A stretch of DNA of 64,000 nucleotides, taken from NCBI RefSeq assembly GCF_044647545.1, contig NZ_CP172818.1; one strand, written 5' to 3'. Positions 1 through 64,000 of this stretch are shown one piece after another. The position numbers and the translations under genes are program-made. This DNA is from Escherichia coli. Its GTDB lineage: Bacteria > Pseudomonadota > Gammaproteobacteria > Enterobacterales > Enterobacteriaceae. The notes beneath the pieces are model-generated. The model saw nothing but the letters and a program-made list of their open reading frames with translations. It ran no database searches and was not told where the DNA came from. Position 1 is the first letter of the stretch. Each line of letters opens with the position of its first letter.

Positions 1-249
1 GGTTTTGAACGGATTGTTGCCGGATGTCCGGTACCCATTGTTATTGCTGGCGGTAAAAAGTTACCGGAGCGCGAGGCGCTGGAAATGTGCTGGCAGGCTA
101 TCGATCAGGGCGCTTCTGGTGTGGATATGGGACGTAATATTTTCCAGTCTGACCATCCGGTGGCGATGATGAAAGCCGTACAGGCGGTGGTACACCATAA
201 CGAAACGGCTGATCGGGCATATGAACTCTATCTGAGTGAAAAACAGTAA
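1..249 (+). CDS. lsrF: 3' end of LsrF (autoinducer-2 processing thiolase/aldolase-like), partial at window edge
   Basis: Frame 1 is open from base 1 to TAA at 247-249 and ends ...[10 protein letters not shown]; lies directly upstream of lsrG as in the lsr operon. Confidence 0.8.
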
Positions 250-272
250 CTGCGGATTTAAGGAGAAGAATT

Positions 273-563
273 ATGCACGTCACACTGGTTGAAATTAACG
301 TTCATGAAGACAAGGTTGACGAGTTTATCGAAGTTTTTCGCCAGAACCACCTGGGCTCGGTACAGGAAGAAGGCAATTTGCGCTTCGATGTCTTACAGGA
401 CCCGGAAGTGAATTCGCGCTTTTATATCTACGAAGCTTATAAAGATGAAGACGCAGTGGCGTTCCATAAAACCACGCCCCACTACAAAACCTGTGTCGCA
501 AAACTGGAAGCTTTAATGACCGGGCCGCGTAAAAAACGTCTGTTCAATGGATTGATGCCGTGA
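273..563 (+). CDS. lsrG: LsrG, autoinducer-2 (phospho-DPD) isomerase, 96 aa
   Basis: 96-aa [13 protein letters not shown]... with AGGAG-like RBS upstream; position after lsrF and before tam. Confidence 0.9.
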
Positions 564-619
564 GGCGAATTTATCAGTTTTATCTACACTAGGGGTAACG
601 CGCTGACGGGAGTAAAAAT

Positions 620-1378
620 ATGTCTGACTGGAACCCCTCTTTATATCTGCACTTTGCCGCTGAACGATCGCGTCCGGCGATGGAGCTGCTTGCCAGAGTG
701 CCGCTGGAGAATATCGAATACGTTGCCGATCTTGGCTGTGGCCCAGGTAACAGCACCGCACTGCTGCATCAACGTTGGCCTGCTGCCAGAATAACGGGCA
801 TCGACTCGTCTCCGGCGATGATTGCTGAAGCGCGCAGTGCTTTGCCAGACTGCCAGTTCGTGGAAGCAGACATCCGCAACTGGCAACCGGAACAGGCACT
901 CGATCTGATTTTTGCTAATGCCTCACTGCAATGGCTGCCCGCCCACTACGAATTGTTCCCTCATCTGGTTTCTTTACTTAATTCGCATGGTGTGTTGGCA
1001 GTACAGATGCCAGATAACTGGCTAGAGCCAACCCATGTGCTCATGCGCGAAGTCGCCTGGGAACAAAATTATCCGGATCGCGGGCGTGAGCCGCTGGCTG
1101 GCGTTCATGCTTACTACGATATTTTGAGCGAAGCCGGATGTGAGGTCGATATCTGGCGAACCACTTACTATCACCAGATGCCGTCGCACCAGGCGATTAT
1201 CGATTGGGTGACCGCCACTGGATTACGTCCGTGGTTACAGGATCTGACCGAGAGCGAACAGCAGCATTTTCTTACGCGCTACCATCAGATGCTGGAAGAG
1301 CAGTATCCACTGCAAGAGAACGGAGAGATACTGCTGGCATTTCCGCGTCTGTTTATTGTTGCCCGGCGTACGGAGTAA
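620..1378 (+). CDS. tam: trans-aconitate 2-methyltransferase, 252 aa
   Basis: 252-aa ORF with SAM-binding motif [10 protein letters not shown]; recognised sequence. Confidence 0.9.
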
Positions 1379-1381
1379 ATA

Positions 1382-2296
1382 TTACGTCAGCTGGTAATGA
1401 CGATCGGGAAGAATTTTTGCTGGAATTTCTGCTTCATCGTTCATCTGTAACAGGTCAATTTCAATAGCGTTGCAGATGGCATCCAGCGGTAAATCATTGT
1501 TTTCAATACCGAAGGGATCTTCCAGTTCTTCCGCCAGACAATCCAGCGAAATAAAAGTGTAGGAAATCAGCACAGAGATAAAAGGCGTCATGTAATGCAG
1601 ATCCACGACCAGCGCGAACGGCAGCATGATACAAAACAGATAAACGGTACGATGCAAAATCAGGGTGTAGGCAAAGGGAATTGGCGTATAGGCAATGCGC
1701 TCGCAGCCTGCCAGAACCGCTGAAATATCGTTAAGCCGATCGTTGAGGCTAATAAACAGGATATCTGAAAGCTGCCCATTGCGGCGCTGAACCGCCAACC
1801 ACTCCCCCATTATTAACAAGATACGGTTAGCTGGAGAGTTCGAAGTCAGTACACGCTGAAGATCTTCCGTCTTGAGATATTGAGCCAGCACTTCCGCCTG
1901 TGGTTGTTTGCGTAATGTCATGCGTAAACAGTGAGCGAAGGCGATTTGCAGCCGGGCAAACTCCCTTACACTTGCCGAATCCGGCAATGTCGTTTTTACC
2001 TCGCGCAGTAACGACCGTGAGGCAATCATCAACTGCCCCCAAAGTTTTCGCGCTTCAACGTAACGGGCGTAACCGGCATTATTACGAAAACCAAGAAAAA
2101 TGGCGATGGCGACACCGAGAATGCTGAACGGTGCGAGGGTGAATTTGATGCCCAGATGCGTGTACCAGGGCAGCATGAAAATAACAGCGATAGAAAAGAG
2201 AAAATTGAGTAGTAAACGCGAGGATATCTTGGATAATACTGAGCCGTGCCAGACAAAAATACGGCGCAGCCAGTGTTGTTGTGGACGAACAATCAT
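1382..2296 (-). CDS. yneE: bestrophin-family membrane protein YneE, 304 aa
   Basis: 321-aa ORF; internal Met (MIVRPQQHWL...) gives the 304 aa I recall; hydrophobic segments. Confidence 0.8.
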   Translation of the reverse strand: MIVRPQQHWLRRIFVWHGSVLSKISSRLLLNFLFSIAVIFMLPWYTHLGIKFTLAPFSILGVAIAIFLGFRNNAGYARYVEARKLWGQLMIASRSLLREVKTTLPDSASVREFARLQIAFAHCLRMTLRKQPQAEVLAQYLKTEDLQRVLTSNSPANRILLIMGEWLAVQRRNGQLSDILFISLNDRLNDISAVLAGCERIAYTPIPFAYTLILHRTVYLFCIMLPFALVVDLHYMTPFISVLISYTFISLDCLAEELEDPFGIENNDLPLDAICNAIEIDLLQMNDEAEIPAKILPDRHYQLT

Positions 2297-2463
2297 GGTT
2301 ATCTTCAGGCGTGGAAAAGTCGCCCTATTAAACGTGATTACGATCACATTCTCAAGACACTACTTACAAATTACCTACAAGCTTACAACATTAACAGGTG
2401 CTGCATGTAGCACCTGTTAATGATAAAGGCACATAGGATGTTGTAACTAATATAGTGAAATAA

Positions 2464-2487
2464 GAAACCCGGTCGAAACCGGGTTCA
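2464..2487 (-). terminator. hairpin (cccggt/accggg stem) just downstream of uxaB stop
   Basis: Inverted repeat gaaacccggtcgaaaccgggttc followed on minus strand by T-rich tail. Confidence 0.5.
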
Positions 2488-2492
2488 GAGTA

Positions 2493-3944
2493 TTAGCACA
2501 ACGGACGTACAGCTTCGCGCATTCCTTTTTCGAGAATCGCATCCAGGTCATTAGCAACCTGCTCGACCAGACCAGGCACTTGCGTCAGGTCCTGCTCCCA
2601 GTGGTCTTTTTCTGCCAAAACAATCGCTACCAGTTCCTGGGTGCCGATAACACGGTTACGATGCTGGCTCCAGAGTTGCTGATAACGTTCCAGCCAGTGG
2701 GCATCGTCCTGTACCGGATATGTTTCTCCATTACGCTCACCGCGATAGAACGCAATCAATGCTGCTAATGCGAAAGTAAGGCGCGCCGGAAGTGTGCCGT
2801 TTGCCTTCTGCCCTGCCAGCAGCTGCGGCAGGATACGGGTGCGGAACTTGGTCATACCGTTGAGCGCGATAGACAGCAGCTGATGCTTAATGTACGGGTT
2901 ACGGAAACGCCCGGTGACAGCACTGGCGAAAGATTCCAGTTCATCACGAGGCAAATCCAGTACCGGAATAATCTCTTCGTAGATGGCTTTTTCAACGAAT
3001 GCGCAAATTTCAGCATCGTTCATCGCTTCACCTACGGTATCCAGCCCTGCCTGGAACGCCACCGGCACCAGCGCGGTGTGCGCACCGTTGAGGATTGCCA
3101 CTTTGCGCTCTTTATACGGTTTAATATCGTCAACAATCAGCACGTTGAGCGGATATTTGTCCAGACGCAGCTCAGTCGCTAAGGATTTCGGCCCCTGAAT
3201 CACAAACAGGTAAAAGTGTTCAGCGGTGTCGAGGAAACCATCGTGATAACCCAGTTCTTCTTCCAGTTTAGCCACTTCATCACGCGGATAGCCGGTAACG
3301 ATACGGTCCACCAGCGTAGAACAGAAGCTGTTAGCCTGATCCAGCCATTGAATAAATGCTTCTGGCAGTGCCCACTCTTGCGCGTAGCGCAGCACCAGTT
3401 CACGCAGTGCATCGCCGTTATAGTCGATCAGTTCACATGGTATGATGATCCAACCTTTATCCTGCGCTCCGTTGAAATGGCTAAAACGTTCGAACAGCAG
3501 ACGGGTCAGTTTTGCCGGATAACTTACCGCTGGCGCGTCATCGAATTTATCGCCCGCATGGTAGCTGATACCCGCTTCGGTGGTGTTAGAGAAAACAAAG
3601 CGCATTTCCGGGTTGTGCGCCAGTTTCAGGAATTCATCGTATTCACTGTAGACGCTGATTTCACGATTAACAGAGCGAATCAGACGCGCGTCGCTGACCG
3701 CTTCCCCCTTCTCGTTCAGACCACGGATAATGGTGGTGTACAGACCATCCTGCGTGCTCAGTGACGGCGGGAATGAAGTTTCAATCGGACGAACAACGAC
3801 CACGCCAGAATTCAGATCGGTGTGCTCATTCAGGAGATCGATTTGCCAGTCAACAAAGGCGCGCAGGAAGTTACCTTCACCAAACTGAATGATACGTTCT
3901 GGATACTGTGCACCGGGAAAATCGCGACGATTTAGTGTTTTCAC
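2493..3944 (-). CDS. uxaB: altronate oxidoreductase (tagaturonate reductase), 483 aa
   Basis: 483-aa [33 protein letters not shown]...; recognised. Confidence 0.95.
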
Positions 3945-4171
3945 AATGGGTTCCCTTCTGATTAGTCATACAACCTGTTTGAATTGGTACGACAGGTTAG
4001 CAAACTTTAATACGCCGAACCCCTGTTTTGATCAACTCCTGATGATTAATGAGCAGTTTTATGAGAAAAGTGTGGCGCGGATCATGGTTTAATCGAGGAA
4101 CTACGCCTTTTATTCGCTCAATAAAGTGGTAGAACACATTCCATTTAAATCGCTGTGAATGAATAAAGATG

Positions 4172-5119
4172 TCAGACAACTTCCTCACCGTAACGCATAG
4201 TGCTGGTACGGTTGCGCCCATCTTTCTTCGAGCGATACAGACATGTATCGGCTTCGACCATCAATTTATTAAAGTCATCGGTCAGCGTTCGGTACGATGC
4301 GCAACCACTACCGACGCCAATACTTACCGTGAGATAAAGCGTTTTTTGTTGCCAGGTGAACGGTTGCAGTTCAACGCCTTTACGGATTTTTTCCGCCATT
4401 AGCAGACCATCGACAGGATTCACCGATGGCACTGCAACAGCAAATTCCTCGCCGCCCATTCGCGCCACCAGCCCCTTATCACCGACAATCTTCTGAATAT
4501 GCTGGGCAAACACGCTTAACACTTTATCGCCACATTCATGTCCATAGTTATCGTTAATGCTTTTGAAATAGTCGATATCAAGCAGCATGACAGTCAGATG
4601 TTGTGTCTGTTTCAGCGATGGACTTTTCAGCGCCTCATAAAGACCGGACCGTGAGTAAACCTGAGTCAGAAAATCAAAGTCGGCTCGCAGCGCAACTTGC
4701 TTCATTAGCGAATTGATCGCTGCCACGCTAAAAGAAACCATAATTGGGCATATCGCCATCGTGGCAATACCGAGACGTGCGGAGAACATTTCTGGAATGG
4801 AGAATGGCGAACCGACCGAGATATCAATCACCGAATTTGCCACCAGTACGATTTCCACCGCACCGGTGACAAAGGTCAACAGACATGTTACCTGCGGCGT
4901 ATAGCGCACTGCACACCAGATTAATGCAGGCAGCGGGAACGCCAGACTCCCCGCTCCGCCAATGACTACCGAGGCAATAACCGACACAATAAGCGCGATG
5001 GCGGGCATCATCTGTTCTGCTTTAAAGCGCGGCAGCACTCCCGGAATAGCCAACGTCAGCATACAAGGCACGATCAACACGCCCGTTGAGAATTGCTCAC
5101 TGAACCAGTCCGCAAGCAA
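4172..5119 (-). CDS. dgcF: diguanylate cyclase DgcF (YneF), GGDEF-domain C-terminal portion; 5' region of the gene is disrupted in this window
   Basis: 315-aa ORF with GGEEF motif (RMGGEEFAVAV); ORF-track start is TTG at 5119; same frame stays open upstream to a stop at 5204-5206 and then runs into the A-rich tract. Confidence 0.8.
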   Translation of the reverse strand: MLADWFSEQFSTGVLIVPCMLTLAIPGVLPRFKAEQMMPAIALIVSVIASVVIGGAGSLAFPLPALIWCAVRYTPQVTCLLTFVTGAVEIVLVANSVIDISVGSPFSIPEMFSARLGIATMAICPIMVSFSVAAINSLMKQVALRADFDFLTQVYSRSGLYEALKSPSLKQTQHLTVMLLDIDYFKSINDNYGHECGDKVLSVFAQHIQKIVGDKGLVARMGGEEFAVAVPSVNPVDGLLMAEKIRKGVELQPFTWQQKTLYLTVSIGVGSGCASYRTLTDDFNKLMVEADTCLYRSKKDGRNRTSTMRYGEEVV

Positions 5120-5204
5120 AGGCCAGAAATCCAGACTATCAATACTGACCGAACCAATCCCCCAAATACCATAATAATCGGCAATCAGACAGTAATTAAA
5201 TACC

Positions 5205-5495
5205 TAACACTTACTCTCATACTTATTTTTCCCCAAACCTTATCCCCACGACCAAACGACAAAAATAAACATCATATAGAAATTGATACCAGAAACCCCC
5301 CCATCTTTACACATAAACCACACCCACAAACGACGCAAGAAGACGATAAACCAAAAAAGAAAACCCCCCAAACGAAAAAAAAAAAAAGGAAAACCAAAAA
5401 AAAAAAAAAAAAAAAAAAAAAAAGAAAAAAAAAAGAAAAAAAAAAAAAAAAGAAAGGGAAAAAAATAAAAAAGAAAAAAAAAAAAAAAAAGATAG
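5205..5495. repeat. low-complexity A-rich tract (plus strand); core 5381-5490 is roughly 90% A with an uninterrupted A28 run at 5396-5423
   Basis: Direct inspection; 5205-5380 is already nearly G-free A/C-rich sequence that degrades progressively into poly(A); normal composition resumes abruptly at about 5491 (gatagcatgttcgctgac). Confidence 0.9.
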
Positions 5496-5567
5496 CATGT
5501 TCGCTGACAGCGGCGGCAAATAAAGATACCTAATGAATGCCATTTTATCGATTTCCGTAATTATCAT
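5496..5567 (-). other. probable original 5' end of dgcF (ATG at 5567-5565 overlapping yneG stop as ATGA), now out of frame with the GGDEF part
   Basis: ORF 5307..5567 begins MIITEIDKMAFIRYLYLPPLSANMLS then reads poly-Phe through the A/T tract; its ATG shares bases with the yneG TGA. Confidence 0.4.
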
Positions 5568-5923
5568 GGCTGATTCATCTGTATAACCAGCCAGTGATAG
5601 ATTACCGTCACAATATAACGTTGTTGCTCCTCACTTAACGCTTCCCCTTGAGGAATGTTATGCCACTTAGCCAGACAACCGCGACAACAGGTCGCGGTGG
5701 CGTGTTGAGCGATAAAAACCGGATGCCCGCGCATGGGGGTTTGCTTACCGTCGTTAGCCGGTAATGCCGGAGCAAGACGTTTAGCGACAAAATCCGCCGC
5801 ATGTTGTTCGATGACTGGCGCACCTTTCTCCAGACAATACTGACGCTCTTTCATGCCCAAACGAAAGCGAGAGCGAAATTTTGAACGGGATAAACGCGCG
5901 AAGAGTGGATCGAGAGACTGCAT
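5564..5923 (-). CDS. yneG: YneG, uncharacterised, 119 aa
   Basis: 119-aa ORF; start overlaps glsB stop by 1 bp (same operon). Confidence 0.85.
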   Translation of the reverse strand: MQSLDPLFARLSRSKFRSRFRLGMKERQYCLEKGAPVIEQHAADFVAKRLAPALPANDGKQTPMRGHPVFIAQHATATCCRGCLAKWHNIPQGEALSEEQQRYIVTVIYHWLVIQMNQP

Positions 5924-6849
5924 TAATAAACTGAACGCCCTAATTGTTTCGTCAATTGTTCAAGGACAGCAATGCCCGCAAGCGAGTTACCGGCATCATC
6001 CAGTTCCGGGCTCCAGACTGCGATGGCCATTTCATGCGGAACAATCGCCACAATACCGCCACCAACGCCAGATTTTGCCGGTAGTCCCACCCGCCAGGCA
6101 AACTCCCCCGCGTTCTGGTACATACCACTGGTCGCCATCAGCGCGTTAATTTGCCGCGCCTGCATTGGCGTCACCACAGGTTCATCAATATGAATAGCTT
6201 TACCCTGATTAGCCAGAAAGACAAACGTCCGGGCCAGCTCTACACAGCTCATTTTCAGAGCGCAGTAATGAAAGTAGTTTTGCAGAACGGTTGTCACATC
6301 ATGATGGAAATTGCCAAACGACTTCATCAGCCAGGCGATAGCCGCATTTCGCGCGGAGTGTTCAAATTCGGAACGCGCTACCACCGTATCGTAGGAAATA
6401 TCAGACACACCGCTTAAGCCGCGCACGACTTCCAGCATACGTTGCCGAGGAGCGCTTAATCGCCCTTGCAACATATCGCAGACCACCAGCGCACCGGCAT
6501 TAATAAACGGATTACGCGGAATACCCTGCTCCATTTCCAGTTGCACTAAAGAATTGAACGGTGATCCAGACGGATCTTTGCCGACGCGTTGCCAGATTTC
6601 CTCTTCGGAGTAATGACGCATGGCGACAACGAGACTCAGCACTTTGGAAATAGACTGAATGGAAAAACGTTCTTGCGCGTCTCCGGCCTGAAAAAGCTGT
6701 CCGTCAACGGTACAGATAGCAATCCCCAATCGGGAACCGTCTACCGTAGCCAGCGCCGGAATATAATCCGCGACTTTACCCTGACCAATGAGCGGCCGCA
6801 CTTGCCGCAAGATGTTTTCTAAAATTGCATTATCCATGGCGACTGCCAC
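5923..6849 (-). CDS. glsB: glutaminase 2, 308 aa
   Basis: 308-aa ORF with serine-dependent glutaminase family features (QSISKV motif); recognised. Confidence 0.9.
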
Positions 6850-6912
6850 TTTCTACTCCTGGACCGCAGGTCTGAAAAGACCTGCGAGTATATCAGAGCT
6901 GAATATATAGCG

Positions 6913-8301
6913 TCAGACCCGGTCTTTCCACACCGTCTGGATATTACAGAATTCGTGTAAGCCAAAATGGGAAAGCTCACGCCCAAAGCCACTCTTCTTC
7001 ACACCACCAAAGGCGACTCGCGCGTCGCTGGCACAGTAACCATTGATAAACACCCCACCGCATTCCAGACGTGCCGCCATCTGTCTGGCCCGGGTTTCGT
7101 CGGTGGTGAAAATGGTCGCTGAAAGGCCGAACTCGCTATTATTAGCCAGTTCCAGTGCATGTTCTGCATCTTTCGCAATGGTGATTGCCGCAACGGGGCC
7201 AAACATTTCTTCCCGAAACGCGGTCATTTCTGGGGTAACATTCGCCAGAACCGTTGGCGGATAGTAGTTACCTGCCCCAGCCATCTTTTCCCCGCCCAGT
7301 AACAAACGCGCACCCTGCGCCAGGGTTTTCTCCACCTGATGATGCAGCTCATCACGTAAATCAAAACGAGCCATTGGTCCGAGAGTGTTCTCTTCGTCAC
7401 GGGGATCGCCCATTTTCAAGGCTGCCGCAGCTGCCACAAAACGTTCGGTAAATGCCGAAGCAATTCCCTCTTCGATGATAAAGCGTTTTGCCGCTGCACA
7501 AACCTGTCCGGTATTCTGATAACGTCCGGCTACCGCCGCTTTAACCGCCAGTTCCAGATCGGCATCGTTAAGCACAATAAATGGATCCGAACCGCCCAGT
7601 TCCAGTACGCATTTTTTCAGTGCCGCTCCAGCCTGTGCGCCAATAGCCGCTCCCGCACGAACACTTCCGGTCACCGTGACAGCAGCAATGCGCGAGTCTT
7701 TAATCATCTGACTGACGCCGTCGTTGTCGGCATTCAGCCAGCCATATACGCCTTGTGGGATACCCGCATCTTTAAACACCTGGGCAATGAGCTGTGCACA
7801 GCCCATCACATTCGGCGCATGTTTAAGTAAGTAGCCGTTACCTGCAAGAATGATGGGAACCGCGCCACGCATCACCTGCCATAACGGAAAATTCCACGGC
7901 ATAATCGCCAGAATTGTCCCCAACGGTCGATACTCAATAACTGCCTGCTGATTTTCCACCAGCGTAGGTTCCGCCTTCAGCATTGCCGGACCATGTTCTG
8001 CATACCAGTCACACAAATTCGCCGATTTCGCCACTTCAGCGCGCGCCTGGTTGATTGGTTTGCCCATTTCACGGGTGATCATTTGCGCCATTTCTTCGCT
8101 ACGGACACGCAGAGCCTTACCGATATCACGCAGTTTTTCAGCACGATAATCTATATTTGTCTCGCGCCAGTCGCGAAAGCCTGCTGCCGCCAGCTGAAGT
8201 GCGTTTTCGATATCATCAGCGCCAGCCCACGGCAGCACAGAAAGTTGTTCACCGGTGGCAGGATTTATCGAAATTGCATGAGTTGCCGGAGTAATGGTCA
8301 T
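6913..8301 (-). CDS. sad: NAD-dependent succinate-semialdehyde dehydrogenase Sad (YneI), 462 aa
   Basis: 462-aa ORF; aldehyde dehydrogenase motifs (ELGGSDP, catalytic Cys region QVCAAAKRF). Confidence 0.9.
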
Positions 8302-8401
8302 CGGGGTATCTCCTTTATGGGTTATGGTAAAAAGATACGCAGATTTACTCTTGCTTGAAAATGAATAATATTAAGCCACTTATTCACGAATCGAGAATAT
8401 T

Positions 8402-9283
8402 ATGGATCTGACCCAACTGGAGATGTTCAACGCGGTTGCCGAAGCTGGCAGCATTACCCAGGCTGCAGCAAAAGTGCATCGCGTGCCGTCGAATCTCACT
8501 ACCCGTCTACGCCAGCTGGAAACAGAACTGGGGGTTGATCTGTTTATTCGCGAGAATCAGCGTTTACGTCTCTCGCCTGCCGGGCATAACTTTTTACGCT
8601 ATAGCCAACAAATTCTCGCGTTAGTGGATGAAGCGCGGAGCGTTGTCGCTGGCGATGAGCCGCAAGGTTTATTTTCTCTTGGTTCGCTGGAAAGCACCGC
8701 TGCAGTGCGCATTCCGGCCACGCTGGCGGAATTTAACCGTCGTTATCCCAAAATTCAGTTTTCACTTTCCACCGGCCCTTCCGGCACTATGCTGGAAGGT
8801 GTGCTGGAGGGAAAACTGAATGCAGCGTTTATTGATGGGCCCATTAACCATACTGCCATTGACGGGATACCGGTGTACCGCGAGGAGCTGATGATCGTCA
8901 CGCCACAAGGACATGCGCCAGTAACCCGCGCCAGTCAGGTAAATGGCAGTAACATTTATGCCTTCCGCGCCAATTGTTCGTATCGTCGCCACTTCGAGAG
9001 CTGGTTTCATGCTGATGGTGCCGCTCCGGGAACTATTCACGAGATGGAGTCGTATCACGGGATGTTGGCCTGTGTGGTCGCAGGAGCAGGCATTGCGCTT
9101 ATTCCACGCTCTATGCTGGAAAGTATGCCGGGGCATCACCAGGTTGAAGCGTGGCCGTTAGCTGAGCAATGGCGTTGGTTAACAACCTGGCTGGTCTGGC
9201 GTCGCGGTGCGAAAACGCGTCCGCTTGAGGCATTTATTCAACTACTGGATGCGCCTGACTCGGCAAAACAGGGTTACCAATGA
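8402..9283 (+). CDS. yneJ: LysR-family transcriptional regulator YneJ, 293 aa
   Basis: N-terminal HTH ([23 protein letters not shown]); divergent from sad. Confidence 0.85.
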
Positions 9284-9360
9284 GCTATTTTTGATAGTTC
9301 TTGCGGCTAATATGCTCTATATAGTGATGTTCCGATGACTTATGACTATATGGGGCAAAT

Positions 9361-10476
9361 ATGGTTACGCCAGTAAGCATCAGCAATTACATATCTCTTC
9401 CTGATGATTTTCCCGTACGTAATATTGCACCGCAGGTAAAAGAAGTTTTAAAGGATTTCATTGATGCACTTAGTACAATAATATGTGATGAAGAATGGCG
9501 CACGTCTTTAAACATCAACTCAGCCACAAAAAAGATATTTAATAACCTTGACAACTTATCATATATTCAGAGGACTTCTTTTCGGGGTAACGACACGCTA
9601 TACAATGAAAAGGTTCAGTTTAAACTCACTTATCCCGTCAAGAATGGAAGACACAAAGAAAATATTGAATTTCAGGTAGTAATAAATTTAAGCCCTATTT
9701 ATTTAGATAATTTCCGCCATGATGGGGAAATTAATATTTTTTGCGCTCCCAACCCAAAGCCTGTCACTATGGGGCGCGTATTTCAGACCGGCGTCGAGCG
9801 TGTACTCTTTCTGTTTCTGAATGACTTTATAGAACAATTTCCAATAATCAACCCTGGCGTTCCTATCAAAAGAGCGCATACGCCACATATTGAACCCCTG
9901 CATCCGGATCACCATACCGCTGCAGATTACATACGCCAGTTTGATTTGCTTGTCCTGAATTTTATCTCTCGCGGTAATTTTGTCATACTCCCCCGATTAT
10001 GGAATAACTCTGAGGTTCACAGATGGTTCGGGAATAAAGAACCTAACTTGCTCACCGCTATTCTCGACATAACGGACAGCGAATTAAAAGAGGATTTATT
10101 GCAAAGTCTGATGGATTCACTAGGTTCTAACAAACATGTACTACCCGAAGTCTGCATCTGCTTTTTATCCCTTTTAGCAGAACAAGATTTTCCACATTTT
10201 CAGGAGTTGTTTTTATTTTTCGCCAATATGTTATTGCACTATCACCAATTTATGAAACCCAATGAAAGTGATTTGATTGACGTGTTGATGCCAGCATCAT
10301 TAAGTGATGATAAAATTATCAAACATATGGCGCGCAAGACCCTCAAACTTTTTGTAAAAAATGAAACGCCGCCAAAAGTTACTCATGAAGACCTGGTGAA
10401 AAACAGGCCTCGCTCCCCTGTCAGACCACCTATACCCGCAACCTCCAAAACGCCAGACCTCCCTGAACGTCATTAA
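9361..10476 (+). CDS. yneK: uncharacterised protein YneK, 371 aa
   Basis: 371-aa ORF in AT-rich DNA with atypical codon usage; position matches yneK. Confidence 0.75.
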   Translation: MVTPVSISNYISLPDDFPVRNIAPQVKEVLKDFIDALSTIICDEEWRTSLNINSATKKIFNNLDNLSYIQRTSFRGNDTLYNEKVQFKLTYPVKNGRHKENIEFQVVINLSPIYLDNFRHDGEINIFCAPNPKPVTMGRVFQTGVERVLFLFLNDFIEQFPIINPGVPIKRAHTPHIEPLHPDHHTAADYIRQFDLLVLNFISRGNFVILPRLWNNSEVHRWFGNKEPNLLTAILDITDSELKEDLLQSLMDSLGSNKHVLPEVCICFLSLLAEQDFPHFQELFLFFANMLLHYHQFMKPNESDLIDVLMPASLSDDKIIKHMARKTLKLFVKNETPPKVTHEDLVKNRPRSPVRPPIPATSKTPDLPERH

Positions 10477-10625
10477 ACCGTGATGTGACCGACTCTCTGA
10501 CGCGTGAAAGAATCAGCGTCAGAGAAACGGAAAACGCGATCCAGATCACAAATGCATTGTATTCACATCATTAACCGTTTTAAGATCATTTCATCACTTT
10601 TTCGCAACTCACCCGATAATCTGTT

Positions 10626-11816
10626 ATGACAACAAACACTGTTTCCCGCAAAGTGGCGTGGCTACGGGTCGTTACGCTGGCAGTCGCCGCCTTCATCTTC
10701 AACACCACCGAATTTGTCCCAGTTGGCCTGCTCTCTGACATTGCGCAAAGTTTTCACATGCAAACCGCTCAGGTCGGCATTATGTTGACCATTTACGCAT
10801 GGGTAGTAGCGCTAATGTCATTGCCTTTTATGTTAATGACCAGCCAGGTTGAACGGCGCAAATTACTGATCTGCCTGTTTGTGGTGTTTATTGCCAGCCA
10901 CGTACTGTCGTTTTTATCGTGGAGTTTTACCGTTCTGGTGATCAGTCGCATTGGTGTGGCTTTTGCACATGCGATTTTCTGGTCGATTACGGCGTCTCTG
11001 GCGATCCGTATGGCTCCGGCCGGGAAGCGAGCGCAGGCTTTGAGTTTAATAGCCACCGGTACAGCACTGGCAATGGTATTAGGTTTACCTCTCGGGCGCA
11101 TTGTGGGGCAGTATTTCGGTTGGCGAATGACCTTCTTCGCGATTGGTATCGGGGCGCTTATCACCCTTTTGTGCCTGATTAAGTTACTTCCCTTACTGCC
11201 CAGTGAGCATTCCGGTTCGCTGAAAAGCCTCCCGCTATTATTCCGCCGCCCGGCATTGATGAGCATTTATTTGTTAACTGTGGTGGTTGTCACCGCCCAT
11301 TACACGGCATACAGCTATATCGAGCCTTTTGTGCAAAACATTGCGGGATTCAGCGCCAACTTTGCCACGGCATTACTGTTATTACTCGGTGGTGCGGGCA
11401 TTATTGGCAGCGTGATTTTCGGTAAACTGGGTAATCAGTATGCGTCTGCGTTGGTGAGTACGGCGATTGCGTTGTTGCTGGTGTGCCTGGCACTGCTGCT
11501 ACCTGCGGCGAACAGTGAAATACACCTCGGGGTGCTGAGTATTTTCTGGGGGATCGCGATGATGATCATCGGGCTTGGTATGCAGGTTAAAGTGCTGGCG
11601 CTGGCACCAGATGCTACCGACGTCGCGATGGCGCTATTCTCCGGGATATTTAATATTGGAATCGGCGCGGGTGCGTTGGTAGGTAATCAGGTCAGTCTGC
11701 ACTGGTCAATGTCGATGATTGGTTATGTGGGCGCGGTGCCTGCTTTTGCCGCGTTAATATGGTCAATCATCATTTTTCGCCGCTGGCCAGTGACACTCGA
11801 AGAACAGACGCAATAG
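10626..11816 (+). CDS. sotB: MFS sugar efflux transporter SotB (YdeA), 396 aa
   Basis: 396-aa ORF with about 12 predicted TM segments; recognised. Confidence 0.9.
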
Positions 11817-11819
11817 TTG

Positions 11820-11844
11820 AAAGGCCCATTCGGGCCTTTTTTAG
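11820..11844 (+). terminator. rho-independent terminator after sotB
   Basis: aaaggcccattcgggcc hairpin followed by T6. Confidence 0.6.
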
Positions 11845-12506
11845 TGGTACGTTTTAATGATTTCCAGGATGCCGTTAATAATAAACTGCACCCCCATACA
11901 TACCAGCAGGAATCCCATCAGACGGGAGATCGCTTCAATGCCACCCTTGCCCACCAGCCGCATAATCGCGCCGGAGCTGCGTAGGCTTCCCCACAAAATA
12001 ACCGCCACCAGGAAAAAGATCAGCGGCGGCGCAACCATCAGTACCCAATCAGCAAAGGTTGAACTCTGACGCACTGTGGACGCCGAGCTAATAATCATCG
12101 CTATGGTTCCCGGACCGGCGGTACTTGGCATTGCCAGTGGTACAAAAGCAATATTGGCGCTGGGTTCATCTTCCAGCTCTTCCGACTTGCTTTTCGCTTC
12201 CGGTGAATCAATCGCTTTCTGTTGCGGAAAGAGCATCCGAAAACCGATAAACGCGACGATTAAGCCGCCTGCAATTCGCAGACCGGGAATCGAAATGCCA
12301 AATGTATCCATCACCAGTTGCCCGGCGTAATACGCCACCATCATGATGGCAAAGACGTACACCGAGGCCATCAACGACTGACGATTACGTTCGGCACTGT
12401 TCATGTTGCCTGCCAGGCCAAGAAATAACGCGACAGTTGTTAATGGGTTAGCTAACGGTAGTAACACCACCAGCCCCAGGCCAATTGCTTTAAATAAATC
12501 TAACAT
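11841..12506 (-). CDS. marC: MarC-family inner membrane protein, 221 aa
   Basis: 221-aa hydrophobic ORF divergent from marRAB. Confidence 0.9.
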
Positions 12507-12599
12507 TGGTGGTTGTTATCCTGTGTATCTGGTTTATCAGCGAAAAGTATAAGGGGTAAACAACGATAAAGTGTCACTCTTTAGCTAACCTTGCATCGC

Positions 12600-12717
12600 A
12601 CTGACCAAAACTTGAACCGATTTAGCAAAACGTGGCATCGGTCAATTCATTCATTTGACTTATACTTGCCTGGGCAATATTATCCCCTGCAACTAATTAC
12701 TTGCCAGGGCAACTAAT
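12600..12717 (+). promoter_or_regulatory. marO: marRAB promoter/operator with marbox (12619-12643) and two palindromic MarR sites (about 12662-12678 and 12697-12715)
   Basis: gatttagcaaaacgtggcatcggtc marbox; TTGCC..GGCAA palindromes tacttgcctgggcaata and ttacttgccagggcaacta immediately upstream of the GTG start. Confidence 0.8.
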
Positions 12718-13152
12718 GTGAAAAGTACCAGCGATCTGTTCAATGAAATTATTCCATTGGGTCGCTTAATCCATATGGTTAATCAGAAGAAAGATCGCCT
12801 GCTTAACGAGTATCTGTCTCCGCTGGATATTACCGCGGCACAGTTTAAGGTGCTCTGCTCTATCCGCTGCGCGGAGTGTATTACTCCGGTTGAACTGAAA
12901 AAGGTATTGTCGGTCGACCTGGGGGCGCTGACCCGTATGCTGGATCGCCTGGTCTGTAAAGGCTGGGTGGAAAGGTTGCCGAACCCGAATGACAAGCGCG
13001 GCGTACTGGTAAAACTTACCACCAGCGGCGCGGCAATATGTGAACAATGCCATCAATTAGTTGGCCAGGACCTGCATCAAGAATTAACAAAAAACCTGAC
13101 GGCGGACGAAGTGGCAACACTTGAGCATTTGCTTAAGAAAGTCCTGCCGTAA
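12718..13152 (+). CDS. marR: multiple antibiotic resistance repressor MarR, 144 aa, GTG start; carries E53, S103, H137
   Basis: Recognised sequence; codons 12874-12876 gag, 13024-13026 agc, 13126-13128 cat. Confidence 0.95.
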
Positions 13153-13172
13153 ACAAAAAAAGAGGTATGACG

Positions 13173-13556
13173 ATGTCCAGACGCAATACTGACGCTATTA
13201 CCATTCATAGCATTTTGGACTGGATCGAGGACAACCTGGAATCGCCACTGTCACTGGAGAAAGTGTCAGAGCGTTCGGGTTACTCCAAATGGCACCTGCA
13301 ACGGATGTTTAAAAAAGAAACCGGTCATTCATTAGGCCAATACATCCGCAGCCGTAAGATGACGGAAATCGCGCAAAAGCTGAAGGAAAGTAACGAGCCG
13401 ATACTCTATCTGGCAGAACGATATGGCTTCGAGTCGCAACAAACTCTGACCCGAACCTTCAAAAATTACTTTGATGTTCCGCCGCATAAATACCGGATGA
13501 CCAATATGCAGGGCGAATCGCGCTTTTTACATCCATTAAATCATTACAACAGCTAG
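13173..13556 (+). CDS. marA: AraC-family activator MarA, 127 aa
   Basis: [31 protein letters not shown]...; second ATG of the ORF chosen. Confidence 0.95.
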
Positions 13557-13587
13557 TTGAAAACGTGACAACGTCACTGAGGCAATC

Positions 13588-13806
13588 ATGAAACCACTTT
13601 TATCCGCAATAGCAGCTGCGCTTATTCTCTTTTCCGCGCAGGGCGTTGCGGAACAAACCACGCAGCAGTTTGTTACTTCCTGTGCCAATGTCGTGGTTGT
13701 TCCCCCATCGCAGGAACAACCACCGTTTGATTTAAATCACATGGGTACTGGCAGTGATAAGTCGGATGCGCTCGGCGTGCCCTATTATAATCAACACGCT
13801 ATGTAG
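13588..13806 (+). CDS. marB: MarB, periplasmic small protein, 72 aa
   Basis: 72-aa ORF with signal peptide after marA. Confidence 0.9.
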   Translation: MKPLLSAIAAALILFSAQGVAEQTTQQFVTSCANVVVVPPSQEQPPFDLNHMGTGSDKSDALGVPYYNQHAM

Positions 13807-13836
13807 TTTGTTCTGGCCCCGACATATCGGGGCTTA

Positions 13837-14736
13837 TTAACTTCCCACTTTTACCGCTTTACGCCACCGCAAGCCAAATACATTGATATACAGCCCGGTC
13901 ATAATGAGCACCGCACCGAAAAATTGCAGGCCCGTTAAGCGTTCATCCAGCAATAGTGCCGCACTTGCCAGTCCAACTACAGGCACCAGTAACGATAACG
14001 GTGCAACCCGCCAGGTTTCATAGCGTCCCAGTAACGTCCCCCAGATCCCATAACCAACAATTGTCGCCACAAACGCCAGATACATCAGAGACAAGATGGT
14101 GGTCATATCGATAGTAACCAGACTGTGAATCATGGTTGCGGAACCATCGAGAATCAGCGAGGCAACAAAGAAGGGAATGATTGGGATTAATGCGCTCCAG
14201 ATTACCAGCGACATCACCGCCGGACGCGTTGCGTGCGACATGATCTTTTTATTGAAGATGTTGCCACACGCCCAACTAAATGCTGCCGCCAGGGTCAACA
14301 TAAAGCCGAGCATCGCCACATGCTGACCGTTCAGACTATCTTCGATTAACACCAGTACGCCAAAAATCGCTAAGGCGATCCCCGCCAATTGTTTGCCATG
14401 CAGTCGCTCCCCGAAAGTAAACGCGCCAAGCACGATAGTAAAAAACGCCTGTGCCTGTAACACCAGCGAAGCCAGTCCAGCAGGCATACCAAAGTTAATG
14501 GCGCAGAACAGAAAGGCAAACTGCGCAAAACTGATGGTTAATCCATACCCCAGCAGCAAATTCAGTGGTACTTTCGGTCGTGCGACAAAAAAGATAGCCG
14601 GAAAAGCAACCAGCATAAAGCGCAAACCGGCCAACATCAGCGGTGGCATGTTATGAAGCCCCACTTTGATGACCACAAAATTTAGCCCCCATACGACCAC
14701 TACCAGTAGCGCCAACACCCCATCTTTTCGCGACAT
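13837..14736 (-). CDS. eamA: cysteine/O-acetylserine exporter EamA (YdeD), 299 aa
   Basis: ORF with internal Met MSRKDGVLALLVVVVWG...; drug/metabolite-transporter family features. Confidence 0.9.
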   Translation of the reverse strand: MSRKDGVLALLVVVVWGLNFVVIKVGLHNMPPLMLAGLRFMLVAFPAIFFVARPKVPLNLLLGYGLTISFAQFAFLFCAINFGMPAGLASLVLQAQAFFTIVLGAFTFGERLHGKQLAGIALAIFGVLVLIEDSLNGQHVAMLGFMLTLAAAFSWACGNIFNKKIMSHATRPAVMSLVIWSALIPIIPFFVASLILDGSATMIHSLVTIDMTTILSLMYLAFVATIVGYGIWGTLLGRYETWRVAPLSLLVPVVGLASAALLLDERLTGLQFFGAVLIMTGLYINVFGLRWRKAVKVGS

Positions 14737-14930
14737 TCTACCGCCTCTGAATTTCATCTTTTGTAAGCAATCAACTTAGCTGAATTTACTTTTCTTTAAC
14801 AGTTGATTCGTTAGTCGCCGATTACGACGGCATTAATGCGCAAATAAGTCGCTATACTTCGGATTTTTGCCATGCTATTCCTTTACATCTCTAAAACAAA
14901 ACATAACGAAACGCACTGCCGGACAGACAA

Positions 14931-16118
14931 ATGAACTTATCCCTACGACGCTCTACCAGCGCCCTTCTTGCCTCGTCGTTGTTATTAACCATCGGACGCG
15001 GCGCTACGCTGCCGTTTATGACCATTTACTTGAGTCGCCAGTACAGCCTGAGTGTCGATCTAATCGGTTATGCGATGACAATTGCGCTCACTATTGGCGT
15101 CGTTTTTAGCCTCGGTTTTGGTATCCTGGCGGATAAGTTCGACAAGAAACGCTATATGTTACTGGCAATTACCGCCTTCGCCAGCGGTTTTATTGCCATT
15201 CCTTTAGTGAATAACGTGACGCTGGTGGTGCTCTTTTTTGCCCTTATTAACTGCGCCTATTCCGTTTTTGCTACCGTGTTGAAAGCCTGGTTTGCCGACA
15301 ATCTTTCCTCCACCAGCAAAACGAAAATCTTCTCAATCAACTACACCATGCTCAACATTGGCTGGACCATCGGTCCGCCGCTCGGCACGCTGTTGGTGAT
15401 GCAGAGCATCAATCTGCCCTTTTGGCTGGCAGCTATCTGTTCCGCGTTTCCCATGCTTTTCATTCAAATTTGGGTAAAGCGCAGCGAGAAAATCATCGCC
15501 ACGGAAACAGGCAGTGCCTGGTCGCCGAAAGTTTTATTACAAGATAAAGCACTGTTGTGGTTTACCTGCTCTGGTTTTCTGGCTTCCTTTGTTAGTGGCG
15601 CATTTGCTTCATGCATTTCACAATATGTGATGGTGATTGCTGATGGGGATTTTGCCGAAAAGGTGGTCGCGGTTGTTCTTCCGGTGAATGCCGCCATGGT
15701 AGTTACGTTGCAATATTCCGTGGGCCGCCGACTTAACCCGGCTAACATCCGCGCGCTGATGACAGCAGGCACCCTCTGTTTCGTCATCGGTCTGGTTGGT
15801 TTTATTTTTTCCGGCAACAGCCTGCTAATGTGGGGTATGTCAGCTGCGGTATTTACTGTCGGTGAAATCATTTATGCGCCGGGCGAGTATATGTTGATTG
15901 ACCATATTGCGCCGCCAGGAATGAAAGCCAGCTATTTTTCCGCCCAGTCTTTAGGCTGGCTTGGTGCTGCGATTAACCCATTAGTGAGTGGCATAGTACT
16001 TACCAGTCTGCCGCCTTTCTCGCTGTTTATCATCTTAGCGTTGGTGATCGTTGCTGCGTGGGTGCTGATGTTAAAAGGAATTCGTGCAAGACCGTGGGGG
16101 CAGCCCGCGCTTTGTTGA
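14931..16118 (+). CDS. ydeE: MFS transporter YdeE, 395 aa
   Basis: 395-aa ORF, multiple TM segments. Confidence 0.9.
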   Translation: MNLSLRRSTSALLASSLLLTIGRGATLPFMTIYLSRQYSLSVDLIGYAMTIALTIGVVFSLGFGILADKFDKKRYMLLAITAFASGFIAIPLVNNVTLVVLFFALINCAYSVFATVLKAWFADNLSSTSKTKIFSINYTMLNIGWTIGPPLGTLLVMQSINLPFWLAAICSAFPMLFIQIWVKRSEKIIATETGSAWSPKVLLQDKALLWFTCSGFLASFVSGAFASCISQYVMVIADGDFAEKVVAVVLPVNAAMVVTLQYSVGRRLNPANIRALMTAGTLCFVIGLVGFIFSGNSLLMWGMSAAVFTVGEIIYAPGEYMLIDHIAPPGMKASYFSAQSLGWLGAAINPLVSGIVLTSLPPFSLFIILALVIVAAWVLMLKGIRARPWGQPALC

Positions 16119-16245
16119 TTTAAGTCGAACACAATAAAAATTTAATTCAGCCTTCGTTTAGGTTACCTCTGCTAATATCTTTCTCATTGAGATGAAAATT
16201 AAGGTAAGCGAGGAAACACACCACACCATAAACGGAGGCAAATAA

Positions 16246-16341
16246 TGCTGGGTAATATGAATGTTTTTATGGCCGTACTGGGAATAATTTTATTTTCTGG
16301 GTTTCTGGCCGCGTATTTCAGCCACAAATGGGATGACTAAT
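16246..16341 (+). CDS. mgtS: small membrane protein MgtS (YneM), 31 aa
   Basis: atgctgggtaatatgaatgtt... encodes MLGNMNVFMAVLGIILFSGFLAAYFSHKWDD; terminator hairpin follows. Confidence 0.8.
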
Positions 16342-16367
16342 GAACGGAGATAATCCCTCACCTAACC

Positions 16368-16407
16368 GGCCCCTTGTTACAGTTGTGTACAAGGGGCCTG
16401 ATTTTTA
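16368..16407 (+). terminator. rho-independent terminator of mgtS
   Basis: ggccccttgt...acaaggggcc stem followed by tgattttta. Confidence 0.6.
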
Positions 16408-16415
16408 TGACGGCG

Positions 16416-16513
16416 AAAAAAAACCGCCAGTAAACCGGCGGTGAATGCTTGCATGGATAGATTTGTGTTTTGCTTTTACGCTAACAGGCATTTTCCTGCA
16501 CTGATAACGGATC
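16416..16513 (-). ncRNA. mgrR: MgrR sRNA (PhoP-dependent, Hfq-binding); coordinates approximate
   Basis: Minus-strand PhoP box, candidate -10 TACTGT about 22 bp downstream, and a terminator (ccgccggtttactggcgg + T8) about 98 nt from the predicted start. Confidence 0.6.
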
Positions 16514-16546
16514 GTTGACACAGTAGCATCAGTTTTCTCAATGAAT

Positions 16547-16564
16547 GTTAAACGGAGCTTAAAC
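16547..16564 (-). promoter_or_regulatory. PhoP box (GTTTAA-N5-GTTTAA direct repeat) upstream of mgrR
   Basis: Minus strand reads gtttaagctccgtttaac. Confidence 0.6.
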
Positions 16565-17449
16565 TCGGTGAATCACGTTTTGTTCGTCAATAAACATACA
16601 GCGATTTCTTCCGGTTTGCTTACCCTCATACATTGCCCGGTCCGCTCTTCCAATGACCACATCCAGAGGCTCTTCAGGAAATGCGCGACTCACACCTGCT
16701 GTCACGGTAATGTTGATATGCCCTTCAGAATGTGTGATGGCATGGTTATCGACTAACTGGCAAATTCTGATACCTGCACGACATGCTTCTTCATCATTAT
16801 CCGCTTTGACAATAATGATAAATTCTTCGCCCCCGTAGCGATAAACCGTTTCGTAATCACGCGTCCAACTGGCTAAGTAAGTTGCCAGGGTGCGTAATAC
16901 TACATCGCCGATTAAATGCCCGTAGGTATCATTAACCAATTTAAATCGGTCAATATCCAACAACATTAAATAAAGATTCAGAGGCTCAGCGTTGCGTAAC
17001 TGATGATCAAAGGATTCATCAAGAACCCGACGACCCGGCAATCCCGTCAAAACATCCATATTGCTACGGATCGTCAGCAAATAAATTTTGTAATCGGTTA
17101 ATGCCGCAGTAAAAGAAAGCAACCCTTCCTGAAAGGCGTCGAAATGCGCGTCCTGCCAGTGATTTTCAACAATAGCCAACATTAATTCCCGACCACAGTT
17201 ATGCATATGTTGATGGGCAGAATCCATTAGCCGAACGTAAGGTAATTCATCGTTATCGAGTGGCCCCAGATGATCAATCCACCGACCAAACTGGCACAGT
17301 CCATAAGAATGGTTATCCGTTATTTCTGGCTTACTGGCATCTCTCGCGACCACGCTGTGAAACATACTTACCAGCCACTGGTAGTGGGCATCGATAGCCT
17401 TATTGAGATTTAACAAGATGGCATCAATTTCCGTTGTCTTCTTGATCAT
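16559..17449 (-). CDS. dgcZ: zinc-regulated diguanylate cyclase DgcZ (YdeH), 296 aa
   Basis: GGEEF motif (YRYGGEEFIIIV); internal Met MIKKTTEIDAILL... Confidence 0.9.
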   Translation of the reverse strand: MIKKTTEIDAILLNLNKAIDAHYQWLVSMFHSVVARDASKPEITDNHSYGLCQFGRWIDHLGPLDNDELPYVRLMDSAHQHMHNCGRELMLAIVENHWQDAHFDAFQEGLLSFTAALTDYKIYLLTIRSNMDVLTGLPGRRVLDESFDHQLRNAEPLNLYLMLLDIDRFKLVNDTYGHLIGDVVLRTLATYLASWTRDYETVYRYGGEEFIIIVKADNDEEACRAGIRICQLVDNHAITHSEGHINITVTAGVSRAFPEEPLDVVIGRADRAMYEGKQTGRNRCMFIDEQNVIHRV

Positions 17450-17703
17450 TGCCACTCCTTTTTCACAGTTCCTTGTGCGCGCTATTCTAACGAGAGAAAA
17501 GCAAAATTACGTCAATATTTTCATAGAAATCCGAAGTTATGAGCCATCTCTGAGATAACATTGTGATTTAAAACAAAATCAGTAGATAAAAAAGTGTTTA
17601 ATTCTGTAAATTAACTCTGCATTATCGCAATTAAAAGGATGACAAATAGCATAACCCAATACCCTAATGGCCCAGTAGTTCAGGCCATCAGGCTAATTTA
17701 TTT

Positions 17704-18096
17704 TTATTTCTGCAACTGAGTGACCCGAACGACGGCCGGCGCGCTTTTCTTATCCAGACTGCCGCTAATGTTGATCATCTGGTCCGGCTGAACTTCTCGT
17801 CCATCAAAGACGGCCGCAGGAATAACAACATTAATTTCACCGCTCTTATCGCGAAAAACGTAACGGTCCTCTCCTTTGTGAGAAATCAAATTACCGCGTA
17901 GTGAAACCGAAGCGCCATCGTGCATGGTTTTTGCGAAATCAACGGTCATTTTTTTTGCATCGTCGGTTCCGCGATAGCCATCTTCTATTGCATGAGGCGG
18001 CGGTGGCGCTGCATCCTGTTTTAAACCGCCCGGGTCATCTGCCAACGCATAAGGCATGACAAGAAAACTTGCTAATACAATGGCCTGAAATTTCAT
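17704..18096 (-). CDS. ydeI: OB-fold (BOF/YgiW family) periplasmic protein YdeI, 130 aa
   Basis: 130-aa ORF with signal peptide [19 protein letters not shown]. Confidence 0.85.
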
Positions 18097-18298
18097 ACTG
18101 ACTCCTTAATTGCGTTTGGTTTGACTTATTAAGTCTGGTTGCTATTTTTATAATTGACAATTAAGATTACTTCCAATTGTTATAAGGCATTTAAAATCAG
18201 GTAACTAGCTGTCAAATATTCAGAGAATTTAACTCACTAAGGTTAAGAAGAAGATTAAAGAGTCTTAAACATATTTCAGAATAATCAGATTTATAAAT

Positions 18299-18414
18299 TT
18301 GAAAATTATTATAACGGAAGGGTATACAAAAAAAGATTTTGCTGGCGACTGCGAAACGGCATTCGCATTAGCGGTGAAGTTTGCCCTCGCCCAGCTGCTG
18401 CAATTACTGCTATA
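18299..18414 (+). pseudogene. ydeJ: short remnant resembling the C-terminus of CinA-like YdeJ; most of the gene appears absent
   Basis: Frame ending ...DFAGDCETAFALAVKFALAQLLQLLL* 46 bp before the convergent dcp stop; only about 360 bp separate ydeI from dcp, no ATG and no upstream CinA-domain coding sequence. Confidence 0.4.
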
Positions 18415-18459
18415 ACGAGGCTGGTCTGGCGATAAATCCAGGCCAGCCATTGGTGGTGT

Positions 18460-20505
18460 TTATACGTTCAAGCCACGATGTTGCAGCATCGGCATAATCT
18501 GAGGTGCCTTACCGCGCCATTGTCGATACAGGCGTTCCAGATCCTCGCTGTTACCTCTGGAAAGGATCGCCTCGCGAAAACGCAGCCCATTTTCACGCGT
18601 TAATCCGCCCTGCTCAACAAACCACTGATAACCATCATCGGCCAACATTTGCGTCCACAGATAAGCGTAATAACCCGCGGCATATCCGCCACCAAAAATA
18701 TGGGCGAAATAACTGCTGCGATAGCGTGGCGGTATAGCGGGAAGATCCATATTTTCCGCCACCAGCGCCCGCAATTCGAAATCATCGACATCCTGCATTG
18801 CTTCGTTTTCTTCCAGGCAATGCCAGCGCATATCGAGAAGTGCGGCGCTAAGCAGTTCGCTCATCTCATACCCTTTATTGAACAGGCTGGCATTACGCAT
18901 TTTCTGTTGCAGTTCGTCAGGCATTGCTGCCCCGCTCTGATAATGCCGGGCGTAGCGAGCGAATACCTGCGGATGCGTTGCCCAGTGTTCGTTGATTTGC
19001 GACGGAAATTCGACAAAATCACGCGGCGTGTTGGTGCCGGAAAGCGTAGCATAACGCTGGCAGGCAAACAGGCCGTGCAGCGTATGACCAAATTCATGGA
19101 ATAAGGTTATTACATCATCCCAGAGTAACAACGCAGGCTCCCCAGCAGCGGGTTTCTGATAATTGCAGACGTTATAAATTACCGGATGCGTTTCATTAAG
19201 CGTTGATTGCTCAACAAAATTGCCCATCCATGCACCGCCGCTTTTTGAATCACGGGCGAAGAAATCACCGTAAAATAACGCCAGCCCCACGCCATTATGA
19301 TCAAAAATTTCCCACACCCGAACGTCAGGATGGTAGACAGGAATATCAAAACGTTCGACAAACTTAATACCGAAGAGCTGATTCGCAGTCCAGAATACAC
19401 CTTCATTCAACACCGTGTTTAATTCAAAATATGGCTTGAGCTGCGATTCATCGAGATCGAATTTCTCACGTCTTACCTGCTCGGCATAAAATGCCCAGTC
19501 CCACGGCTGCGCGCTAAACCCGCCCTGCTGCTTATCGATAACCGCCTGTATGGAGGCTAATTCATCGCTCGCACGTTGACGCGCCGCTGGAACAATTTCC
19601 CGCATAAAGTTGAGCGCTGCTTCTGGCGTTTTTGCCATCTGATCGGCGATTTTCCATGCGGCATAATGAGGAAAACCAAGCAGTTTCGCCTGCTGCGCGC
19701 GGATCTCCACCAGACGTTGAATGATAGCGCGGGTATCATTGGCATCATTTTTTTCCGCTCGCATCCAGCCCGCAGTAAACAGTTTTTCACGCGTCGCGCG
19801 ATCGCACAGTTCAGCAAGCGCTGGTTGTTGGGTGGTATTCAGCAGCGGAATCAGCCATTTGTTATACAGACCTTTCTCGCGAGCCGCCTCTGCCGCCAGC
19901 GCAATCTCTTGCTCACTCATTCCTGCCAGCTGCGCGATATCGTTCACAACCAGACCGCCGGATTTATTTGCTGCCAGTAACCGCTGGTTAAACTGGCTGG
20001 TCAGGGTCGCAGCTTCTGTATTCAGTACTTTTAATTTTGCTTTATCAGCTTGCTTAAGTTTGGCTCCGGCAAGGACAAAACGTTGATGAATCACCTCCAC
20101 CAGGCGGATGGATTCACTATCAAGCCCCAGGGATTCACGGCGCTGCCAGACAGCATCTACCCGCGCGAATAATTCCCCGTTCAGATAGATATCATTCGCA
20201 AGTTCCGCCAGTTCAGCGGAAAACTGTTCATCAAGACGCTGTAATTCATCATTGGTATGCGCCGCAGTCATCGCAAAAAAGACGCTGGTAACGCGGGTAA
20301 GTAATTCTCCGCTTTGTTCCAGTGCCAGAATAGTATTGTTGAAATCAGGTGTTTGCGGGTTAAGCGCGATGGCAGCAATTTCTGCCCGCTTTTGCTGCAT
20401 TCCCTCATCGAATGCCGGGCGATAGTGATGATTGGCAATTTGATCAAAATGGGGAGCCAGATACGGCAGTGTGCTTTGCACAAGGAAAGGATTCATTGTT
20501 GTCAT
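18460..20505 (-). CDS. dcp: peptidyl-dipeptidase Dcp, 681 aa
   Basis: M3 zinc-metallopeptidase motif HEFGH; start taken at MTTMNPFLVQ... Confidence 0.95.
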   Translation of the reverse strand: MTTMNPFLVQSTLPYLAPHFDQIANHHYRPAFDEGMQQKRAEIAAIALNPQTPDFNNTILALEQSGELLTRVTSVFFAMTAAHTNDELQRLDEQFSAELAELANDIYLNGELFARVDAVWQRRESLGLDSESIRLVEVIHQRFVLAGAKLKQADKAKLKVLNTEAATLTSQFNQRLLAANKSGGLVVNDIAQLAGMSEQEIALAAEAAREKGLYNKWLIPLLNTTQQPALAELCDRATREKLFTAGWMRAEKNDANDTRAIIQRLVEIRAQQAKLLGFPHYAAWKIADQMAKTPEAALNFMREIVPAARQRASDELASIQAVIDKQQGGFSAQPWDWAFYAEQVRREKFDLDESQLKPYFELNTVLNEGVFWTANQLFGIKFVERFDIPVYHPDVRVWEIFDHNGVGLALFYGDFFARDSKSGGAWMGNFVEQSTLNETHPVIYNVCNYQKPAAGEPALLLWDDVITLFHEFGHTLHGLFACQRYATLSGTNTPRDFVEFPSQINEHWATHPQVFARYARHYQSGAAMPDELQQKMRNASLFNKGYEMSELLSAALLDMRWHCLEENEAMQDVDDFELRALVAENMDLPAIPPRYRSSYFAHIFGGGYAAGYYAYLWTQMLADDGYQWFVEQGGLTRENGLRFREAILSRGNSEDLERLYRQWRGKAPQIMPMLQHRGLNV

Positions 20506-20641
20506 TTTCTTCTCCTGAACGCGAGGTGTTCCATAGCGTAGGCTTACTGATAACGGAGTGCAATCTTGCAAACCAGTATTACCCGCTCTTAAGCATCACG
20601 TGCTATGTTATTGACACACAAAAGCGTTGAGGAACAGTGAG

Positions 20642-21388
20642 ATGATCGTTTTAGTAACTGGAGCAACGGCAGGTTTTGGTGAATGCATTACTCGTCGTTT
20701 TATTCAACAAGGGCATAAAGTTATCGCCACTGGCCGTCGCCAGGAGCGGTTGCAGGAGTTAAAAGACGAACTGGGAGATAATCTGTATATCGCCCAACTG
20801 GACGTTCGCAACCGCGCCGCTATTGAAGAGATGCTGGCATCGCTTCCTGCCGAGTGGTGCAATATTGATATCCTGGTAAATAATGCCGGTCTGGCGTTGG
20901 GCATGGAGCCTGCGCATAAAGCCAGCGTTGAAGACTGGGAAACGATGATTGATACCAACAACAAAGGCCTGGTATATATGACGCGCGCCGTCTTACCGGG
21001 TATGGTTGAACGTAATCATGGTCATATTATTAACATTGGCTCAACGGCAGGCAGCTGGCCGTATGCCGGTGGTAACGTTTACGGTGCGACGAAAGCGTTT
21101 GTTCGTCAGTTTAGCCTGAATCTGCGTACGGACCTGCATGGTACGGCGGTGCGCGTCACCGACATCGAACCGGGTCTGGTGGGTGGCACCGAGTTTTCCA
21201 ATGTCCGCTTTAAAGGCGATGACGGTAAAGCGGAAAAAACCTATCAAAATACCGTTGCATTGACGCCAGAAGATGTCAGCGAAGCCGTCTGGTGGGTGTC
21301 AACGCTGCCTGCTCACGTCAATATCAATACCCTGGAAATGATGCCGGTTACCCAAAGCTATGCCGGACTGAATGTCCACCGTCAGTAA
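20642..21388 (+). CDS. ydfG: NADP-dependent short-chain dehydrogenase YdfG, 248 aa
   Basis: SDR glycine motif TGATAGFG, catalytic YxxxK region. Confidence 0.9.
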   Translation: MIVLVTGATAGFGECITRRFIQQGHKVIATGRRQERLQELKDELGDNLYIAQLDVRNRAAIEEMLASLPAEWCNIDILVNNAGLALGMEPAHKASVEDWETMIDTNNKGLVYMTRAVLPGMVERNHGHIINIGSTAGSWPYAGGNVYGATKAFVRQFSLNLRTDLHGTAVRVTDIEPGLVGGTEFSNVRFKGDDGKAEKTYQNTVALTPEDVSEAVWWVSTLPAHVNINTLEMMPVTQSYAGLNVHRQ

Positions 21389-21476
21389 TTTTTATACCCG
21401 GCGTAACTGCCGGGTTATTGCTTGTCACAAAAAAGTGGTAGACTCATGCAGTTAACTCACTCACAAGCAAGAACGA

Positions 21477-22163
21477 ATGACCGTCGAAACGCAACTTAAT
21501 CCCACACAGCCTGTCAATCAGCAGATTTATCGTATTCTTCGTCGCGACATTGTCCATTGCCTGATTGCTCCAGGCACACCGTTGTCGGAAAAAGAAGTTT
21601 CTGTTCGTTTCAATGTGTCACGCCAGCCGGTTCGTGAAGCCTTTATTAAACTGGCGGAAAACGGCCTGATTCAAATTCGTCCGCAGCGTGGCAGCTACGT
21701 CAACAAAATTTCCATGGCCCAGGTGCGCAACGGCAGTTTTATCCGTCAGGCCATTGAGTGCGCGGTGGCGCGTCGGGCGGCGAGCATGATTACCGAAAGC
21801 CAGTGCTACCAACTGGAACAAAATCTTCACCAGCAACGCATTGCCATTGAGCGCAAGCAACTGGATGATTTTTTTGAACTTGATGACAACTTCCATCAAC
21901 TCCTGACCCAGATTGCCGACTGTCAACTGGCGTGGGAAACCATTGAGAACCTGAAAGCGACCGTTGATCGCGTGCGCTATATGAGTTTCGACCACGTTTC
22001 TCCACCAGAAATGCTGTTACGCCAGCATCTTGAGATTTTCTCTGCCCTGCAAAAACGTGATGGCGATGCGGTAGAACGTGCAATGACGCAACATTTGCAG
22101 GAAATCAGCGAATCTGTGCGCCAGATCCGCCAGGAAAACAGCGACTGGTTTAGCGAAGAGTAA
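21477..22163 (+). CDS. ydfH: GntR/FadR-family regulator YdfH (RspR), 228 aa
   Basis: N-terminal GntR HTH plus FCD domain. Confidence 0.85.
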
Positions 22164-22339
22164 TTCATTTCCTCTCATCCCATCCGGGGTGAGAGTCTTT
22201 TCCCCCGACTTATGGCTCATGCATGCATCAAAAAAGATGTGAGCTTGATCAAAAACAAAAAATATTTCACTCGACAGGAGTATTTATATTGCGCCCGTTA
22301 CGTGGGCTTCGACTGTAAATCAGAAAGGAGAAAACACCT

Positions 22340-22543
22340 ATGACGACCTACGATCGTAACCGTAACGCAATCACCACTGGCAGCCGTGTTATGGTTAGCG
22401 GCACCGGTCACACTGGCAAGATCCTGTCGATTGATACTGAAGGTCTGACCGCTGAGCAAATCCGCCGCGGAAAAACCGTAGTTGTTGAAGGTTGTGAAGA
22501 GAAACTGGCACCTCTGGACCTGATTCGTCTCGGCATGAACTAA
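22340..22543 (+). CDS. ydfZ: YdfZ, small protein, 67 aa
   Basis: 67-aa ORF with strong terminator immediately downstream. Confidence 0.85.
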
Positions 22544-22550
22544 GCGTGTG

Positions 22551-22580
22551 AATGCCGCCGATGGCGGCATTGCTTTTTTT
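22551..22580 (+). terminator. rho-independent terminator after ydfZ
   Basis: aatgccgccgatggcggcatt hairpin followed by T7. Confidence 0.7.
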
Positions 22581-24039
22581 ACTTCACGGAATATTTCGCC
22601 ACGGTCGCTTTCGCACCATGCGCTAATAAAGACAAGTACGCTTCCGTCACTTTTGCAGTAAACAAGCTATTGTCTGGCAAATCATCACCAAAGATCGCCT
22701 TAATCGCCAGCAATGACTGGACGCGCGCTTTCCCTTCGGCACTACTTTGTACAGCCTTCTGAATAACAGGTAACAGTGGGTCACTGATTTCTATCGGATT
22801 TCCCTGTTCATCAACACCACCGACATAACGCATCCAACCCGCGACGCCTAGCGCCAGCAGATCGAACTTGCTGTCATGCGCCAGATGCCAGCGAACAGAA
22901 TCCAACATCCGCTGTGGCAATTTCTGGCTGCCATCCATCGCAATCTGCCAGGTTCGATGACGTAGCGCCGGGTTGCTATAGCGTTCAATTAATCGGTTAG
23001 CGTAATCTTGCAAATCAACGCCCTGCACTTTCAACGTCGGCGCTTGTTCATGCAACATCAAGGCATACGCTGCATGACGATAATGTTCATCTTCCATGCA
23101 GTCATTAATGTGCTGATATCCGGCAAGATAACCCAGATACGCCAGGAATGAATGACTGCCGTTGAGCATGCGCAACTTCATCTCTTCATAAGGCAGCACA
23201 TCACTAACCAGTTCGGCTCCCGCTTTTTCCCATTCCGGACGTCCGGCAACAAAGTTATCTTCTATTACCCACTGGCGGAAAGGTTCACAGGCAACGCCAG
23301 CAGGATCGCGCACACCGGTAAGTTGTTCGATTTTCGCCAGCGTATCCTCTGTCACTGCGGGCACAATACGGTCCACCATTGTTGATGGGAAAGTCACGTT
23401 TTCTTCGATCCATTGTGCCAGTTTTACATCAACAGCTTGCGCGTAGGAAGTGACAACGTCACGCATAACATGACCGTTTTCTGGCATGTTGTCACATGAC
23501 ATGACGGTAAATGCGGGAAGTCCTGCCGCTTTACGGCGAGCCAGCGCCTCGACAATCACCCCTATTGCAGTTTTCGGCTGGTGGGGATTTTGTACATCGG
23601 CAACGACCATCGGGTGATCGGGCATTAACTGTCCGGTCGCCGGAGAGTGGAAATACCCTTTTTCGGTGATTGTCAGAGAGACAATCGCGATTTGCGGTTC
23701 ACACATCGCAGCCAACACGGTTTCTAAGCCATCAATCTGTACGTGCAAGGCTTTTTTAACGACGCCAACGACGCGAGCCGTCCACGCATCGGCCGACATT
23801 TCCGCAACGGTATAAAGATTATCTTGCTGTTGTAAATCGGCAATTTGCTGTTCGCCGCCGATTAAATTGACCTCATAATATCCCCAGTCACTGAAATGTT
23901 CCGTAGCAAGAATATCGGCATACACACCCTGATGCGCACGGTGAAATGCACCAAAGCCTAAATGAACAATTCTTGGGGCCAGGTTATTACGATCATAAAC
24001 AGGGAGCGTCGCTTTTGCTGATAACAAATTATTTCCCAT
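22579..24039 (-). CDS. ydfI: mannitol/mannonate dehydrogenase-family oxidoreductase YdfI, 486 aa
   Basis: 486-aa ORF, paralogous to UxaB/UxuB-type enzymes. Confidence 0.9.
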
Positions 24040-24128
24040 AACAATTCCTTAAATTTAAATATGGCAAGCTGCATGTTTTGTTATATGAATAAAAAATCCC
24101 CTCTCCGGTAAGAGAAGGGATGGAGGAT

Positions 24129-25412
24129 TTACAGACTTCTTGAAGGTTGCGCTGCTGTTACAACACGCGGTTGATCTTCCGCGGCATCTTCCAGTGCACT
24201 TAAATCACGGTCTTTCACTTCTGGCATTTTCAGCGCAGAGATTAAACCAATCACTGAATATGCCATGATCATAATGGCGATCGGATACCAGGATTCCGTC
24301 ATGGTGCAGAAAATACCCGCCAGGATAGGACCAAAACCGGAAGCGATAAGACCACCAATTTCTTTAGAAATAGCCATCCGGGTAAAGCGGTTTTTACAGC
24401 CGAACATTTCTGCCATGGTAATGTTTTCCAGAGCAAATAATCCCAGCACCGCACAGTTATGAATCACAATCAGTGCAACCATAATGGTGCTCGGGGCATA
24501 GCTTTTATCTACGATGATAGAAAGCATTGGCCACGCCAGCACAATCGCAGAGGTATTCATAATAATATACGGGATCCGGCGACCTATTTTATCGGATAAC
24601 CAACCAAGGAACGGAATGGTCATAAAGCCGAGAATCGAACTGATCATCAATGCATCTGTTGGAATTGCTTTGTTAAACAATAACGTCTGCACTAAATAGC
24701 CTGCAAGGAAAGTCTGAATTAAACCTGAGTTACCAGCCTGACCAAAACGCAGCCCTGTTGCCAGCCAGAAGGATTTGCTCTGGAACATGCTACCAGCAGG
24801 TGCAGGTTTTGCTGTCGGTTGATTGCTGTCGTTAACCTTCTCAAAGACCGGGCTTTCTTTCAGATTCATACGCAACCAGATAGCAAAGACCATCACGACA
24901 ACGCTCGCCAGGAACGGTATACGCCATCCCCACGCCAACAGTTCCTCTTTACTGAGAATGAAGAACATAAAGGCCCAGATTGCCGTTGCGCTCAAGGTTC
25001 CGCAGTTAGTCCCCATAGCAACAAATGAGGAGATAATTCCGCGCTTACCTTTTGGCGCATATTCCGCCAGCATCGTACCGGCACCGGAAATTTCCGCACC
25101 TGCACCCAATCCCTGAATAATACGCAGCGTCACCAGCAAGATGGGTGCAAAAACACCAATCTGTGCATAGGTCGGTAACACACCAATTAAGGTGGTACAG
25201 ATCCCCATCATGGTGATGGTAATAAAGAGTACTTTTTTACGCCCTATTCTGTCGCCCATTTTGCCGAAAATAAATGCTCCGACAATACGCGCCACATAAC
25301 CTGCACCGTAGGTTCCCATTGCCAGAATTAACGCCATTGCCGTTGATGATTCAGGAAAAAATATTTCATGAAACACTAACGCTGCGCCGAGCGAATATAA
25401 CTGGAAATCCAT
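24129..25412 (-). CDS. ydfJ: MFS transporter YdfJ, N-terminally truncated by prophage insertion (427-aa remainder)
   Basis: ORF starts at MDFQLYSLGAALVF, inside the first TM region; the missing N-terminus (MTIEKHERSTKDLVKAAVSGWLGTALEFMDF) lies at 46250-46342 on the far side of the prophage. Confidence 0.85.
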   Translation of the reverse strand: MDFQLYSLGAALVFHEIFFPESSTAMALILAMGTYGAGYVARIVGAFIFGKMGDRIGRKKVLFITITMMGICTTLIGVLPTYAQIGVFAPILLVTLRIIQGLGAGAEISGAGTMLAEYAPKGKRGIISSFVAMGTNCGTLSATAIWAFMFFILSKEELLAWGWRIPFLASVVVMVFAIWLRMNLKESPVFEKVNDSNQPTAKPAPAGSMFQSKSFWLATGLRFGQAGNSGLIQTFLAGYLVQTLLFNKAIPTDALMISSILGFMTIPFLGWLSDKIGRRIPYIIMNTSAIVLAWPMLSIIVDKSYAPSTIMVALIVIHNCAVLGLFALENITMAEMFGCKNRFTRMAISKEIGGLIASGFGPILAGIFCTMTESWYPIAIMIMAYSVIGLISALKMPEVKDRDLSALEDAAEDQPRVVTAAQPSRSL

Positions 25413-25416
25413 AATT
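25403..25416. repeat. attL core copy
   Basis: gaaatccataattc; 11 identical bases plus TTC shared with the right-end copy. Confidence 0.6.
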
Positions 25417-26198
25417 CACAGGTGTTTTTTCCCATCCTGTGGTTTCCTTGGCGTTTTCTAGGTTTTTTCAGATAGTTGCATTTTTTAAAAAGCATCCTAA
25501 GTTCGATCTCAGTGTCTATCTGGGGCCTATTTCTGTCCCATATATGCCCCAAAAAAAACTCCCCAACAGATAAGTAGTTTTTTCATGGATTTATGCGTAA
25601 AATCAAGAACGGCTGGAAATCATTCAATACTCACACTATCGAAAAATTTACCAGCCAACCGCAGCACGTTCTTGCATAAGGCGTGTCTGCGGTTTTTCAA
25701 CTATTCAGATACATCACTCCCATCACATTCATTCCTCCGCATCAAAGGCATATAGGCTATATCACCTTGATATTTTTCTTTTTCAGATAAAAACTGTTAT
25801 CTATGTATACTTTTAAACCCAATCCGTGTAGAGTCTCTGCATAAGATAGTTTACAGTTGCCGCTTCAGCTTGCGCCATAAACCGCCTGATTTTTGCTGCC
25901 ACCTGTTAGCATTCCTGTATACCTGAAACGACAATGTTTATCTACGAACTTTAAGAACACCCAAGATAAAAATTGTCAACTATATCATATATAACACATT
26001 ACTAATTCGAGGCTATATGAACAGCATACTGATAATCACATCTCTCCTTATCATATTCAGCATTTTTAGTCATGCCCTAATAAAATTAGGGATTGGCATA
26101 TCCAATAACCCAGACAAAACCGATGTATAAGTCAACATATCCTGAATCAGACATACAATATCGCAATGAAAATCAATAATATTTTAAGGAATATCTTC

Positions 26199-26432
26199 AT
26201 GAAATCAAAAGACACCCTAAAGTGGTTCCCTGCGCAGCTTCCTGAAGTAAGAATTATCCTAGGGGATGCTGTAGTGGAAGTAGCAAAACAGGGAAGACCT
26301 ATCAATACCAGAACATTGCTTGATTACATTGAAGGAAACATAAAGAAAAAATCATGGCTGGATAACAAAGAATTATTACAAACAGCGATATCAGTTCTTA
26401 AAGACAACCAAAATTTAAATGGTAAAATGTAA
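26199..26432 (+). CDS. ydfK: Qin prophage protein YdfK, 77 aa
   Basis: MKSKDTLKWFPAQLPEVRIILGDAVVEVAKQGRP... Confidence 0.8.
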   Translation: MKSKDTLKWFPAQLPEVRIILGDAVVEVAKQGRPINTRTLLDYIEGNIKKKSWLDNKELLQTAISVLKDNQNLNGKM

Positions 26433-26748
26433 TATAATAAACTTACTTTTTTATCATTTTTCCACTTTAACAACATTTTGCTCCACTTTTCCACGACCAA
26501 ACAACTTGAAATCTGGTTAAAATAACACGCAACACTATTCTTCTTCCTTGAGTCCGCCCGGAACTCGAAAAACAAACCGAGTTAAAGCCTTTTTTCACAA
26601 AATCGATTTTGGGTCTCACCAAAATTACGGGGTTGCATACGCATTCGTTTATTTTCGAACGTGTACATACAAATATGCACAAAAATAATCATAATTATTT
26701 TCTGAGATGCATTATGATATGAACACCAATTTCGTATAGAGTCTCACT

Positions 26749-27339
26749 ATGTCTCGAATTTTTGCTTACTGTCGGATATCAACGCTGGATCAGACCACCG
26801 AAAATCAACGCCGGGAAATCGAAAGTGCAGGTTTTAAAATCAAACCTCAGCAAATAATCGAAGAACACATTAGCGGCTCAGCAGCAACCAGTGAGCGTCC
26901 TGGTTTTAACCGGTTGCTTGCTCGCCTGAAATGTGGTGATCAATTGATTGTGACAAAACTGGATCGCCTTGGTTGTAATGCAATGGATATCAGGAAAACA
27001 GTGGAACAACTGACCGAAACAGGTATCAGAGTGCATTGCTTAGCATTGGGTGGCATTGACCTGACCAGTCCAACAGGAAAAATGATGATGCAAGTAATTT
27101 CAGCAGTCGCTGAATTTGAACGAGACCTTTTACTTGAACGCACTCATTCCGGGATAGTAAGAGCCCGCGGCGCAGGGAAACGTTTTGGTCGACCACCTGT
27201 GTTAAATGAAGAACAGAAACAGGTGGTATTCGAACGAATTAAGTCAGGTGTAAGTATAAGTGCCATTGCCCGGGAATTCAAAACCTCGCGGCAAACCATT
27301 TTAAGAGCCAAAGCAAAACTTCAGACACCTGACATATAA
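26749..27339 (+). CDS. pinQ: serine DNA invertase PinQ (Hin/Gin/Pin family), 196 aa
   Basis: N-terminal resolvase catalytic region ([17 protein letters not shown]) and C-terminal HTH. Confidence 0.95.
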
Positions 27340-27436
27340 AAAATAATCTCGGTGTGAGATGCTTTACGTCTTCCAAGCCCCCTTCCTTGCCGTAAATGGA
27401 AAGATACATCTAATTATAGAATTTATATGTTTTACC

Positions 27437-28011
27437 CTACGGCAGTGCTGGCCATTCAATATCCTGTGCAGTTGACGTATCAACACGGTTCAGCAATACC
27501 CGATACTTTTTCCATGCTTCCAGCAACGGGGTTTCTTCCTCCGTTGCAATTTCCAGATCTGCAGCATCCTGAAGCGGCGCAATATGCTCACTGGCTACCT
27601 GCATCAGGTTGTTTTTTTTTCTTCCGCTTCCCGTATCCGAAACAGTTTTTCTGCTTCCTCATCATTCACCCAGGATACGCCGTCCCACTTCTGATACTCC
27701 CCTGCTGGCGACAACCAGGTGACATTCTCTGGTAGCGGTCCGAGTTCAGAAATAAACAATGCGTCCCCCGACGCCACGTCATAGACCGTTTTACCACGAT
27801 GGTCTTCAACAATATTCCACGATTCATTTTCACTGTTAAAAACTGCCACAAAGCCAGCAGGAATTTCCGGTGGGGCGATATCTGTAGAATTAGCTGGCAG
27901 CCCTGTATGAGGTGGAATATATGCGTCACCTTCACCAATAAACTCATTAGTTCCGGCCAGCAGGTTATAAATTTTTACGGTACGTGATTGTTCACTCATT
28001 CTGAATGCCAT
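27437..28011 (-). pseudogene. tfaQ: tail fibre assembly protein TfaQ, frameshifted at a 9-nt homopolymer (27612-27620)
   Basis: N-terminal frame stops after ...EAEEKKTT at 27604; the C-terminal part ([22 protein letters not shown]...DIEWPALP*) continues in another frame to a stop at 27437-27439. Confidence 0.7.
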
Positions 28012-28934
28012 TATGCAAGCCTCACAATATAATTAAATGCGATGTTTTTAACGGTGTTTTCCGCGTTACCAGCAGCGTTAACGGTGATGGTGTGTCCATG
28101 TGAACCAATCTTAACAGAGTGCGTATGAGCGCCAATACCAACAGTGTGTGCATGTGCCCCAGCACTTGTAGCGGTACCTGATACTGAGTGGGTATGTGCG
28201 CCAGAAGAAGGCACAGTTCCATTCCCCACCACCGTGCCACTTGATGAACCATCCAGCCAGTCGAAATTCATACCGCCACTGTTTGGTCTCCTTAATGGAA
28301 CGGTATGAGTATGTGCGCCAGCACTATTTGCAGTACCAGATACATTGTGGGTATGTGCACCTGTGTTATTCGTTGATTTAGTACCGTAATCAAACGACGA
28401 TGTGGTTTTCGTACCCAAATCCGTACTGGATGCGCTGGCACTGTGGGTGTGCGATTTAATGCCATCCTGTTCCTGAGACAATACGGCCCGACCACTGGCG
28501 GGTTTGCCCTTGATTGTCCAGCCGCGCATATCTGGAATAACACCAGAAGGATAGGCAATAGCCAGTTTCGGATATGCTGCCTTATCAAACGTCTGCCCCT
28601 GCATGATTGCATAACCTGCAGGTGGCGTATCTGATGGCCACGGGATTGGTGCACCGACTGGATAAAACTCTGCAGGAGGATGAGCCGAGGTGTAAAGCTG
28701 CGCCCACGGCGACCAGTTTGCGTCGGTCGTATCCCGTCGTGAACGAATAAATGCCGGAGCATGAGCACCGCTTGTACCACTCCAGCCGATGAGTAACTCA
28801 CCTTCGCCAACGGCTGTCATCCCTTTCAGGTGAATGATATTTCCATACGCTGTTGGATATCCGTTGTTATACACCTCGTATAACTCAAGACCTGCTGCCC
28901 CCTGCGTATTGTCTGTCAGCGCGGTTATATTCAC
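28011..28934 (-). CDS. stfQ: side tail fibre protein fragment StfQ (YdfN); Gly/His-rich repeats
   Basis: 307-aa ORF with repeated [11 protein letters not shown]-type units; stop overlaps tfaQ start (TAATG); the 5' end overlaps nohQ so the true start is uncertain. Confidence 0.65.
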
Positions 28935-29454
28935 TCAGCAACCCCGGTATCAGTTCATCCAGCGCGGCTGCTTTGTTCATGGCTTTGATAATATCCCGTT
29001 TCAGGAAATCAACATGTCGGTTTTCCAGTTCCGGAAAACGCCGCTGCACCGACAGGGGGAGCCCGTCGAGAATACTGGCAATTTCACCTGCGATCCGCGA
29101 CAACACGAAAGTACAGAATGCGGTTTCCACCACTTCAGCGGAGTCTCTGGCATTCTTCAGTTCCTGTGCGTCGGCCTGCGCACGCGTAAGTCGATGGCGT
29201 TCGTACTCAATAGTTCCTGGCTGGAGATCTGCCTCGCTGGCCTGCCGCAGTTCTTCAACCTCCCGGCGCAGCTTTTCGTTCTCAATTTCAGCATCCCTTT
29301 CGGCATACCATTTTATGACGGCGGCAGAGTCATAAAGCACCTCATTACCCTTGCCACCGCCTCGCAGAACGGGCATTCCCTGTTCCTGCCAGTTCTGAAT
29401 GGTACGGATACTCGCACCGAAAATGTCAGCCAGCTGCTTTTTGTTGACTTCCAT
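28885..29454 (-). CDS. nohQ: terminase small-subunit (Nu1) homologue NohQ, 189 aa with altered C-terminus
   Basis: [46 protein letters not shown]... as in lambda Nu1; C-terminal residues diverge, consistent with a deletion junction. Confidence 0.85.
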
Positions 29455-29630
29455 TGTTCATTCCACGGACAAAAACAGAGAAAGGAAACGACAGAGGCCA
29501 AAAAGCTCGCTTTCAGCACCTGTCGTTTCCTTTCTTTCAGAGGGTATTTTAAATAAAAACATTAAGTTATGACGAAGAAGAACGGAAACGCCTTAAACCG
29601 GAAATTTTTCATAAATAGCGAAAACCCGCG

Positions 29631-29642
29631 AGGTCGCCGCCC
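29631..29642. other. cosN cohesive-end site, within a lambda-like cos region (about 29455-29700)
   Basis: aggtcgccgccc is the reverse complement of lambda cosN GGGCGGCGACCT; flanks match my recollection of the lambda left end (cosB) and right end (cosQ side). Confidence 0.75.
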
Positions 29643-29841
29643 CGTAACCTGTCGGATCGCCGGAAAGGACCCGCAAAATGATAATAATTATCATCTGCAT
29701 GTCACAACGTGCATCTACGCCATCAAACCACGTCAAATAATCAATTATGACGCAGGTATCATATTAATTGATCTGCATCAACTTAACGTAAAAACAACTT
29801 CAGACAATACAAATCAGCGACACTAAATACGGGACAACCTC

Positions 29842-30075
29842 ATGTCAACGAAGAACAGAACCCGCAGAACAACAATCCGCAACATCCGCTTTCCTAACCA
29901 AATGATTGAACAAATTAACATCGCTCTTGATCAAAAAGGGTCCGGGAATTTCTCAGCCTGGGTCATTGAAGCCTGCCGCCGGAGACTGTGCTCAGAAAAA
30001 AGAGTTTCTCCTGAAGCAAACAAAGAAAAGAGTGACATTACTGAATTGCTCAGAAAACAGATCAGACCAGATTGA
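29842..30075 (+). CDS. ynfO: Qin prophage protein YnfO, 77 aa
   Basis: 77-aa ORF MSTKNRTRRTTIRNIRFPNQMIEQ... Confidence 0.75.
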   Translation: MSTKNRTRRTTIRNIRFPNQMIEQINIALDQKGSGNFSAWVIEACRRRLCSEKRVSPEANKEKSDITELLRKQIRPD

Positions 30076-30131
30076 AGCAATTTAGATAATCGTGCAGACT
30101 ACGCCCCTCATATCACATGGAAGGTACCACA

Positions 30132-30542
30132 ATGGCTCAGGTTGCCATTTTTAAACAAATATTCGATAAAGTGCGAAATAATTTAAACTATCACTGGTTT
30201 TATTCTGAACTAAAACGTCACAATGTCTCACATTACATTTACTATTTAGCTACAGAGAATATTCATCTTGTTCTTGAAAACGATAATACGGTTTTAATAA
30301 AAGGACAGGGTAAGGTTGTAAATGTAAGATTTTCAAAAAATAAATGCCTTATAGAAGCCACCTTAAAAGGATTCAAATCAGGAGAGTTATCATTTTACGA
30401 ATACAGGAAAAATCTTGCTACAGCAGGGGTTTTCAGATGGATTACAAATATCCACGAAAACAAAAGGTATTACTATACCTTTGATAATTCATTACTCTTT
30501 ACTGAGAACATTCAGAACACTACACAAATATTTCCGCACTAA
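30132..30542 (+). CDS. ydfO: Qin prophage protein YdfO, 136 aa
   Basis: Start at [13 protein letters not shown]... Confidence 0.8.
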
Positions 30543-30731
30543 ATCATAACGTCCGGTTTCTCTCACTCCTGAGCCGGACTGCATTGGTTTAATAAAAACC
30601 ATCGACAATCGAGATTTATATCTATTCGGTAATGTTTAAATATAACAAAACCCCGTAAAAACGAGGTTTATGGGTAATTTGTATTGTTGAATAGCATCTG
30701 ATGAGAAATTGATGCTAATACTATAAACATG

Positions 30732-30905
30732 CTAGATTAAATCAATCTTGATATCATAGCTTTCAAGACCAGTCATTTTTTCCCGTGCAGTAAACTGGAT
30801 ACTGGTAACTTCTTTCCCGGTCTTTTTCTTAAGCTCAATGATTTTTTTTGTTATATATTCAGAAATATCTGCTTCTGTTTTTGTTTTTAACTCTTCAATG
30901 TTCAT
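30732..30905 (-). CDS. gnsB: GnsB (GnsA/GnsB family), 57 aa
   Basis: MNIEELKTKTEADISEYITKKIIELKKKTGKEVTSIQFTAREKMTGLESYDIKIDLI. Confidence 0.85.
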   Translation of the reverse strand: MNIEELKTKTEADISEYITKKIIELKKKTGKEVTSIQFTAREKMTGLESYDIKIDLI

Positions 30906-31077
30906 CATTTCCTCTTTTAGTCTGTTATGACTGTCCTGGTACACAGTAGTGTCAATTATATGGAGCAAACGTATAAAAGATAAGATGAAACATCGCAATA
31001 ATCAACATACGACGGTCTAAATTTCACACAAACAGATAAAGATGATTATCATTTATTATCAATGCATTAGAATCAAA

Positions 31078-31308
31078 TCAATTCAAGAGTCTCATTGCTG
31101 CTTCCAGAATTTCTTCTGAAGTTACATGTCGATCCGCTGCTACATAAATGACTTTATGATCTCCGGTCAGAGATGGAAACCCTGCAGCCATTACAGTGAG
31201 GTGTGTTGTTTCGCCATTTGGATATTCACGCATGATGGTGTTAACTCCGGTCATCACTGGCACTACCATTGCTGGTTCAGAGTTAAAAAAAACTATTATT
31301 TTTTTCAT
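31078..31308 (-). CDS. ynfN: Qin prophage small protein YnfN; start uncertain
   Basis: 89-aa ORF; several in-frame Met candidates (MKKIIVFF..., MREYPNG...). Confidence 0.5.
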   Translation of the reverse strand: MKKIIVFFNSEPAMVVPVMTGVNTIMREYPNGETTHLTVMAAGFPSLTGDHKVIYVAADRHVTSEEILEAAMRLLN

Positions 31309-31579
31309 AATGTTACCGTAATATGTGAGTATCCATCGACTAGACACTAAGCAAAAAAGCTCCCGAAGGAGCCTTCATTTTCACTTTCTTAAATCTAACG
31401 ACAGATGGCTAACATTTAAGTATTGTGAAATATTATCAAATGTAATCATCATTGATTTACAAAAGATACATTTTGCCCCGAAAGGATTTCTGTCAGAAAC
31501 ATCAAAAGATGATGTTCTATACTGAGAACCATGGCAACACGGGCATCTAAAGTGAATATGGTTTGTAATATTTTCTACC

Positions 31580-31792
31580 TCAAAGTGCCACTACATGAAC
31601 AGCTGCAGGGCCTTTAGGTCCGTTCTCAATACCAAATTCGACTTCCTGATTCTCAGTTAACGTTTTGAAATCGTTGCTCTGAATAGCTGAGAAATGCACA
31701 AACACATCTTTGCTACCATCTTTCGGCGTGATGAAACCAAAACCTTTTTCAGGGTTAAACCATTTCACTAAACCAGTCATTTTGTTAGACAT
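31580..31792 (-). CDS. cspI: cold-shock protein CspI, 70 aa
   Basis: [38 protein letters not shown]...; long AT-rich upstream leader. Confidence 0.9.
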
Positions 31793-32156
31793 CATTATTA
31801 CCTTTTGAAGAAGTTAGCCCTTGGGCAGAATGGTCCGAAAAAAAAATATCAGAGAGAAAAACCAACAAGGAAATCTCAAGAGGTACAAATAATAAAATTA
31901 TAACAATGACTGCTTCAGATAATTTTGTAACAAACCAGAACACCATTAACGCATGATTAACCAACCATAGCAAGGATTACTTTTGTAAAGAAAAACACAC
32001 GAATGAAACAATAGCTTTATTTATTAATAAAACGTGTCATTCTGTCTAATGACCTTTTATCTTACCCTTAAGATTTCAAGGATTTTGACTCATGGAAGAG
32101 TCCTTTTTATTTAAATTTCACATTCAGCGCTAAAAATAATCCGATTTAATATTAAT

Positions 32157-33180
<1,024 letters not shown>

Positions 33181-33184
<4 letters not shown>

Positions 33185-33492
33185 AGATATTTATGATGAG
33201 GACGCTCGTGCTTATTGGCAGGATTTTCAATCTTAAAGGAGTACTGATGCTGCAGATAAGACTCAACTTTTTCTGACAATTTTTCTGCTACTTCCAGGAA
33301 GACTTGCCGGACGCTCATTCTGGCTGCTGCCTCATAAAACTCCAGCGCAGCTCCTTCAACACGGTCCATGGCGACATCCAGGCCAAAAATTTCACCGTCA
33401 AAGCGTTCTTTGTCCTGTAAGGCTACAGTTACCGTAACTTTATTCTCAAAATTACGGACTCCTTTCACAACCAGTTCATAGTATTGAGTCAT
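33181..33492 (-). CDS. ydfR: Qin prophage protein YdfR, 103 aa
   Basis: 103-aa ORF between holin and endolysin. Confidence 0.75.
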
Positions 33493-33496
33493 TGGA

Positions 33497-33712
33497 TTAC
33501 TCTCCTCTCGCAGCCTTACGCCTGTCTTCTTTAATCTTGAAATAAAGATTTGTCAGGTACGTCAGCAGGCCAAATACCAGGCTACCCAGCACACCTATTG
33601 CTGCCCACTGTGAGGGCGTGACTTTATCGAGCAGCTGTAAAAACCAGTAGCCAGCACTGCCTGCGGAGGTGCCGTAGGCAATGCCTGTTGAAATTTTGTC
33701 CATGGATTTCAT
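33497..33712 (-). CDS. essQ: holin EssQ, 71 aa
   Basis: [31 protein letters not shown]... with TM segments and charged C-terminus. Confidence 0.8.
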
Positions 33713-33932
33713 AGCCTCACCTCCGCACGGAACGGATGGTGCAATATGTTTGAAAAGATCGGAGTCTACGGGGTAGTTTTGACAGCACACGTTGTTCTCA
33801 ACGGCGCTAAAAAAACATACACATTAAAAATGTGGGTAATTATTTTGAAAGAAAGTCATATATAAAATAATAATACGAGAAATGTTTTCATATTTAGTGT
33901 ACTGTATACGGCCATTTATACAGGAAAAGCCT

Positions 33933-34103
33933 ATGTCAGAACGTAAAAACTCAAAATCACGCCGTAATTATCTCGTTAAATGTTCCTGCCCAAACTGCAC
34001 CCAAGAGTCAGAACACAGTTTTTCAAGAGTACAAAAAGGTGCCCTTTTGATCTGCCCTCATTGCAACAAAGTATTCCAGACAAATCTTAAAGCTGTAGCC
34101 TGA
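33933..34103 (+). CDS. 56-aa zinc-ribbon small protein (two CxxC pairs); possibly the ribosome-profiling-identified small protein of this region
   Basis: AGGAAAA RBS 6 nt upstream of ATG; MSERKNSKSRRNYLVKCSCPNCTQESEHSFSRVQKGALLICPHCNKVFQTNLKAVA; hairpin downstream. Confidence 0.45.
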   Translation: MSERKNSKSRRNYLVKCSCPNCTQESEHSFSRVQKGALLICPHCNKVFQTNLKAVA

Positions 34104-34466
34104 TTGATTTTATTAGTAACAAGTATTTTTTATATTTTAATAATATATTTAAAGCAGATAATAAAAAACCCGCCTGAGCGGGTTTGAGATTGTGGTGCTT
34201 TTTGTGGGAGTCATCCACTTACGCACTTTGTTTTGCCATGCCAGCAGTTAGCTTCTGCTGTAAAACTATTCATGCAGCAAACCTGCACTTCACCACAATG
34301 GTTAGCATACTTTTCCTGATTAAGATTTTGCCAAATATGCTAGCCATTGTTTCATGTATTGGACCTCCTTACTTTTTATTAAAGAGATCCAATATTCACT
34401 ACTCTGTCCGTATCTCTACTCAGGCATCAGCCTTCTTCGTTATCGTATACAGACGAGCGATGAATT

Positions 34467-34682
34467 TTAATCAGTAATGATGACATTTGCTGCTGCAGGA
34501 CCTTTAGCACCACTCTCTATAGAGAAGGTAACCTTTTGACCTTCAAATAAGGTTCGATAATTATCATTCTGAATCGCAGAAAAATGCACAAACACATCTT
34601 TACTACCATCAACAGGAGAAATAAAGCCGAAACCTTTATCAGCGTTAAACCATTTTACTAAACCAGTCATTTTATTTGACAT
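34467..34682 (-). CDS. cspB: cold-shock protein CspB, 71 aa
   Basis: [38 protein letters not shown]... Confidence 0.9.
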
Positions 34683-34982
34683 TCTACATTCCTTAACTTG
34701 AGCCTTTCGGCATAAATGGTTTGCATAACAGAAACGACTTCGTACTTAATTGGAGAGACTCAAAGAAGGAATAAGTGAATAACACCTGAAATGAGAACTG
34801 CTTTAGTAAACTACTTCGTATATCGTCTGTTCTTCAAACCGACGCAATCATTAACGCATAGTTGAACATATGAAGCAATGTTTATTTTAGACATCCAGCC
34901 ATCTTCAACCCCATCAAAAAACTATAGCTTTCTTCAGGAACGTGTGTATAGTGCGCCAAGTTATCAGTATTAAGGAATTTTT

Positions 34983-35195
34983 TTGTCCCGTAAAATGACA
35001 GGAATTGTCAAAACCTTTGACGGCAAAAGCGGCAAGGGTCTTATCACCCCATCCGATGGTCGTATCGATGTCCAGCTTCATGTTTCAGCGCTCAATCTCC
35101 GCGATGCAGAAGAAATTACCACCGGATTACGCGTGGAATTTTGCCGGATAAATGGTCTGCGTGGCCCTTCAGCTGCCAATGTTTACCTTTCATGA
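34983..35195 (+). CDS. cspF: cold-shock-like protein CspF, 70 aa (TTG start as reported by the ORF track)
   Basis: [37 protein letters not shown]...; divergent from cspB. Confidence 0.85.
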
Positions 35196-35616
35196 GCTAT
35201 ATTAAAGCTTTAATTTCAGGCCCCATCGGATCACACATGGAGAGTTTTTATGAATAACCCCGTCTGTCTTGATGACTGGTTGATTGGCTTTAAAAGCTTA
35301 TGCTGTACTTTGGCCGTAATAGCTCTGCTAATAATATAATAAGCAGACTCATTGTGTTTAGGGACATTGTACTGGAAGAAAACATTTTAAACATCAGGCA
35401 AATAACCAAGTCACCAGCTAAATAATAAGTTAACAGACATGAGTCCCGGGATGAGATTCAACATTACCATTGCCCCATTTAAAGCACAAAACCCGCTCAT
35501 CAGCGGGTTTTCTACTTTTTCTTAACGTCGGGTATACAAAGCCCATCGTTAGGAGAATCCTAACCAAATTTTTTGAAAAATGCAAGAATCATGTCGCCAT
35601 CTTCGGCGAAAATCAT

Positions 35617-36369
35617 TTATCTCGTCACTTTTCTTAATTGCGCCTCAGCATATGCTTCTTCCTGCCAGCACTTTGTCACCAGTTTATCAATGACATCTGC
35701 ATATCCTTTGTACCACTGATAATCCGTCAGGTCTGGTACCAGCTTCTGGACATGATGCCGCGCCAGTGTGGTTGGTAAACGGCTAAACCGATTTCCATTG
35801 CAACGCCCACAAATCTTATAAACAGGCGTGCCATGAAGCCGGGTCCTTTTTTCATCCAGGACAATACCTTTACCCTTACACCCTCTGCACGCTGTGCTGA
35901 CTTCTCCCTTACCATGACAATGCTGACATAGTTCCTTCACCCACTCTTCCTTGATAACAGATTCCCCGCTTCTGGAGTGTTTCACCACTTCGCGCAATAC
36001 ATTATGAAATCCAGTACCAGCACAATGCTCACAGCGAGCCTTACTTGCCGCAGACCTGGAATAATCAGCAAAGGCAAAATTCACAAGGTAAGGGATGATC
36101 TGTAACCGGGTTTCTTCACTCAATTTGTTCAATGTCGGGTTATCCAGTGCCATCGCGTAATTGAGCAGACCTTCAATCGCAAATTGAGGATCCTGAACAC
36201 CAACTTTTGCCAGGAATAAGGCAAACCCAAGCGGTGCTTTCGACTGCACCATCCCCTGCGCAGCCATCACATCCGTAATCGTTAAACCACCTGAGCCTGT
36301 CGCCGGTGCGTCATCGCTCAATTTTGGAGATTTTGGGGAGTAATATTTTGGTAAGGCTTCAAGGTTCAT
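35617..36369 (-). CDS. quuQ: late-gene antiterminator Q homologue QuuQ, 250 aa
   Basis: 250-aa ORF with Cys-rich zinc-binding region upstream of the lysis cassette. Confidence 0.85.
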   Translation of the reverse strand: MNLEALPKYYSPKSPKLSDDAPATGSGGLTITDVMAAQGMVQSKAPLGFALFLAKVGVQDPQFAIEGLLNYAMALDNPTLNKLSEETRLQIIPYLVNFAFADYSRSAASKARCEHCAGTGFHNVLREVVKHSRSGESVIKEEWVKELCQHCHGKGEVSTACRGCKGKGIVLDEKRTRLHGTPVYKICGRCNGNRFSRLPTTLARHHVQKLVPDLTDYQWYKGYADVIDKLVTKCWQEEAYAEAQLRKVTR

Positions 36370-36564
36370 GCTCGTTCTCCACTTACGCCAGTACGCCTAT
36401 TGCCAGCGCACGATCGATAAAACGAAATATCAGCTCCAGCTGGGAACCATACATCTCTTCAAATGCCACGGTATCCGCATGCAGCTCGTCGTGATGCTTT
36501 CTGCACAAAGGCAACACGAAGAGGTCATGCGCTTTTGTACCCATTCCACCCTGACCGTGGCCTA

Positions 36565-37470
36565 TCAGGTGATGGGGATCATCGGCAGGCTTACCACAAC
36601 ACGCACACGGCTGTGTCTTAACCCAGCGCGTGTACTTCTCATTAACCCAGCGGCGACGTTTAGGCGCTTCATAAAAGATTCCGGCGACTCTGGATCAACG
36701 GCAATGCTGACCACCGTCTTTTCCTGTGGTGGGTTCTGTTGCTGGTGGGCGTGAGGCAGCGGCGCAAGATTTTTTGTGCGCTGTTTCAGTATGCTGGTGG
36801 CGGTCTGCTCTCCCGGTACGATGTCGCTTTCGCGGTACACCGAGCAGATTTTTTCCGCTGGTAATCCCAGCGAACGACGCGATACAGCCTCAGGTAGTGC
36901 ATCCACCACCTGATTGCAGACCGCCCACCAGGATAATTCAGCCAAAGATAATTCCCGCTCCTGCGTACCGCTTATTGCGTGACGGATGACGTCAATCACC
37001 CATGCTGTCAGATTTTGTTGAGCAAGCAGCTCCAGTGATTCCGATGTCTGGTCACGCAGTTGGTTGTCGCAGTGCCAACACAACACCATTGCGCCGGTAC
37101 CATAACGGTGAATGACTGTTTCAGTGTGATGGTAATCTCCATTAGGCCACTGGCAGGATGTAACATGACGTAATAGCCAGTCAGACAATGCGCCAACGCC
37201 GCCAGCAGCACGAATCACCCGTTCGTTACTAAAAAACGGCAGCAATGTTTTGTCTTCCGCCAGCGGCTGGCCAACGGCAGGAACGACTCCGGATGGCAGA
37301 TTACGCATGCTTTTTGGTTCCGGTTCCACCAGCACTCGAGGATTATGAAATATCTGTATGGATTCACGGCCCGGCTTAAGGACCACCAGCCCAAGCTCAG
37401 GCACCAGAACAGGTCTAAGTAATACCCGCACGTTACCTCCAGATCCGTTGCTGGAAAGTGCGGGACGCAC
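36565..37470 (-). CDS. ydfU: DUF968-type prophage protein YdfU (301-aa frame, GTG start per ORF track)
   Basis: Long minus-strand ORF; its 5' end overlaps the adjacent 92-aa ORF by 38 bp in a different frame. Confidence 0.7.
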   Translation of the reverse strand: MRPALSSNGSGGNVRVLLRPVLVPELGLVVLKPGRESIQIFHNPRVLVEPEPKSMRNLPSGVVPAVGQPLAEDKTLLPFFSNERVIRAAGGVGALSDWLLRHVTSCQWPNGDYHHTETVIHRYGTGAMVLCWHCDNQLRDQTSESLELLAQQNLTAWVIDVIRHAISGTQERELSLAELSWWAVCNQVVDALPEAVSRRSLGLPAEKICSVYRESDIVPGEQTATSILKQRTKNLAPLPHAHQQQNPPQEKTVVSIAVDPESPESFMKRLNVAAGLMRSTRAGLRHSRVRVVVSLPMIPIT

Positions 37471-37711
37471 GTGGTGGGCGTTCGGAGTAAGGCAATCTGA
37501 CTGAGATTATCCAGTGACGGTAGTCGAGACTAAGGGCTTTCTTAACCTCGTATCCGCGCCTGCGGTAACACTGAATTATCCATTCAGCCTGCTCTTCAGT
37601 GCATGGAGGGTGTTGGAACCATTCAGACTTGAATGCGTGAGAATACCGCTCGTGCGTGCAGGCAAGAACGGGCGAATTATCAGAATTGTAATATTTTACG
37701 TTGCGTGCCAT
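37433..37711 (-). CDS. 92-aa Cys-containing prophage ORF upstream of ydfU (separate gene or frameshifted N-terminus of ydfU)
   Basis: MARNVKYYNSDNSPVLACTHERYSHAFKSEWFQHPPCTEEQAEWIIQCYRRRGYEVKK... Confidence 0.45.
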   Translation of the reverse strand: MARNVKYYNSDNSPVLACTHERYSHAFKSEWFQHPPCTEEQAEWIIQCYRRRGYEVKKALSLDYRHWIISVRLPYSERPPRASRTFQQRIWR

Positions 37712-37777
37712 CGGTTTTCTCCGGTGGCACGGTGTTACTCAGCGGGAGTTCAGCCCCGCGCAAGATTGTAGATGAGT

Positions 37778-38029
37778 TTATTCTTCTGCAAAAGCTGAAA
37801 AGCCTGCTTTTATTCCGATCTCTTTCAGTGCCTGTAATGAAGTGACAAACTCACCTTCGCGCAAGATAAATCCGTCTGTCACTCGACCATCCACAAAATT
37901 AATTAACGCAGCCCCATTCTTTCGCAAACACATAATGCGGTAATGACTAACAAGATTTCCATTTTCAACGCACACCGCATAGAGGCCATCTTCACAAAAA
38001 ATTTTACGCAGTTCTTCGATGTTCATCAT
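37778..38029 (-). CDS. rem: Rem, Qin prophage protein, 83 aa
   Basis: 83-aa ORF MMNIEELRKIFCEDGLYAVCVENGNLVSHYRIMCL... Confidence 0.75.
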   Translation of the reverse strand: MMNIEELRKIFCEDGLYAVCVENGNLVSHYRIMCLRKNGAALINFVDGRVTDGFILREGEFVTSLQALKEIGIKAGFSAFAEE

Positions 38030-38245
38030 CAGAATCCTTCCGGATAATTAGCTCTCCCCTTTAAGGGACCATCCCTCTTATCCCTGCGCGCTACTTAAGT
38101 ATTTTTGATTCTATTCCGGCACCGTCCAGAACTTCAAACGCGTTGAAAATAAAAACAAAAACCCGCCGAAGCGGGTTAAGTGCGGGTGCGTTGAGGATGC
38201 CTGCCACATCAGAGGTGGCGAGGGATTTCTCCCTCGCCGGGTCTC

Positions 38246-38401
38246 TTACTCCTCAGGTTCGTAAGCTGTGAAGACAGCGACCTCCGTCTGCCCGGTTCGG
38301 ATTCGTACCTCGCAGAGGTCTTTCCTCGTTACCAGTGCCGTCACTATGACGGTTAAACAGATGACGATCAGGGCGATTAACATCGCCTTTTGCTGCTTCA
38401 T
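38246..38401 (-). CDS. hokD: Hok-family membrane toxin HokD (RelF), 51 aa
   Basis: Minus strand encodes MKQQKAMLIALIVICLTVIVTALVTRKDLCEVRIRTGQTEVAVFTAYEPEE. Confidence 0.85.
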   Translation of the reverse strand: MKQQKAMLIALIVICLTVIVTALVTRKDLCEVRIRTGQTEVAVFTAYEPEE

Positions 38402-38472
38402 AGCCTGCTTCTCCTGTCAACGCAAAGCAGAAGTGTCACCTTCGGTGCGAAACAGAGATGTCATGCTTTGGT

Positions 38473-38760
38473 TCAGAGAATGCGTTTGACCGCCTCGCTA
38501 TATACTTCCGAGCGTTCTCTTTTCCCAACAGAAATCACGAAAACGACAACTTTCTCGTCTATAACCTGGTATACAAGGCGATAGCCTGAAGACCGGAGCT
38601 TAATCTTGTAACAATCAGGCATACCACGGAGCTTGTTTGCTTCAATCCGGGGTGACTCAAGTACTTCAACCAGCTTCTTTTTCAACTGTTCACGTACCGT
38701 CGAGCCCAGCTTTCGCCATTCCTTTAGTGCCCGCTCGTCAAAATCCAGAAAATACGCCAT
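38473..38760 (-). CDS. relE: mRNA interferase toxin RelE, 95 aa
   Basis: MAYFLDFDERALKEWRKLGSTVREQLKKKLVEVLESPRIEANKLRG... Confidence 0.95.
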   Translation of the reverse strand: MAYFLDFDERALKEWRKLGSTVREQLKKKLVEVLESPRIEANKLRGMPDCYKIKLRSSGYRLVYQVIDEKVVVFVISVGKRERSEVYSEAVKRIL

Positions 38761-38999
38761 CAGAGTTCATCCAGCGTCACACGTACTGGCTTAGGATTAC
38801 GAAGCCGTTCTTTCACTATCTCCACAAGTTCAGCATCTTCATCACTCAGGAGTGTCTGTTTGAACGGCAAGCGTTCATTGTCAGCGATATACTCGAGCAT
38901 GAGACGAAGCGCTTCAGAAGGAGTTACACCCATTTTTTCAAGCGCGGCGTAAGAACGCGCTTTAAGTTCATCGTCAATACGCAGGTTAATGCTACCCAT
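38760..38999 (-). CDS. relB: antitoxin RelB, 79 aa
   Basis: MGSINLRIDDELKARSYAALEKMGVTPSEALRLML...; stop overlaps relE start. Confidence 0.95.
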   Translation of the reverse strand: MGSINLRIDDELKARSYAALEKMGVTPSEALRLMLEYIADNERLPFKQTLLSDEDAELVEIVKERLRNPKPVRVTLDEL

Positions 39000-39023
39000 G
39001 TCTTACACCTCTTGTAATTACAA

Positions 39024-39329
39024 ATGTCATTACAAGTATCGCACTACAACATGCTTAGGGCAAGTCACGAAGGAAGTCAGAAAGTAGTCGTAAGAACGGT
39101 GATCACTGTCCGCTTTGTGCCAGGAGCAGCCATTGCTAAGTCCATCCTGTATTGTGCAGGTCAGCTCGTTTTTAAAGAGTCCGGCCATCATCTTACTGGT
39201 ACAGACACCATATACTTTGTGACGGTCAGGCTACATATGCACAACTCAACTTATTCATCTATTTTTTGCTTTAGCATGTCAGTGTTGCTTTCTCGTCGGC
39301 GGGTGAGCGGTGACCTGACCTGTCGATAA
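39024..39329 (+). CDS. ydfV: Qin prophage protein YdfV, 101 aa
   Basis: 101-aa ORF; weak coding signal. Confidence 0.6.
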   Translation: MSLQVSHYNMLRASHEGSQKVVVRTVITVRFVPGAAIAKSILYCAGQLVFKESGHHLTGTDTIYFVTVRLHMHNSTYSSIFCFSMSVLLSRRRVSGDLTCR

Positions 39330-39531
39330 AGGAACGTAACACGTTTTATGCAACACCCGCATGCGGCAGAAAATTATTGCCGAACGTTTACCCCTGTCAA
39401 CAAGCTTTACTTTCTGAGGCGCGCCAGCCCGCGAGGAAAACAATCTGAACATCAAACAATTAATGACACAAGAAATACGATTAAAGATTTTTTTGTGCAT
39501 GCCGATAGTGCTTTTTTAAAAGGAGAAATCT

Positions 39532-39864
39532 ATGTCTGTCACAATTCAGGGAAATACCTCAACCGTTATTTCAAACAACTCCGCCCCGGAAGGAACATCA
39601 GAAATAGCCAAAATCACAAGACAAATTCAGGTGCTGACTGAAAAGCTTGGGAAAATCTCATCGGAAGAGGGGATGACGACACAGCAGAAAAAAGAAATGG
39701 CTGCATTGGTACAGAAGCAAATTGAAAGCCTCTGGGCTCAACTGGAGCAGTTGTTAAGGCAGCAGGCAGAGAAAAAGAATGAAGACGCGACAGTTCAGCC
39801 TGATAAAAAAGAAGAGAAAAAAGACGATACAAATACCGCTGGCACCATTGATATTTACGTCTAA
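39532..39864 (+). CDS. flxA: FlxA (flagellar-regulon sigma-28-dependent protein), 110 aa
   Basis: 110-aa Lys/Glu-rich ORF; GGAG RBS; terminator follows. Confidence 0.85.
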   Translation: MSVTIQGNTSTVISNNSAPEGTSEIAKITRQIQVLTEKLGKISSEEGMTTQQKKEMAALVQKQIESLWAQLEQLLRQQAEKKNEDATVQPDKKEEKKDDTNTAGTIDIYV

Positions 39865-39877
39865 GTGACAGCCGTAT

Positions 39878-39902
39878 TGTGGCCCTCATCGGGCCACTTT
39901 TC
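39878..39902 (+). terminator. rho-independent terminator after flxA
   Basis: gtggccctcatcgggccac hairpin followed by ttttc. Confidence 0.6.
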
Positions 39903-40248
39903 GCCATCAGCCTTTTCTTTAAAGACATATTATCTTTGTATCATTTCTGATAGTTAACATTACAAGATATAAGTAATGGACGCACTCCCAATTAGTCTAT
40001 TTAAATCGCCACGAGTTTAACTGACAACCCATGATCAATTATGAATTGCAACTATTTCTGTAGTCACTTTTGTGGGGACAGTCCACAAAACTGCCAACTT
40101 CCGCTTCTTGCTCTTAGCGGACATTAGCATAGGCTATTTACCATAACGCCTCATTACGCGCACCGCCCAGACTGACTCAGCGCGTTTCTGGCATATCCCC
40201 GGTAAAACAAGTAACAAACCACCCGAAAATGAACACCAGAAACGCGAC

Positions 40249-40476
40249 TTAAGAATCTACCCTATGAATGGATATGCACTCAACCGAATCGATCTTGGTT
40301 TCAATCTTTTTTATCGGGATCAGGCTTCTTTTTAGGTAACTTCGGGGGCTTAACTTGCTGATGACTTTGCGTTCGGCGCGTAAGCCAGGGATGGTCAGCT
40401 TTAGGTTTAACATAGTATTTTGAGCGTAAATCAATACGGGCATTATCCACTCGTTCATGGACACTCTTTTCATCAT
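40249..40476 (-). pseudogene. ydfW: integrase-like fragment YdfW (IntK remnant)
   Basis: 75-aa ORF with weak similarity to the C-terminal end of tyrosine recombinases; far too short to be functional. Confidence 0.55.
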
Positions 40477-40763
40477 CCAGTGGTAGCCTCCATAATTGCA
40501 GGCACTAGCGCCGTGAACTTTTCACGCTTATCCCTAGTGTCGATAGCCTTCCAGCGTTCGAATATCTTCACTCGATTAACGCCAAGCGCTCGCTGATCAA
40601 CCGCGCCACCTTCATCTGTGACACGCTGAACATCGATGTTCGGGCGCTCTTTCAAAGCCCAGAATGCTTCAGTGATTAATATCGTCGCCTGCTCCTGTGT
40701 CATTCCTGGTCGACATATCCAGGCATCCAGAGCCTCACGAGCCTGTTCAGGAGTGATTTTCAT
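40473..40763 (-). CDS. ydfX: Qin prophage protein YdfX, 96 aa
   Basis: 96-aa ORF overlapping dicC stop. Confidence 0.7.
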   Translation of the reverse strand: MKITPEQAREALDAWICRPGMTQEQATILITEAFWALKERPNIDVQRVTDEGGAVDQRALGVNRVKIFERWKAIDTRDKREKFTALVPAIMEATTG

Positions 40764-40974
40764 TGTTCAACCGCCCCGCCCGCTTCGTCTTACGATATTC
40801 GTCATAAACCTTGGGATCATACAGAAGCTCGCCGCCAGATGCCTCCTGTAGACGCATCGCGCGACCTTCAGGAACCAGCTCTTGCCATTGAGAAACAGCA
40901 GATGGGTCAACGCCAGCAGCTTTCGCTACTTTGGCTTTCGTACCGTAAAAATTAATTACGTCTGATTTAAACAT
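40747..40974 (-). CDS. dicC: Cro-like repressor DicC
   Basis: Small ORF divergent from dicA; C-terminal ...LQEASGGELLYDPKVYDEYRKTKRAGRLNNENHS. Confidence 0.8.
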   Translation of the reverse strand: MFKSDVINFYGTKAKVAKAAGVDPSAVSQWQELVPEGRAMRLQEASGGELLYDPKVYDEYRKTKRAGRLNNENHS

Positions 40975-41049
40975 CGCACCTCCAATATTGGTTTTCTCAA
41001 TGCTAATCACTCAAGAATCTCAAGTCAAGGGTTATTAAGATATCTAAAT

Positions 41050-41457
41050 ATGAACGAGAAAACTTTAGGTCAACGCATTAGAGAAAGACGTAAGCAGGTA
41101 GGCTTAAGTCAAAACGGTTTAAGCAAAGCTGCTGGCGTATCTGGCTCATCAATTTCATTATGGGAAAGTGACCATACAGCCCCGCGCGGGCAAAATTTGC
41201 ATCGCCTCGCCGAGGTATTGCAATGTTCACCAACCTGGATACTGTTTGGCGACGAGGACAAAACACCAGCTCCCCCTGTTTCACTCGATAGTGCCTTAGA
41301 CTTATCGGAAGATGAGTTAGAGATGCTGCGTTTGTATCGCGCACTTCCTAAATCAGAGCAACAAGCACAACTCAGCGAACTCCGCGCCCGCGTTGAGAAT
41401 TTTAATCGCCTGTTCACCGAGCTATTAGAGGCTCGCAAACGCTACAAGCATCAATAA
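41050..41457 (+). CDS. dicA: HTH-XRE repressor DicA, 135 aa
   Basis: MNEKTLGQRIRERRKQVGLSQNGLSKAAGVSGSSISLWES... Confidence 0.9.
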   Translation: MNEKTLGQRIRERRKQVGLSQNGLSKAAGVSGSSISLWESDHTAPRGQNLHRLAEVLQCSPTWILFGDEDKTPAPPVSLDSALDLSEDELEMLRLYRALPKSEQQAQLSELRARVENFNRLFTELLEARKRYKHQ

Positions 41458-41649
41458 TCATCCCTTCACAAAATTTTAAAGCCTTACATTTCAATGTATT
41501 GGCTTTATCTTGCGCCAATACTTGAGTTTTCTCATCAAAAAACCTTGACGAAAAATAATGAGAAAACTAAATTACTTCCATCAAGACACCGCACGGTGTT
41601 CTCAGCAAACAGTTCCGCTACCCCGGCGTTAAGGGGAAATGAGGTCAGC

Positions 41650-41802
41650 ATGGATACTATCGATCTTGGCAACAGCGAATCTCTGGTATGTGGCGTGTTC
41701 CCCAACCAGGACGGTACGTTCACCGCGATGACATATACCAAAAGCAAAACGTTTAAAACCGAATCTGGCGCGCGTTGCTGGTTAGCCAGAAACACTGACT
41801 GA
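41650..41802 (+). CDS. ydfA: YdfA, 50 aa
   Basis: MDTIDLGNSESLVCGVFPNQDGTFTAMTYTKSKTFKTESGARCWLARNTD. Confidence 0.75.
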   Translation: MDTIDLGNSESLVCGVFPNQDGTFTAMTYTKSKTFKTESGARCWLARNTD

Positions 41803-41813
41803 TGAGGCTGACG

Positions 41814-42179
41814 ATGGAATTTAAAGATTTACCGTCTGATGTACAGAAAACAGCAGCTCATACATTGCATTCTGTGCTGCGAGAAATCGGGAAAGATATT
41901 GCAAGCGAGCCAGCAAAAGATCTGGCCCGGAAAATCAAGACCGCTTTCGTTGAGCTTTATAATGTTGGCACTGACTCTGAAACTGTCGAGACCAAGACCG
42001 TAAGTTCACCAATATTCTCACTTGAGCCAGGCGTATTATCAGGTGAAATATGCACCGAGATTTCCAGCGAACTGCTTCCGGTAATACGAGAAGCAATTTG
42101 CCGTCGCGGTTTGGATGGAAGTTACGATCATGACGTCCTGCAAGTTCTCAGGACAATGGTGACTTCACTGGGGATTTGA
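41814..42179 (+). CDS. single 121-aa ORF covering the region I recall as two small genes (ydfB and ydfC) in K-12
   Basis: GAGG RBS then ATG (MEFKDLPSDVQKTAAHTLHSVLREIG...); uninterrupted frame to 42179. Confidence 0.55.
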   Translation: MEFKDLPSDVQKTAAHTLHSVLREIGKDIASEPAKDLARKIKTAFVELYNVGTDSETVETKTVSSPIFSLEPGVLSGEICTEISSELLPVIREAICRRGLDGSYDHDVLQVLRTMVTSLGI

Positions 42180-42621
42180 TCCCTGCGTCCTCTAACCTTT
42201 TGATATAGCGGTCCTCCAAGAAGCGGTAAATTTTGTCGAAATCATCTTTCCCCTCTGTTTATTCAGAGGATTACAGGACCCGTAAGTAGCGGCATACATT
42301 TCAACCGTTTTATCAAAAATATAAGAGACAAATTCTTCTTTAGTCATATAGATTTCCTTCAATGGGTTATTCGGAAAGAAGGATACCACTTCGCCTGACG
42401 TGTTAAAAGCAGGCATACAACACGAAAGCGCACGGCGAAGTTCGTCTCACTGTACGGTGTCGTTAAATTTAATTCGACCGTGCGCTTCCGGTTGTGGCAA
42501 CCCGCGAAATGGCGCGGCGGTAAGTATGGCGGGGTTATTCCTTCCCCGTTGAGGACACCGAGTTGTCAGGTTGACCATACGCTTAAGTGACAACCCCGCT
42601 GCAACGCCCTCTGTTATCAAT

Positions 42622-42679
42622 TTTCTGGTGACGTTTGGCGGTATCAGTTTTACTCCGTGACTGCTCTGCCGCCCTTTTT
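42622..42679 (+). ncRNA. dicF: DicF sRNA (53 nt) plus its terminator U-tail
   Basis: tttctggtgacgtttggcggtatcagttttactccgtgactgctctgccgccc followed by ttttt. Confidence 0.8.
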
Positions 42680-42848
42680 AAAGTGAATTTTGTGATGCGG
42701 TGAATGCGGCTGAGCGCACGCGGAACAGTTAAAACCAAAAACAGTGTTATGGGTGGATTCTCTGTATCCGGCGTTAATTGTTAACTGGTTAACGTCACCT
42801 GGAGGCACCAGGCACCGCATCACAAAATTCATTGTTGAGGACGCGATA

Positions 42849-43037
42849 ATGGAAACGTTATTACCAAACGTTAATACGTCTGAAGGTTGTTTTGAAATTG
42901 GTGTCACTATCAGTAACCCTGTATTTACTGAAGATGCCATTAACAAGAGAAAACACGAACGGAAGCTATTAAATAAAATATGCATTCTTTCAATGTTGGC
43001 CCGTTTACGTCCGATACAAAAAGGATGCTGGCAATGA
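42849..43037 (+). CDS. dicB: cell-division inhibitor DicB, 62 aa
   Basis: METLLPNVNTSEGCFEIGVTISNPVFTEDAINKRK... Confidence 0.9.
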   Translation: METLLPNVNTSEGCFEIGVTISNPVFTEDAINKRKHERKLLNKICILSMLARLRPIQKGCWQ

Positions 43038-43225
43038 ATACAGCATTTGCACTTGTTCTGACAGTTTTTCTTGTTTCCGGAGAGCCAGTTGATATTGCAG
43101 TCAGTGTTCACAGGACAATGCAGGAGTGTGTGACTGCAGCAACCGAACAGAAAATTCCCGGTAACTGTTACCCGGTCGATAAAGTTATTCACCAGGATAA
43201 TAACGAAATCCCGGCAGGTCTTTAA
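43034..43225 (+). CDS. ydfD: YdfD, 63 aa small membrane (lysis-associated) protein
   Basis: MNTAFALVLTVFLVSGEPVDIAVSVHRTMQEC...; ATGA overlap with dicB stop. Confidence 0.8.
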   Translation: MNTAFALVLTVFLVSGEPVDIAVSVHRTMQECVTAATEQKIPGNCYPVDKVIHQDNNEIPAGL

Positions 43226-43317
43226 AACAGTTCCGTAATAAACATCCGATTTCATTCTTATATGCCAGCAATGGCAGGGATTTGTTCACCCTTAAATCTG
43301 TAATGAGGTAAAACAAA

Positions 43318-44232
43318 ATGAGTAAAGTCTTTATTTGCGCCGCCATTCCGGACGAACAGGCAATAAAGGAAGAAGGTGCCGTCGCTGTAGCCACTGCCAT
43401 TGAAGCCGGTGATGAACGTCGCGCCCGCGCAAAATTTCACTGGCAATTCCTGGAACATTATCCGGCTGCTCAGGACTGCGCTTATAAATTTCTTGTTTGC
43501 GAGGATAAACCCGGTATACCCCGCCCTGCCCTCGATTCCTGGGATGCTGAATATATGCAGGAAAACCGCTGGGATGAGGCGTCTGCTTCCTTTGTCCCGG
43601 TCGAGACTGAATCCGATCCGATGAACGTCACTTTTGACAACCTAGCCCCTGAAGTACAGAACGCTGTCATGGTTAAGTTCGACACATGTGAAAACATCAC
43701 TGTTGATATGGTGATTAGCGCACAGGAATTGTTGCAGGAAGACATGGCAACATTCGACGGCCATATCGTTGAAGCGTTGATGAAAATGCCAGAAGTTAAC
43801 GCTATGTATCCGGAGCTTAAGCTGCATGCCATCGGGTGGGTTAAGCATAAATGTAAGCCTGGTGCCAAATGGCCCGAAATTCAGGCAGAGATGCGCATCT
43901 GGAAAAAACGTCGCGAAGGTGAACGCAAGGAAGCCGGAAAATACACGTCTGTTGTTGATCTCGCCCGCGCCAGAGCCAATCAACAGCACACTGAAAATTC
44001 AACAGGAAAAATCAACCCGGTCATTGCTGCCATTCATCGCGAATACAAGCAGACATGGAAAACACTGGATGACGAACTGGCCTACGCTCTCTGGCCTGGT
44101 GATGTGGATGCCGGAAACATTGACGGCAGCATCCATCGCTGGGCAAAAAATGAAGTTATCGACAACGACCGCGAAGACTGGAAGCGTATCTCGGCATCAA
44201 TGCGCAAACAGCCTGATGCCCTTCGCTCACGA

Positions 44233-44256
<24 letters not shown>
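43318..44256 (+). CDS. ydfE: Qin prophage protein YdfE; last few codons read into the IS2-like remnant
   Basis: 312-aa ORF; from about 44233 the DNA is IS2 insD-like (cgccagaatgcgctgttgcttga...), so the C-terminus is insertion-derived. Confidence 0.75.
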
Positions 44257-44917
<661 letters not shown>

Positions 44918-45417
44918 GTGATAAGAGAAGTCTGAAAGAGAAATATCCGACAGGCGTGGAAAACCATGGAGGGAAATTACGTATCTGTTTTTTATAAAGG
45001 CGTAAGAGCAGGGAAAACCTGGGGGTCGAAAAAGGAAAAAAAAGGCGCGTTGCAGGTGAGCTACGCGCCTCTGTTTGTTACGCAATAAAAACTGGTGTTT
45101 TCGACTATGCAAAACAGTTTCCCTCCTCACGCAATCTGGAAAAATTTGGTGAGGCCCGACAAGATTTAACCATAAAAGAACTGGCTGAAAAATTTCTGGC
45201 ACTGAAAGAAACTGAAGTCGCAAAAACATCACTCAACACATACCGTGCCGTCATCAAAAATATCCTGAGCATAATCGGTGAAAAAAATCTTGCCTCATCG
45301 ATTAATAAAGAAAAATTACTGGAGGTTCGTAAAGAGCTACTGACTGGATACCAGATCCCCAAAAGTAACTATATTGTTACACAACCAGGGAGATCGGCTG
45401 TAACTGTAAATAATTAC

Positions 45418-46212
45418 ATGACAAATCTTAACGCCGTGTTCCAGTTTGGTGTTGATAACGGTTACCTGGCAGATAACCCGTTTAAGGGGATCTCGCCATT
45501 AAAGGAATCAAGAACCATTCCGGATCCTCTTTCGCGGGAGGAATTCATCCGTCTTATCGATGCGTGCAGAAATCAGCAAGCCAAAAATTTATGGTGTGTT
45601 TCTGTTTATACTGGCGTTCGCCCTGGTGAGCTGTGTGCACTTGGATGGGAGGACATAGATCTGAAAAATGGAACAATGATGATCAGGAGAAATTTAGCAA
45701 AAGACCGTTTCACGGTACCAAAAACACAGGCGGGAACCAATCGGGTCATTCATCTTATTAAGCCAGCAATCGACGCTCTCCGGAGTCAGATGACATTAAC
45801 GAGACTGAGCAAAGAGCATATCATTGATGTTCACCTCAGAGAGTATGGCAGAACAGAAAAACATAAATGCACCTTTGTTTTTCAACCTGAAGTGTCAGCG
45901 AGAGTAAAAAATTATGGTGACCATTTTACCGTTGACTCAATAAGGCAGATGTGGGACGCAGCGATAAAACGTGCCGGACTCCGCCATCGAAAATCATATC
46001 AGTCGAGACATACTTATGCCTGCTGGTCGCTGACAGCTGGTGCTAACCCGGCATTTATAGCAAACCAGATGGGCCATGCAGATGCGCAAATGGTATTTCA
46101 GGTATACGGAAAATGGATGTCTGAAAACAATAATGCACAGGTAGCTTTGTTAAATACACAGTTAAGCGAGTTTGCCCCAACCATGCCCCATAACGAAGCA
46201 ATGAAAAATTAA
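45418..46212 (+). pseudogene. intQ: defective prophage integrase IntQ (C-terminal catalytic domain only)
   Basis: 264-aa ORF with tyrosine-recombinase features (...HLIKPAIDALR..., ...RHTYACW...); upstream 44950-45417 has integrase-like N-terminal coding potential broken across frames. Confidence 0.8.
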
Positions 46213-46213
46213 T

Positions 46214-46342
46214 TTAATATTTATCAAATAGTTGACACGTATGACTCTTGAAATCCATAAATTCAAGCGCAGTGCCCAGCCATCCCGATACTGCTGCTTT
46301 CACCAAATCCTTAGTGCTTCTTTCGTGTTTTTCTATTGTCAT
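46214..46342 (-). pseudogene. ydfJ: N-terminal fragment of ydfJ separated from the gene body by the prophage
   Basis: Minus strand encodes MTIEKHERSTKDLVKAAVSGWLGTALEFMDF then prophage-derived residues; the EFMDF coding core is the repeated att sequence (46250-46264). Confidence 0.55.
46250..46264. repeat. attR core copy
   Basis: gaaatccataaattc, matching 25403-25416 apart from one extra A. Confidence 0.6.
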
Positions 46343-46399
46343 AATGGTTATCTCTAAAAAAGAGGTAAGATGCGTACTACTTACTCGCCGTTATTGGTA

Positions 46400-47419
46400 T
46401 TATTCAGAAAAAGTGAGTAAGACTTTGCAGCAATGCTTTTGATCCTGTTCAAATAAACTAATGGCATCAGCAACATGCTGGAAATCAAACGTATGGGTAA
46501 TTAGTTTTTCTGGTTTAATTAACCCTTTACTTAACCAGTCGATAACGACCGGGAATTTATTTGCATTTAAGCGTGAAGAGAAAATAGAGAGTTCTTTTCC
46601 GGTAATTCCTTGCTGAATCACTTCAGACGGTTCACTGGAGAAGCCCATCAATACAATACGTGCCGCTGGAGAAGCCAGCGTTACGGCCTCTTTCAGGATA
46701 GAAGGATGACAAGCCGCATCGATAATTAATGTCGGCTTTATGCCTTTTTCAGCGAAAATCTCGCCAAGCGGTGTCTGGCTGTTATTAATCGCCCAGTCTG
46801 CCCCGCTCTCTTTCGCTTTTTCCAGTCGTTCATCAATGCGATCGGCAACAATCACATTCTTAACGTTATAGACGCCTTTTAATACCTGAACGATCGTCAG
46901 GCCGATTGGACCGGCACCATAAACCAGAACGGTATCATTTTCAGTCGGTTGACCATGTCCGGTTACGTTAGCCGCAATGGTAAAAGGTTCGATCATTACC
47001 GCATATTGATCGGCCACTGCTTCAGGAATTTTCCACGCATTTTTTGCCGGAACCACGGCATATTCACTGAAACCACCGTCAGCGTGCACACCTAATACAG
47101 CCAGTGTCGTACAAACGTTCGGTTTACCTATAGAGCACGGATAGCAATGCCCACAGCTGACCACCGGATCGACAGCAACACGTTCACCGACTCTGGCGCT
47201 TTCCACGCCTTCACCCACTGCATCAATGACGCCAAAGAATTCATGACCAATGACGCGCGGATATTTCGCAAAAGGATTATGCCCACGATAAATATGGCTA
47301 TCTGAACCACAAATTCCGGCAAGTTTCACTTTTACTCGTACTTCACCCGCTGACGGGGTGGGTATTTCGCGTTCGATAATTGCCAGTTGATTCGGTTTTT
47401 CAATTAAAATGCTTTTCAT
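46400..47419 (-). CDS. rspB: zinc-dependent alcohol dehydrogenase-family starvation-sensing protein RspB, 339 aa
   Basis: GHEFFG and Cys-rich zinc sites; start at MKSILIEKPNQ... Confidence 0.9.
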   Translation of the reverse strand: MKSILIEKPNQLAIIEREIPTPSAGEVRVKVKLAGICGSDSHIYRGHNPFAKYPRVIGHEFFGVIDAVGEGVESARVGERVAVDPVVSCGHCYPCSIGKPNVCTTLAVLGVHADGGFSEYAVVPAKNAWKIPEAVADQYAVMIEPFTIAANVTGHGQPTENDTVLVYGAGPIGLTIVQVLKGVYNVKNVIVADRIDERLEKAKESGADWAINNSQTPLGEIFAEKGIKPTLIIDAACHPSILKEAVTLASPAARIVLMGFSSEPSEVIQQGITGKELSIFSSRLNANKFPVVIDWLSKGLIKPEKLITHTFDFQHVADAISLFEQDQKHCCKVLLTFSE

Positions 47420-47430
47420 TATCTTACTCC

Positions 47431-48645
47431 TTACCAGTTCCACAGCGTGCCATCTTCCAGACGTGCGACTGGCAGATAAGCAGGTTCATAGGGATATTTC
47501 GCCGCCAGCTTTTCATCGAATTCGATGCCAAGACCCGGTTTGTCTCCCGGATGCATATAGCCGTTATCAAAAGTCCAGTTGTGCGGGAAGACTTCAAGCA
47601 TTTGTTCGGAATAACCCATGTATTCCTGGACACCGAAATTGGGGACCCACAGATCAAAGTGCAGCGCCGCAGCCATGCAGACTGGCGACAAATCGGAAGG
47701 ACCGTGTGAGCCAGTACGTACCTGATACAACGAAGCAAAATCGGCAATCCGGCGCATACCGGTAATCCCCCCCGCGTGAGTCAGCGTGGTGCGGATATAG
47801 TCGATAAGTTGTTCTTCAATCAGCTGTTTGCAGTCCCAGATGCTGTTGAAGACTTCACCCACTGCAATTGGCGTGACGGTGTGTTGGCGAATCAGGCGGA
47901 AACACTCCTGGTTTTCCGCAGGCGTCGGATCTTCCATCCAGAACATGCGATAATCTTCAATGCTTTTACCAAAGCGTGCTGCTTCAATAGGCGTTAAGCG
48001 ATGGTGCATGTCATGCAGCAAATGTTCATTAAAACCAAACTTGTTACGTACCGCGTCAAACAATTTCGGCATGAAATCGAGGTATTTCTCCGTCGACCAC
48101 AGCTGCTCTTCCGGCCACTGTCCTTTGGTTGCGGGTTCATAAGCCAGACCTTTACCTTTCGACATGCCATAGGTGGTTTTCATACCAGGGATTCCGCACT
48201 GCACGCGGATGGCTTTGAATCCCAGCTCCTGATGACGGGCATAATCATCCAGAGCTTCATCAATACTGTGACCGGTGGTATGGCAATAAACCATCACCCC
48301 TTCACGAGACGCGCCGCCGAGTAACTGGTAAAGCGGCATGTTGGCAGCTTTGGCTTTAATATCCCACAGCGCCATATCAACCGCTGAAATGGCCGACATC
48401 GTAACCGGACCGCGACGCCAGTAAGCACCTTTATAGAAAAACTGCCAGATATCTTCGATACGGTGCGCATCGCGACCAATAAGCTGCGGACAAAGGTGAT
48501 CCTGCAAATAAGAGGCCACGGAAAGCTCACGTCCATTGAGGGTGGCATCCCCAAGGCCCGTAATACCGTCCTCAGTGGTGATTTTTAATGTGACGAAATT
48601 ACGCCCCGGACAGGTAACAAAAACTTCAGCCTTTACGATCTTCAT
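47431..48645 (-). CDS. rspA: enolase-superfamily mannonate dehydratase-like protein RspA, 404 aa
   Basis: Start at [40 protein letters not shown]... Confidence 0.9.
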
Positions 48646-48850
48646 GTTCGATTCCTTGCATCGCTTGTCGTGATGCATGAAATCTACGCAACTGAGCTAC
48701 TACCATACAAGTATGAAGATCAAAAAAAGCCGGAGTGATCACAAAAAAAGGCGTATATTTGCGCCGTGAATGGTTGACAAAAGATGAAATAGAATACCTT
48801 TTGTCAGCTGACACTTCCCCGTATCTTATTGATAAAATGGATTTATGTTC

Positions 48851-49177
48851 CTACGTGCGCCCCCAGCCCGCAACAATGATCAACATGCCGCAAAGCGCAA
48901 TCAACGCCCCCGTCCAGTCATAAAGAGTCAGTTTCACGCCATCCACAACGCGCAGCCAAATCAACGCCGTGCAGACATAAACGCCACCATAAGCCGCGTA
49001 AACACGCCCACTCGCCGCAGGATGCAACGTTAACAACCAGACAAACAGCGCCAGTGAAATCCCTGCCGGAAGCAACAGCCAGATACTGGCGTTTCGCTTC
49101 AACCACAGCCAGGGCAAAAAGCACCCAATAATTTCACACAGCGCAGTAGCAAAAAATAGTAACGTTGTTTTAATCAT
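48851..49177 (-). CDS. ynfA: UPF0060 membrane protein YnfA, 108 aa
   Basis: Hydrophobic 4-TM small ORF. Confidence 0.85.
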
Positions 49178-49311
49178 CTTTGTCACTTATTGACATCATG
49201 TATAGTTATAGGACGACATAATATCATCAATATAAACACCCTCCTTGAACGTTTTGCGTTCGCAGTGGATGGTGTAGAATCAGCTTTAATCATTCATACA
49301 GGGAATGAATT

Positions 49312-49653
49312 ATGAAAATCACTCTCAGCAAACGAATCGGCCTGCTCGCTTTTCTGCTGCCTTGCGCACTGGCATTGAGCACAACTGTTCATGCCGAAAC
49401 TAACAAACTGGTGATTGAGTCTGGCGACAGTGCACAAAGCCGCCAGCACGCCGCTATGGAAAAAGAGCAATGGAATGACACGCGCAATCTGCGCCAGAAA
49501 GTGAATAAACGCACTGAAAAAGAGTGGGATAAAGCCGACGCCGCTTTTGATAACCGCGATAAATGTGAGCAAAGCGCCAACATCAATGCCTACTGGGAGC
49601 CAAATACTTTGCGCTGCCTGGACCGTCGAACTGGCCGCGTTATTACCCCCTAA
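49312..49653 (+). CDS. ynfB: YnfB (UPF0482), secreted small protein, 113 aa
   Basis: Signal peptide [28 protein letters not shown]. Confidence 0.8.
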
Positions 49654-49687
49654 CCTGTTATTGATTTAAGGAATGTAAGGACACGTT

Positions 49688-50248
49688 ATGCCAAGCGCCC
49701 ACAGTGTTAAGCTACGCCCGCTGGAGCGTGAAGATTTACGCTATGTACATCAACTCGACAATAACGCCAGTGTGATGCGTTACTGGTTTGAGGAACCCTA
49801 CGAAGCCTTTGTTGAACTCTCTGATCTGTACGATAAGCATATTCACGATCAGAGCGAACGGCGCTTTGTGGTGGAATGTGACGGCGAAAAAGCCGGTCTG
49901 GTGGAGCTGGTGGAAATTAACCATGTTCATCGCCGCGCAGAATTTCAGATAATTATCTCCCCGGAATATCAGGGGAAAGGTCTGGCAACGCGTGCCGCAA
50001 AATTAGCAATGGACTATGGCTTCACCGTTCTCAATCTCTATAAGCTGTATCTGATCGTCGATAAAGAGAATGAAAAAGCGATTCACATTTACCGCAAGCT
50101 TGGCTTTACGGTTGAAGGTGAATTGATGCATGAGTTCTTTATTAATGGTCAATATCGGAATGCCATTCGCATGTGCATATTCCAGCATCAGTATCTGGCA
50201 GAGCACAAAACACCGGGTCAGACTCTCCTGAAGCCGACCGCACAATAG
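49688..50248 (+). CDS. speG: spermidine N1-acetyltransferase SpeG, 186 aa
   Basis: GNAT fold motifs; recognised. Confidence 0.95.
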
Positions 50249-50250
50249 CA

Positions 50251-50961
50251 TTAATAATAATCGATAGTATTTTTGATGGTGTAAACCCGTTCGACGGCGG
50301 GTTTTACTCCTTCATCAACAATGATTAGCTGACAGTCTACCGGATTGGCGTGACTGTCATATTCACAGCTCTGTTTTACATTACCAACCCGTTGATTATT
50401 CAGTAAAGTAACCGCTGTGTAATCTAATTTTTTGATCGGATCCGTTGATGGCGTAGCGCTAACAGATAATGTTTTGTCGTTACTTTTCGTGGTTTTACCC
50501 AGCGGATAACCCTGATCATCATAGCGATATTCCATCTGCATCTGTTTGCTGCTGGCTTTAATCACAAAGCCATTATCATCGGTTTCCCAACTCACCCCGG
50601 CAGAAGGTAATTCTGCTAGCTGGCATTTTCCCTGCAAACGAACTCTTTTCTCCAGTGTCTGGGCATCACGGTAATAATTGGCGTCCAGTACCAGGGCAAC
50701 CACGGTATTATTTTCCAGATCCAGTAATTCGAGAGAATCAAAACAGCCTTCTTCCGACAAAGTCCCCGAAACACGTTTCGTCACTTCACCTTGCTCATCC
50801 ATTAATGTCTGAGTGAAATCTTTTACGGGACCACGCAGCGGATCAAAATCGAATTCATTAGAGAAACTGGCCATCTCCGGGGTAAATGAAAGTGTTACTT
50901 CTGTGCGGTCACATCCTGTGAGGAATATCGCGAGTAAGCATGGCAGTAATTTGTATTTCAC
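50251..50961 (-). CDS. ynfC: UPF0257 lipoprotein YnfC, 236 aa (GTG start inferred)
   Basis: Lipobox LTGC in KYKLLPCLLAIFLTGCDR. Confidence 0.8.
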   Translation of the reverse strand: MKYKLLPCLLAIFLTGCDRTEVTLSFTPEMASFSNEFDFDPLRGPVKDFTQTLMDEQGEVTKRVSGTLSEEGCFDSLELLDLENNTVVALVLDANYYRDAQTLEKRVRLQGKCQLAELPSAGVSWETDDNGFVIKASSKQMQMEYRYDDQGYPLGKTTKSNDKTLSVSATPSTDPIKKLDYTAVTLLNNQRVGNVKQSCEYDSHANPVDCQLIIVDEGVKPAVERVYTIKNTIDYY

Positions 50962-51068
50962 AACAGTCACCTGAGAGTAGAGATGATTCTCAATCATAGT
51001 AGCAAATACAGTACTTTACACGTTAAATGCTATGCTTAAAGAAGTTATCTTCGCGTAAGGAGCTTATG

Positions 51069-51374
51069 ATGAAACTCTCAACCTGCTGTGCCGCGCTTCT
51101 GCTCGCCCTCGCCTCACCCGCGGTACTCGCCGCGCCGGGATCCTGCGAGCGCATACAGAGCGATATATCACAGCGCATTATCAATAATGGCGTACCCGAA
51201 AGCAGCTTCACGTTAAGTATTGTACCCAATGACCAGGTTGATCAGCCTGATTCCCAGGTCGTCGGGCATTGCGCTAATGATACGCATAAAATTCTCTACA
51301 CCCGTACCACCAGCGGTAACGTCTCTGCTCCCGCGCAGTCTACCCAGGATGGCGCGCCTGCCGAACCGCAGTAA
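51069..51374 (+). CDS. ynfD: YnfD, secreted small protein, 101 aa
   Basis: Signal peptide MKLSTCCAALLLALASPAVLA. Confidence 0.8.
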   Translation: MKLSTCCAALLLALASPAVLAAPGSCERIQSDISQRIINNGVPESSFTLSIVPNDQVDQPDSQVVGHCANDTHKILYTRTTSGNVSAPAQSTQDGAPAEPQ

Positions 51375-51459
51375 CACATTATCGACTGAACGCCGGATAC
51401 GACACATCCGGCGATTTGAACATACAACATAATCCCACCTTATTACTCATACCCTTCTA

Positions 51460-51473
51460 TTGATATGGATTAA
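51460..51473 (+). promoter_or_regulatory. candidate FNR-type site (TTGAT-N4-ATTAA) upstream of ynfE
   Basis: ttgatatggattaa about 100 bp upstream of the ynfE start; one mismatch to TTGAT-N4-ATCAA. Confidence 0.35.
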
Positions 51474-51572
51474 TAATTCTTAACCCAAAATAGGTAGACT
51501 CCCTCTATTGTTAGCGCGCTAAATATTCAATATATAAACTTTTATATAACGATAAAGAACAGGGAGTGAGTT

Positions 51573-53999
51573 ATGTCCAAAAATGAACAAATGGTGGGCA
51601 TCAGCCGCAGAACACTCGTTAAATCTACCGCGATAGGTTCTCTGGCGCTGGCTGCAGGTGGTTTTTCTTTACCGTTCACCCTGCGCAGTGCAGCGGCAGC
51701 GGTACAACAGGCCAGCGAGAAAGTGGTCTGGGGTGCCTGTTCCGTCAACTGTGGTAGCCGCTGTGCACTTCGTCTGCATGTTAAAGATAATGAAGTGACC
51801 TGGGTGGAAACTGACAACACCGGCAACGACGAGTATGGCAATCATCAAGTACGTGCCTGTTTGCGCGGTCGCTCCATCCGTCGGCGTATTAATCATCCCG
51901 ATCGCTTGAATTACCCAATGAAACGCGTGGGCAAACGCGGCGAAGGCAAATTCGAACGGATTAGCTGGGATGAAGCCCTGGATACTATCGCCAGTAGCCT
52001 GAAAAAAACCGTCGAACAATATGGCAATGAGGCTGTATATATTCAGTACTCTTCAGGGATCGTTGGCGGCAATATGACCCGCTCTTCACCATCAGCCTCG
52101 GCGGTCAAACGCCTGATGAACTGCTACGGCGGTTCACTCAATCAGTATGGCTCCTACAGCACCGCGCAAATTTCCTGTGCCATGCCCTACACCTACGGCA
52201 GTAATGATGGCAACAGCACCACGGATATTGAAAACAGCAAGCTGGTCGTGATGTTTGGTAACAACCCGGCAGAAACCCGCATGAGCGGCGGTGGCATCAC
52301 TTATCTTCTTGAAAAAGCGCGCGAGAAATCGAACGCAAAAATGATTGTTATCGATCCGCGATATACCGATACGGCTGCTGGTCGTGAAGACGAATGGCTA
52401 CCTATTCGCCCGGGCACCGATGCCGCGCTGGTTGCGGGTATTGCCTGGGTATTGATTAACGAAAATCTCGTTGATCAACCTTTTCTCGATAAATACTGCG
52501 TCGGCTATGACGAAAAAACCTTACCCGCAGATGCACCAATAAATGGTCACTATAAAGCCTATATTCTTGGTGAAGGTGATGATAAAACAGCGAAAACGCC
52601 GCAGTGGGCTTCGCAAATTACCGGTATCCCGGTGGACCGTATCATCAAGCTGGCGCGTGAAATTGGCACAGCAAAACCCGCTTATATCTGCCAGGGCTGG
52701 GGGCCGCAACGCCAGGCAAACGGTGAGCTGACCGCACGCGCTATTGCTATGTTGCCTATTTTGACGGGCAATGTCGGCATCAGCGGCGGAAATAGTGGCG
52801 CGCGTGAATCGACCTATACCATTACCATAGAACGCCTGCCGGTGCTGGATAATCCGGTCAAAACGTCAATCTCCTGCTTCAGCTGGACGGATGCTATCGA
52901 TCATGGCCCGCAAATGACGGCAATCCGCGACGGCGTCCGGGGCAAAGATAAACTGGATGTGCCCATTAAGTTCATCTGGAACTACGCGGGAAATACCCTG
53001 GTTAATCAGCATTCTGACATCAACAAAACGCATGAAATTCTGCAGGACGAATCGAAATGCGAAATGATTGTGGTCATCGAAAACTTTATGACCTCATCGG
53101 CAAAATATGCCGACATTCTGCTGCCAGACCTGATGACCGTTGAGCAGGAAGATATTATTCCTAACGATTACGCCGGTAACATGGGATATCTCATTTTCCT
53201 TCAGCCAGTCACCAGCGAAAAATTCGAACGCAAACCGATTTACTGGATCCTGAGTGAGGTCGCGAAACGTCTTGGACCTGACGTCTATCAAAAGTTCACT
53301 GAAGGTCGCACTCAGGAACAATGGTTACAACATCTGTACGCCAAAATGCTTGCCAAAGATCCGGCGTTACCGTCTTACGACGAACTGAAAAAAATGGGTA
53401 TCTATAAGCGTAAAGATCCCAATGGTCATTTTGTCGCCTACAAAGCATTTCGTGACGACCCCGAGGCAAATCCACTTAAAACGCCTTCCGGTAAGATCGA
53501 AATTTACTCCAGCAAGCTGGCGGAAATTGCCCGTACCTGGGAACTGGAAAAAGATGAAGTGATAAGCCCACTGCCGGTTTATGCCTCAACCTTTGAAGGC
53601 TGGGACTCCCCTGAACGTAGTACCTTTCCACTGCAACTGTTTGGTTTCCATTACAAATCCCGTACTCACTCGACCTACGGCAATATTGATGTCCTGAAGG
53701 CAGCCTGCCGTCAGGAAGTGTGGATCAACCCTATAGATGCACAGAAACGTGGGATTGCCAACGGCGATATGGTGCGGGTGTTTAACCATCGTGGCGAAGT
53801 TCGGCTACCAGCCAAAGTGACACCACGCATTCTCCCTGGGGTTAGCGCTATGGGCCAGGGAGCCTGGCACGAGGCCAATATGTCTGGCGATAAAATCGAC
53901 CATGGCGGCTGTGTGAATACGCTAACCACTCTGCGCCCCTCACCACTGGCGAAGGGAAACCCGCAGCACACTAATCTGGTCGAGATCGAAAAAATATAA
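51573..53999 (+). CDS. ynfE: Tat-exported molybdopterin oxidoreductase YnfE (DmsA paralogue; selenate reductase catalytic subunit), 808 aa
   Basis: Twin-arginine signal ISRRTLVK, N-terminal Cys cluster C-x2-C-x3-C, DmsA-like throughout. Confidence 0.95.
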   Translation: MSKNEQMVGISRRTLVKSTAIGSLALAAGGFSLPFTLRSAAAAVQQASEKVVWGACSVNCGSRCALRLHVKDNEVTWVETDNTGNDEYGNHQVRACLRGRSIRRRINHPDRLNYPMKRVGKRGEGKFERISWDEALDTIASSLKKTVEQYGNEAVYIQYSSGIVGGNMTRSSPSASAVKRLMNCYGGSLNQYGSYSTAQISCAMPYTYGSNDGNSTTDIENSKLVVMFGNNPAETRMSGGGITYLLEKAREKSNAKMIVIDPRYTDTAAGREDEWLPIRPGTDAALVAGIAWVLINENLVDQPFLDKYCVGYDEKTLPADAPINGHYKAYILGEGDDKTAKTPQWASQITGIPVDRIIKLAREIGTAKPAYICQGWGPQRQANGELTARAIAMLPILTGNVGISGGNSGARESTYTITIERLPVLDNPVKTSISCFSWTDAIDHGPQMTAIRDGVRGKDKLDVPIKFIWNYAGNTLVNQHSDINKTHEILQDESKCEMIVVIENFMTSSAKYADILLPDLMTVEQEDIIPNDYAGNMGYLIFLQPVTSEKFERKPIYWILSEVAKRLGPDVYQKFTEGRTQEQWLQHLYAKMLAKDPALPSYDELKKMGIYKRKDPNGHFVAYKAFRDDPEANPLKTPSGKIEIYSSKLAEIARTWELEKDEVISPLPVYASTFEGWDSPERSTFPLQLFGFHYKSRTHSTYGNIDVLKAACRQEVWINPIDAQKRGIANGDMVRVFNHRGEVRLPAKVTPRILPGVSAMGQGAWHEANMSGDKIDHGGCVNTLTTLRPSPLAKGNPQHTNLVEIEKI

Positions 54000-54056
54000 C
54001 CCTCTACAACCATAAATTCTGGCATGACATTTTGTTTGAAAAGCAATAAGTGAGTA

Positions 54057-56483
54057 ATGATGAAAATCCATACCACAGAGGCGCTCATGAAGGCTGAAAT
54101 CAGCCGTAGAAGTCTGATGAAAACCTCCGCACTTGGCAGTCTTGCGCTGGCAAGCAGTGCTTTCACTCTGCCATTTTCCCAAATGGTCCGAGCGGCAGAG
54201 ACACCGGTAGAAGAGAAAGCGGTCTGGAGTTCCTGCACCGTTAACTGCGGGAGCCGCTGTCTGTTACGTTTGCATGTGAAAGATGACACCGTGTACTGGG
54301 TGGAGTCTGATACGACAGGAGACGACGTTTACGGTAATCATCAGGTTCGGGCATGTTTACGCGGGCGCTCTATCCGCCGACGGATGAATCATCCTGACAG
54401 GTTGAAATATCCCATGAAGCGCGTCGGCAAGCGCGGTGAAGGTAAATTTGAACGGATAAGTTGGGATGAAGCCCTGGATACCATCAGTGATAATCTTCGG
54501 CGGATCCTTAAAGATTACGGCAATGAGGCTGTACATGTCCTGTACGGAACAGGCGTAGATGGCGGAAACATCACCAACTCGAACGTCCCGTACCGTCTGA
54601 TGAACTCATGCGGTGGTTTTCTCAGTCGCTATGGTAGCTACAGTACCGCACAGATCAGTGCCGCGATGAGTTATATGTTCGGTGCCAATGATGGCAACAG
54701 CCCGGATGATATCGCCAATACGAAACTGGTCGTTATGTTCGGAAATAACCCGGCAGAAACCCGGATGAGCGGCGGTGGTGTCACTTACTACGTCGAGCAA
54801 GCCCGCGAACGTTCAAATGCACGCATGATCGTCATCGATCCACGTTATAACGACACTGCTGCCGGGCGTGAAGATGAATGGCTGCCCATTCGCCCTGGCA
54901 CCGATGGCGCACTGGCCTGTGCGATTGCCTGGGTACTGATTACTGAAAACATGGTCGATCAGCCATTTCTCGACAAATATTGTGTTGGTTACGATGAAAA
55001 AACGCTGCCCGCCAACGCACCTCGTAACGCGCATTATAAAGCCTATATTCTGGGCGAAGGGCCTGACGGCATAGCTAAAACGCCGGAATGGGCAGCAAAA
55101 ATCACCAGCATCCCGGCAGAAAAAATTATCCAGTTGGCACGAGAGATCGGTTCAGCAAAACCGGCTTATATTTGTCAGGGTTGGGGGCCACAACGACATT
55201 CCAACGGCGAGCAAACATCCCGCGCTATTGCCATGCTTTCCGTTCTCACCGGTAACGTCGGCATAAACGGCGGCAACTCAGGTGTACGCGAAGGTAGCTG
55301 GGATCTGGGAGTAGAATGGTTCCCGATGCTCGAGAATCCTGTTAAAACGCAGATTTCCGTCTTTACATGGACAGATGCCATCGACCATGGTACGGAAATG
55401 ACCGCGACCCGTGATGGTGTTCGTGGAAAAGAAAAACTGGATGTCCCCATCAAGTTTTTATGGTGCTACGCCAGTAACACATTGATCAATCAACATGGCG
55501 ACATCAATCACACCCATGAGGTGCTTCAGGATGACAGCAAGTGCGAGATGATTGTTGGCATTGACCACTTCATGACTGCCTCGGCTAAGTATTGCGATAT
55601 CCTGTTGCCCGACCTGATGCCAACAGAGCAAGAAGACCTTATCTCTCATGAATCTGCAGGGAATATGGGATATGTGATCCTCGCCCAACCCGCAACCTCA
55701 GCAAAATTTGAACGCAAACCCATCTACTGGATTCTGAGTGAAGTCGCCAAACGCTTAGGACCAGACGTTTATCAAACCTTTACTGAAGGTCGCAGTCAGC
55801 ATGAATGGATCAAATATCTCCATGCGAAAACGAAGGAACGTAACCCTGAGATGCCCGACTACGAGGAGATGAAAACGACCGGGATCTTTAAGAAAAAATG
55901 CCCGGAAGAACACTACGTCGCTTTCCGCGCATTCCGTGAAGATCCACAGGCAAACCCGTTGAAAACACCTTCGGGGAAAATCGAAATTTATTCTGAACGA
56001 CTGGCGACGATTGCGGATACCTGGGAATTGAAAAAAGATGAAATTATTCATCCCCTTCCTGCATATACCCCAGGTTTTGATGGCTGGGACGATCCCCTGC
56101 GGAAAACCTATCCACTGCAGTTAACGGGCTTCCACTACAAAGCGCGTACCCACTCCAGCTACGGCAATATTGATGTGTTACAGCAGGCCTGCCCACAAGA
56201 GGTGTGGATCAACCCTATTGATGCTCAGGCACGCGGTATCCGTCATGGCGATACCGTGCGGGTATTTAACACTAATGGAGAAATGCTGATTGCCGCAAAA
56301 GTGACTCCGCGTATTCTGCCTGGCGTTACCGCCATCGGGCAAGGTGCGTGGCTTAAAGCGGATATGTTTGGTGACCGGGTCGATCACGGCGGCAGTATCA
56401 ATATTCTGACCTCTCACCGCCCTTCACCGCTGGCAAAGGGAAACCCGTCGCACAGCAATCTCGTCCAGATCGAAAAGGTTTAA
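54057..56483 (+). CDS. ynfF: Tat-exported molybdopterin oxidoreductase YnfF (DmsA paralogue), 808-aa ORF
   Basis: Twin-arginine signal ISRRSLMK; close tandem paralogue of ynfE. Confidence 0.95.
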   Translation: MMKIHTTEALMKAEISRRSLMKTSALGSLALASSAFTLPFSQMVRAAETPVEEKAVWSSCTVNCGSRCLLRLHVKDDTVYWVESDTTGDDVYGNHQVRACLRGRSIRRRMNHPDRLKYPMKRVGKRGEGKFERISWDEALDTISDNLRRILKDYGNEAVHVLYGTGVDGGNITNSNVPYRLMNSCGGFLSRYGSYSTAQISAAMSYMFGANDGNSPDDIANTKLVVMFGNNPAETRMSGGGVTYYVEQARERSNARMIVIDPRYNDTAAGREDEWLPIRPGTDGALACAIAWVLITENMVDQPFLDKYCVGYDEKTLPANAPRNAHYKAYILGEGPDGIAKTPEWAAKITSIPAEKIIQLAREIGSAKPAYICQGWGPQRHSNGEQTSRAIAMLSVLTGNVGINGGNSGVREGSWDLGVEWFPMLENPVKTQISVFTWTDAIDHGTEMTATRDGVRGKEKLDVPIKFLWCYASNTLINQHGDINHTHEVLQDDSKCEMIVGIDHFMTASAKYCDILLPDLMPTEQEDLISHESAGNMGYVILAQPATSAKFERKPIYWILSEVAKRLGPDVYQTFTEGRSQHEWIKYLHAKTKERNPEMPDYEEMKTTGIFKKKCPEEHYVAFRAFREDPQANPLKTPSGKIEIYSERLATIADTWELKKDEIIHPLPAYTPGFDGWDDPLRKTYPLQLTGFHYKARTHSSYGNIDVLQQACPQEVWINPIDAQARGIRHGDTVRVFNTNGEMLIAAKVTPRILPGVTAIGQGAWLKADMFGDRVDHGGSINILTSHRPSPLAKGNPSHSNLVQIEKV

Positions 56484-56493
56484 GGAGTAGCCC

Positions 56494-57111
56494 ATGACCA
56501 CACAATATGGATTTTTTATCGATTCCAGCCGCTGTACTGGCTGTAAAACCTGCGAACTGGCGTGCAAAGATTTTAAAGATCTTGGCCCGGAAGTCAGTTT
56601 CCGCCGTATTTATGAATATGCTGGCGGCGACTGGCAGGAAGATAATGGCGTCTGGCACCAGAACGTGTTCGCTTATTATCTCTCCATCTCCTGTAACCAT
56701 TGCGATGACCCCGCATGTACAAAAGTCTGCCCCAGCGGCGCAATGCATAAGCGTGAAGATGGCTTTGTGGTGGTTGATGAAGATGTTTGTATCGGCTGCC
56801 GCTACTGCCACATGGCTTGTCCGTACGGCGCACCACAGTACAATGCTGAAAAAGGGCACATGACGAAGTGCGATGGTTGTTATTCGCGCGTCGCCGAGGG
56901 GAAACAACCCATATGTGTCGAATCCTGCCCGCTGCGTGCACTTGAATTCGGTCCAATTGAAGAGCTGCGCCAGAAGCACGGCACTCTGGCTGCCGTTGCG
57001 CCACTGCCGCGCGCGCATTTCACAAAACCCAATATCGTTATCAAACCTAACGCCAACAGCCGCCCGACCGGCGATACCACTGGTTATCTGGCTAATCCGG
57101 AGGAAGTGTAA
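56494..57111 (+). CDS. ynfG: 4Fe-4S ferredoxin-type subunit YnfG (DmsB paralogue), 205 aa
   Basis: Four Cys clusters (CTGCKTCELAC, CNHCDDPACTKVC, CIGCRYCHMAC, CDGC...). Confidence 0.95.
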   Translation: MTTQYGFFIDSSRCTGCKTCELACKDFKDLGPEVSFRRIYEYAGGDWQEDNGVWHQNVFAYYLSISCNHCDDPACTKVCPSGAMHKREDGFVVVDEDVCIGCRYCHMACPYGAPQYNAEKGHMTKCDGCYSRVAEGKQPICVESCPLRALEFGPIEELRQKHGTLAAVAPLPRAHFTKPNIVIKPNANSRPTGDTTGYLANPEEV

Positions 57112-57112
57112 A

Positions 57113-57967
57113 ATGGGAAATGGATGGCATGAATGGCCACTGGTTATCTTTACCGTATTGGGTCAATGCGTAGTAGGCGCGCTGATTGTTAGCGGAATTG
57201 GCTGGTTCGCCGCCAAAAATGACGCAGACCGTCAGCGTATTGTCCGTGGCATGTTTTTCCTCTGGCTGTTGATGGGCATCGGGTTTATTGCCTCTGTCAT
57301 GCACCTGGGGTCGCCACTGCGGGCGTTTAACTCGCTGAATCGAATCGGAGATTCTGGTCTGAGTAACGAGATTGCTGCCGGTTCCATATTTTTTGCCGTT
57401 GGCGGATTATGGTGGCTGGTGGCAGTCATCGGTAAAATGCCGCAAGCGTTGGGGAAACTCTGGTTACTTGTCAGCATGGCGCTCGGCGTCATTTTCGTCT
57501 GGATGATGACCTGCGTGTATCAAATCGACACAGTGCCAACCTGGCATAACGGTTACACTACGCTGGCTTTCTTCCTGACAGTATTGTTGAGCGGTCCAAT
57601 ACTTGCTGCCGCAATTCTGCGAGCAGCCCGCGTTACATTTAATACCACACCATTTGCCATCATTAGCGTTCTGGCGCTGATCGCTTGTGCCGGGGTGATT
57701 GTGCTGCAAGGTTTGTCTCTGGCGTCTATTCACTCATCCGTACAACAAGCCAGCGCACTGGTACCAGATTACGCCTCCTTACAGGTCTGGCGTGTGGTAT
57801 TGTTATGCGCAGGTCTAGGATGCTGGCTTTGTCCGCTCATTCGTCGCCGTGAACCTCACGTTGCCGGACTTGTTCTGGGGCTAATCCTCATACTTGGCGG
57901 TGAGATGATCGGGCGTGTGCTCTTTTATGGCCTGCACATGACGGTAGGAATGGCTATTGCAGGTTAA
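57113..57967 (+). CDS. ynfH: membrane anchor subunit YnfH (DmsC paralogue), 284 aa
   Basis: MGNGWHEWPLVIFTVLGQ..., about 8 TM segments. Confidence 0.9.
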   Translation: MGNGWHEWPLVIFTVLGQCVVGALIVSGIGWFAAKNDADRQRIVRGMFFLWLLMGIGFIASVMHLGSPLRAFNSLNRIGDSGLSNEIAAGSIFFAVGGLWWLVAVIGKMPQALGKLWLLVSMALGVIFVWMMTCVYQIDTVPTWHNGYTTLAFFLTVLLSGPILAAAILRAARVTFNTTPFAIISVLALIACAGVIVLQGLSLASIHSSVQQASALVPDYASLQVWRVVLLCAGLGCWLCPLIRRREPHVAGLVLGLILILGGEMIGRVLFYGLHMTVGMAIAG

Positions 57968-58009
57968 CAAATTGGTGCGGGGCAACCCGCACATTTCAGG
58001 ATGTTAGGA

Positions 58010-58624
58010 ATGACCCATTTTTCACAGCAAGATAATTTTTCTGTCGCGGCGCGCGTGTTGGGCGCGCTGTTTTATTACGCTCCAGAGAGTGCGGAAGCCG
58101 CACCTCTGGTTGCGGTACTCACCAATGACAGCTGGGAAACTCAGTGGCCTCTACCAGAAGCGTCATTAGCGCCGCTGGTGACTGCTTTTCAGACACAGAG
58201 TGAAGAGACTCACGCCCAGGCCTGGCAGCGTTTGTTTGTCGGCCCGTGGGCACTGCCGTCACCGCCGTGGGGATCGGTCTGGCTGGATCGCGAATCTGTG
58301 CTGTTTGGCGATTCAACATTGGCACTTCGTCAGTGGATGCGCGAGAAAGGCATTCAGTTTGAAATGCAGCAAAACGAACCGGAAGATCATTTTGGTTCAC
58401 TGCTGTTGATGGCTGCGTGGTTGGCGGAGAATGGTCGCCAGACAGAATGCGAAGAATTGCTGGCATGGCACCTTTTTCCGTGGTCAACACGTTTTCTTGA
58501 CGTTTTTATCGAAAAAGCAGAACACCCTTTCTACCGTGCACTGGGTGAACTCGCTCGCTTAACGCTGGCGCAATGGCAATCACAACTGTTGATTCCTGTC
58601 GCGGTTAAACCGCTGTTTCGATAG
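58010..58624 (+). CDS. dmsD: Tat proofreading chaperone DmsD, 204 aa
   Basis: MTHFSQQDNFSVAARVLGALFYYAPESAEAAPLVA... Confidence 0.95.
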   Translation: MTHFSQQDNFSVAARVLGALFYYAPESAEAAPLVAVLTNDSWETQWPLPEASLAPLVTAFQTQSEETHAQAWQRLFVGPWALPSPPWGSVWLDRESVLFGDSTLALRQWMREKGIQFEMQQNEPEDHFGSLLLMAAWLAENGRQTECEELLAWHLFPWSTRFLDVFIEKAEHPFYRALGELARLTLAQWQSQLLIPVAVKPLFR

Positions 58625-58818
58625 GATCACCGTAATATTGCCGGATGGTGACGATTACGCGCGATTCGGCAATAATACGTTACAGTGTCACGTTTTTTTA
58701 TCTCTTAAAGCACGCACTGCTTTTGCGGCTGGCCTCTTTTGCCGCAAAATAGTCGCCCGTGTTTCATTGCCCATTTCTGCTCATGCATCATCTACACATC
58801 TATCCGGATCTGCGCACT

Positions 58819-60075
58819 ATGTTCCGCCGTCTGCTTATCGCAACAGTCGTCGGTATTCTCGCGGCCTTTGCCGTTGCCGGGTTTCGTCATGCAATGCTGC
58901 TACTGGAGTGGTTGTTCCTCAATAATGACTCCGGCAGTCTGGTCAATGCAGCGACAAATCTTTCCCCATGGCGACGGCTGCTAACTCCGGCGCTCGGCGG
59001 ACTGGCGGCGGGTTTGTTGCTGATGGGCTGGCAGAAATTTACCCAGCAACGCCCTCATGCGCCGACCGATTACATGGAAGCGTTGCAAACCGATGGTCAG
59101 TTCGATTACGCAGCAAGCCTGGTTAAATCGCTTGCCTCTCTGCTGGTAGTAACCAGCGGCAGTGCAATTGGTCGCGAAGGTGCGATGATTCTTTTAGCTG
59201 CCCTTGCCGCCTCCTGTTTTGCCCAACGTTTTACGCCACGCCAGGAGTGGAAATTATGGATCGCCTGTGGAGCTGCGGCGGGAATGGCTGCGGCCTATCG
59301 CGCCCCGCTTGCTGGCAGTTTATTTATAGCCGAAGTGCTGTTTGGCACTATGATGTTGGCCTCTCTCGGCCCGGTGATTATTTCCGCCGTCGTGGCGTTG
59401 CTGGTTAGCAATCTGATTAATCATAGCGACGCGTTACTCTACAGCGTACAACTCTCAGTGACGGTTCAGGCTCGTGACTATGCGCTGATTATCAGTACAG
59501 GTGTGCTGGCAGGTCTGTGCGGACCACTGTTGTTAACGTTAATGAACGCCTGTCATCGTGGATTTGTAAGTCTCAAACTTGCGCCGCCCTGGCAACTGGC
59601 ACTGGGCGGGTTGATCGTGGGTCTGCTTTCCCTGTTCACACCTGCAGTGTGGGGCAACGGCTATAGCACCGTACAATCCTTTTTAACCGCCCCGCCACTG
59701 TTAATGATCATTGCCGGGATCTTCCTCTGTAAACTGTTTGCCGTGCTGGCGAGTAGTGGTTCTGGCGCGCCCGGTGGTGTCTTTACACCGACGCTATTTA
59801 TCGGTCTTGCCATTGGCATGTTGTATGGTCGTAGCCTGGGATTATGGTTCCCTGATGGCGAAGAAATTACGCTTTTACTCGGATTGACCGGGATGGCGAC
59901 ACTGTTGGCGGCAACCACGCACGCGCCGATTATGTCGACGTTGATGATATGTGAAATGACCGGGGAGTATCAGCTACTCCCCGGTTTATTGATTGCCTGC
60001 GTAATTGCGTCGGTAATTTCGCGGACGTTACACCGTGACTCTATCTACCGCCAGCACACTGCGAAGCATAGCTAA
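58819..60075 (+). CDS. clcB: voltage-gated ClC-type chloride channel ClcB, 418 aa
   Basis: ClC selectivity motifs GSAIGREGA and GVFTPT; start at [11 protein letters not shown]... Confidence 0.9.
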
Positions 60076-60723
60076 GCGGATGTATTGCCCCAGTTCACGC
60101 TGTTCGGCGCGCGGCAGATAAGGCAGTTCACCAATGAGCGGTGCCGGAAGTTTTTTACCGAGCACATCAATGATTTCCGCATAATGCGCCAGTCCTGGAT
60201 TGATTCGGTTAGCCACCCAGCCAATGAGCGGTAGCCCGTCGTTGGCGATCGCCTGAGCTGTTAGCAGTGCATGGTTAATGCAACCTTCCTGAATACCGAC
60301 AACCATCAACACCGGCAGTTGTTCCTGCACCACCCATTCAGAGAGCGGACGCAAATCATTCATCAGACTGCGCCAGCCGCCAGTCCCTTCTACCACCACA
60401 TGATCGACTTTATCGGTCAGGTTTGCCAGGCCGTTTGAAATGAGGGTGTAATTGATTGGGCAACTGTGCGCCACGCTACTTTCTTCTTCGCTTAACGCGA
60501 TAGGATTAACTGCTTCATAAGGCAGTTCGATGGTTGAAACACTCTGCAACACCAGGGCATCTTTATTACGCAGCCCTTCGGGTGTCTCTTTGCTCCCCTT
60601 CGCTACGGGTTTATATCCCGCAACCGTTTTTCCCTGGGAGGCTAACGCTTGTAGCAATGCGCGGGAAACCACCGTTTTCCCTACAGAAGTGTCTGTACCG
60701 GTAATAAAGAAACGCTTCAGCAT
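60028..60723 (-). CDS. ynfK: dethiobiotin synthetase paralogue YnfK (BioD2), 231 aa
   Basis: P-loop GTDTSVGKT; 3' end overlaps the convergent clcB 3' end by 48 bp. Confidence 0.9.
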
Positions 60724-60847
60724 CACTAACTCCACCGTTATGCTTCACAAATATAAACCAGGAAAATAATTAACCTTGAAAGTCTAAGTTATGCTTTCCT
60801 GGCCCAAATTGAGATAGCGCAAATTTTGGTAGAACAGTTAAAAAATG

Positions 60848-62068
60848 TTAACCCTGCAACAGACGAATCAACAAAGAACCGTTATACATCGCGTCTTTTA
60901 CTAGCGCAGCCCCTGCCATCGTACCCTGGTTAGAAAATTGAGTACTCTCAACGCTAATGTGCTGACTATACGCAGGAAGGGCCTGCTGACGGATGCTATC
61001 TGAGATGACCGGGAAGAGGATATCTGCCGCTTTACTTAACGGTGAGCCAATCAGTATTTTTTGTGGGTTAAATAAATTCACCATGATGGCAAGAATGCGC
61101 CCGACATGCGCGCCCACCCCGGTAATGATGTCTTTTGCCAGTAGATCGCCGCGCAATGCCGCCTGACACAATGAGTCCACGGTTAACGGCTGTCCATGTA
61201 ACATCGAGCTCATGGATTGATTGAGACGCAGCTGTGCCAGCTCAAGAATACTGTCCACACTGGCGATGGTTTCGAGGCAGCCGTGATTCCCGCAATAACA
61301 GCGTTTCCCATACGGGTCGACCTGCGTGTGACCTATTTCCACGAGGCTACTGCTGCCGGCGTGTAGCAGATGACCATCGGTAATGACGCCCGCCCCCACG
61401 TTGTGATCGATAACCACCTGAATCACATCGCGCGCCCCGCGTGAGGCACCAAACAAGGCCTCTGCCATCGTCCATGCGCTGATATCATGCTGGATATAAA
61501 CCGGTACGCCGGTATGCTGCTCCAGCGCCTCGCCGAGCGGCATCTCTTTTACATCCTCGTAGAACGGCATGCGATGTACAATGCCATTTTCCGTATCAAT
61601 AATTCCCGGCAAGGTTATGGCAATCGAAGTTAGACGCTCAAGTTTTTTCTGGTGGCGGATAAAAAACTGATCGATATGGGAAATGATACGATCCAGCAAT
61701 GGTGAGTCATCTTTTAACGCCAGTTCCTGCGCCTCCTCCACCACCAGTTTGCTGCTCAGATCGCGCAGAGCAAGGAAAATCTCCCCGCGACTAATGCGCA
61801 GAGAAAGATAGTGCCAGGCTTCAGTTTCAACCACCAGCCCCACCGCCGGACGGCCACGGTTCCCCGCTTCTTTGATTTCCAGCTCTTGCACCAGGTGTGC
61901 TTCGAGCATCTCACGGACAATTTTAGTGATACTGGCAGGAGCCAGTTGCGCCAGACGGGAAAGATCGATACGCGAGACTGGACCAAGCTGATCAATCAGG
62001 CGATAAACCGCGCCCGCGTTGGTCTGCTTTATTTGATCAATGTGCCCAGGCTGATTTTCAGCAACCAC
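60848..62068 (-). CDS. mlc: ROK-family global repressor Mlc (DgsA), 406 aa
   Basis: N-terminal HTH plus ROK sugar-kinase-like domain with the CxCGxxGC zinc motif (CYCGNHGC). Confidence 0.95.
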   Translation of the reverse strand: MVAENQPGHIDQIKQTNAGAVYRLIDQLGPVSRIDLSRLAQLAPASITKIVREMLEAHLVQELEIKEAGNRGRPAVGLVVETEAWHYLSLRISRGEIFLALRDLSSKLVVEEAQELALKDDSPLLDRIISHIDQFFIRHQKKLERLTSIAITLPGIIDTENGIVHRMPFYEDVKEMPLGEALEQHTGVPVYIQHDISAWTMAEALFGASRGARDVIQVVIDHNVGAGVITDGHLLHAGSSSLVEIGHTQVDPYGKRCYCGNHGCLETIASVDSILELAQLRLNQSMSSMLHGQPLTVDSLCQAALRGDLLAKDIITGVGAHVGRILAIMVNLFNPQKILIGSPLSKAADILFPVISDSIRQQALPAYSQHISVESTQFSNQGTMAGAALVKDAMYNGSLLIRLLQG

Positions 62069-62202
62069 CGCATACTCCCTATATTTTCGCGCTCCGAAAT
62101 AATCTGTAGGCTATGGTGAAGCACTTCAATACGTGTCGTCAAATTTTTACTTAGGCATGTGATTAACAGCACATTTTTCGGGCTTTTTCGCTGAAATTTC
62201 CC

Positions 62203-63096
62203 TCACCTGAGAGCATTCAGCAGATGAATACGAAAGTTTCGCGCAGCTGGACTTTGTTCATGATGTTTCGGCCAGACCAACCACATTTCAGAAACCGCAT
62301 CCTCTTCAGCAATCGGCACCCAGCGCATTTCGTTGAGCTGAACTCGTTTAAATGACGCAGGCAAAATTGAGACACCCAGACCGGCGGAAACCAGACCGAT
62401 GATGGTCATTGCCTCGCCCACCTCCTGAGTGATGACGGGCGTCAAATGGTAACGTCGCATCAGTCCGAGAATATCGTCATACAGCCCTGTCCCGACGTGC
62501 GGATCAAAAAAGACAAAGGGTTCTTTCGCCAGTTCAGCCAGCGTTACATTCGGGTTATTTGCCAGGGGATGATCGTGCGGGATCATCGCCATAAGCGGTT
62601 CATGGACGATGACTGCGTGTTCAAGCGTCTCCGGTAACGCTGTGTTACGCAGCAATCCCATATCCAGCGTTCCTTCAATGAGCGGAGCGATTTGCTCGCG
62701 AGTGTTCATTTCGCGGGTTTGTAAATGGACATCAGGATAATCACGGCGAAACAGCGATAACGTATCGGACACCGCCCGAATAAAAGGAGCGGACGAAGTA
62801 AAACCAATACGCAACTCCCCCGCTTCACCCTGATGCAGTCTTTCAGCGCGAGCGGCAGCGTCATCCACCATAGACAGGATTTGCCGACTATCTGCAAGAA
62901 ACTGTTTTCCTGCTGCCGTCAGCAATACACTGCGATTGGTTCGTGCCAGCAGTCGGGCACCAATTTGTTGTTCCAGCGCCTGAATCTGCTGGCTTAGCGG
63001 CGGTTGCGAAATATTCAGGCGGGCAGCGGCGCGCCCGAAATGCAGCTCTTCTGCAACAGCAACAAAGTAACGCAGATGACGAAGTTCAATATTCAT
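62203..63096 (-). CDS. ynfL: LysR-family transcriptional regulator YnfL, 297 aa
   Basis: N-terminal HTH MNIELRHLRYFVAVAEELHFGRAAARLNISQPPLSQQIQ; divergent from ynfM. Confidence 0.85.
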   Translation of the reverse strand: MNIELRHLRYFVAVAEELHFGRAAARLNISQPPLSQQIQALEQQIGARLLARTNRSVLLTAAGKQFLADSRQILSMVDDAAARAERLHQGEAGELRIGFTSSAPFIRAVSDTLSLFRRDYPDVHLQTREMNTREQIAPLIEGTLDMGLLRNTALPETLEHAVIVHEPLMAMIPHDHPLANNPNVTLAELAKEPFVFFDPHVGTGLYDDILGLMRRYHLTPVITQEVGEAMTIIGLVSAGLGVSILPASFKRVQLNEMRWVPIAEEDAVSEMWLVWPKHHEQSPAARNFRIHLLNALR

Positions 63097-63202
63097 ATTT
63101 AAAACATCTTATTTGAGATTATTAATATATTAGACAGAACAATTCCATTTTCCTAATCTATTCATAAGCCTGATCCACAGGCATATTTAGCAAGGATTTC
63201 AA

Positions 63203-64000
63203 GTGAGCCGTACTACAACTGTTGATGGCGCTCCGGCAAGCGACACTGACAAGCAAAGCATTTCTCAGCCAAATCAATTTATTAAACGCGGTACGCCGCA
63301 ATTTATGCGCGTCACCCTGGCGCTGTTCTCTGCCGGACTGGCAACCTTCGCACTTCTCTATTGTGTGCAACCTATCCTTCCGGTGCTTTCGCAGGAGTTT
63401 GGCTTAACGCCCGCGAACAGTAGTATTTCACTGTCCATTTCAACGGCGATGTTGGCTATCGGTTTGCTGTTTACTGGCCCGCTATCCGATGCCATTGGTC
63501 GCAAACCAGTGATGGTCACGGCGCTACTGTTGGCCTCCATTTGTACGTTACTTTCGACAATGATGACCAGCTGGCACGGCATTTTGATTATGCGCGCCTT
63601 GATTGGGCTTTCGTTAAGTGGCGTGGCAGCCGTTGGCATGACTTATCTTAGCGAGGAAATCCACCCCAGTTTCGTGGCCTTTTCGATGGGGTTGTATATC
63701 AGCGGCAACTCAATTGGCGGCATGAGCGGACGCTTAATTAGCGGTGTCTTCACGGACTTTTTCAACTGGCGAATTGCGCTGGCGGCAATCGGTTGTTTCG
63801 CGCTGGCCTCGGCGTTGATGTTCTGGAAAATCCTCCCGGAATCACGCCATTTTCGCCCGACTTCGCTGCGACCTAAGACGTTGTTTATCAACTTTCGTCT
63901 GCACTGGCGTGACCGGGGATTACCGTTATTGTTCGCAGAAGGCTTTTTGCTGATGGGGTCGTTCGTCACGCTGTTTAATTACATCGGCTATCGGTTGATG
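63203..64000 (+). CDS. ynfM: MFS transporter YnfM, 5' portion (runs off window end), GTG start
   Basis: Frame open from GTG at 63203 to the window end; hydrophobic TM segments (LALFSAGLATFALLYCVQPILPV...). Confidence 0.8.
   Translation, partial: MSRTTTVDGAPASDTDKQSISQPNQFIKRGTPQFMRVTLALFSAGLATFALLYCVQPILPVLSQEFGLTPANSSISLSISTAMLAIGLLFTGPLSDAIGRKPVMVTALLLASICTLLSTMMTSWHGILIMRALIGLSLSGVAAVGMTYLSEEIHPSFVAFSMGLYISGNSIGGMSGRLISGVFTDFFNWRIALAAIGCFALASALMFWKILPESRHFRPTSLRPKTLFINFRLHWRDRGLPLLFAEGFLLMGSFVTLFNYIGYRLM

Follow-up and report, generated by a model that had tools for sequence, protein, structure and literature searches.

The plus strand of positions 42180-42621 in the window (the whole 64,000-nt stretch of Escherichia coli DNA analyzed here) runs from the end of a 125-aa ORF, the last one upstream, to the small RNA DicF, and the question raised by this locus is what such a gap contains. 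A first-pass annotation had taken it as a single unit without convincing coding capacity, consistent with the long structured precursor of DicF, and had left room for a second small RNA or a small peptide. The window carries the early region of a Qin/mEp460-like lambdoid prophage, as recognized from its ORFs and from profile and Rfam matches. This region contains a dicA-like repressor ORF of 135 aa (41050-41457), a dicC-like ORF divergent from it on the minus strand and, near 41545-41573, a promoter-like site, the presumptive DicA-repressed start of the early-left (dicB-type) transcript. The operon comprises a DUF1391/YdfA-like ORF (41650-41802; Pfam match) and the 125-aa ORF (41802-42179, plus strand; phrog_33007, E = 1.3e-82, residues 5-125), which is annotated as a hypothetical protein in the related locus L001 and in phage mEp460. 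Further on lie DicF (42622-42674, plus strand; RF00039 at 42623-42674, 76.7 bits), confirming that the interval is directly upstream of dicF, then the DicF terminator U tract (42675-42679, plus strand) and DicB (42849-43037; Pfam E = 3.6e-37); a ydfD-like ORF and an exonuclease gene of the same early region are listed after DicB. On the plus strand the interval is the 3' UTR of the 125-aa ORF, and no promoter-like site was found on this strand between 41574 and 43400.

Comparison of positions 42100-42700 with 5,426 complete E. coli genomes by megablast divided the interval into two parts, and the description of it as one unit had to be abandoned: the right part (starting at 42379-42458, depending on the lineage, and reaching 42700) was present in 4331 of the 5426 genomes, whereas the left part was found in only 386. 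The right part occurred in a median of two and up to eight copies per genome. The GC content was 0.41 in the left part versus 0.52-0.59 in the hairpin and leader described below. In most of 107 distinct versions, which came from viral contigs and from reference loci, the similarity started at 42412-42419 of the window, which is exactly the 5' base of the long hairpin; upstream of 42412 the window has mEp460-type sequence, and this stretch varies between prophages. The interval is therefore very probably a composite of two unrelated things, a frameshifted minus-strand phage gene followed by the DicF precursor, and we hold the identity and anatomy assigned to both parts with good confidence.

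The left part contains a copy of a 66-aa phage gene (phrog_34441 / WP_000159335.1; 42148-42347, minus strand) that is a RefSeq hypothetical protein and is also annotated in phage mEp460. Alignment to L001 revealed a single missing base, a G at 42256/42257 (minus strand; CTCT-GTTT in the window versus CTCTGGTTT in relatives), and the copy is read in two pieces, 42347-42192 (51 aa) and 42219-42148. Because of this missing G, the match to phrog_34441 stops at residue 34 in the window (residues 1-34), as compared with residues 1-66 in L001 (E = 1.5e-50); no full-length 66-residue match was obtained in one frame, and the copy was classified as frameshifted and not as an intact member. Its start codon (ATG, 42347-42345, minus strand) is preceded by a Shine-Dalgarno sequence, AAGGAA (42359-42354), with a 6-nt spacer, as read from the sequence, and the PGAP annotation of L001 uses the identical start codon (the equivalent of 42347). 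The 74-aa minus-strand ORF said earlier to lack a Shine-Dalgarno sequence is an N-terminally extended reading of this gene, so that this statement did not survive. The 66-aa family is real: at identities as low as 54%, its homologues are still 65-66 aa long, and their termini are conserved. An AlphaFold model of the protein consisted of two helices (pLDDT 81). A BFVD structure search with it gave no match better than E = 0.9 and no Pfam match above threshold was obtained, and assignment of a function from structure was dropped for lack of informative relatives in either. If intact, the gene would share 32 nt with the end of the 125-aa ORF, and its transcription would run counter to that of the dicB-type operon. 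Most probably, mEp460-like lambdoid prophages carry it as a small accessory gene encoding a predicted two-helix hairpin, and the plus-strand complement of 42148-42347 is merely 3' UTR or spacer of the 125-aa ORF. The claim of no convincing coding capacity consequently stands insofar as neither strand of 42180-42621 holds an intact ORF of convincing length, but 42148-42347 is a broken 66-aa gene; likewise, the small peptide allowed for there has a counterpart in a real protein gene, but this gene lies on the other strand, is already a RefSeq hypothetical protein and is frameshifted here.

Probably, the 1-nt deletion inactivates or truncates the 66-aa gene in the window. The alternative, that the minus-strand ORF works as a 51-aa (or 74-aa) variant, or that a sequencing error has produced the frameshift in a 66-aa gene that is in fact intact, seems unlikely to us. 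It would agree with the intact start codon, Shine-Dalgarno sequence and N-terminal 30 residues, loss of one base from a GG dinucleotide is plausible as an assembly error, and at least two other 51-aa frameshift alleles are present in public data (P0012, with 12 member sequences, and P0017) that end in the same alternative frame. However, the break lies at a different point in each of the three 51-aa alleles, as if they had decayed independently, and a variant of this kind has lost the conserved C-terminal half (the second helix, DAG..PVKSPL). Moreover, the 71-mer of the window's allele was found in 0 of the 394 complete E. coli genomes with the segment; among the matches listed for it, the best ones differed by one base over a 72-base span. 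The deletion is either a private mutation or a sequencing error.

The right part belongs to a locus whose two-nuclease processing is already textbook knowledge. In K-12, DicF is derived from a polycistronic transcript (Faubladier et al. 1990, confirmed in PMC10448788), a 190-nt species receives its 5' end from RNase III (PMC10448788), and the 53-nt DicF is made by RNase E, its dependence on this enzyme being documented in PMC10448788 and PMC5069750. Primer extension in K-12 gave an RNase III-dependent 5' end for the long form and no internal promoter, and the 190-nt form is stable and accumulates upon RNase E inactivation (PMC10448788). A DicF form of 72 nt, with a 3' end generated by RNase III, has also been reported (PMC5069750). 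By alignment, the window is near-identical to K-12 from 42458 through DicF, with both hairpin arms conserved as well, and it matches the K-12 precursor sequence printed in a supplementary figure of PMC10448788. Homology to K-12 is the basis of the RNase III and RNase E sites given here for the window. A distance of 190 nt upstream from the terminator U tract puts the 5' end at GGUUGUGG, about 42490 (by length, plus or minus a few nt, the '813/814' numbering of the K-12 paper having no stated reference point), that is, in the 3' arm of the hairpin and at the first base of the leader. Between leader and DicF there is an AU-rich linker, CUGUUAUCAAU (42611-42621, 11 nt, plus strand), ending at the RNase E site 42621/42622. 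This cut, after 42621 and between AUCAAU and UUUCUGG, was placed with the help of the RF00039 match and the published 53-nt DicF sequence. According to the predicted fold, the site is situated in a hairpin loop to which the DicF 5' end contributes. Outside the interval, a perfect 19-nt inverted repeat (42684-42702/42813-42831, plus strand) brackets the DicF-dicB spacer and is a probable second RNase III duplex.

The right part is thus on the DicF strand and directly 5' of DicF, in a dicA/dicC-type operon with dicB downstream, as a DicF precursor should be. We regard it as highly probable that the plus strand of 42412-42621 is non-coding and constitutes a DicF maturation cassette within a polycistronic dicB-type transcript. 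Since the 5' end of the 190-nt form maps into the 3' arm of the hairpin, the precursor reading of the first-pass annotation was correct for the right half, that is, for about 210 nt near-identical to K-12; it does not extend to the left 170-200 nt, which are the minus-strand gene remnant.

Two structures precede the leader. Just 5' of the long hairpin, a small stem-loop, GCCTG/CAGGC (42393-42414, plus strand), was read from the sequence; K-12-type copies have CCCTGA/TCAGGG in its place. The long hairpin itself, hereafter hairpin 1, is imperfect, has about 28 pairs and extends over 42416-42497 (plus strand), as deduced from the fold and from the inverted repeat 42423-42435/42478-42490. Inverted repeats continue on this strand up to 42599, in agreement with the GC-rich palindromes noted before in this stretch of 0.52-0.59 GC. 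The fold of 42405-42505 reached -36.4 kcal/mol (z = -2.9), a value matched by 1 of 200 shuffles. Hairpin 1 is double-stranded over a length sufficient for RNase III and includes the position to which the 5' end of the 190-nt species maps, and it is probably a substrate of this enzyme. The GUUGUG at the end of its 3' arm also serves as the 5' strand of leader helix P1. Such a terminal-closing hairpin with a GUUGUG-ending 3' arm was located before 223 of the 226 leader copies having the 5' strand of helix P1, and 217 of these 223 hairpins were 72-132 nt long. The arms covary across cassette types (AAGCGCAC/GUGCGCUU versus GAGAGCAU/GUGCUCUC) and the apical parts are swapped wholesale between them. 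These comparisons show hairpin 1 to be a conserved structure, which is a new observation.

The leader that follows (42490-42610, plus strand, 121 nt) is predicted to fold into four helices with a candidate pseudoknot. Helix P1 pairs GUUGUGGC with GCUGCAAC (42491-42498/42598-42605), P2 pairs CCGCG with CGCGG (42502-42506/42513-42517), P3, a variable hairpin, pairs GGGG with CCCC (42531-42534/42544-42547), and P4, which encloses an invariant 19-nt loop, pairs GAGUUGUCA with UGACAACCC (42560-42568/42588-42596). In the candidate pseudoknot, GUAUGG (42524-42529) would pair with CCAUAC in the P4 loop (42575-42580). The invariant loop and junction sequences (the 19-nt P4 loop; CGGUAAGUAUGGC) exceed what a passive spacer or a 5' clamp would need, an observation that counts against the platform role considered below. 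In a MAFFT alignment of 34 diverse leader copies, from which the structure was also derived and many of which are closely related, standard pairs occupied 95.8% of the cells, versus 34-60% when the partners were slid by 1-3 columns; both-sided changes affected 12 pairs versus 4.5 +/- 1.4 in shuffles, a number reached by 0 of 500 shuffles. P3 showed at least seven different compensatory stems; in the candidate pseudoknot, a single double change, in phage P1, was seen in addition to two wobble changes. A long-range pairing GCGGGG/CCCCGC, suggested by a further inverted repeat, was rejected in favor of the local P3 hairpin because the P3 variants covary locally and the distal strand is constant. 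The minimum-energy fold of the RNA of about 190-195 nt recovered P1-P4, but its energy was not exceptional compared with shuffles (z = -1.2). The support for the leader structure comes from covariation and not from energy. A covariance model recognized a single leader copy in the window (139.6 bits, E = 6.5e-40). These alignments point to the leader as a discrete, conserved folded domain of four helices, which helix P1 closes. An Rfam 15 cmscan of 42100-42900 at E <= 10 gave no match inside 42180-42621; all its matches lay outside, namely DicF, a sub-threshold STnc100 (42672-42881) and one noise match. Although the leader is a four-way junction, ARAGORN detected no tRNA, tmRNA or tRNA-like gene in 42300-42900.

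A sensitive blastn search of phage genomes (word 11) gave matches to the leader, but none to DicF, in cdtI and Stx2c phages related to it, in the Salmonella phage F1055, and in P1, P7 and SJ46; Rfam did not call the 3' parts of the cdtI, F1055, P1 and P7 cassettes DicF. A scan of viral contigs located the leader before at least eight 3' parts that differ from one another and all end with an intrinsic terminator. When 12 cassette types were compared, the leader had a mean pairwise identity of 0.815, versus about 0.60 for both the 85 nt after it and the 90 nt before it; the leader is more conserved than the differing small RNAs that follow it, DicF included. In phage P1, where it carries the annotation 'dicF-like region', the leader immediately follows C1-controlled promoters within the ban operon leader; P1-like phages have P2-P4 but neither hairpin 1 nor helix P1. 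The reverse arrangement was seen in phage PhiR5_2, where hairpin 1 is followed by GGUUGUG-AAUA-ACAAC (a helix P1 mini-hairpin lacking P2-P4) and then by another sRNA; variants of this type without P2-P4 were present in 80 complete E. coli genomes. From the arrangements in PhiR5_2 and P1-like phages it follows that hairpin, P1 clamp, inner domain and sRNA head behave as separable modules. AgvB, suspected from the CA-rich seed in PhiR5_2, was dropped as a candidate, AgvB lying in the late region of lambdoid phages. A contig scan with a 16-mer detected the leader in only 4 of 120 loci (two E. albertii, one Citrobacter sp. and one MAG), nearly all matches being due to chance because the pattern was too short; the taxonomic breadth that we claim is that of Enterobacteriaceae phages only.

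Based on these data, a maturation pathway can be proposed. Transcription would be polycistronic, from the DicA-repressed promoter near 41545-41573. As carried over from the near-identical K-12 locus, RNase III would cut hairpin 1 to yield an RNA of about 190 nt with its 5' end at about 42490, RNase E would cut at 42621/42622 to release the 53-nt DicF, and the 3' end would be made by the terminator (42675-42679). The GUUGUG motif closes the base of hairpin 1 by pairing with UACAAC (42416-42421) and also forms the 5' strand of helix P1, so that the two pairings are mutually exclusive. RNase III cleavage would free GUUGUG from hairpin 1 to pair with GCUGCAAC, and thereby switch it into helix P1, where the new 5' end of the product would be buried. 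A paired 5' end slows RNase E entry; burial would thus explain why the 190-nt form is stable and accumulates when RNase E is inactivated. The single-stranded AU-rich linker would be presented to RNase E at a fixed distance, and any seed grafted there would receive a defined 5' end. We tentatively favor, at somewhat below even chances, a cassette that serves as a portable processing and stabilizing platform onto which phages have grafted different sRNA seeds. This model does not account for all copies, given that hairpin 1 and helix P1 are missing from P1-like phages, in which P2-P4 are kept.

Those copies argue for a different reading, in which the leader is a functional RNA in its own right, either a protein- or ligand-binding domain or an element modifying RNA polymerase, that would decide whether transcription stops at the sRNA terminator or continues into dicB/kil and the recombination genes. 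The position of the leader fits this idea, as it is always within about 70 nt upstream of an intrinsic terminator in repressor-controlled early operons and, in the ban operon leader of phage P1, directly after C1-controlled promoters; invariant loops and junctions with a variable downstream part are, in addition, the typical pattern of an aptamer with its expression platform. Several of the host phages have no annotated N gene and the leaderless variant is in a phage having N, but this association is anecdotal (few loci). Inspection revealed no conserved antiterminator pairing with the varied terminators, and termination at DicF in K-12 is efficient enough for the 53-nt RNA to be the known product. 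There is one copy per immunity region, as opposed to putL and putR in HK022, whose sequences were not matched by the covariance model (best 9.4 bits, E = 0.57) and whose put architecture is unlike that of the leader. We judge a functional leader in its own right to be rather improbable, and the narrower proposal of an undescribed phage cis-regulatory RNA class that sets the balance of termination and read-through, with the sRNA part doubling as expression platform, to be slightly more doubtful still; the processing platform, itself tentative, ranks above that class.

An independently transcribed second sRNA with a promoter of its own would have a precedent in the 193-nt 'sRNA-17' claimed for E. 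coli K1, for which RACE, Northern blot and an ArcA-regulated promoter fragment have been reported (PMC7719688). The sRNA-17 primers map to cdtI-type cassettes, where the RNA extends from the 5' strand of helix P1 (CGTTGTGG) to the terminator, and its 'promoter' fragment corresponds to the hairpin-side upstream region. Nevertheless, the length of 193 nt and the position of the 5' end fit an RNase III product equally well, the sRNA-17 sequences are not in the window, and the region 41574-43400 has no promoter-like site on the plus strand. The RNase III dependence of the K-12 5' end and the lack of an internal promoter in the literature point the same way, so that the second sRNA allowed for at the outset found no evidence in its favor and is very improbable. 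Even less credible is a plus-strand small protein within 42400-42660. ORFs of 50, 36 or 29 aa with GTG or TTG starts do exist there, and the 29-aa one (42571-42660) is kept in 65 of 78 variants, but it overlaps DicF and persists only because the overlapping DicF sequence is nearly invariant. None has an ATG start or a Shine-Dalgarno sequence, the 36-aa ORF keeps its length in only 36 of the 78 variants, and a 1-nt indel polymorphism makes the 36-aa and 31-aa ORFs vary in length or vanish. The substitutions compensate for one another across helices and do not fall at third codon positions. Leader ORFs of either strand were not conserved among the variants (78 for the plus-strand counts), and we give such a protein almost no chance.

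DicF, which acts on cell division, metabolism and EHEC virulence as a regulator, is the oldest example of an sRNA cut from an mRNA. So far, the 190-nt form of DicF has been regarded as a mere intermediate. The present comparisons indicate that the 5' two-thirds of this form are a conserved covarying domain, surpassing DicF in conservation, and that this leader is part of modular phage sRNA cassettes; such a domain is absent from Rfam and from the literature examined, though Faubladier & Bouche 1994 may have noted conserved flanks. Its reuse before at least eight sRNA heads in lambdoid and P1-like phages makes the biogenesis and evolution of prophage sRNAs directly testable, it joins 'sRNA-17' and the 'dicF-like region' of phage P1 into one cassette family, and the leader alignment may serve as seed for an RNA family missing from Rfam. 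On a smaller scale, the annotation should take into account that the left half of a 'non-coding' gap is a frameshifted, already annotated hypothetical gene.

Among known systems, the closest is the 190-nt long form of DicF in the Qin prophage of K-12 (Faubladier et al. 1990; PMC10448788), which has the same operon position and strand and shares with the window the RNase III hairpin, the linker with the RNase E site and the terminator. K-12 differs upstream of 42412, where it has ydfB/ydfC and the window has the 125-aa ORF and the minus-strand gene, and in the apical part of the hairpin. The K-12 DicF literature examined describes the cuts but no conserved folded leader domain.

Song et al. 2020 (PMC7719688) described the sRNA-17 of E. 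coli K1 RS218, about 193 nt long, as a primary transcript whose promoter is regulated by ArcA. This RNA occupies the equivalent place in an mEp460-like prophage, and its length and ends are analogous to those of the 190-nt DicF form. It differs in its sRNA head and, in RS218, in the sequence between the strands of helix P1. Its primers and probe had no match in the window with up to 4 mismatches, and sRNA-17 was rejected as a product of the window on this ground; it marks the same class of cassette elsewhere, the cdtI-type cassette being its locus according to primer mapping.

In the 'dicF-like region' of P1 and P7 (AF234173 annotation), P2-P4 are present (91-93 bits with the covariance model) and, as in the window, a short RNA with an intrinsic terminator follows and the main phage repressor is in control. 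There, however, the RNase III hairpin and helix P1 are missing, the promoter is directly upstream and the 3' part is not DicF according to Rfam. The put RNA of HK022, of about 70 nt with two stems and a triplex and found in two copies (putL and putR) near PL and PR (PMC9378689), is similar in being a cis-acting folded phage RNA of an early operon located upstream of terminators. Homology to it was ruled out, given the four helices over 121 nt, the single copy and the absence of a covariance-model match.

It is established that structures flanking a single-stranded AU-rich site set the 5' end of Hfq-binding sRNAs and that a base-paired 5' end stabilizes the intermediate. MicL appears in the reference list of PMC9438474 as an example of stem-loop-guided RNase E processing of 3'-UTR-derived sRNAs. 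The likeness of the cassette to MicL-type systems and to RNAs shielded from RNase E by a 5'-terminal stem-loop would consist, judging from this established knowledge, in an sRNA 5' end set by structure and in the stability conferred by a paired 5' end. Compared with them, the window has a large multi-helix domain that is coupled to an RNase III hairpin and is common to many unrelated seeds.

The long imperfect hairpin 5' of the dicF leader (hairpin 1; 42416-42497, plus strand) is directly preceded in the window by a small stem-loop, GCCTG/CAGGC (42393-42414), the position of which is occupied in K-12-type copies by a different but equivalent stem, CCCTGA/TCAGGG. The motif UGUCGUUAAAUUU (42458-42470) belongs to the apical part of hairpin 1, on its 3' side. 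Although the predicted structure leaves the motif unpaired, hairpin 1 variants with wholly different apical stems all keep it. In two loci of the Salmonella phage F1055 type (L178 and L126), hairpin 1, located upstream of the leader, reaches 131 nt. Its apical insertion includes GGTTCGATTCC, which is the T-arm sequence canonical for tRNAs, and may be a leftover of a tRNA or of an attachment site.

Other loci lack parts of the cassette. Phage PhiR5_2, which has N, contains a leaderless version upstream of kil (L128, 1501-1660), in which hairpin 1 is followed by a mini-hairpin (GGUUGUG-AAUA-ACAAC) and then by a sequence that resembles an sRNA, has AUUGCUGUGUGUAG as its seed and scores weakly as DicF (29.5 bits). 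Cassettes of this leaderless type were found in 80 complete E. coli genomes, and the GU-rich seed also occurs 3' of full leaders (L166, L178, and L236). The DicF loci of three viral contigs (L005, L096, and L243) lack both hairpin 1 and P1, the closing helix of the leader; this deletion appears to have taken place between the short direct repeats ACGCGAAA, in the 5' arm of the hairpin, and CCGCGAAA, in helix P2.

On the other side of dicF, the DicF-dicB spacer (42672-42881) gave a sub-threshold match to Rfam STnc100 (40.1 bits versus a gathering score of 47). The spacer is enclosed by a perfect 19-nt inverted repeat (arms 42684-42702 and 42813-42831) that ends directly 5' of the dicB ribosome-binding site. 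This repeat probably forms a second RNase III duplex, from which the 3' end of the 72-nt DicF described in the literature would originate.

Further downstream, about 55 nt of nearly pure poly(A) (44395-44450), with four C's interrupting the A runs, were observed where an exonuclease ORF, itself truncated (43318-44256), meets an ORF (44369-44917) for the C-terminal fragment of a transposase of the IS2/IS3 family. Such a tract is atypical of E. coli DNA, and it could be the scar of a reverse-transcribed insertion or else an assembly artefact.

Finally, sRNA-17, a 193-nt RNA of E. coli K1 RS218 (PMC7719688), maps to L131 (12319-12741) and to other loci with a cassette of the cdtI type. Since the published sRNA-17 promoter fragment spans the hairpin-side upstream region, this RNA may arise through RNase III cleavage and not as a primary transcript. 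In strand and in position within the cassette, sRNA-17 is identical to the 190-nt form of DicF.

Follow-up and report, generated by a model that had tools for sequence, protein, structure and literature searches.

The adjacent molybdoenzyme genes ynfE and ynfF of Escherichia coli belong to the known ynfEFGH-dmsD operon and are, very probably, ancient paralogues that evolve independently of each other, with only rare in-register fusion between the two copies. The operon was analysed in a window of 64,000 nucleotides, i.e., the whole stretch of E. coli DNA under study, and the coordinates of its features are given in Table 1.

The ynfEFGH-dmsD operon and its products

The locus is the known E. 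coli selenate reductase operon, and its confirmation is no new result. Over 8 kb, the sequence shows 100% identity to several E. coli chromosomes annotated with ynfE, ynfF, ynfG, ynfH, and dmsD, and a single strand carries, in order, two catalytic genes, a gene for a DmsB-type iron-sulfur subunit, one for a DmsC-type anchor (assigned by annotation only), and one for the DmsD chaperone. The preliminary description, made from the sequence, had pointed to two adjacent 808-codon open reading frames (ORFs) at 51573-56483, which is exactly the span given by the ORF list, and to twin-arginine signals and an N-terminal cysteine cluster, both of which a motif search located in the two proteins. Its placing of ynfG, ynfH, and dmsD downstream agrees with the annotation of a 100% identical RefSeq record and, for ynfG and dmsD, with NCBIfam models, while its designation of a DMSO-reductase-like selenate reductase locus is borne out by the NCBIfam models for YnfE and YnfF and by the annotation, the activity itself being known from the literature. 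In RefSeq, the start of ynfF corresponds to window position 54060, one codon downstream of the ORF start, giving a protein of 807 amino acids.

Family models separate the two catalytic subunits. YnfE scores 1797.4 bits with NF041885 (selenate_YnfE, cutoff 1675), for which YnfF falls below the cutoff at 1481.4 bits, and YnfF scores 1773.6 bits with NF041884 (selenate_YnfF, cutoff 1650), for which YnfE falls below the cutoff at 1476.7 bits. Both proteins carry the two features of DmsA/YnfE-type Tat-exported molybdoenzyme catalytic subunits (TIGR02166), a Tat motif and a four-cysteine group. The Tat motif, defined as S/T-R-R-x-hydrophobic-hydrophobic-K near the N-terminus, is SRRTLVK at residue 11 of YnfE and SRRSLMK at residue 16 of YnfF. 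The cysteine group, C-X3-C-X3-C-X31-C, is found at residue 56 of YnfE and residue 60 of YnfF, and by its motif it would bind the FS0 [4Fe-4S] cluster in both proteins. Downstream, the ynfG product scores 264.8 bits with TIGR02951 (DMSO_dmsB, cutoff 214) and the dmsD product 346 bits with NF008632 (cutoff 162), and no NCBIfam model matched YnfH.

In E. coli K-12 and Salmonella enterica, ynfEFGH-dmsD reportedly encodes a selenate/tellurate reductase, as Lubitz and Weiner (in 2003) and Guymer et al. (in 2009) are said to have described. An E. coli ynfEF deletion mutant is unable to reduce selenate and is complemented by srnA, the single ynfE-type gene of Enterobacter cloacae (PMC12724226). The Salmonella enzyme depends mainly on YnfE for catalysis, with YnfF as a minor catalytic subunit, and DmsD binds the signal peptides of both (PMC5203670). 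It may thus be proposed that YnfE and YnfF each form a ~90-kDa catalytic subunit of the DMSO-reductase family, whose signal peptide would be bound by DmsD and which, following published work, would be exported in folded form by Tat together with YnfG. The exported subunit and YnfG would dock on the membrane anchor YnfH, and electrons from menaquinol would reduce selenate (and tellurate) at an active site facing the periplasm, with selenate reduction probably due mostly to YnfE and little to YnfF.

Transcription of the operon most likely starts from an FNR-dependent promoter that includes the FNR-like palindrome upstream of ynfE. This site, TTGATATGGATTAA, which the preliminary description had also proposed as a candidate, has one mismatch to TTGAT-N4-ATCAA, and seven other taxa (E. 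whittamii, C. amalonaticus, C. portucalensis, Salmonella arizonae, Enterobacter hormaechei, Kosakonia, and Kluyvera) have the same or a nearly identical site at the equivalent position, -107 to -114. A match to the consensus carries little weight by itself, as the whole window has 63 matches at two mismatches against 45 expected. A promoter scan found no sigma-70 consensus promoter upstream of ynfE, which is expected for an activator-dependent promoter. The FNR/NarL architecture of the ynfEFGH promoter was reportedly worked out by Xu, Busby and Browning in 2009. FNR regulation of ynfEFGH is also cited in PMC10845959. A scan of the spacer between ynfE and ynfF found neither promoter-like nor terminator-like sites, consistent with co-transcription of the two genes.

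Table 1 Features of the ynfEFGH-dmsD locus and of its deletion and hybrid alleles, in window coordinates.
Feature	Position	Strand	Description and basis
Candidate FNR site TTGATATGGATTAA	51460..51473	.	FNR-consensus-like palindrome, 113 nt upstream of ynfE ATG; pattern search
ynfE	51573..53999	+	808 codons, ATG start; ORF list, RefSeq annotation of identical record, NCBIfam, Tat motif and Cys group
Class B crossover, ynfE side	52263..52279	+	NNPAETR motif; JCC-EE 7, FELIX_MS533; breakpoint mapping
Class A crossover, ynfE side	52719..52729	+	ECONIH4, 0H15-0H26, CAVP776; breakpoint mapping
ynfE-ynfF spacer	54000..54056	+	57 nt; sequence and promoter/terminator scan
ynfF	54057..56483	+	808-codon ORF, ATG start; ORF list, RefSeq annotation, NCBIfam
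Class B crossover, ynfF side	54747..54763	+	Breakpoint mapping
ynfF segment deleted in ST131-type allele	54774..55353	+	580 bp; BLAST of U12A against window, junction census, EC958 annotation
Class A crossover, ynfF side	55203..55213	+	Breakpoint mapping
Second ynfF segment deleted in ST131-type allele	56128..56401	+	274 bp; BLAST of U12A against window, EC958 annotation
ynfG	56494..57111	+	Four-cluster iron-sulfur electron-transfer subunit, DmsB paralogue; annotation and TIGR02951
ynfH	57113..57967	+	Membrane anchor/quinol-oxidising subunit, DmsC paralogue; RefSeq annotation only
dmsD	58010..58624	+	Tat proofreading chaperone for DmsA, YnfE, and YnfF signal peptides; annotation and NF008632

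Divergence and age of the two catalytic genes

YnfE and YnfF are identical at 568 of 801 aligned residues (71%, E = 0 by BLASTP), and the identity of the genes is 69.5% overall and 47% at third codon positions, with a pS of 0.71 and a pN of 0.19. Their longest exact match, 20 nt, is at chance level (permutation expectation 20.2 ± 3.6), and permutation of codon columns reproduces both the longest exact run (P = 0.55) and the windowed identities (P = 0.08). No gene-conversion tracts between ynfE and ynfF were found, either by permutation tests or by comparing within-genome with cross-genome identity, and one borderline 90-nt window (3.6 SD) is not significant across the ~640 windows. Nor is there concerted evolution in the four genera compared, as the nucleotide identity between ynfE and ynfF within a genome (0.68-0.70) equals that between genomes. 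Efficient RecA recombination in E. coli is said to require at least ~23-27 bp of identity, a figure attributed to work by Shen and Huang in 1986. With 69.5% identity and exact blocks of no more than 20 nt, the two genes are therefore very poorly suited to homologous recombination of the RecA type, and they are too diverged to be a recombination hotspot. The preliminary description had called the two copies closely related, which is true of the proteins but not of the DNA, and the nucleotide alignment that it had proposed as a check on recombination thus returns the low identity that speaks against its own suggestion.

The separation of the paralogues is also seen in a neighbour-joining tree on Kimura distances (200 bootstraps), where YnfE and YnfF form separate clades in four genera, each with 100% bootstrap. 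YnfF is sister to all Enterobacterales YnfE, the node uniting them having 99% bootstrap, and YnfE is monophyletic with Budvicia included (100%). At 99 diagnostic columns, the DmsA-type outgroup shares 37 states with YnfE and 26 with YnfF, which indicates derived changes on both stems. The 26 columns, at which nearly all YnfE have the E state, place changes on the YnfE stem, after the split from YnfF and before the radiation of YnfE. From this tree and the diagnostic residues, which a long ynfF branch could distort, we infer that ynfE and ynfF are ancient tandem paralogues and not a recent duplication, each probably evolving independently under purifying selection. Two further possibilities were considered and ruled out: the single-copy ynfE-type genes of other genera are not old mosaics of the two types, being E-type throughout the diagnostic columns, and in the Serratia, Rahnella, and Budvicia loci the second gene is of the DmsA type and not a ynfF orthologue.

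It could be argued instead that ynfF arose as a recent tandem duplicate in the common ancestor of Escherichia, Salmonella, and Citrobacter and then changed fast, so that its placement outside all YnfE is due to long-branch attraction and ynfF was at no time present in the single-copy genera. Most sampled Enterobacteriaceae indeed have a single ynfE-type gene directly before ynfG, such single-copy genes lack blocks of YnfF-type residues, and the YnfF stem is long. In addition, pS is already ~0.72 between E. coli and Salmonella orthologues, and with synonymous sites saturated at this distance the duplication is not datable by dS. However, the high support for YnfE monophyly and for the node joining it to YnfF, together with the 26 columns that place changes on the YnfE stem, argues against a recent origin, and extant YnfF does not evolve faster than YnfE (E. 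coli-Salmonella pN of 0.051 and 0.075, respectively). A recent duplication is hence considered unlikely, and an ancient one is preferred.

Hybrid genes and decay of the locus in E. coli

Fusions between the two genes were sought in 5,426 complete E. coli genomes using a synthetic query composed of the 5' 1000 nt of ynfE and the 3' 1000 nt of ynfF. In ten genomes (0.18%), one 2,427-bp ynfE'-'ynfF gene replaces both copies, and the annotation lists ynfD, the hybrid, and ynfG in that order. Each hybrid results from an exact in-register deletion of 2,484 bp, i.e., one repeat period, that preserves an intact frame of 808 codons, and each has a single clean switch, past which no ynfE-type site occurs and the sequence is 99.8-100% identical to K-12 ynfF. 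Breakpoints were mapped by direct ungapped comparison; apparent clusters of ynfF-type sites at columns 133-158 and 527-548 of an alignment made with mafft --add were false, as they adjoin three indels.

The ten hybrids represent two independent events, which lie in different flanking-allele backgrounds. In class A, the switch occurs at one shared base, following an 8-nt identity (AACGGCGA) in K-12-type alleles, and none of the 386 informative sites past the switch is ynfE-type. Eight complete assemblies from three laboratories (NIH, Alberta, and Virginia) carry this hybrid byte for byte, and its exact protein (WP_104457354.1) is encoded on 68 contigs across NCBI, ENA, and Logan. Class B (protein WP_256683566.1), present in two assemblies, switches within a run common to both genes that is 17 nt long in the window alleles and 14 nt in K-12-type alleles. 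Recombination between the copies thus does happen, but it is rare and seen only as the loss of a copy. The hybrids would stem from rare unequal exchange that starts from short islands of identity within conserved motifs, with each exchange removing exactly one period and leaving one intact hybrid before ynfG, possibly by homeologous crossover, single-strand annealing, or template switching. Of the four deletions found at the ynfE-ynfF junction, two are in register, while an estimated ~1 in 2,400 would be expected for random endpoints, and in-register products may be overrepresented through selection that favours an intact enzyme. That the hybrids are assembly artefacts in which two paralogues collapsed is hardly credible, since assemblers can merge tandem paralogues at high identity but would not be expected to do so at 70%, and such an error is at odds with a clean switch and open frame in every hybrid, with the recurrence of class A across laboratories and contigs, and with the two class B assemblies.

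Other candidates did not add to the in-register events. The deletion in AZ 191, considered as a third fusion on the basis of 78% coverage, is out of register, joining ynfE nt 834 to ynfF nt 282 in a background with the ynfF-deletion allele, and that in CPE35 is likewise an out-of-register deletion, of ~1.17 kb. Apart from AZ 191, no E. coli genome was found in which the 3' end of ynfE runs into ynfG or the promoter directly precedes the 5' end of ynfF. Copies of ynfEF labelled as plasmid-borne are mislabelled chromosomes or chromosome fragments. Outside E. coli, Escherichia whittamii carries only one gene, in which the final 28 nt, like the spacer that follows, are of the ynfF type; this looks like a third, species-level in-register case.

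The preliminary description had suggested that the duplicated genes serve as a substrate for recombination and for changes in copy number. In its strong form, this would make the pair an active site of homologous recombination and gene conversion, with a copy number that varies between strains. The in-register fusions and the single gene of E. whittamii fit this, and in E. coli few metabolic genes are pseudogenised as often as ynfE and ynfF (PMC13322260). However, most of the pseudogenisation is unrelated to paralogy. In 546 of the 5,426 genomes, ynfF is a deletion pseudogene of the ST131 type, whose internal deletions lack microhomology; an integrase-bearing element interrupts ynfE in 149 genomes (2.7%), and IS elements and out-of-register deletions account for other disruptions of the two genes. 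Homology-independent decay is thus far commoner than fusion. Moreover, none of the 5,289 genomes carrying a ynfE-ynfF junction has a tandem amplification, and the reciprocal triplication was not seen. Together with the low identity, exact blocks below the reported RecA minimum, the absence of conversion tracts, and a mere two fusion events, this largely refutes the pair as a site of frequent exchange, which we judge improbable. The original suggestion was accordingly overstated but not empty, as rare, loss-only fusions do occur.

Relation to known systems and implications

The closest relatives of the locus are the K-12 and Salmonella operons, which have the same genes in the same order. K-12 ynfE and ynfF are 97.4% and 98.7% identical in nucleotides to those of the window, and the 71% identity between YnfE and YnfF is also the figure reported for Salmonella (PMC5203670). 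Nothing of substance differs, except that the window has a less common allele, with 216 of 5,323 matching records at least 99% identical to it. E. coli DmsABC resembles the Ynf system in its three-subunit architecture, Tat export, and dependence on DmsD; YnfE and YnfF are ~67-68% identical to DmsA, and YnfG and K-12 DmsB share 94% of amino acids and 81.6% of nucleotides. Unlike ynfEFGH, however, dmsABC has one catalytic gene, another chromosomal site, and another substrate, and both window proteins (1344 and 1317 bits) miss the 1600-bit cutoff of the DmsA-specific NCBIfam model. A further relative is the FNR-regulated srnABCD operon of Enterobacter cloacae, where SrnA is the ynfE orthologue and is 86.2% identical to E. 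coli YnfE (PMC12724226). There, the single catalytic gene directly precedes the ynfG orthologue, whereas E. coli has the additional ynfF in between.

Hybrid genes arising from unequal exchange between diverged tandem paralogues are a general phenomenon. The ynf hybrids conform to it in the loss of one period, a single crossover in a conserved motif, and an intact chimeric ORF. They differ in that the parents are only ~70% identical and the junction identities span 1-17 nt, well below the reported requirement of classical RecA-dependent exchange, and in that the triplication is not seen. As period-exact hybrids between 70% identical neighbours in nature, they contribute one modest observation on how little homology may suffice to guide an exchange. 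For the question of recombination at this locus, the answer is now quantitative: the copies are too diverged for a hotspot, and amplification is absent from more than 5,000 finished genomes.

For E. coli as a species, ~10% of finished genomes are without a functional ynfF, and the deletion allele is shared with the ST131 reference strain EC958. As a practical caution, work on 'ynfF' or on selenate or tellurate reduction should check the allele of the strain used. Finally, it could be speculated, as a tentative idea that we hold at somewhat less than even chances, that hybrids with the N-terminal 231-385 residues of YnfE followed by YnfF may be active and kept by selection, and that the same homeologous, period-exact deletion may be a recurrent route of ynfF loss, in E. 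whittamii and perhaps in many single-copy Enterobacteriaceae. If so, exchange at 70% identity nucleated on 1-17 nt would be a genuine, though rare, route in wild E. coli, and the two hybrids would serve as natural domain swaps with which to locate the basis of efficient selenate reduction by YnfE and poor reduction by YnfF.

Locus identity, function and promoter

The ynfEFGH-dmsD locus had been correctly identified in the preliminary description, and the operon is already known and thoroughly characterised. The span named for its two 808-codon ORFs, 51573-56483, is exact in the ORF listing, with both on the plus strand and starting with ATG. Their assignment as ynfE and ynfF also holds, as each ORF passes only its own model of the YnfE/YnfF NCBIfam pair: ORF1 scores 1797 bits with the YnfE model (cutoff 1675) but falls short with the YnfF model, and ORF2 scores 1774 bits with the YnfF model (cutoff 1650) but falls short with the YnfE model. 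Both stay below the DmsA-specific cutoff. Matching records annotate the order ynfE, ynfF, ynfG, ynfH, dmsD and then clcB, as described, with model passes for YnfG and DmsD and annotation only for ynfH. In a nucleotide database search, the 8-kb ynfEF region matched several E. coli chromosomes at 100% identity and most of 5,424 others at 95-99%. Aligned end to end, YnfE and YnfF share 568 of 801 residues (71%), with three small indels, all within the first ~180 residues, and the twin-arginine signals (SRRTLVK in YnfE, SRRSLMK in YnfF) and N-terminal Cys cluster (C-X3-C-X3-C-X31-C) expected of them are found in both.

Features of the ynfEF locus and of comparison loci; positions without an L-number refer to the window
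Feature	Position	Strand	Remark
ynfE (ORF1)	51573-53999	+	808 codons, ATG start; ORF listing
ynfF (ORF2)	54057-56483	+	808 codons, ATG start; RefSeq start one codon later
ynfG	56494-57111		Annotation of identical records; passes own NCBIfam model
ynfH	57113-57967		Annotation alone; no NCBIfam model matched
dmsD	58010-58624		Annotation of identical records; passes own NCBIfam model
ynfF remnant	L002 4988-6557
ynfF remnant	L094 7263-8832
Element inside ynfE	L003 2395-4000
IS1-associated deletion	L004 4288-5326		MB07152
Out-of-register deletion	L005 5505-9243		CPE35
Out-of-register deletion	L091 3001-5126		AZ 191
Single gene before ynfG	L006 6001-8440		E. whittamii
dmsB	L093 3415-4032		K-12
Truncated rspA	L086, L087, L088 1-73		Class A hybrid genomes

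The proposed function, a DMSO-reductase-like selenate reductase, is supported by published work. The Salmonella operon codes for a selenate reductase bound to the membrane, with YnfE as the chief catalytic subunit and a small contribution of YnfF, DmsD binds the signal peptides of DmsA, YnfE and YnfF, and YnfE and YnfF share 71% identity, the same as the pair in the window (PMC5203670). An E. coli ynfEF deletion mutant shows no selenate reduction, which is restored by srnA, the single ynfE-type gene of E. cloacae (PMC12724226).

A candidate FNR site had also been placed upstream of ynfE, and TTGATATGGATTAA at 51460-51473, with one mismatch, is the sole FNR-like site found by pattern search in the ynfD-ynfE spacer. 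The pattern alone is weak evidence, since the whole window holds 63 matches at up to two mismatches against 45 expected. The case is strengthened by conservation of its position across genera: E. whittamii, two Citrobacter species, Salmonella arizonae, Enterobacter, Kosakonia and Kluyvera each have an identical or almost identical site 107-114 nt upstream of the ATG. Scans found no sigma-70 consensus promoter upstream of ynfE and neither promoter nor terminator in the 57-nt ynfE-ynfF spacer, which fits an activator-dependent promoter and co-transcription of ynfE and ynfF. We infer that the promoter is of class II, its -10 element being TAGACT (51495-51500). PMC10845959 cites FNR control of ynfEFGH, and FNR regulation has been described for the orthologous operon of E. 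cloacae (PMC12724226).

Age and divergence of ynfE and ynfF

Concerted evolution was tested using 80 related loci fetched from other species, among which those of Salmonella (subspecies arizonae and diarizonae), Citrobacter amalonaticus and Pseudocitrobacter faecalis contain ynfE as well as ynfF. Identity between ynfE and ynfF within a genome (0.68-0.70) equals that across genomes, e.g., 0.692 for E. coli ynfE and Salmonella ynfF. Neighbour joining with 200 bootstraps places all YnfE orthologues, from that of Budvicia to that of E. coli, in a single clade (100%) and the YnfF proteins in their own (100%), as sister of the entire YnfE clade (99%). At 99 diagnostic columns, where four YnfE are alike, four YnfF are alike and the groups differ, single-copy ynfE-type genes are E-type from end to end. 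A DmsA-type outgroup has 37 states in common with E and 26 with F, implying derived changes on both stems, and those on the E stem are older than the YnfE radiation. From the sequences, we conclude that the pair is probably ancient and that its copies evolve independently of each other. Alternatively, the duplication may be recent and ynfF may have changed in an early burst, for which the distance-based tree and saturated dS leave room; however, pN between E. coli and Salmonella is lower for YnfF (0.051) than for YnfE (0.075), and YnfF thus evolves no faster than YnfE today.

Most Enterobacteriaceae sampled carry one ynfE-type gene immediately 5' of ynfG, an arrangement shared by the published srnABCD, whereas E. 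coli has both genes. In Serratia, Rahnella, Ewingella and Budvicia (comparison loci L068, L072, L075, L077, L078, L081, L082, L083 and L085), the gene following the ynfE-type gene was considered as YnfF and rejected, being DmsA-type and sharing about 81% of its residues with DmsA of E. coli. Different lineages therefore have different tandem partners of ynfE.

Low nucleotide identity, named beforehand as what would refute the claim of recombination between the copies, is what pairwise alignment gives: 69.5% overall in a codon-aware alignment of 803 codons, with 79% at first, 83% at second and 47% at third codon positions and Nei-Gojobori values of 0.71 for pS (dS about 2.2, saturated) and 0.19 for pN. 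Against 2,000 shuffles of the codon columns, the longest exact match of 20 nt (51966-51985 = 54462-54481; expected 20.2 +/- 3.6, P = 0.55), the best 150-nt window (0.82, P = 0.08) and the best 50-codon third-position window (0.60, P = 0.97) are unremarkable, and these measures thus reveal no gene-conversion tracts between ynfE and ynfF. A stretch of about 90 nt encoding FERKPIYWILSEVAKRLGPDVYQ (~53215-53310 / ~55700-55795) has 0.83 identity within E. coli and 0.72 across species, a borderline excess (3.6 SD among about 640 overlapping windows) that could reflect a very old short conversion or a common codon preference.

The adjacent ynfG and the unlinked K-12 dmsB, both 618 nt, share 81.6% DNA and 94.2% protein identity and an exact run of 38 nt (~56608-56645). 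Given this identity and run, they would be a better homology substrate than ynfE/ynfF; their third-position identity of 52% speaks against recent conversion. The 38-nt run also accounts for the second place that megablast gave the 8-kb query in each genome.

Decay and fusion of the pair in E. coli

Across 5,426 complete E. coli genomes, the ynfE-ynfF junction (53750-54350) is present in 5,289 and single-copy in all except one, where megablast puts the extra copy on a 'plasmid' record. Plasmid carriage of ynfEF was rejected, as the PLSDB records are mislabelled chromosomes or chromosome fragments (NZ_CP134663.1, NZ_CP141089.1, NZ_OL790696.1 and others; 4.8-4.9 Mb or 250-420-kb pieces). Thus, no tandem amplification was found among the junction-bearing genomes.

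The pair decays more commonly by internal deletions, an integrase-bearing element and IS truncations than by fusion. In 546 genomes (10.1%), ynfF survives as a frameshifted 1,570-bp remnant. Two internal deletions, 54774-55353 (580 bp) and 56128-56401 (274 bp), produced it, and neither junction shows microhomology. The frameshifted remnant of EC958, the O25b:H4-ST131 reference strain and the only one of the 546 assigned here to ST131, has the same length; ynfF expression in EC958 was reported in 2025 (PMC12096835). In 149 genomes (2.7%), an integrase-bearing element lies inside ynfE (~52968/52969), the 3' part resuming at gene nt 1397, with a tyrosine integrase gene about 300 bp away. IS1- and IS30-associated truncations also occur, and in MB07152 an IS1-associated deletion removes ynfE and most of ynfF. 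These classes agree with a pangenome study listing ynfE and ynfF among the E. coli metabolic genes most frequently pseudogenised (PMC13322260).

Fusions were sought with a synthetic query consisting of the 5'-terminal 1000 nt of ynfE and the 3'-terminal 1000 nt of ynfF, pieces that join in one place only with at least 1.4 kb missing between them. Ten genomes gave 100% coverage within exactly 2,427 bp, each with one intact 808-codon gene between ynfD and ynfG and, by direct comparison with the K-12 alleles, one clean switch. Class A (ECONIH4, six 0H strains and CAVP776; all identical, protein WP_104457354.1) is ynfE to gene nt 1155 and ynfF thereafter (52728 / 55212), the crossover being a single shared base just after an 8-nt identity. 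Class B (JCC-EE 7 and FELIX_MS533; WP_256683566.1) switches within a 14-17-nt identical run encoding NNPAETR (52263-52279 / 54747-54763). On the 3' side of the switch, class A differs from K-12 ynfF at three positions and class B at none. Because the flanking alleles differ, the classes are independent events. Assembly artefacts were rejected, as the exact proteins occur on 68 contigs from several archives (class A) and on two (class B). All class A genomes also have an rspA annotated as truncated, its C-terminus missing, a few kb 5' of the operon, consistent with a common clonal background.

Only AZ 191 among the E. coli genomes has the ynfE 3' end joined to ynfG or the promoter joined to the ynfF 5' end. 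It was rejected as an in-register fusion: its 1,931-bp deletion, in an ST131-type ynfF allele background, runs out of register from ynfE nt 834 to ynfF nt 282. Likewise, CPE35 has an out-of-register deletion of ~1.17 kb (ynfE nt 1497 to ynfF nt ~184). Two of four junction deletions thus removed exactly one 2,484-bp repeat period, against about 1 in 2,400 expected for random endpoints, which suggests that 70% similarity guides alignment or that selection for an intact enzyme is strong.

A third such loss, period-exact and fixed in the species, is probable in E. whittamii, whose single 808-codon gene is ynfE-type to nt ~2399 (88% identical in nucleotides to that of E. coli). The final 28 nt of the gene and the 10 nt between it and ynfG match E. 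coli ynfF-ynfG. An ancestral single-gene state is possible, as its 3' end would look similar; in-register loss is the simplest reading since E. coli and Salmonella have the orthologous two-gene state.

The earlier view of the duplication as a substrate for recombination and copy-number change was therefore overstated, given 69.5% identity, no conversion and no amplification, and stands for the period-exact fusions in 10 genomes: their divergence is too great for homologous exchange to be routine, yet such rare fusions exist. The hybrid enzymes may be functional, and homeologous in-register deletion may be the recurrent route of ynfF loss; if true, this would be a modest curiosity and no surprise to specialists.

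Follow-up and report, generated by a model that had tools for sequence, protein, structure and literature searches.

What does it mean when two genes on opposite strands run towards each other and end inside one another, and where does the transcript of one of them come to its end? This question is raised by clcB and ynfK in a stretch of Escherichia coli DNA of 64,000 nucleotides, which we call the window and whose positions are used throughout. The coding sequences and the segment that they share are as follows.

58819 to 60075, plus strand: clcB coding sequence, 418 codons and a stop with the MG1655 start, based on the ORF list, annotation, Pfam and structural homology to ClcA.
60028 to 60723, minus strand: ynfK (bidA) coding sequence, 231 codons and a stop, a BioD paralogue, based on the ORF list, annotation, BioD structures and Pfam.
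60028 to 60075, both strands: shared segment, coding for ClcB residues 404-418 and a stop on the plus strand and for YnfK residues 217-231 and a stop on the minus strand.

The sequence and the ORF listing agree that the 3' ends have 48 bp in common, which is 15 sense codons and one stop for each gene. On the plus strand the clcB frame ends in ...CAT AGC TAA, with the stop at 60073-60075; on the minus strand the ynfK frame ends in ...ACG GTG TAA, and its stop is the complement of 60028-60030. The codons of the two genes are exactly in register, such that position 1 faces position 3 and position 2 faces position 2. A first-pass annotation had claimed a convergent overlap of this length at this place, with one piece of DNA coding for both C-termini, one on each strand, and it was right on both counts: the stops can be read in the sequence, and the reference annotation matches them. 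Comparison of the stop codons with the reference had been set beforehand as the test of this claim, and it showed no earlier stop in either gene. In MG1655 (NC_000913.3), clcB occupies 1665315..1666571 and bidA (b1593, the same gene as ynfK) 1666524..1667219, again with 48 bp of overlap and with each stop codon inside the coding sequence of the partner. The RefSeq annotations of FDAARGOS_497, a 100%-identical strain, and of a K-12 derivative likewise have clcB ending 48 bp within 'bioD', which is ynfK. An annotation artefact or an earlier stop as the source of the overlap was considered as well, and is ruled out by the direct reading of the stops and the match to MG1655. The overlap itself is ordinary and has long been annotated, and it leaves the known function of clcB and ynfK unchanged.

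Both partners are real protein genes, with orthologues that are 65-99% identical across 80 species. ClcB, for which PGAP places the start at 58783, has a Pfam Voltage_CLC domain (E = 7e-81, residues 60-402), matches ClcA structures in the PDB and carries the conserved tyrosine of the CLC family; the clcB product is a chloride transporter. YnfK belongs to Pfam AAA_26/CbiA, with AAA_26 over residues 3-207, and its residues 1-220 span the whole of the E. coli BioD structures (E = 5e-65), leaving residues 221-231 as an extra piece. This homology over the full length places it in the BioD (dethiobiotin synthetase) family, and the ynfK product is a biotin-pathway enzyme. Among the papers searched, none was found on the new name bidA.

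How special is the overlap? A stop in this register needs TTA, CTA or TCA in the opposite gene, and these codons are all rare (together 2.9% of codons in the 27 long ORFs of the window), so that both frames extend into each other. The chance that an in-register antisense frame stays open over 15 codons is about 0.64. The length of the overlap is unsurprising, and its conservation is the part that is not due to chance. The segment is found in 5410 of 5426 complete E. coli genomes. Across 80 species of Enterobacteriaceae ynfK always has 231 codons and stops at the same codon, and the two genes overlap in each of the 63 species whose clcB is intact, by 27-66 bp (48 bp in 33 species, 45 bp in 15, 66 bp in 11, 27 bp in three and 39 bp in one). 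In the remaining 17 of the 80 species clcB is lost or degraded, and the length of ynfK is unchanged there. This makes the overlap a conserved arrangement of the whole family and not a strain-specific loss of a stop. The sliding of the clcB stop among genera comes about because its place depends on which Leu or Ser codon of YnfK forms a stop on the opposite strand.

The shared bases are divided between the two proteins, and two features within them are needed here.

60046 to 60048, plus strand: codon for ClcB Tyr410, the counterpart of ClcA Tyr445 in the alignment; it faces a Val codon of the YnfK tail.
60031 to 60063, minus strand: YnfK-specific C-terminal tail, residues 221-231, past the BioD C-terminus (equivalent to YnfK 220).

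Per-site entropy in 64 sequences shows ClcB to be the main constraint on 60028-60057 and YnfK the main constraint on 60058-60075. ClcB 5-411 could be aligned to positions 36-446 of the Salmonella ClcA chain in 1kpl, which puts Tyr410 at chain position 445, and this column is invariant in 25 aligned orthologues. In ClcA, Tyr445 is the tyrosine that coordinates chloride. The Pfam domains of both proteins stop short of the overlap. In the AlphaFold models, confidence (pLDDT) falls below 50 at ClcB residues 412-418, and in YnfK it averages 50 at residues 221-230 and is below 50 at 226-231. The ordered end of each protein sits opposite the low-confidence tail of its partner: the ordered ClcB end (404-411, with the invariant Tyr410) faces the YnfK-specific tail, and the end of the BioD-like core of YnfK faces the last seven residues of ClcB. 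The interlocking reaches single codons, as ClcB Leu404 is fixed as TTA or CTA because the same bases are the ynfK stop. The YnfK tail has a constant length in the 80 species and keeps a 'DR' motif in 12 of 13 clcB-less species. An outgroup (L084, YnfK 65% identical) retains ynfM-ynfL-mlc-ynfK and lacks clcB; it still has a tail of similar length with a different sequence, so the tail is independent of the overlap. Coding constraint on the two proteins accounts for the conservation of the shared bases.

This bears on the idea that the overlap is a selected cis-antisense module, in which convergent, anaerobically induced transcripts lead to RNase III cleavage or to polymerase collision and interference, and so to reciprocal tuning of the kind reported for mscL-arfA. 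The first-pass annotation had pointed to possible transcriptional interference or antisense regulation, and for this functional part of its reading the support is indirect. The promoter side of this idea involves one further feature.

60809 to 60822, plus strand: FNR site TTGAGATAGCGCAA in the spacer between mlc and ynfK, where the anaerobic ynfK promoter region lies, an exact match to the site in PMC1802558.

FNR directly activates ynfK as well as ynfEFGH-dmsD, the operon that lies upstream of clcB (PMC3688515), transcription of the ynfK strand extends into clcB in antisense direction, where Rho restricts it (Adams et al. 2021), and the arrangement is kept wherever clcB is intact. There are also precedents: PMC10070815 describes antisense crosstalk between convergent E. 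coli genes, and bioRxiv 10.1101/2022.10.23.513370 describes polymerase collisions in convergent pairs positioned by stem-loops. Against this stand the constraints of the two proteins, which already explain the conservation of the shared bases, the drift of the overlap length, and the species in which clcB is lost or degraded while length and tail of ynfK stay as they were. In addition, mutual expression dependence of clcB and ynfK was not found in the papers searched that mention ynfK. We regard a cis-antisense module as unlikely.

There is no spacer between the genes, which would place the 3'-end signals of ynfK inside clcB. A candidate is present there.

59959 to 59985, minus strand: hairpin with a perfect 11-bp GC-rich stem, ACCGGGGAGTA / 5-nt loop / TACTCCCCGGT, within clcB codons T381-G389.

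The hairpin lies outside 60028-60075, beyond what the first-pass annotation had described. It lies 42 nt downstream of the ynfK stop and folds on the minus strand with -22.5 kcal/mol (z = -5.1); on the plus strand the fold has z = -3.8. Among 63 distinct sequences 93.1% of the stem cells are paired on the ynfK sense, compared with 38-44% in controls with the 3' partner shifted by one to three columns, with the caveat that related sequences may beat shuffle controls without any structure. At stem pair 52-66, 33 sequences have C-G and 23 have G-C, a swap that just one or two evolutionary events on the ynfK tree explain. In 64 sequences, clcB codons 358-403 contain about 20 four-fold sites; the three that vary least all belong to the stem (ACC and CCC with 0 bits, GGG with 0.70 bits), and the others mostly have 1.2-1.8 bits. 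Among the Pro codons of E. coli, CCC is the rarest. The protein contributes to the nucleotide conservation as well, as the stem encodes the very conserved peptide EMTG[E/Q]Y.LLPG. A corresponding run of frozen synonymous sites in ynfK was not seen in the per-site entropy, and a matching terminator for clcB within ynfK was not found either, the region downstream of the clcB stop showing no significant structure (z = -0.9). An Rfam scan of the hairpin at a permissive threshold returned just two sub-threshold chance matches and no known RNA family.

What happens to the stem when clcB disappears is informative. It persists after clcB loss in Trabulsiella, Lelliottia and four remnant loci, each time with the G-C or C-G variant of its own lineage, and in Trabulsiella and Lelliottia the sequence between the ynfK stop and the stem is deleted while the stem itself is retained. 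Two clcB-less genomes of the Citrobacter amalonaticus group (L017 and L010), and only these, have a run of U7-U8 after the stem. For L017 the fold, which is taken as the guide here, has a stem of 13 bp with a U-run after it; the consensus terminator scan returned no call at that locus. The terminators of the Citrobacter amalonaticus group could be separate inventions with a similar GC-rich stem.

These observations have to be set against the possibility that overlap and hairpin are neutral by-products of coding and common descent, with diffuse ynfK ends made by Rho. The overlap length is what the register predicts, the covariation is based on one or two events, the caveat on shuffle controls applies, and the Term-seq tables of Adams et al. 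2021 (aerobic LB, M63) contain no mapped 3' end at the hairpin. Such a neutral origin does not sit well with four-fold sites in ACC and CCC that are invariant in 64 sequences beside neighbours of 1.2-1.8 bits, nor with a stem that is retained despite a deletion up to the ynfK stop and that is followed by a U-run in two genomes. We consider it the least probable of the explanations weighed here.

A further question is which message the hairpin belongs to. G-U wobble asymmetry was used to look for the functional strand and gave no decision, since 90.8% of stem cells are paired on the clcB sense compared with 93.1% on the ynfK sense, a weak strand preference. The hairpin might serve the clcB message or the DNA and have nothing to do with ynfK, for example as an attenuator or bidirectional terminator that truncates clcB transcripts uncoupled from translation, or as a ribosome pause. 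On the plus strand TTTATTGATT comes after the E. coli stem, a T-rich arrangement that the consensus scan calls terminator-like, with no call on the minus strand; the plus-strand fold and one stem position that pairs (U-G) on the clcB sense only, in 29 sequences, fit as well. The T-rich tail is not conserved, though, being CTGCTG or TTGCTG in other genera, three other stem positions pair (G-U) on the ynfK sense only (44 cells), and the stem outlives clcB, in which case it comes directly after the ynfK stop. A role on the clcB side appears very unlikely.

On the ynfK side, the hairpin has one half of an intrinsic terminator: there is a GC-rich stem-loop shortly after the stop, and in E. coli the tail that follows it on the ynfK sense, CAUUUCACAU, is not a U-run. 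The Term-seq tables of Adams et al. 2021 (aerobic LB, M63) list no ynfK or clcB 3' end, and none at 16663xx-16665xx, with the exception of a Rho region, and the SMRT-Cappable-seq supplements give no 3' end for the hairpin region. The Rho region and a possible loading region for Rho are located as follows.

60018, minus strand: best-scoring coordinate within a region of Rho-dependent termination, MG1655 1666514 (-) in supplementary file 2 of Adams et al. 2021.
59750 to 59900, minus strand: candidate Rho-loading region past the hairpin, with C in excess of G on the ynfK-sense RNA.

Adams et al. 2021 class MG1655 1666514 (-) as 'primary ynfK, antisense clcB'. Reads at this position go from 85 to 11 without bicyclomycin and from 292 to 159 with it (Rho score 4.2, p = 1.5e-6), that is, read-through at the 3' end of ynfK rises under Rho inhibition. 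The coordinate is 10 nt beyond the ynfK stop and upstream of the hairpin, and is approximate because it was derived from 800-nt coverage windows. At 60-200 nt beyond the hairpin the GC skew on the plus strand is +0.21 to +0.24, which may also simply reflect that this RNA is antisense to a membrane-protein gene rich in G and T. Dar and Sorek (2018; PMC6061677) report that Rho-dependent transcripts end just past stable stem-loops without a U-run, with rut sites just downstream.

Taken together, we think it probable that clcB and ynfK form a genuine, ancient and mutually locked tail-to-tail overlap that is not a regulatory device, with the 3'-end signals of ynfK lying within clcB. These signals would be the conserved stem-loop 42 nt past the stop, which has no proper U-run, and Rho-dependent termination. 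The frozen synonymous sites, the swap between G-C and C-G, the survival after clcB loss and the published Rho region are the reasons why the hairpin is, on this comparative evidence, most likely a 3'-end element of ynfK. That it acts on the ynfK-sense RNA, and how, we infer: the stem-loop would most likely shield the Rho-terminated mlc-ynfK or ynfK mRNA from 3' exonucleases, and may in addition terminate weakly on its own. In clcB-less lineages the same stem persists, and with the U-run of the two genomes it resembles a classical intrinsic terminator. The overlap, its conservation, the division of constraint and the conservation of the hairpin are demonstrated, as is, through the published data, the sensitivity of the region to Rho.

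One could go further and propose that hairpin and overlap are a programmed site of collision or bidirectional termination inside two coding sequences, where FNR drives both units under anaerobiosis and the stem-loop fixes the meeting point of the polymerases. If true, transcription of ynfK would lower the amount of full-length clcB mRNA and lead to truncated non-stop messages, and vice versa, and chloride/proton transport would be coupled to anaerobic biotin synthesis. We find this improbable. A related case comes from Wang et al. (bioRxiv 10.1101/2022.10.23.513370), where convergent pairs similarly have one palindromic stem-loop near the gene ends that can fold on both transcripts. Their elements are described there as positioning collisions 'between gene boundaries', whereas the hairpin discussed here precedes the clcB stop by 90 nt, such that its use on the plus strand would truncate clcB. 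The mscL-arfA pair is another case of convergent E. coli genes with complementary 3' transcripts in which one of the two encodes a membrane channel or transporter, and PMC10070815 reports that mscL is regulated by arfA antisense RNA with involvement of RNase III. Compared with what is described there, the clcB-ynfK overlap takes in the coding sequence of both genes.

For the preferred reading, that of a locked overlap with a 3'-end element of ynfK inside clcB, there are closer relatives. Same-register convergent overlaps ('phase 0', bioRxiv 10.1101/2025.11.07.687268) are also made up of real genes that share their 3' ends, with stops defined by the codons of the partner and with termini under low constraint. 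The very short convergent overlaps highlighted in that work, such as those of 4 nt, are shorter than the one between clcB and ynfK, which is moreover retained throughout the family, the ynfK stop staying in place and the clcB stop sliding. The proposed 3'-end element resembles the protective stem-loops of Dar and Sorek (2018; PMC6061677) in being stable and GC-rich, without a U-run, placed after the stop, with a C-rich stretch, a candidate for Rho loading, further on, and located in a bicyclomycin-sensitive region. Unlike those cases, it lies within the coding sequence of a convergent gene, where it has to supply ClcB T381-G389 as well, and its 3'-end role is a proposal read from the sequence. 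The hairpin embedded in clcB is the new part, and adds one more case, a modest one, to a known kind.

For the Enterobacteriaceae, the locus offers a worked example of how 48 bases have long been shared by two proteins, with an ordered end set against a floppy tail in each. It would also show how a signal for the 3' end of ynfK can be written into the neighbouring clcB by the choice of synonymous codons, the invariant rare CCC Pro codon being one sign of this. In practical terms, when the 3' end of clcB is recoded, deleted or codon-optimised, the C-terminus, the stop or the transcript end of ynfK will be altered, and the reverse applies as well. A clcB knockout that takes out the last ~120 bp of the gene would not be a clean single-gene knockout.

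The convergent genes clcB (plus strand, encoding a chloride transporter) and ynfK (minus strand, encoding a BioD paralogue) overlap at their 3' ends. clcB terminates in ...CAT AGC TAA, with its stop at 60073-60075, and ynfK in ...ACG GTG TAA, with its stop on the complement of 60028-60030 (window sequence and ORF list). The following features are referred to in the text.

60028-60075, both strands: segment shared by clcB and ynfK, 48 bp (window sequence and ORF list)
60046-60048, plus strand: codon of ClcB Tyr410, inside the overlap, aligned to ClcA Tyr445
59959-59969 and 59975-59985: hairpin arms ACCGGGGAGTA and TACTCCCCGGT around a 5-nt loop, a perfect 11-bp inverted repeat
60809-60822: FNR site, as reported (PMC1802558)
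MG1655 1665315..1666571: clcB, reference annotation
MG1655 1666524..1667219: ynfK (now bidA), reference annotation

The first-pass annotation had claimed this 48-bp overlap, and both stops bear it out: RefSeq annotates the identical overlap in strain FDAARGOS_497, a K-12 derivative and MG1655, and no earlier stop exists in the reference. All three defining features of convergent overlapping genes were tested and found, and the pair clearly belongs to that class. A 1.4-kb query from the window is 100% identical to FDAARGOS_497 and present in 5420 of 5426 complete E. coli genomes; the 151 bp covering hairpin and overlap are present in 5410. Annotations differ in the clcB start (58783 and 430 aa in PGAP vs 58819 and 418 aa, MFRRLL..., in the MG1655 curation), and the earliest in-frame start in the ORF list is a GTG at 58759. 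PGAP records name the ynfK gene bioD, and the current NC_000913.3 lists it as bidA (dethiobiotin synthetase BidA); a literature search for the name bidA applied to this gene found no paper.

Codons of the two genes are exactly in register, position 1 lying opposite position 3 and position 2 opposite position 2. ClcB Leu404 (TTA) thus reads as the ynfK stop TAA on the other strand, and YnfK Leu217 (TTA) as the clcB stop TAA. An antisense stop in this register requires TTA, CTA or TCA on the other strand. Since these make up 2.9% of codons in the 27 long ORFs of the window, the probability of passing 15 codons without a stop is about 0.64. The length of the overlap is unremarkable, and its persistence across species is the part not due to chance; pure neutrality is the least probable of the readings considered here. 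The overlap alone is ordinary and was previously annotated. What appears to be new is the hairpin embedded in clcB and conserved across the family.

For the species comparison, one genome per species was scanned, giving 80 Enterobacteriaceae loci. YnfK has 231 codons in all 80, and an intact convergent clcB, present in 63, overlaps it every time.

Overlap of clcB with ynfK by locus
48 bp: 33 loci
45 bp: 15 loci (Salmonella, Citrobacter)
66 bp: 11 loci (Enterobacter, Leclercia and relatives)
27 bp: 3 loci
39 bp: 1 locus
clcB absent: 13 loci
clcB remnants only: 4 loci

Across species the ynfK stop stays put while that of clcB slides, its place being set by whichever Leu or Ser codon of YnfK forms a stop when read from the opposite strand; as an example, YnfK has Ser in Salmonella and Citrobacter vs Ala in E. 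coli. Where the overlap is 66 bp (L032, L038, L045, L050, L053, L054, L072 and L074-L077, from Enterobacter, Leclercia and Pseudenterobacter), the reading frame of clcB reaches further, since the Leu codon of YnfK whose complement serves as the clcB stop in E. coli is a different one there. In E. coli strain E69 (L004, 3670-3696) ClcB Gln codon 412 has become a stop, shortening the overlap to 27 bp, a length also found in two Superficieibacter species. Two records stand out by their titles: 'Chryseobacterium sp. 18061' (L037) has a typical Enterobacteriaceae ynfK-clcB locus, and the MAG 'uncultured Raoultella sp.' (L014) equals Citrobacter braakii (L015) in all stretches compared; going by these sequences, both assemblies are probably mislabelled or contaminated.

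YnfK is the better conserved protein (86-99% identity, against 65-97% for ClcB). Species lacking clcB keep the length of the YnfK tail and, in 12 of 13, its 'DR' motif, which points to some constraint of the tail's own. An outgroup YnfK (L084, 65% identical) has a tail of similar length and different sequence, in a locus that retains the order ynfM-ynfL-mlc-ynfK and has no clcB.

The shared codons appear to be divided between the proteins. ClcB has a Voltage_CLC domain (Pfam, residues 60-402) and aligns to ClcA structures; its residues 5-411 match 36-446 of the Salmonella ClcA chain, which places Tyr410 at ClcA Tyr445, the chloride-coordinating tyrosine. Tyr410 and Leu404 do not vary among 25 orthologues. 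Full-length E. coli BioD aligns with YnfK (E = 5e-65), but the match stops at YnfK residue 220, leaving residues 221-231 as an additional tail. The YnfK side of the overlap comprises the last four residues of the BioD-like core, this 11-residue tail and the stop, all opposite ClcB residues 404-418. AlphaFold models (mean pLDDT 91 for YnfK and 82 for ClcB) fall below 50 at YnfK 226-231 and ClcB 412-418, so the ordered end of each protein is predicted to face the low-confidence tail of the other. Per-site entropy in 64 sequences agrees, with constraint from ClcB (first and second codon positions) in 60028-60057 and more from YnfK in 60058-60075. A one-base difference at 60064-60066 (AAG in the window vs CAG in K-12) gives ClcB K416Q and is silent in a YnfK Leu codon (CTT/CTG); it supports the same division, ClcB taking the change in the part held by YnfK.

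The hairpin lies just outside the overlap, 42 nt beyond the ynfK stop and within clcB codons T381-G389. On ynfK-sense RNA it has a folding energy of -22.5 kcal/mol (z = -5.1), equalled by 0 of 200 shuffles. Among 63 distinct sequences 93.1% of pair cells are standard, vs 38-44% when the 3' partner is shifted by one to three columns. One stem pair is C-G in 33 sequences and G-C in 23, an alternation that as few as one or two events on the ynfK tree can explain; where ClcB has Glu (GAG) the partner Leu codon is CTC, and where it has Gln (CAG) the partner is CTG, so that a silent substitution offsets the amino-acid change. Codons 358-403 of clcB contain about 20 four-fold sites, of which the three least variable all fall in the stem (ACC and CCC 0 bits, GGG 0.70 bits; the remainder mostly 1.2-1.8 bits), with the caveat that the encoded peptide is also highly conserved. 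E. coli uses CCC less than any other Pro codon, so the invariance of CCC is not due to codon preference. Wobble pairs reveal a weak strand preference (93.1% vs 90.8% paired). On the plus strand (59958-59996) the E. coli hairpin is followed by TTTATTGATT in clcB sense and is picked out by a consensus scan as terminator-like, at a point 90 nt ahead of the clcB stop; other genera do not conserve this T-rich tail. The hairpin was not found described in the papers searched that mention ynfK, nor in Rfam.

The strongest argument linking the hairpin to ynfK is its persistence after clcB loss; a role intrinsic to clcB is unlikely. The stem is present in all four loci with clcB remnants. In two Trabulsiella species and Lelliottia the DNA from the ynfK stop to the stem is deleted and CCGGGCAG...CTGCCCGG is kept, in one Trabulsiella (L047) together with the flank CATTTCAC. 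Two clcB-less genomes of the Citrobacter amalonaticus group have ACCGGGGAGC...GCTCCCCGGT or GGGGAG...CTCCCC followed by U7-U8, the form of classical intrinsic terminators; the stem-loop of locus L017 reaches -33.3 kcal/mol (z = -6.2). At the switching pair, each clcB-less lineage matches its clcB-bearing relatives in being G-C or C-G, which fits descent from the hairpin embedded in clcB. Kosakonia and other clcB-less species have unrelated canonical terminators immediately after the ynfK stop.

In many clcB-less species (loci L010, L017, L033, L040, L057, L073) the gene convergent with ynfK ends in ...SSGRTRRALNIH and may be the ABC-ATPase/CBS-domain gene found downstream in the outgroup. In L041 dmsD lies directly opposite ynfK, and with the clcB-less arrangements this makes the ynfE-clcB block look like a gain/loss unit relative to mlc-ynfK. 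Enterobacter sp. kpr-6 has, on the 3' side of its ynfK (L073, 3697-3860), a very long and very stable palindromic structure of the repetitive extragenic kind, whose 163 nt fold at -95 kcal/mol.

A Rho-dependent termination region is tabulated by Adams et al. 2021 (PMC7815308, supplementary file 2). Its coordinate, MG1655 1666514 (minus strand), equals window 60018 and is approximate because it derives from 800-nt coverage windows. The region bears the label 'primary ynfK, antisense clcB' (Rho score 4.2, p = 1.5e-6), and read counts drop from 85 to 11 in the untreated sample and from 292 to 159 in the bicyclomycin-treated one. The curated Term-seq 3'-end tables of that study, which cover aerobic LB and M63 cultures, have no entry at this site. 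Dar and Sorek 2018 (PMC6061677) report that Rho-dependent transcripts end precisely just past stable stem-loops without U-runs, which shield them from 3' exonucleases, with rut sites just downstream. The stem-loop, the ynfK-sense tail that follows it (CAUUUCAC) and a C-over-G stretch downstream on the same RNA (59750-59900) would be consistent with that picture. Lacking a U-run, the hairpin is not a classical intrinsic terminator for ynfK; it would fit, on two features, as a candidate Rho-dependent protective stem-loop, a class for which the decisive feature would be a mapped 3' end.

FNR directly activates ynfK as well as the ynfEFGH-dmsD operon that lies upstream of clcB (PMC3688515), so convergent transcription should peak anaerobically. 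The first-pass annotation had raised transcriptional interference or antisense regulation. A dedicated role of this kind for the overlap, antisense or collision-based, is possible if improbable: the overlap length slides between species, and clcB has been lost repeatedly with ynfK unchanged, both of which count against it. We consider it rather likely that the overlap is instead a by-product, with the end signals of ynfK embedded in clcB. Two genes abutting in register would have become locked together, and the overlap would be maintained because altering either stop or the shared bases harms one protein. With no spacer between them, the signals ending the ynfK transcript, a protective or weakly terminating stem-loop together with Rho, would be encoded within clcB through synonymous codon choice.
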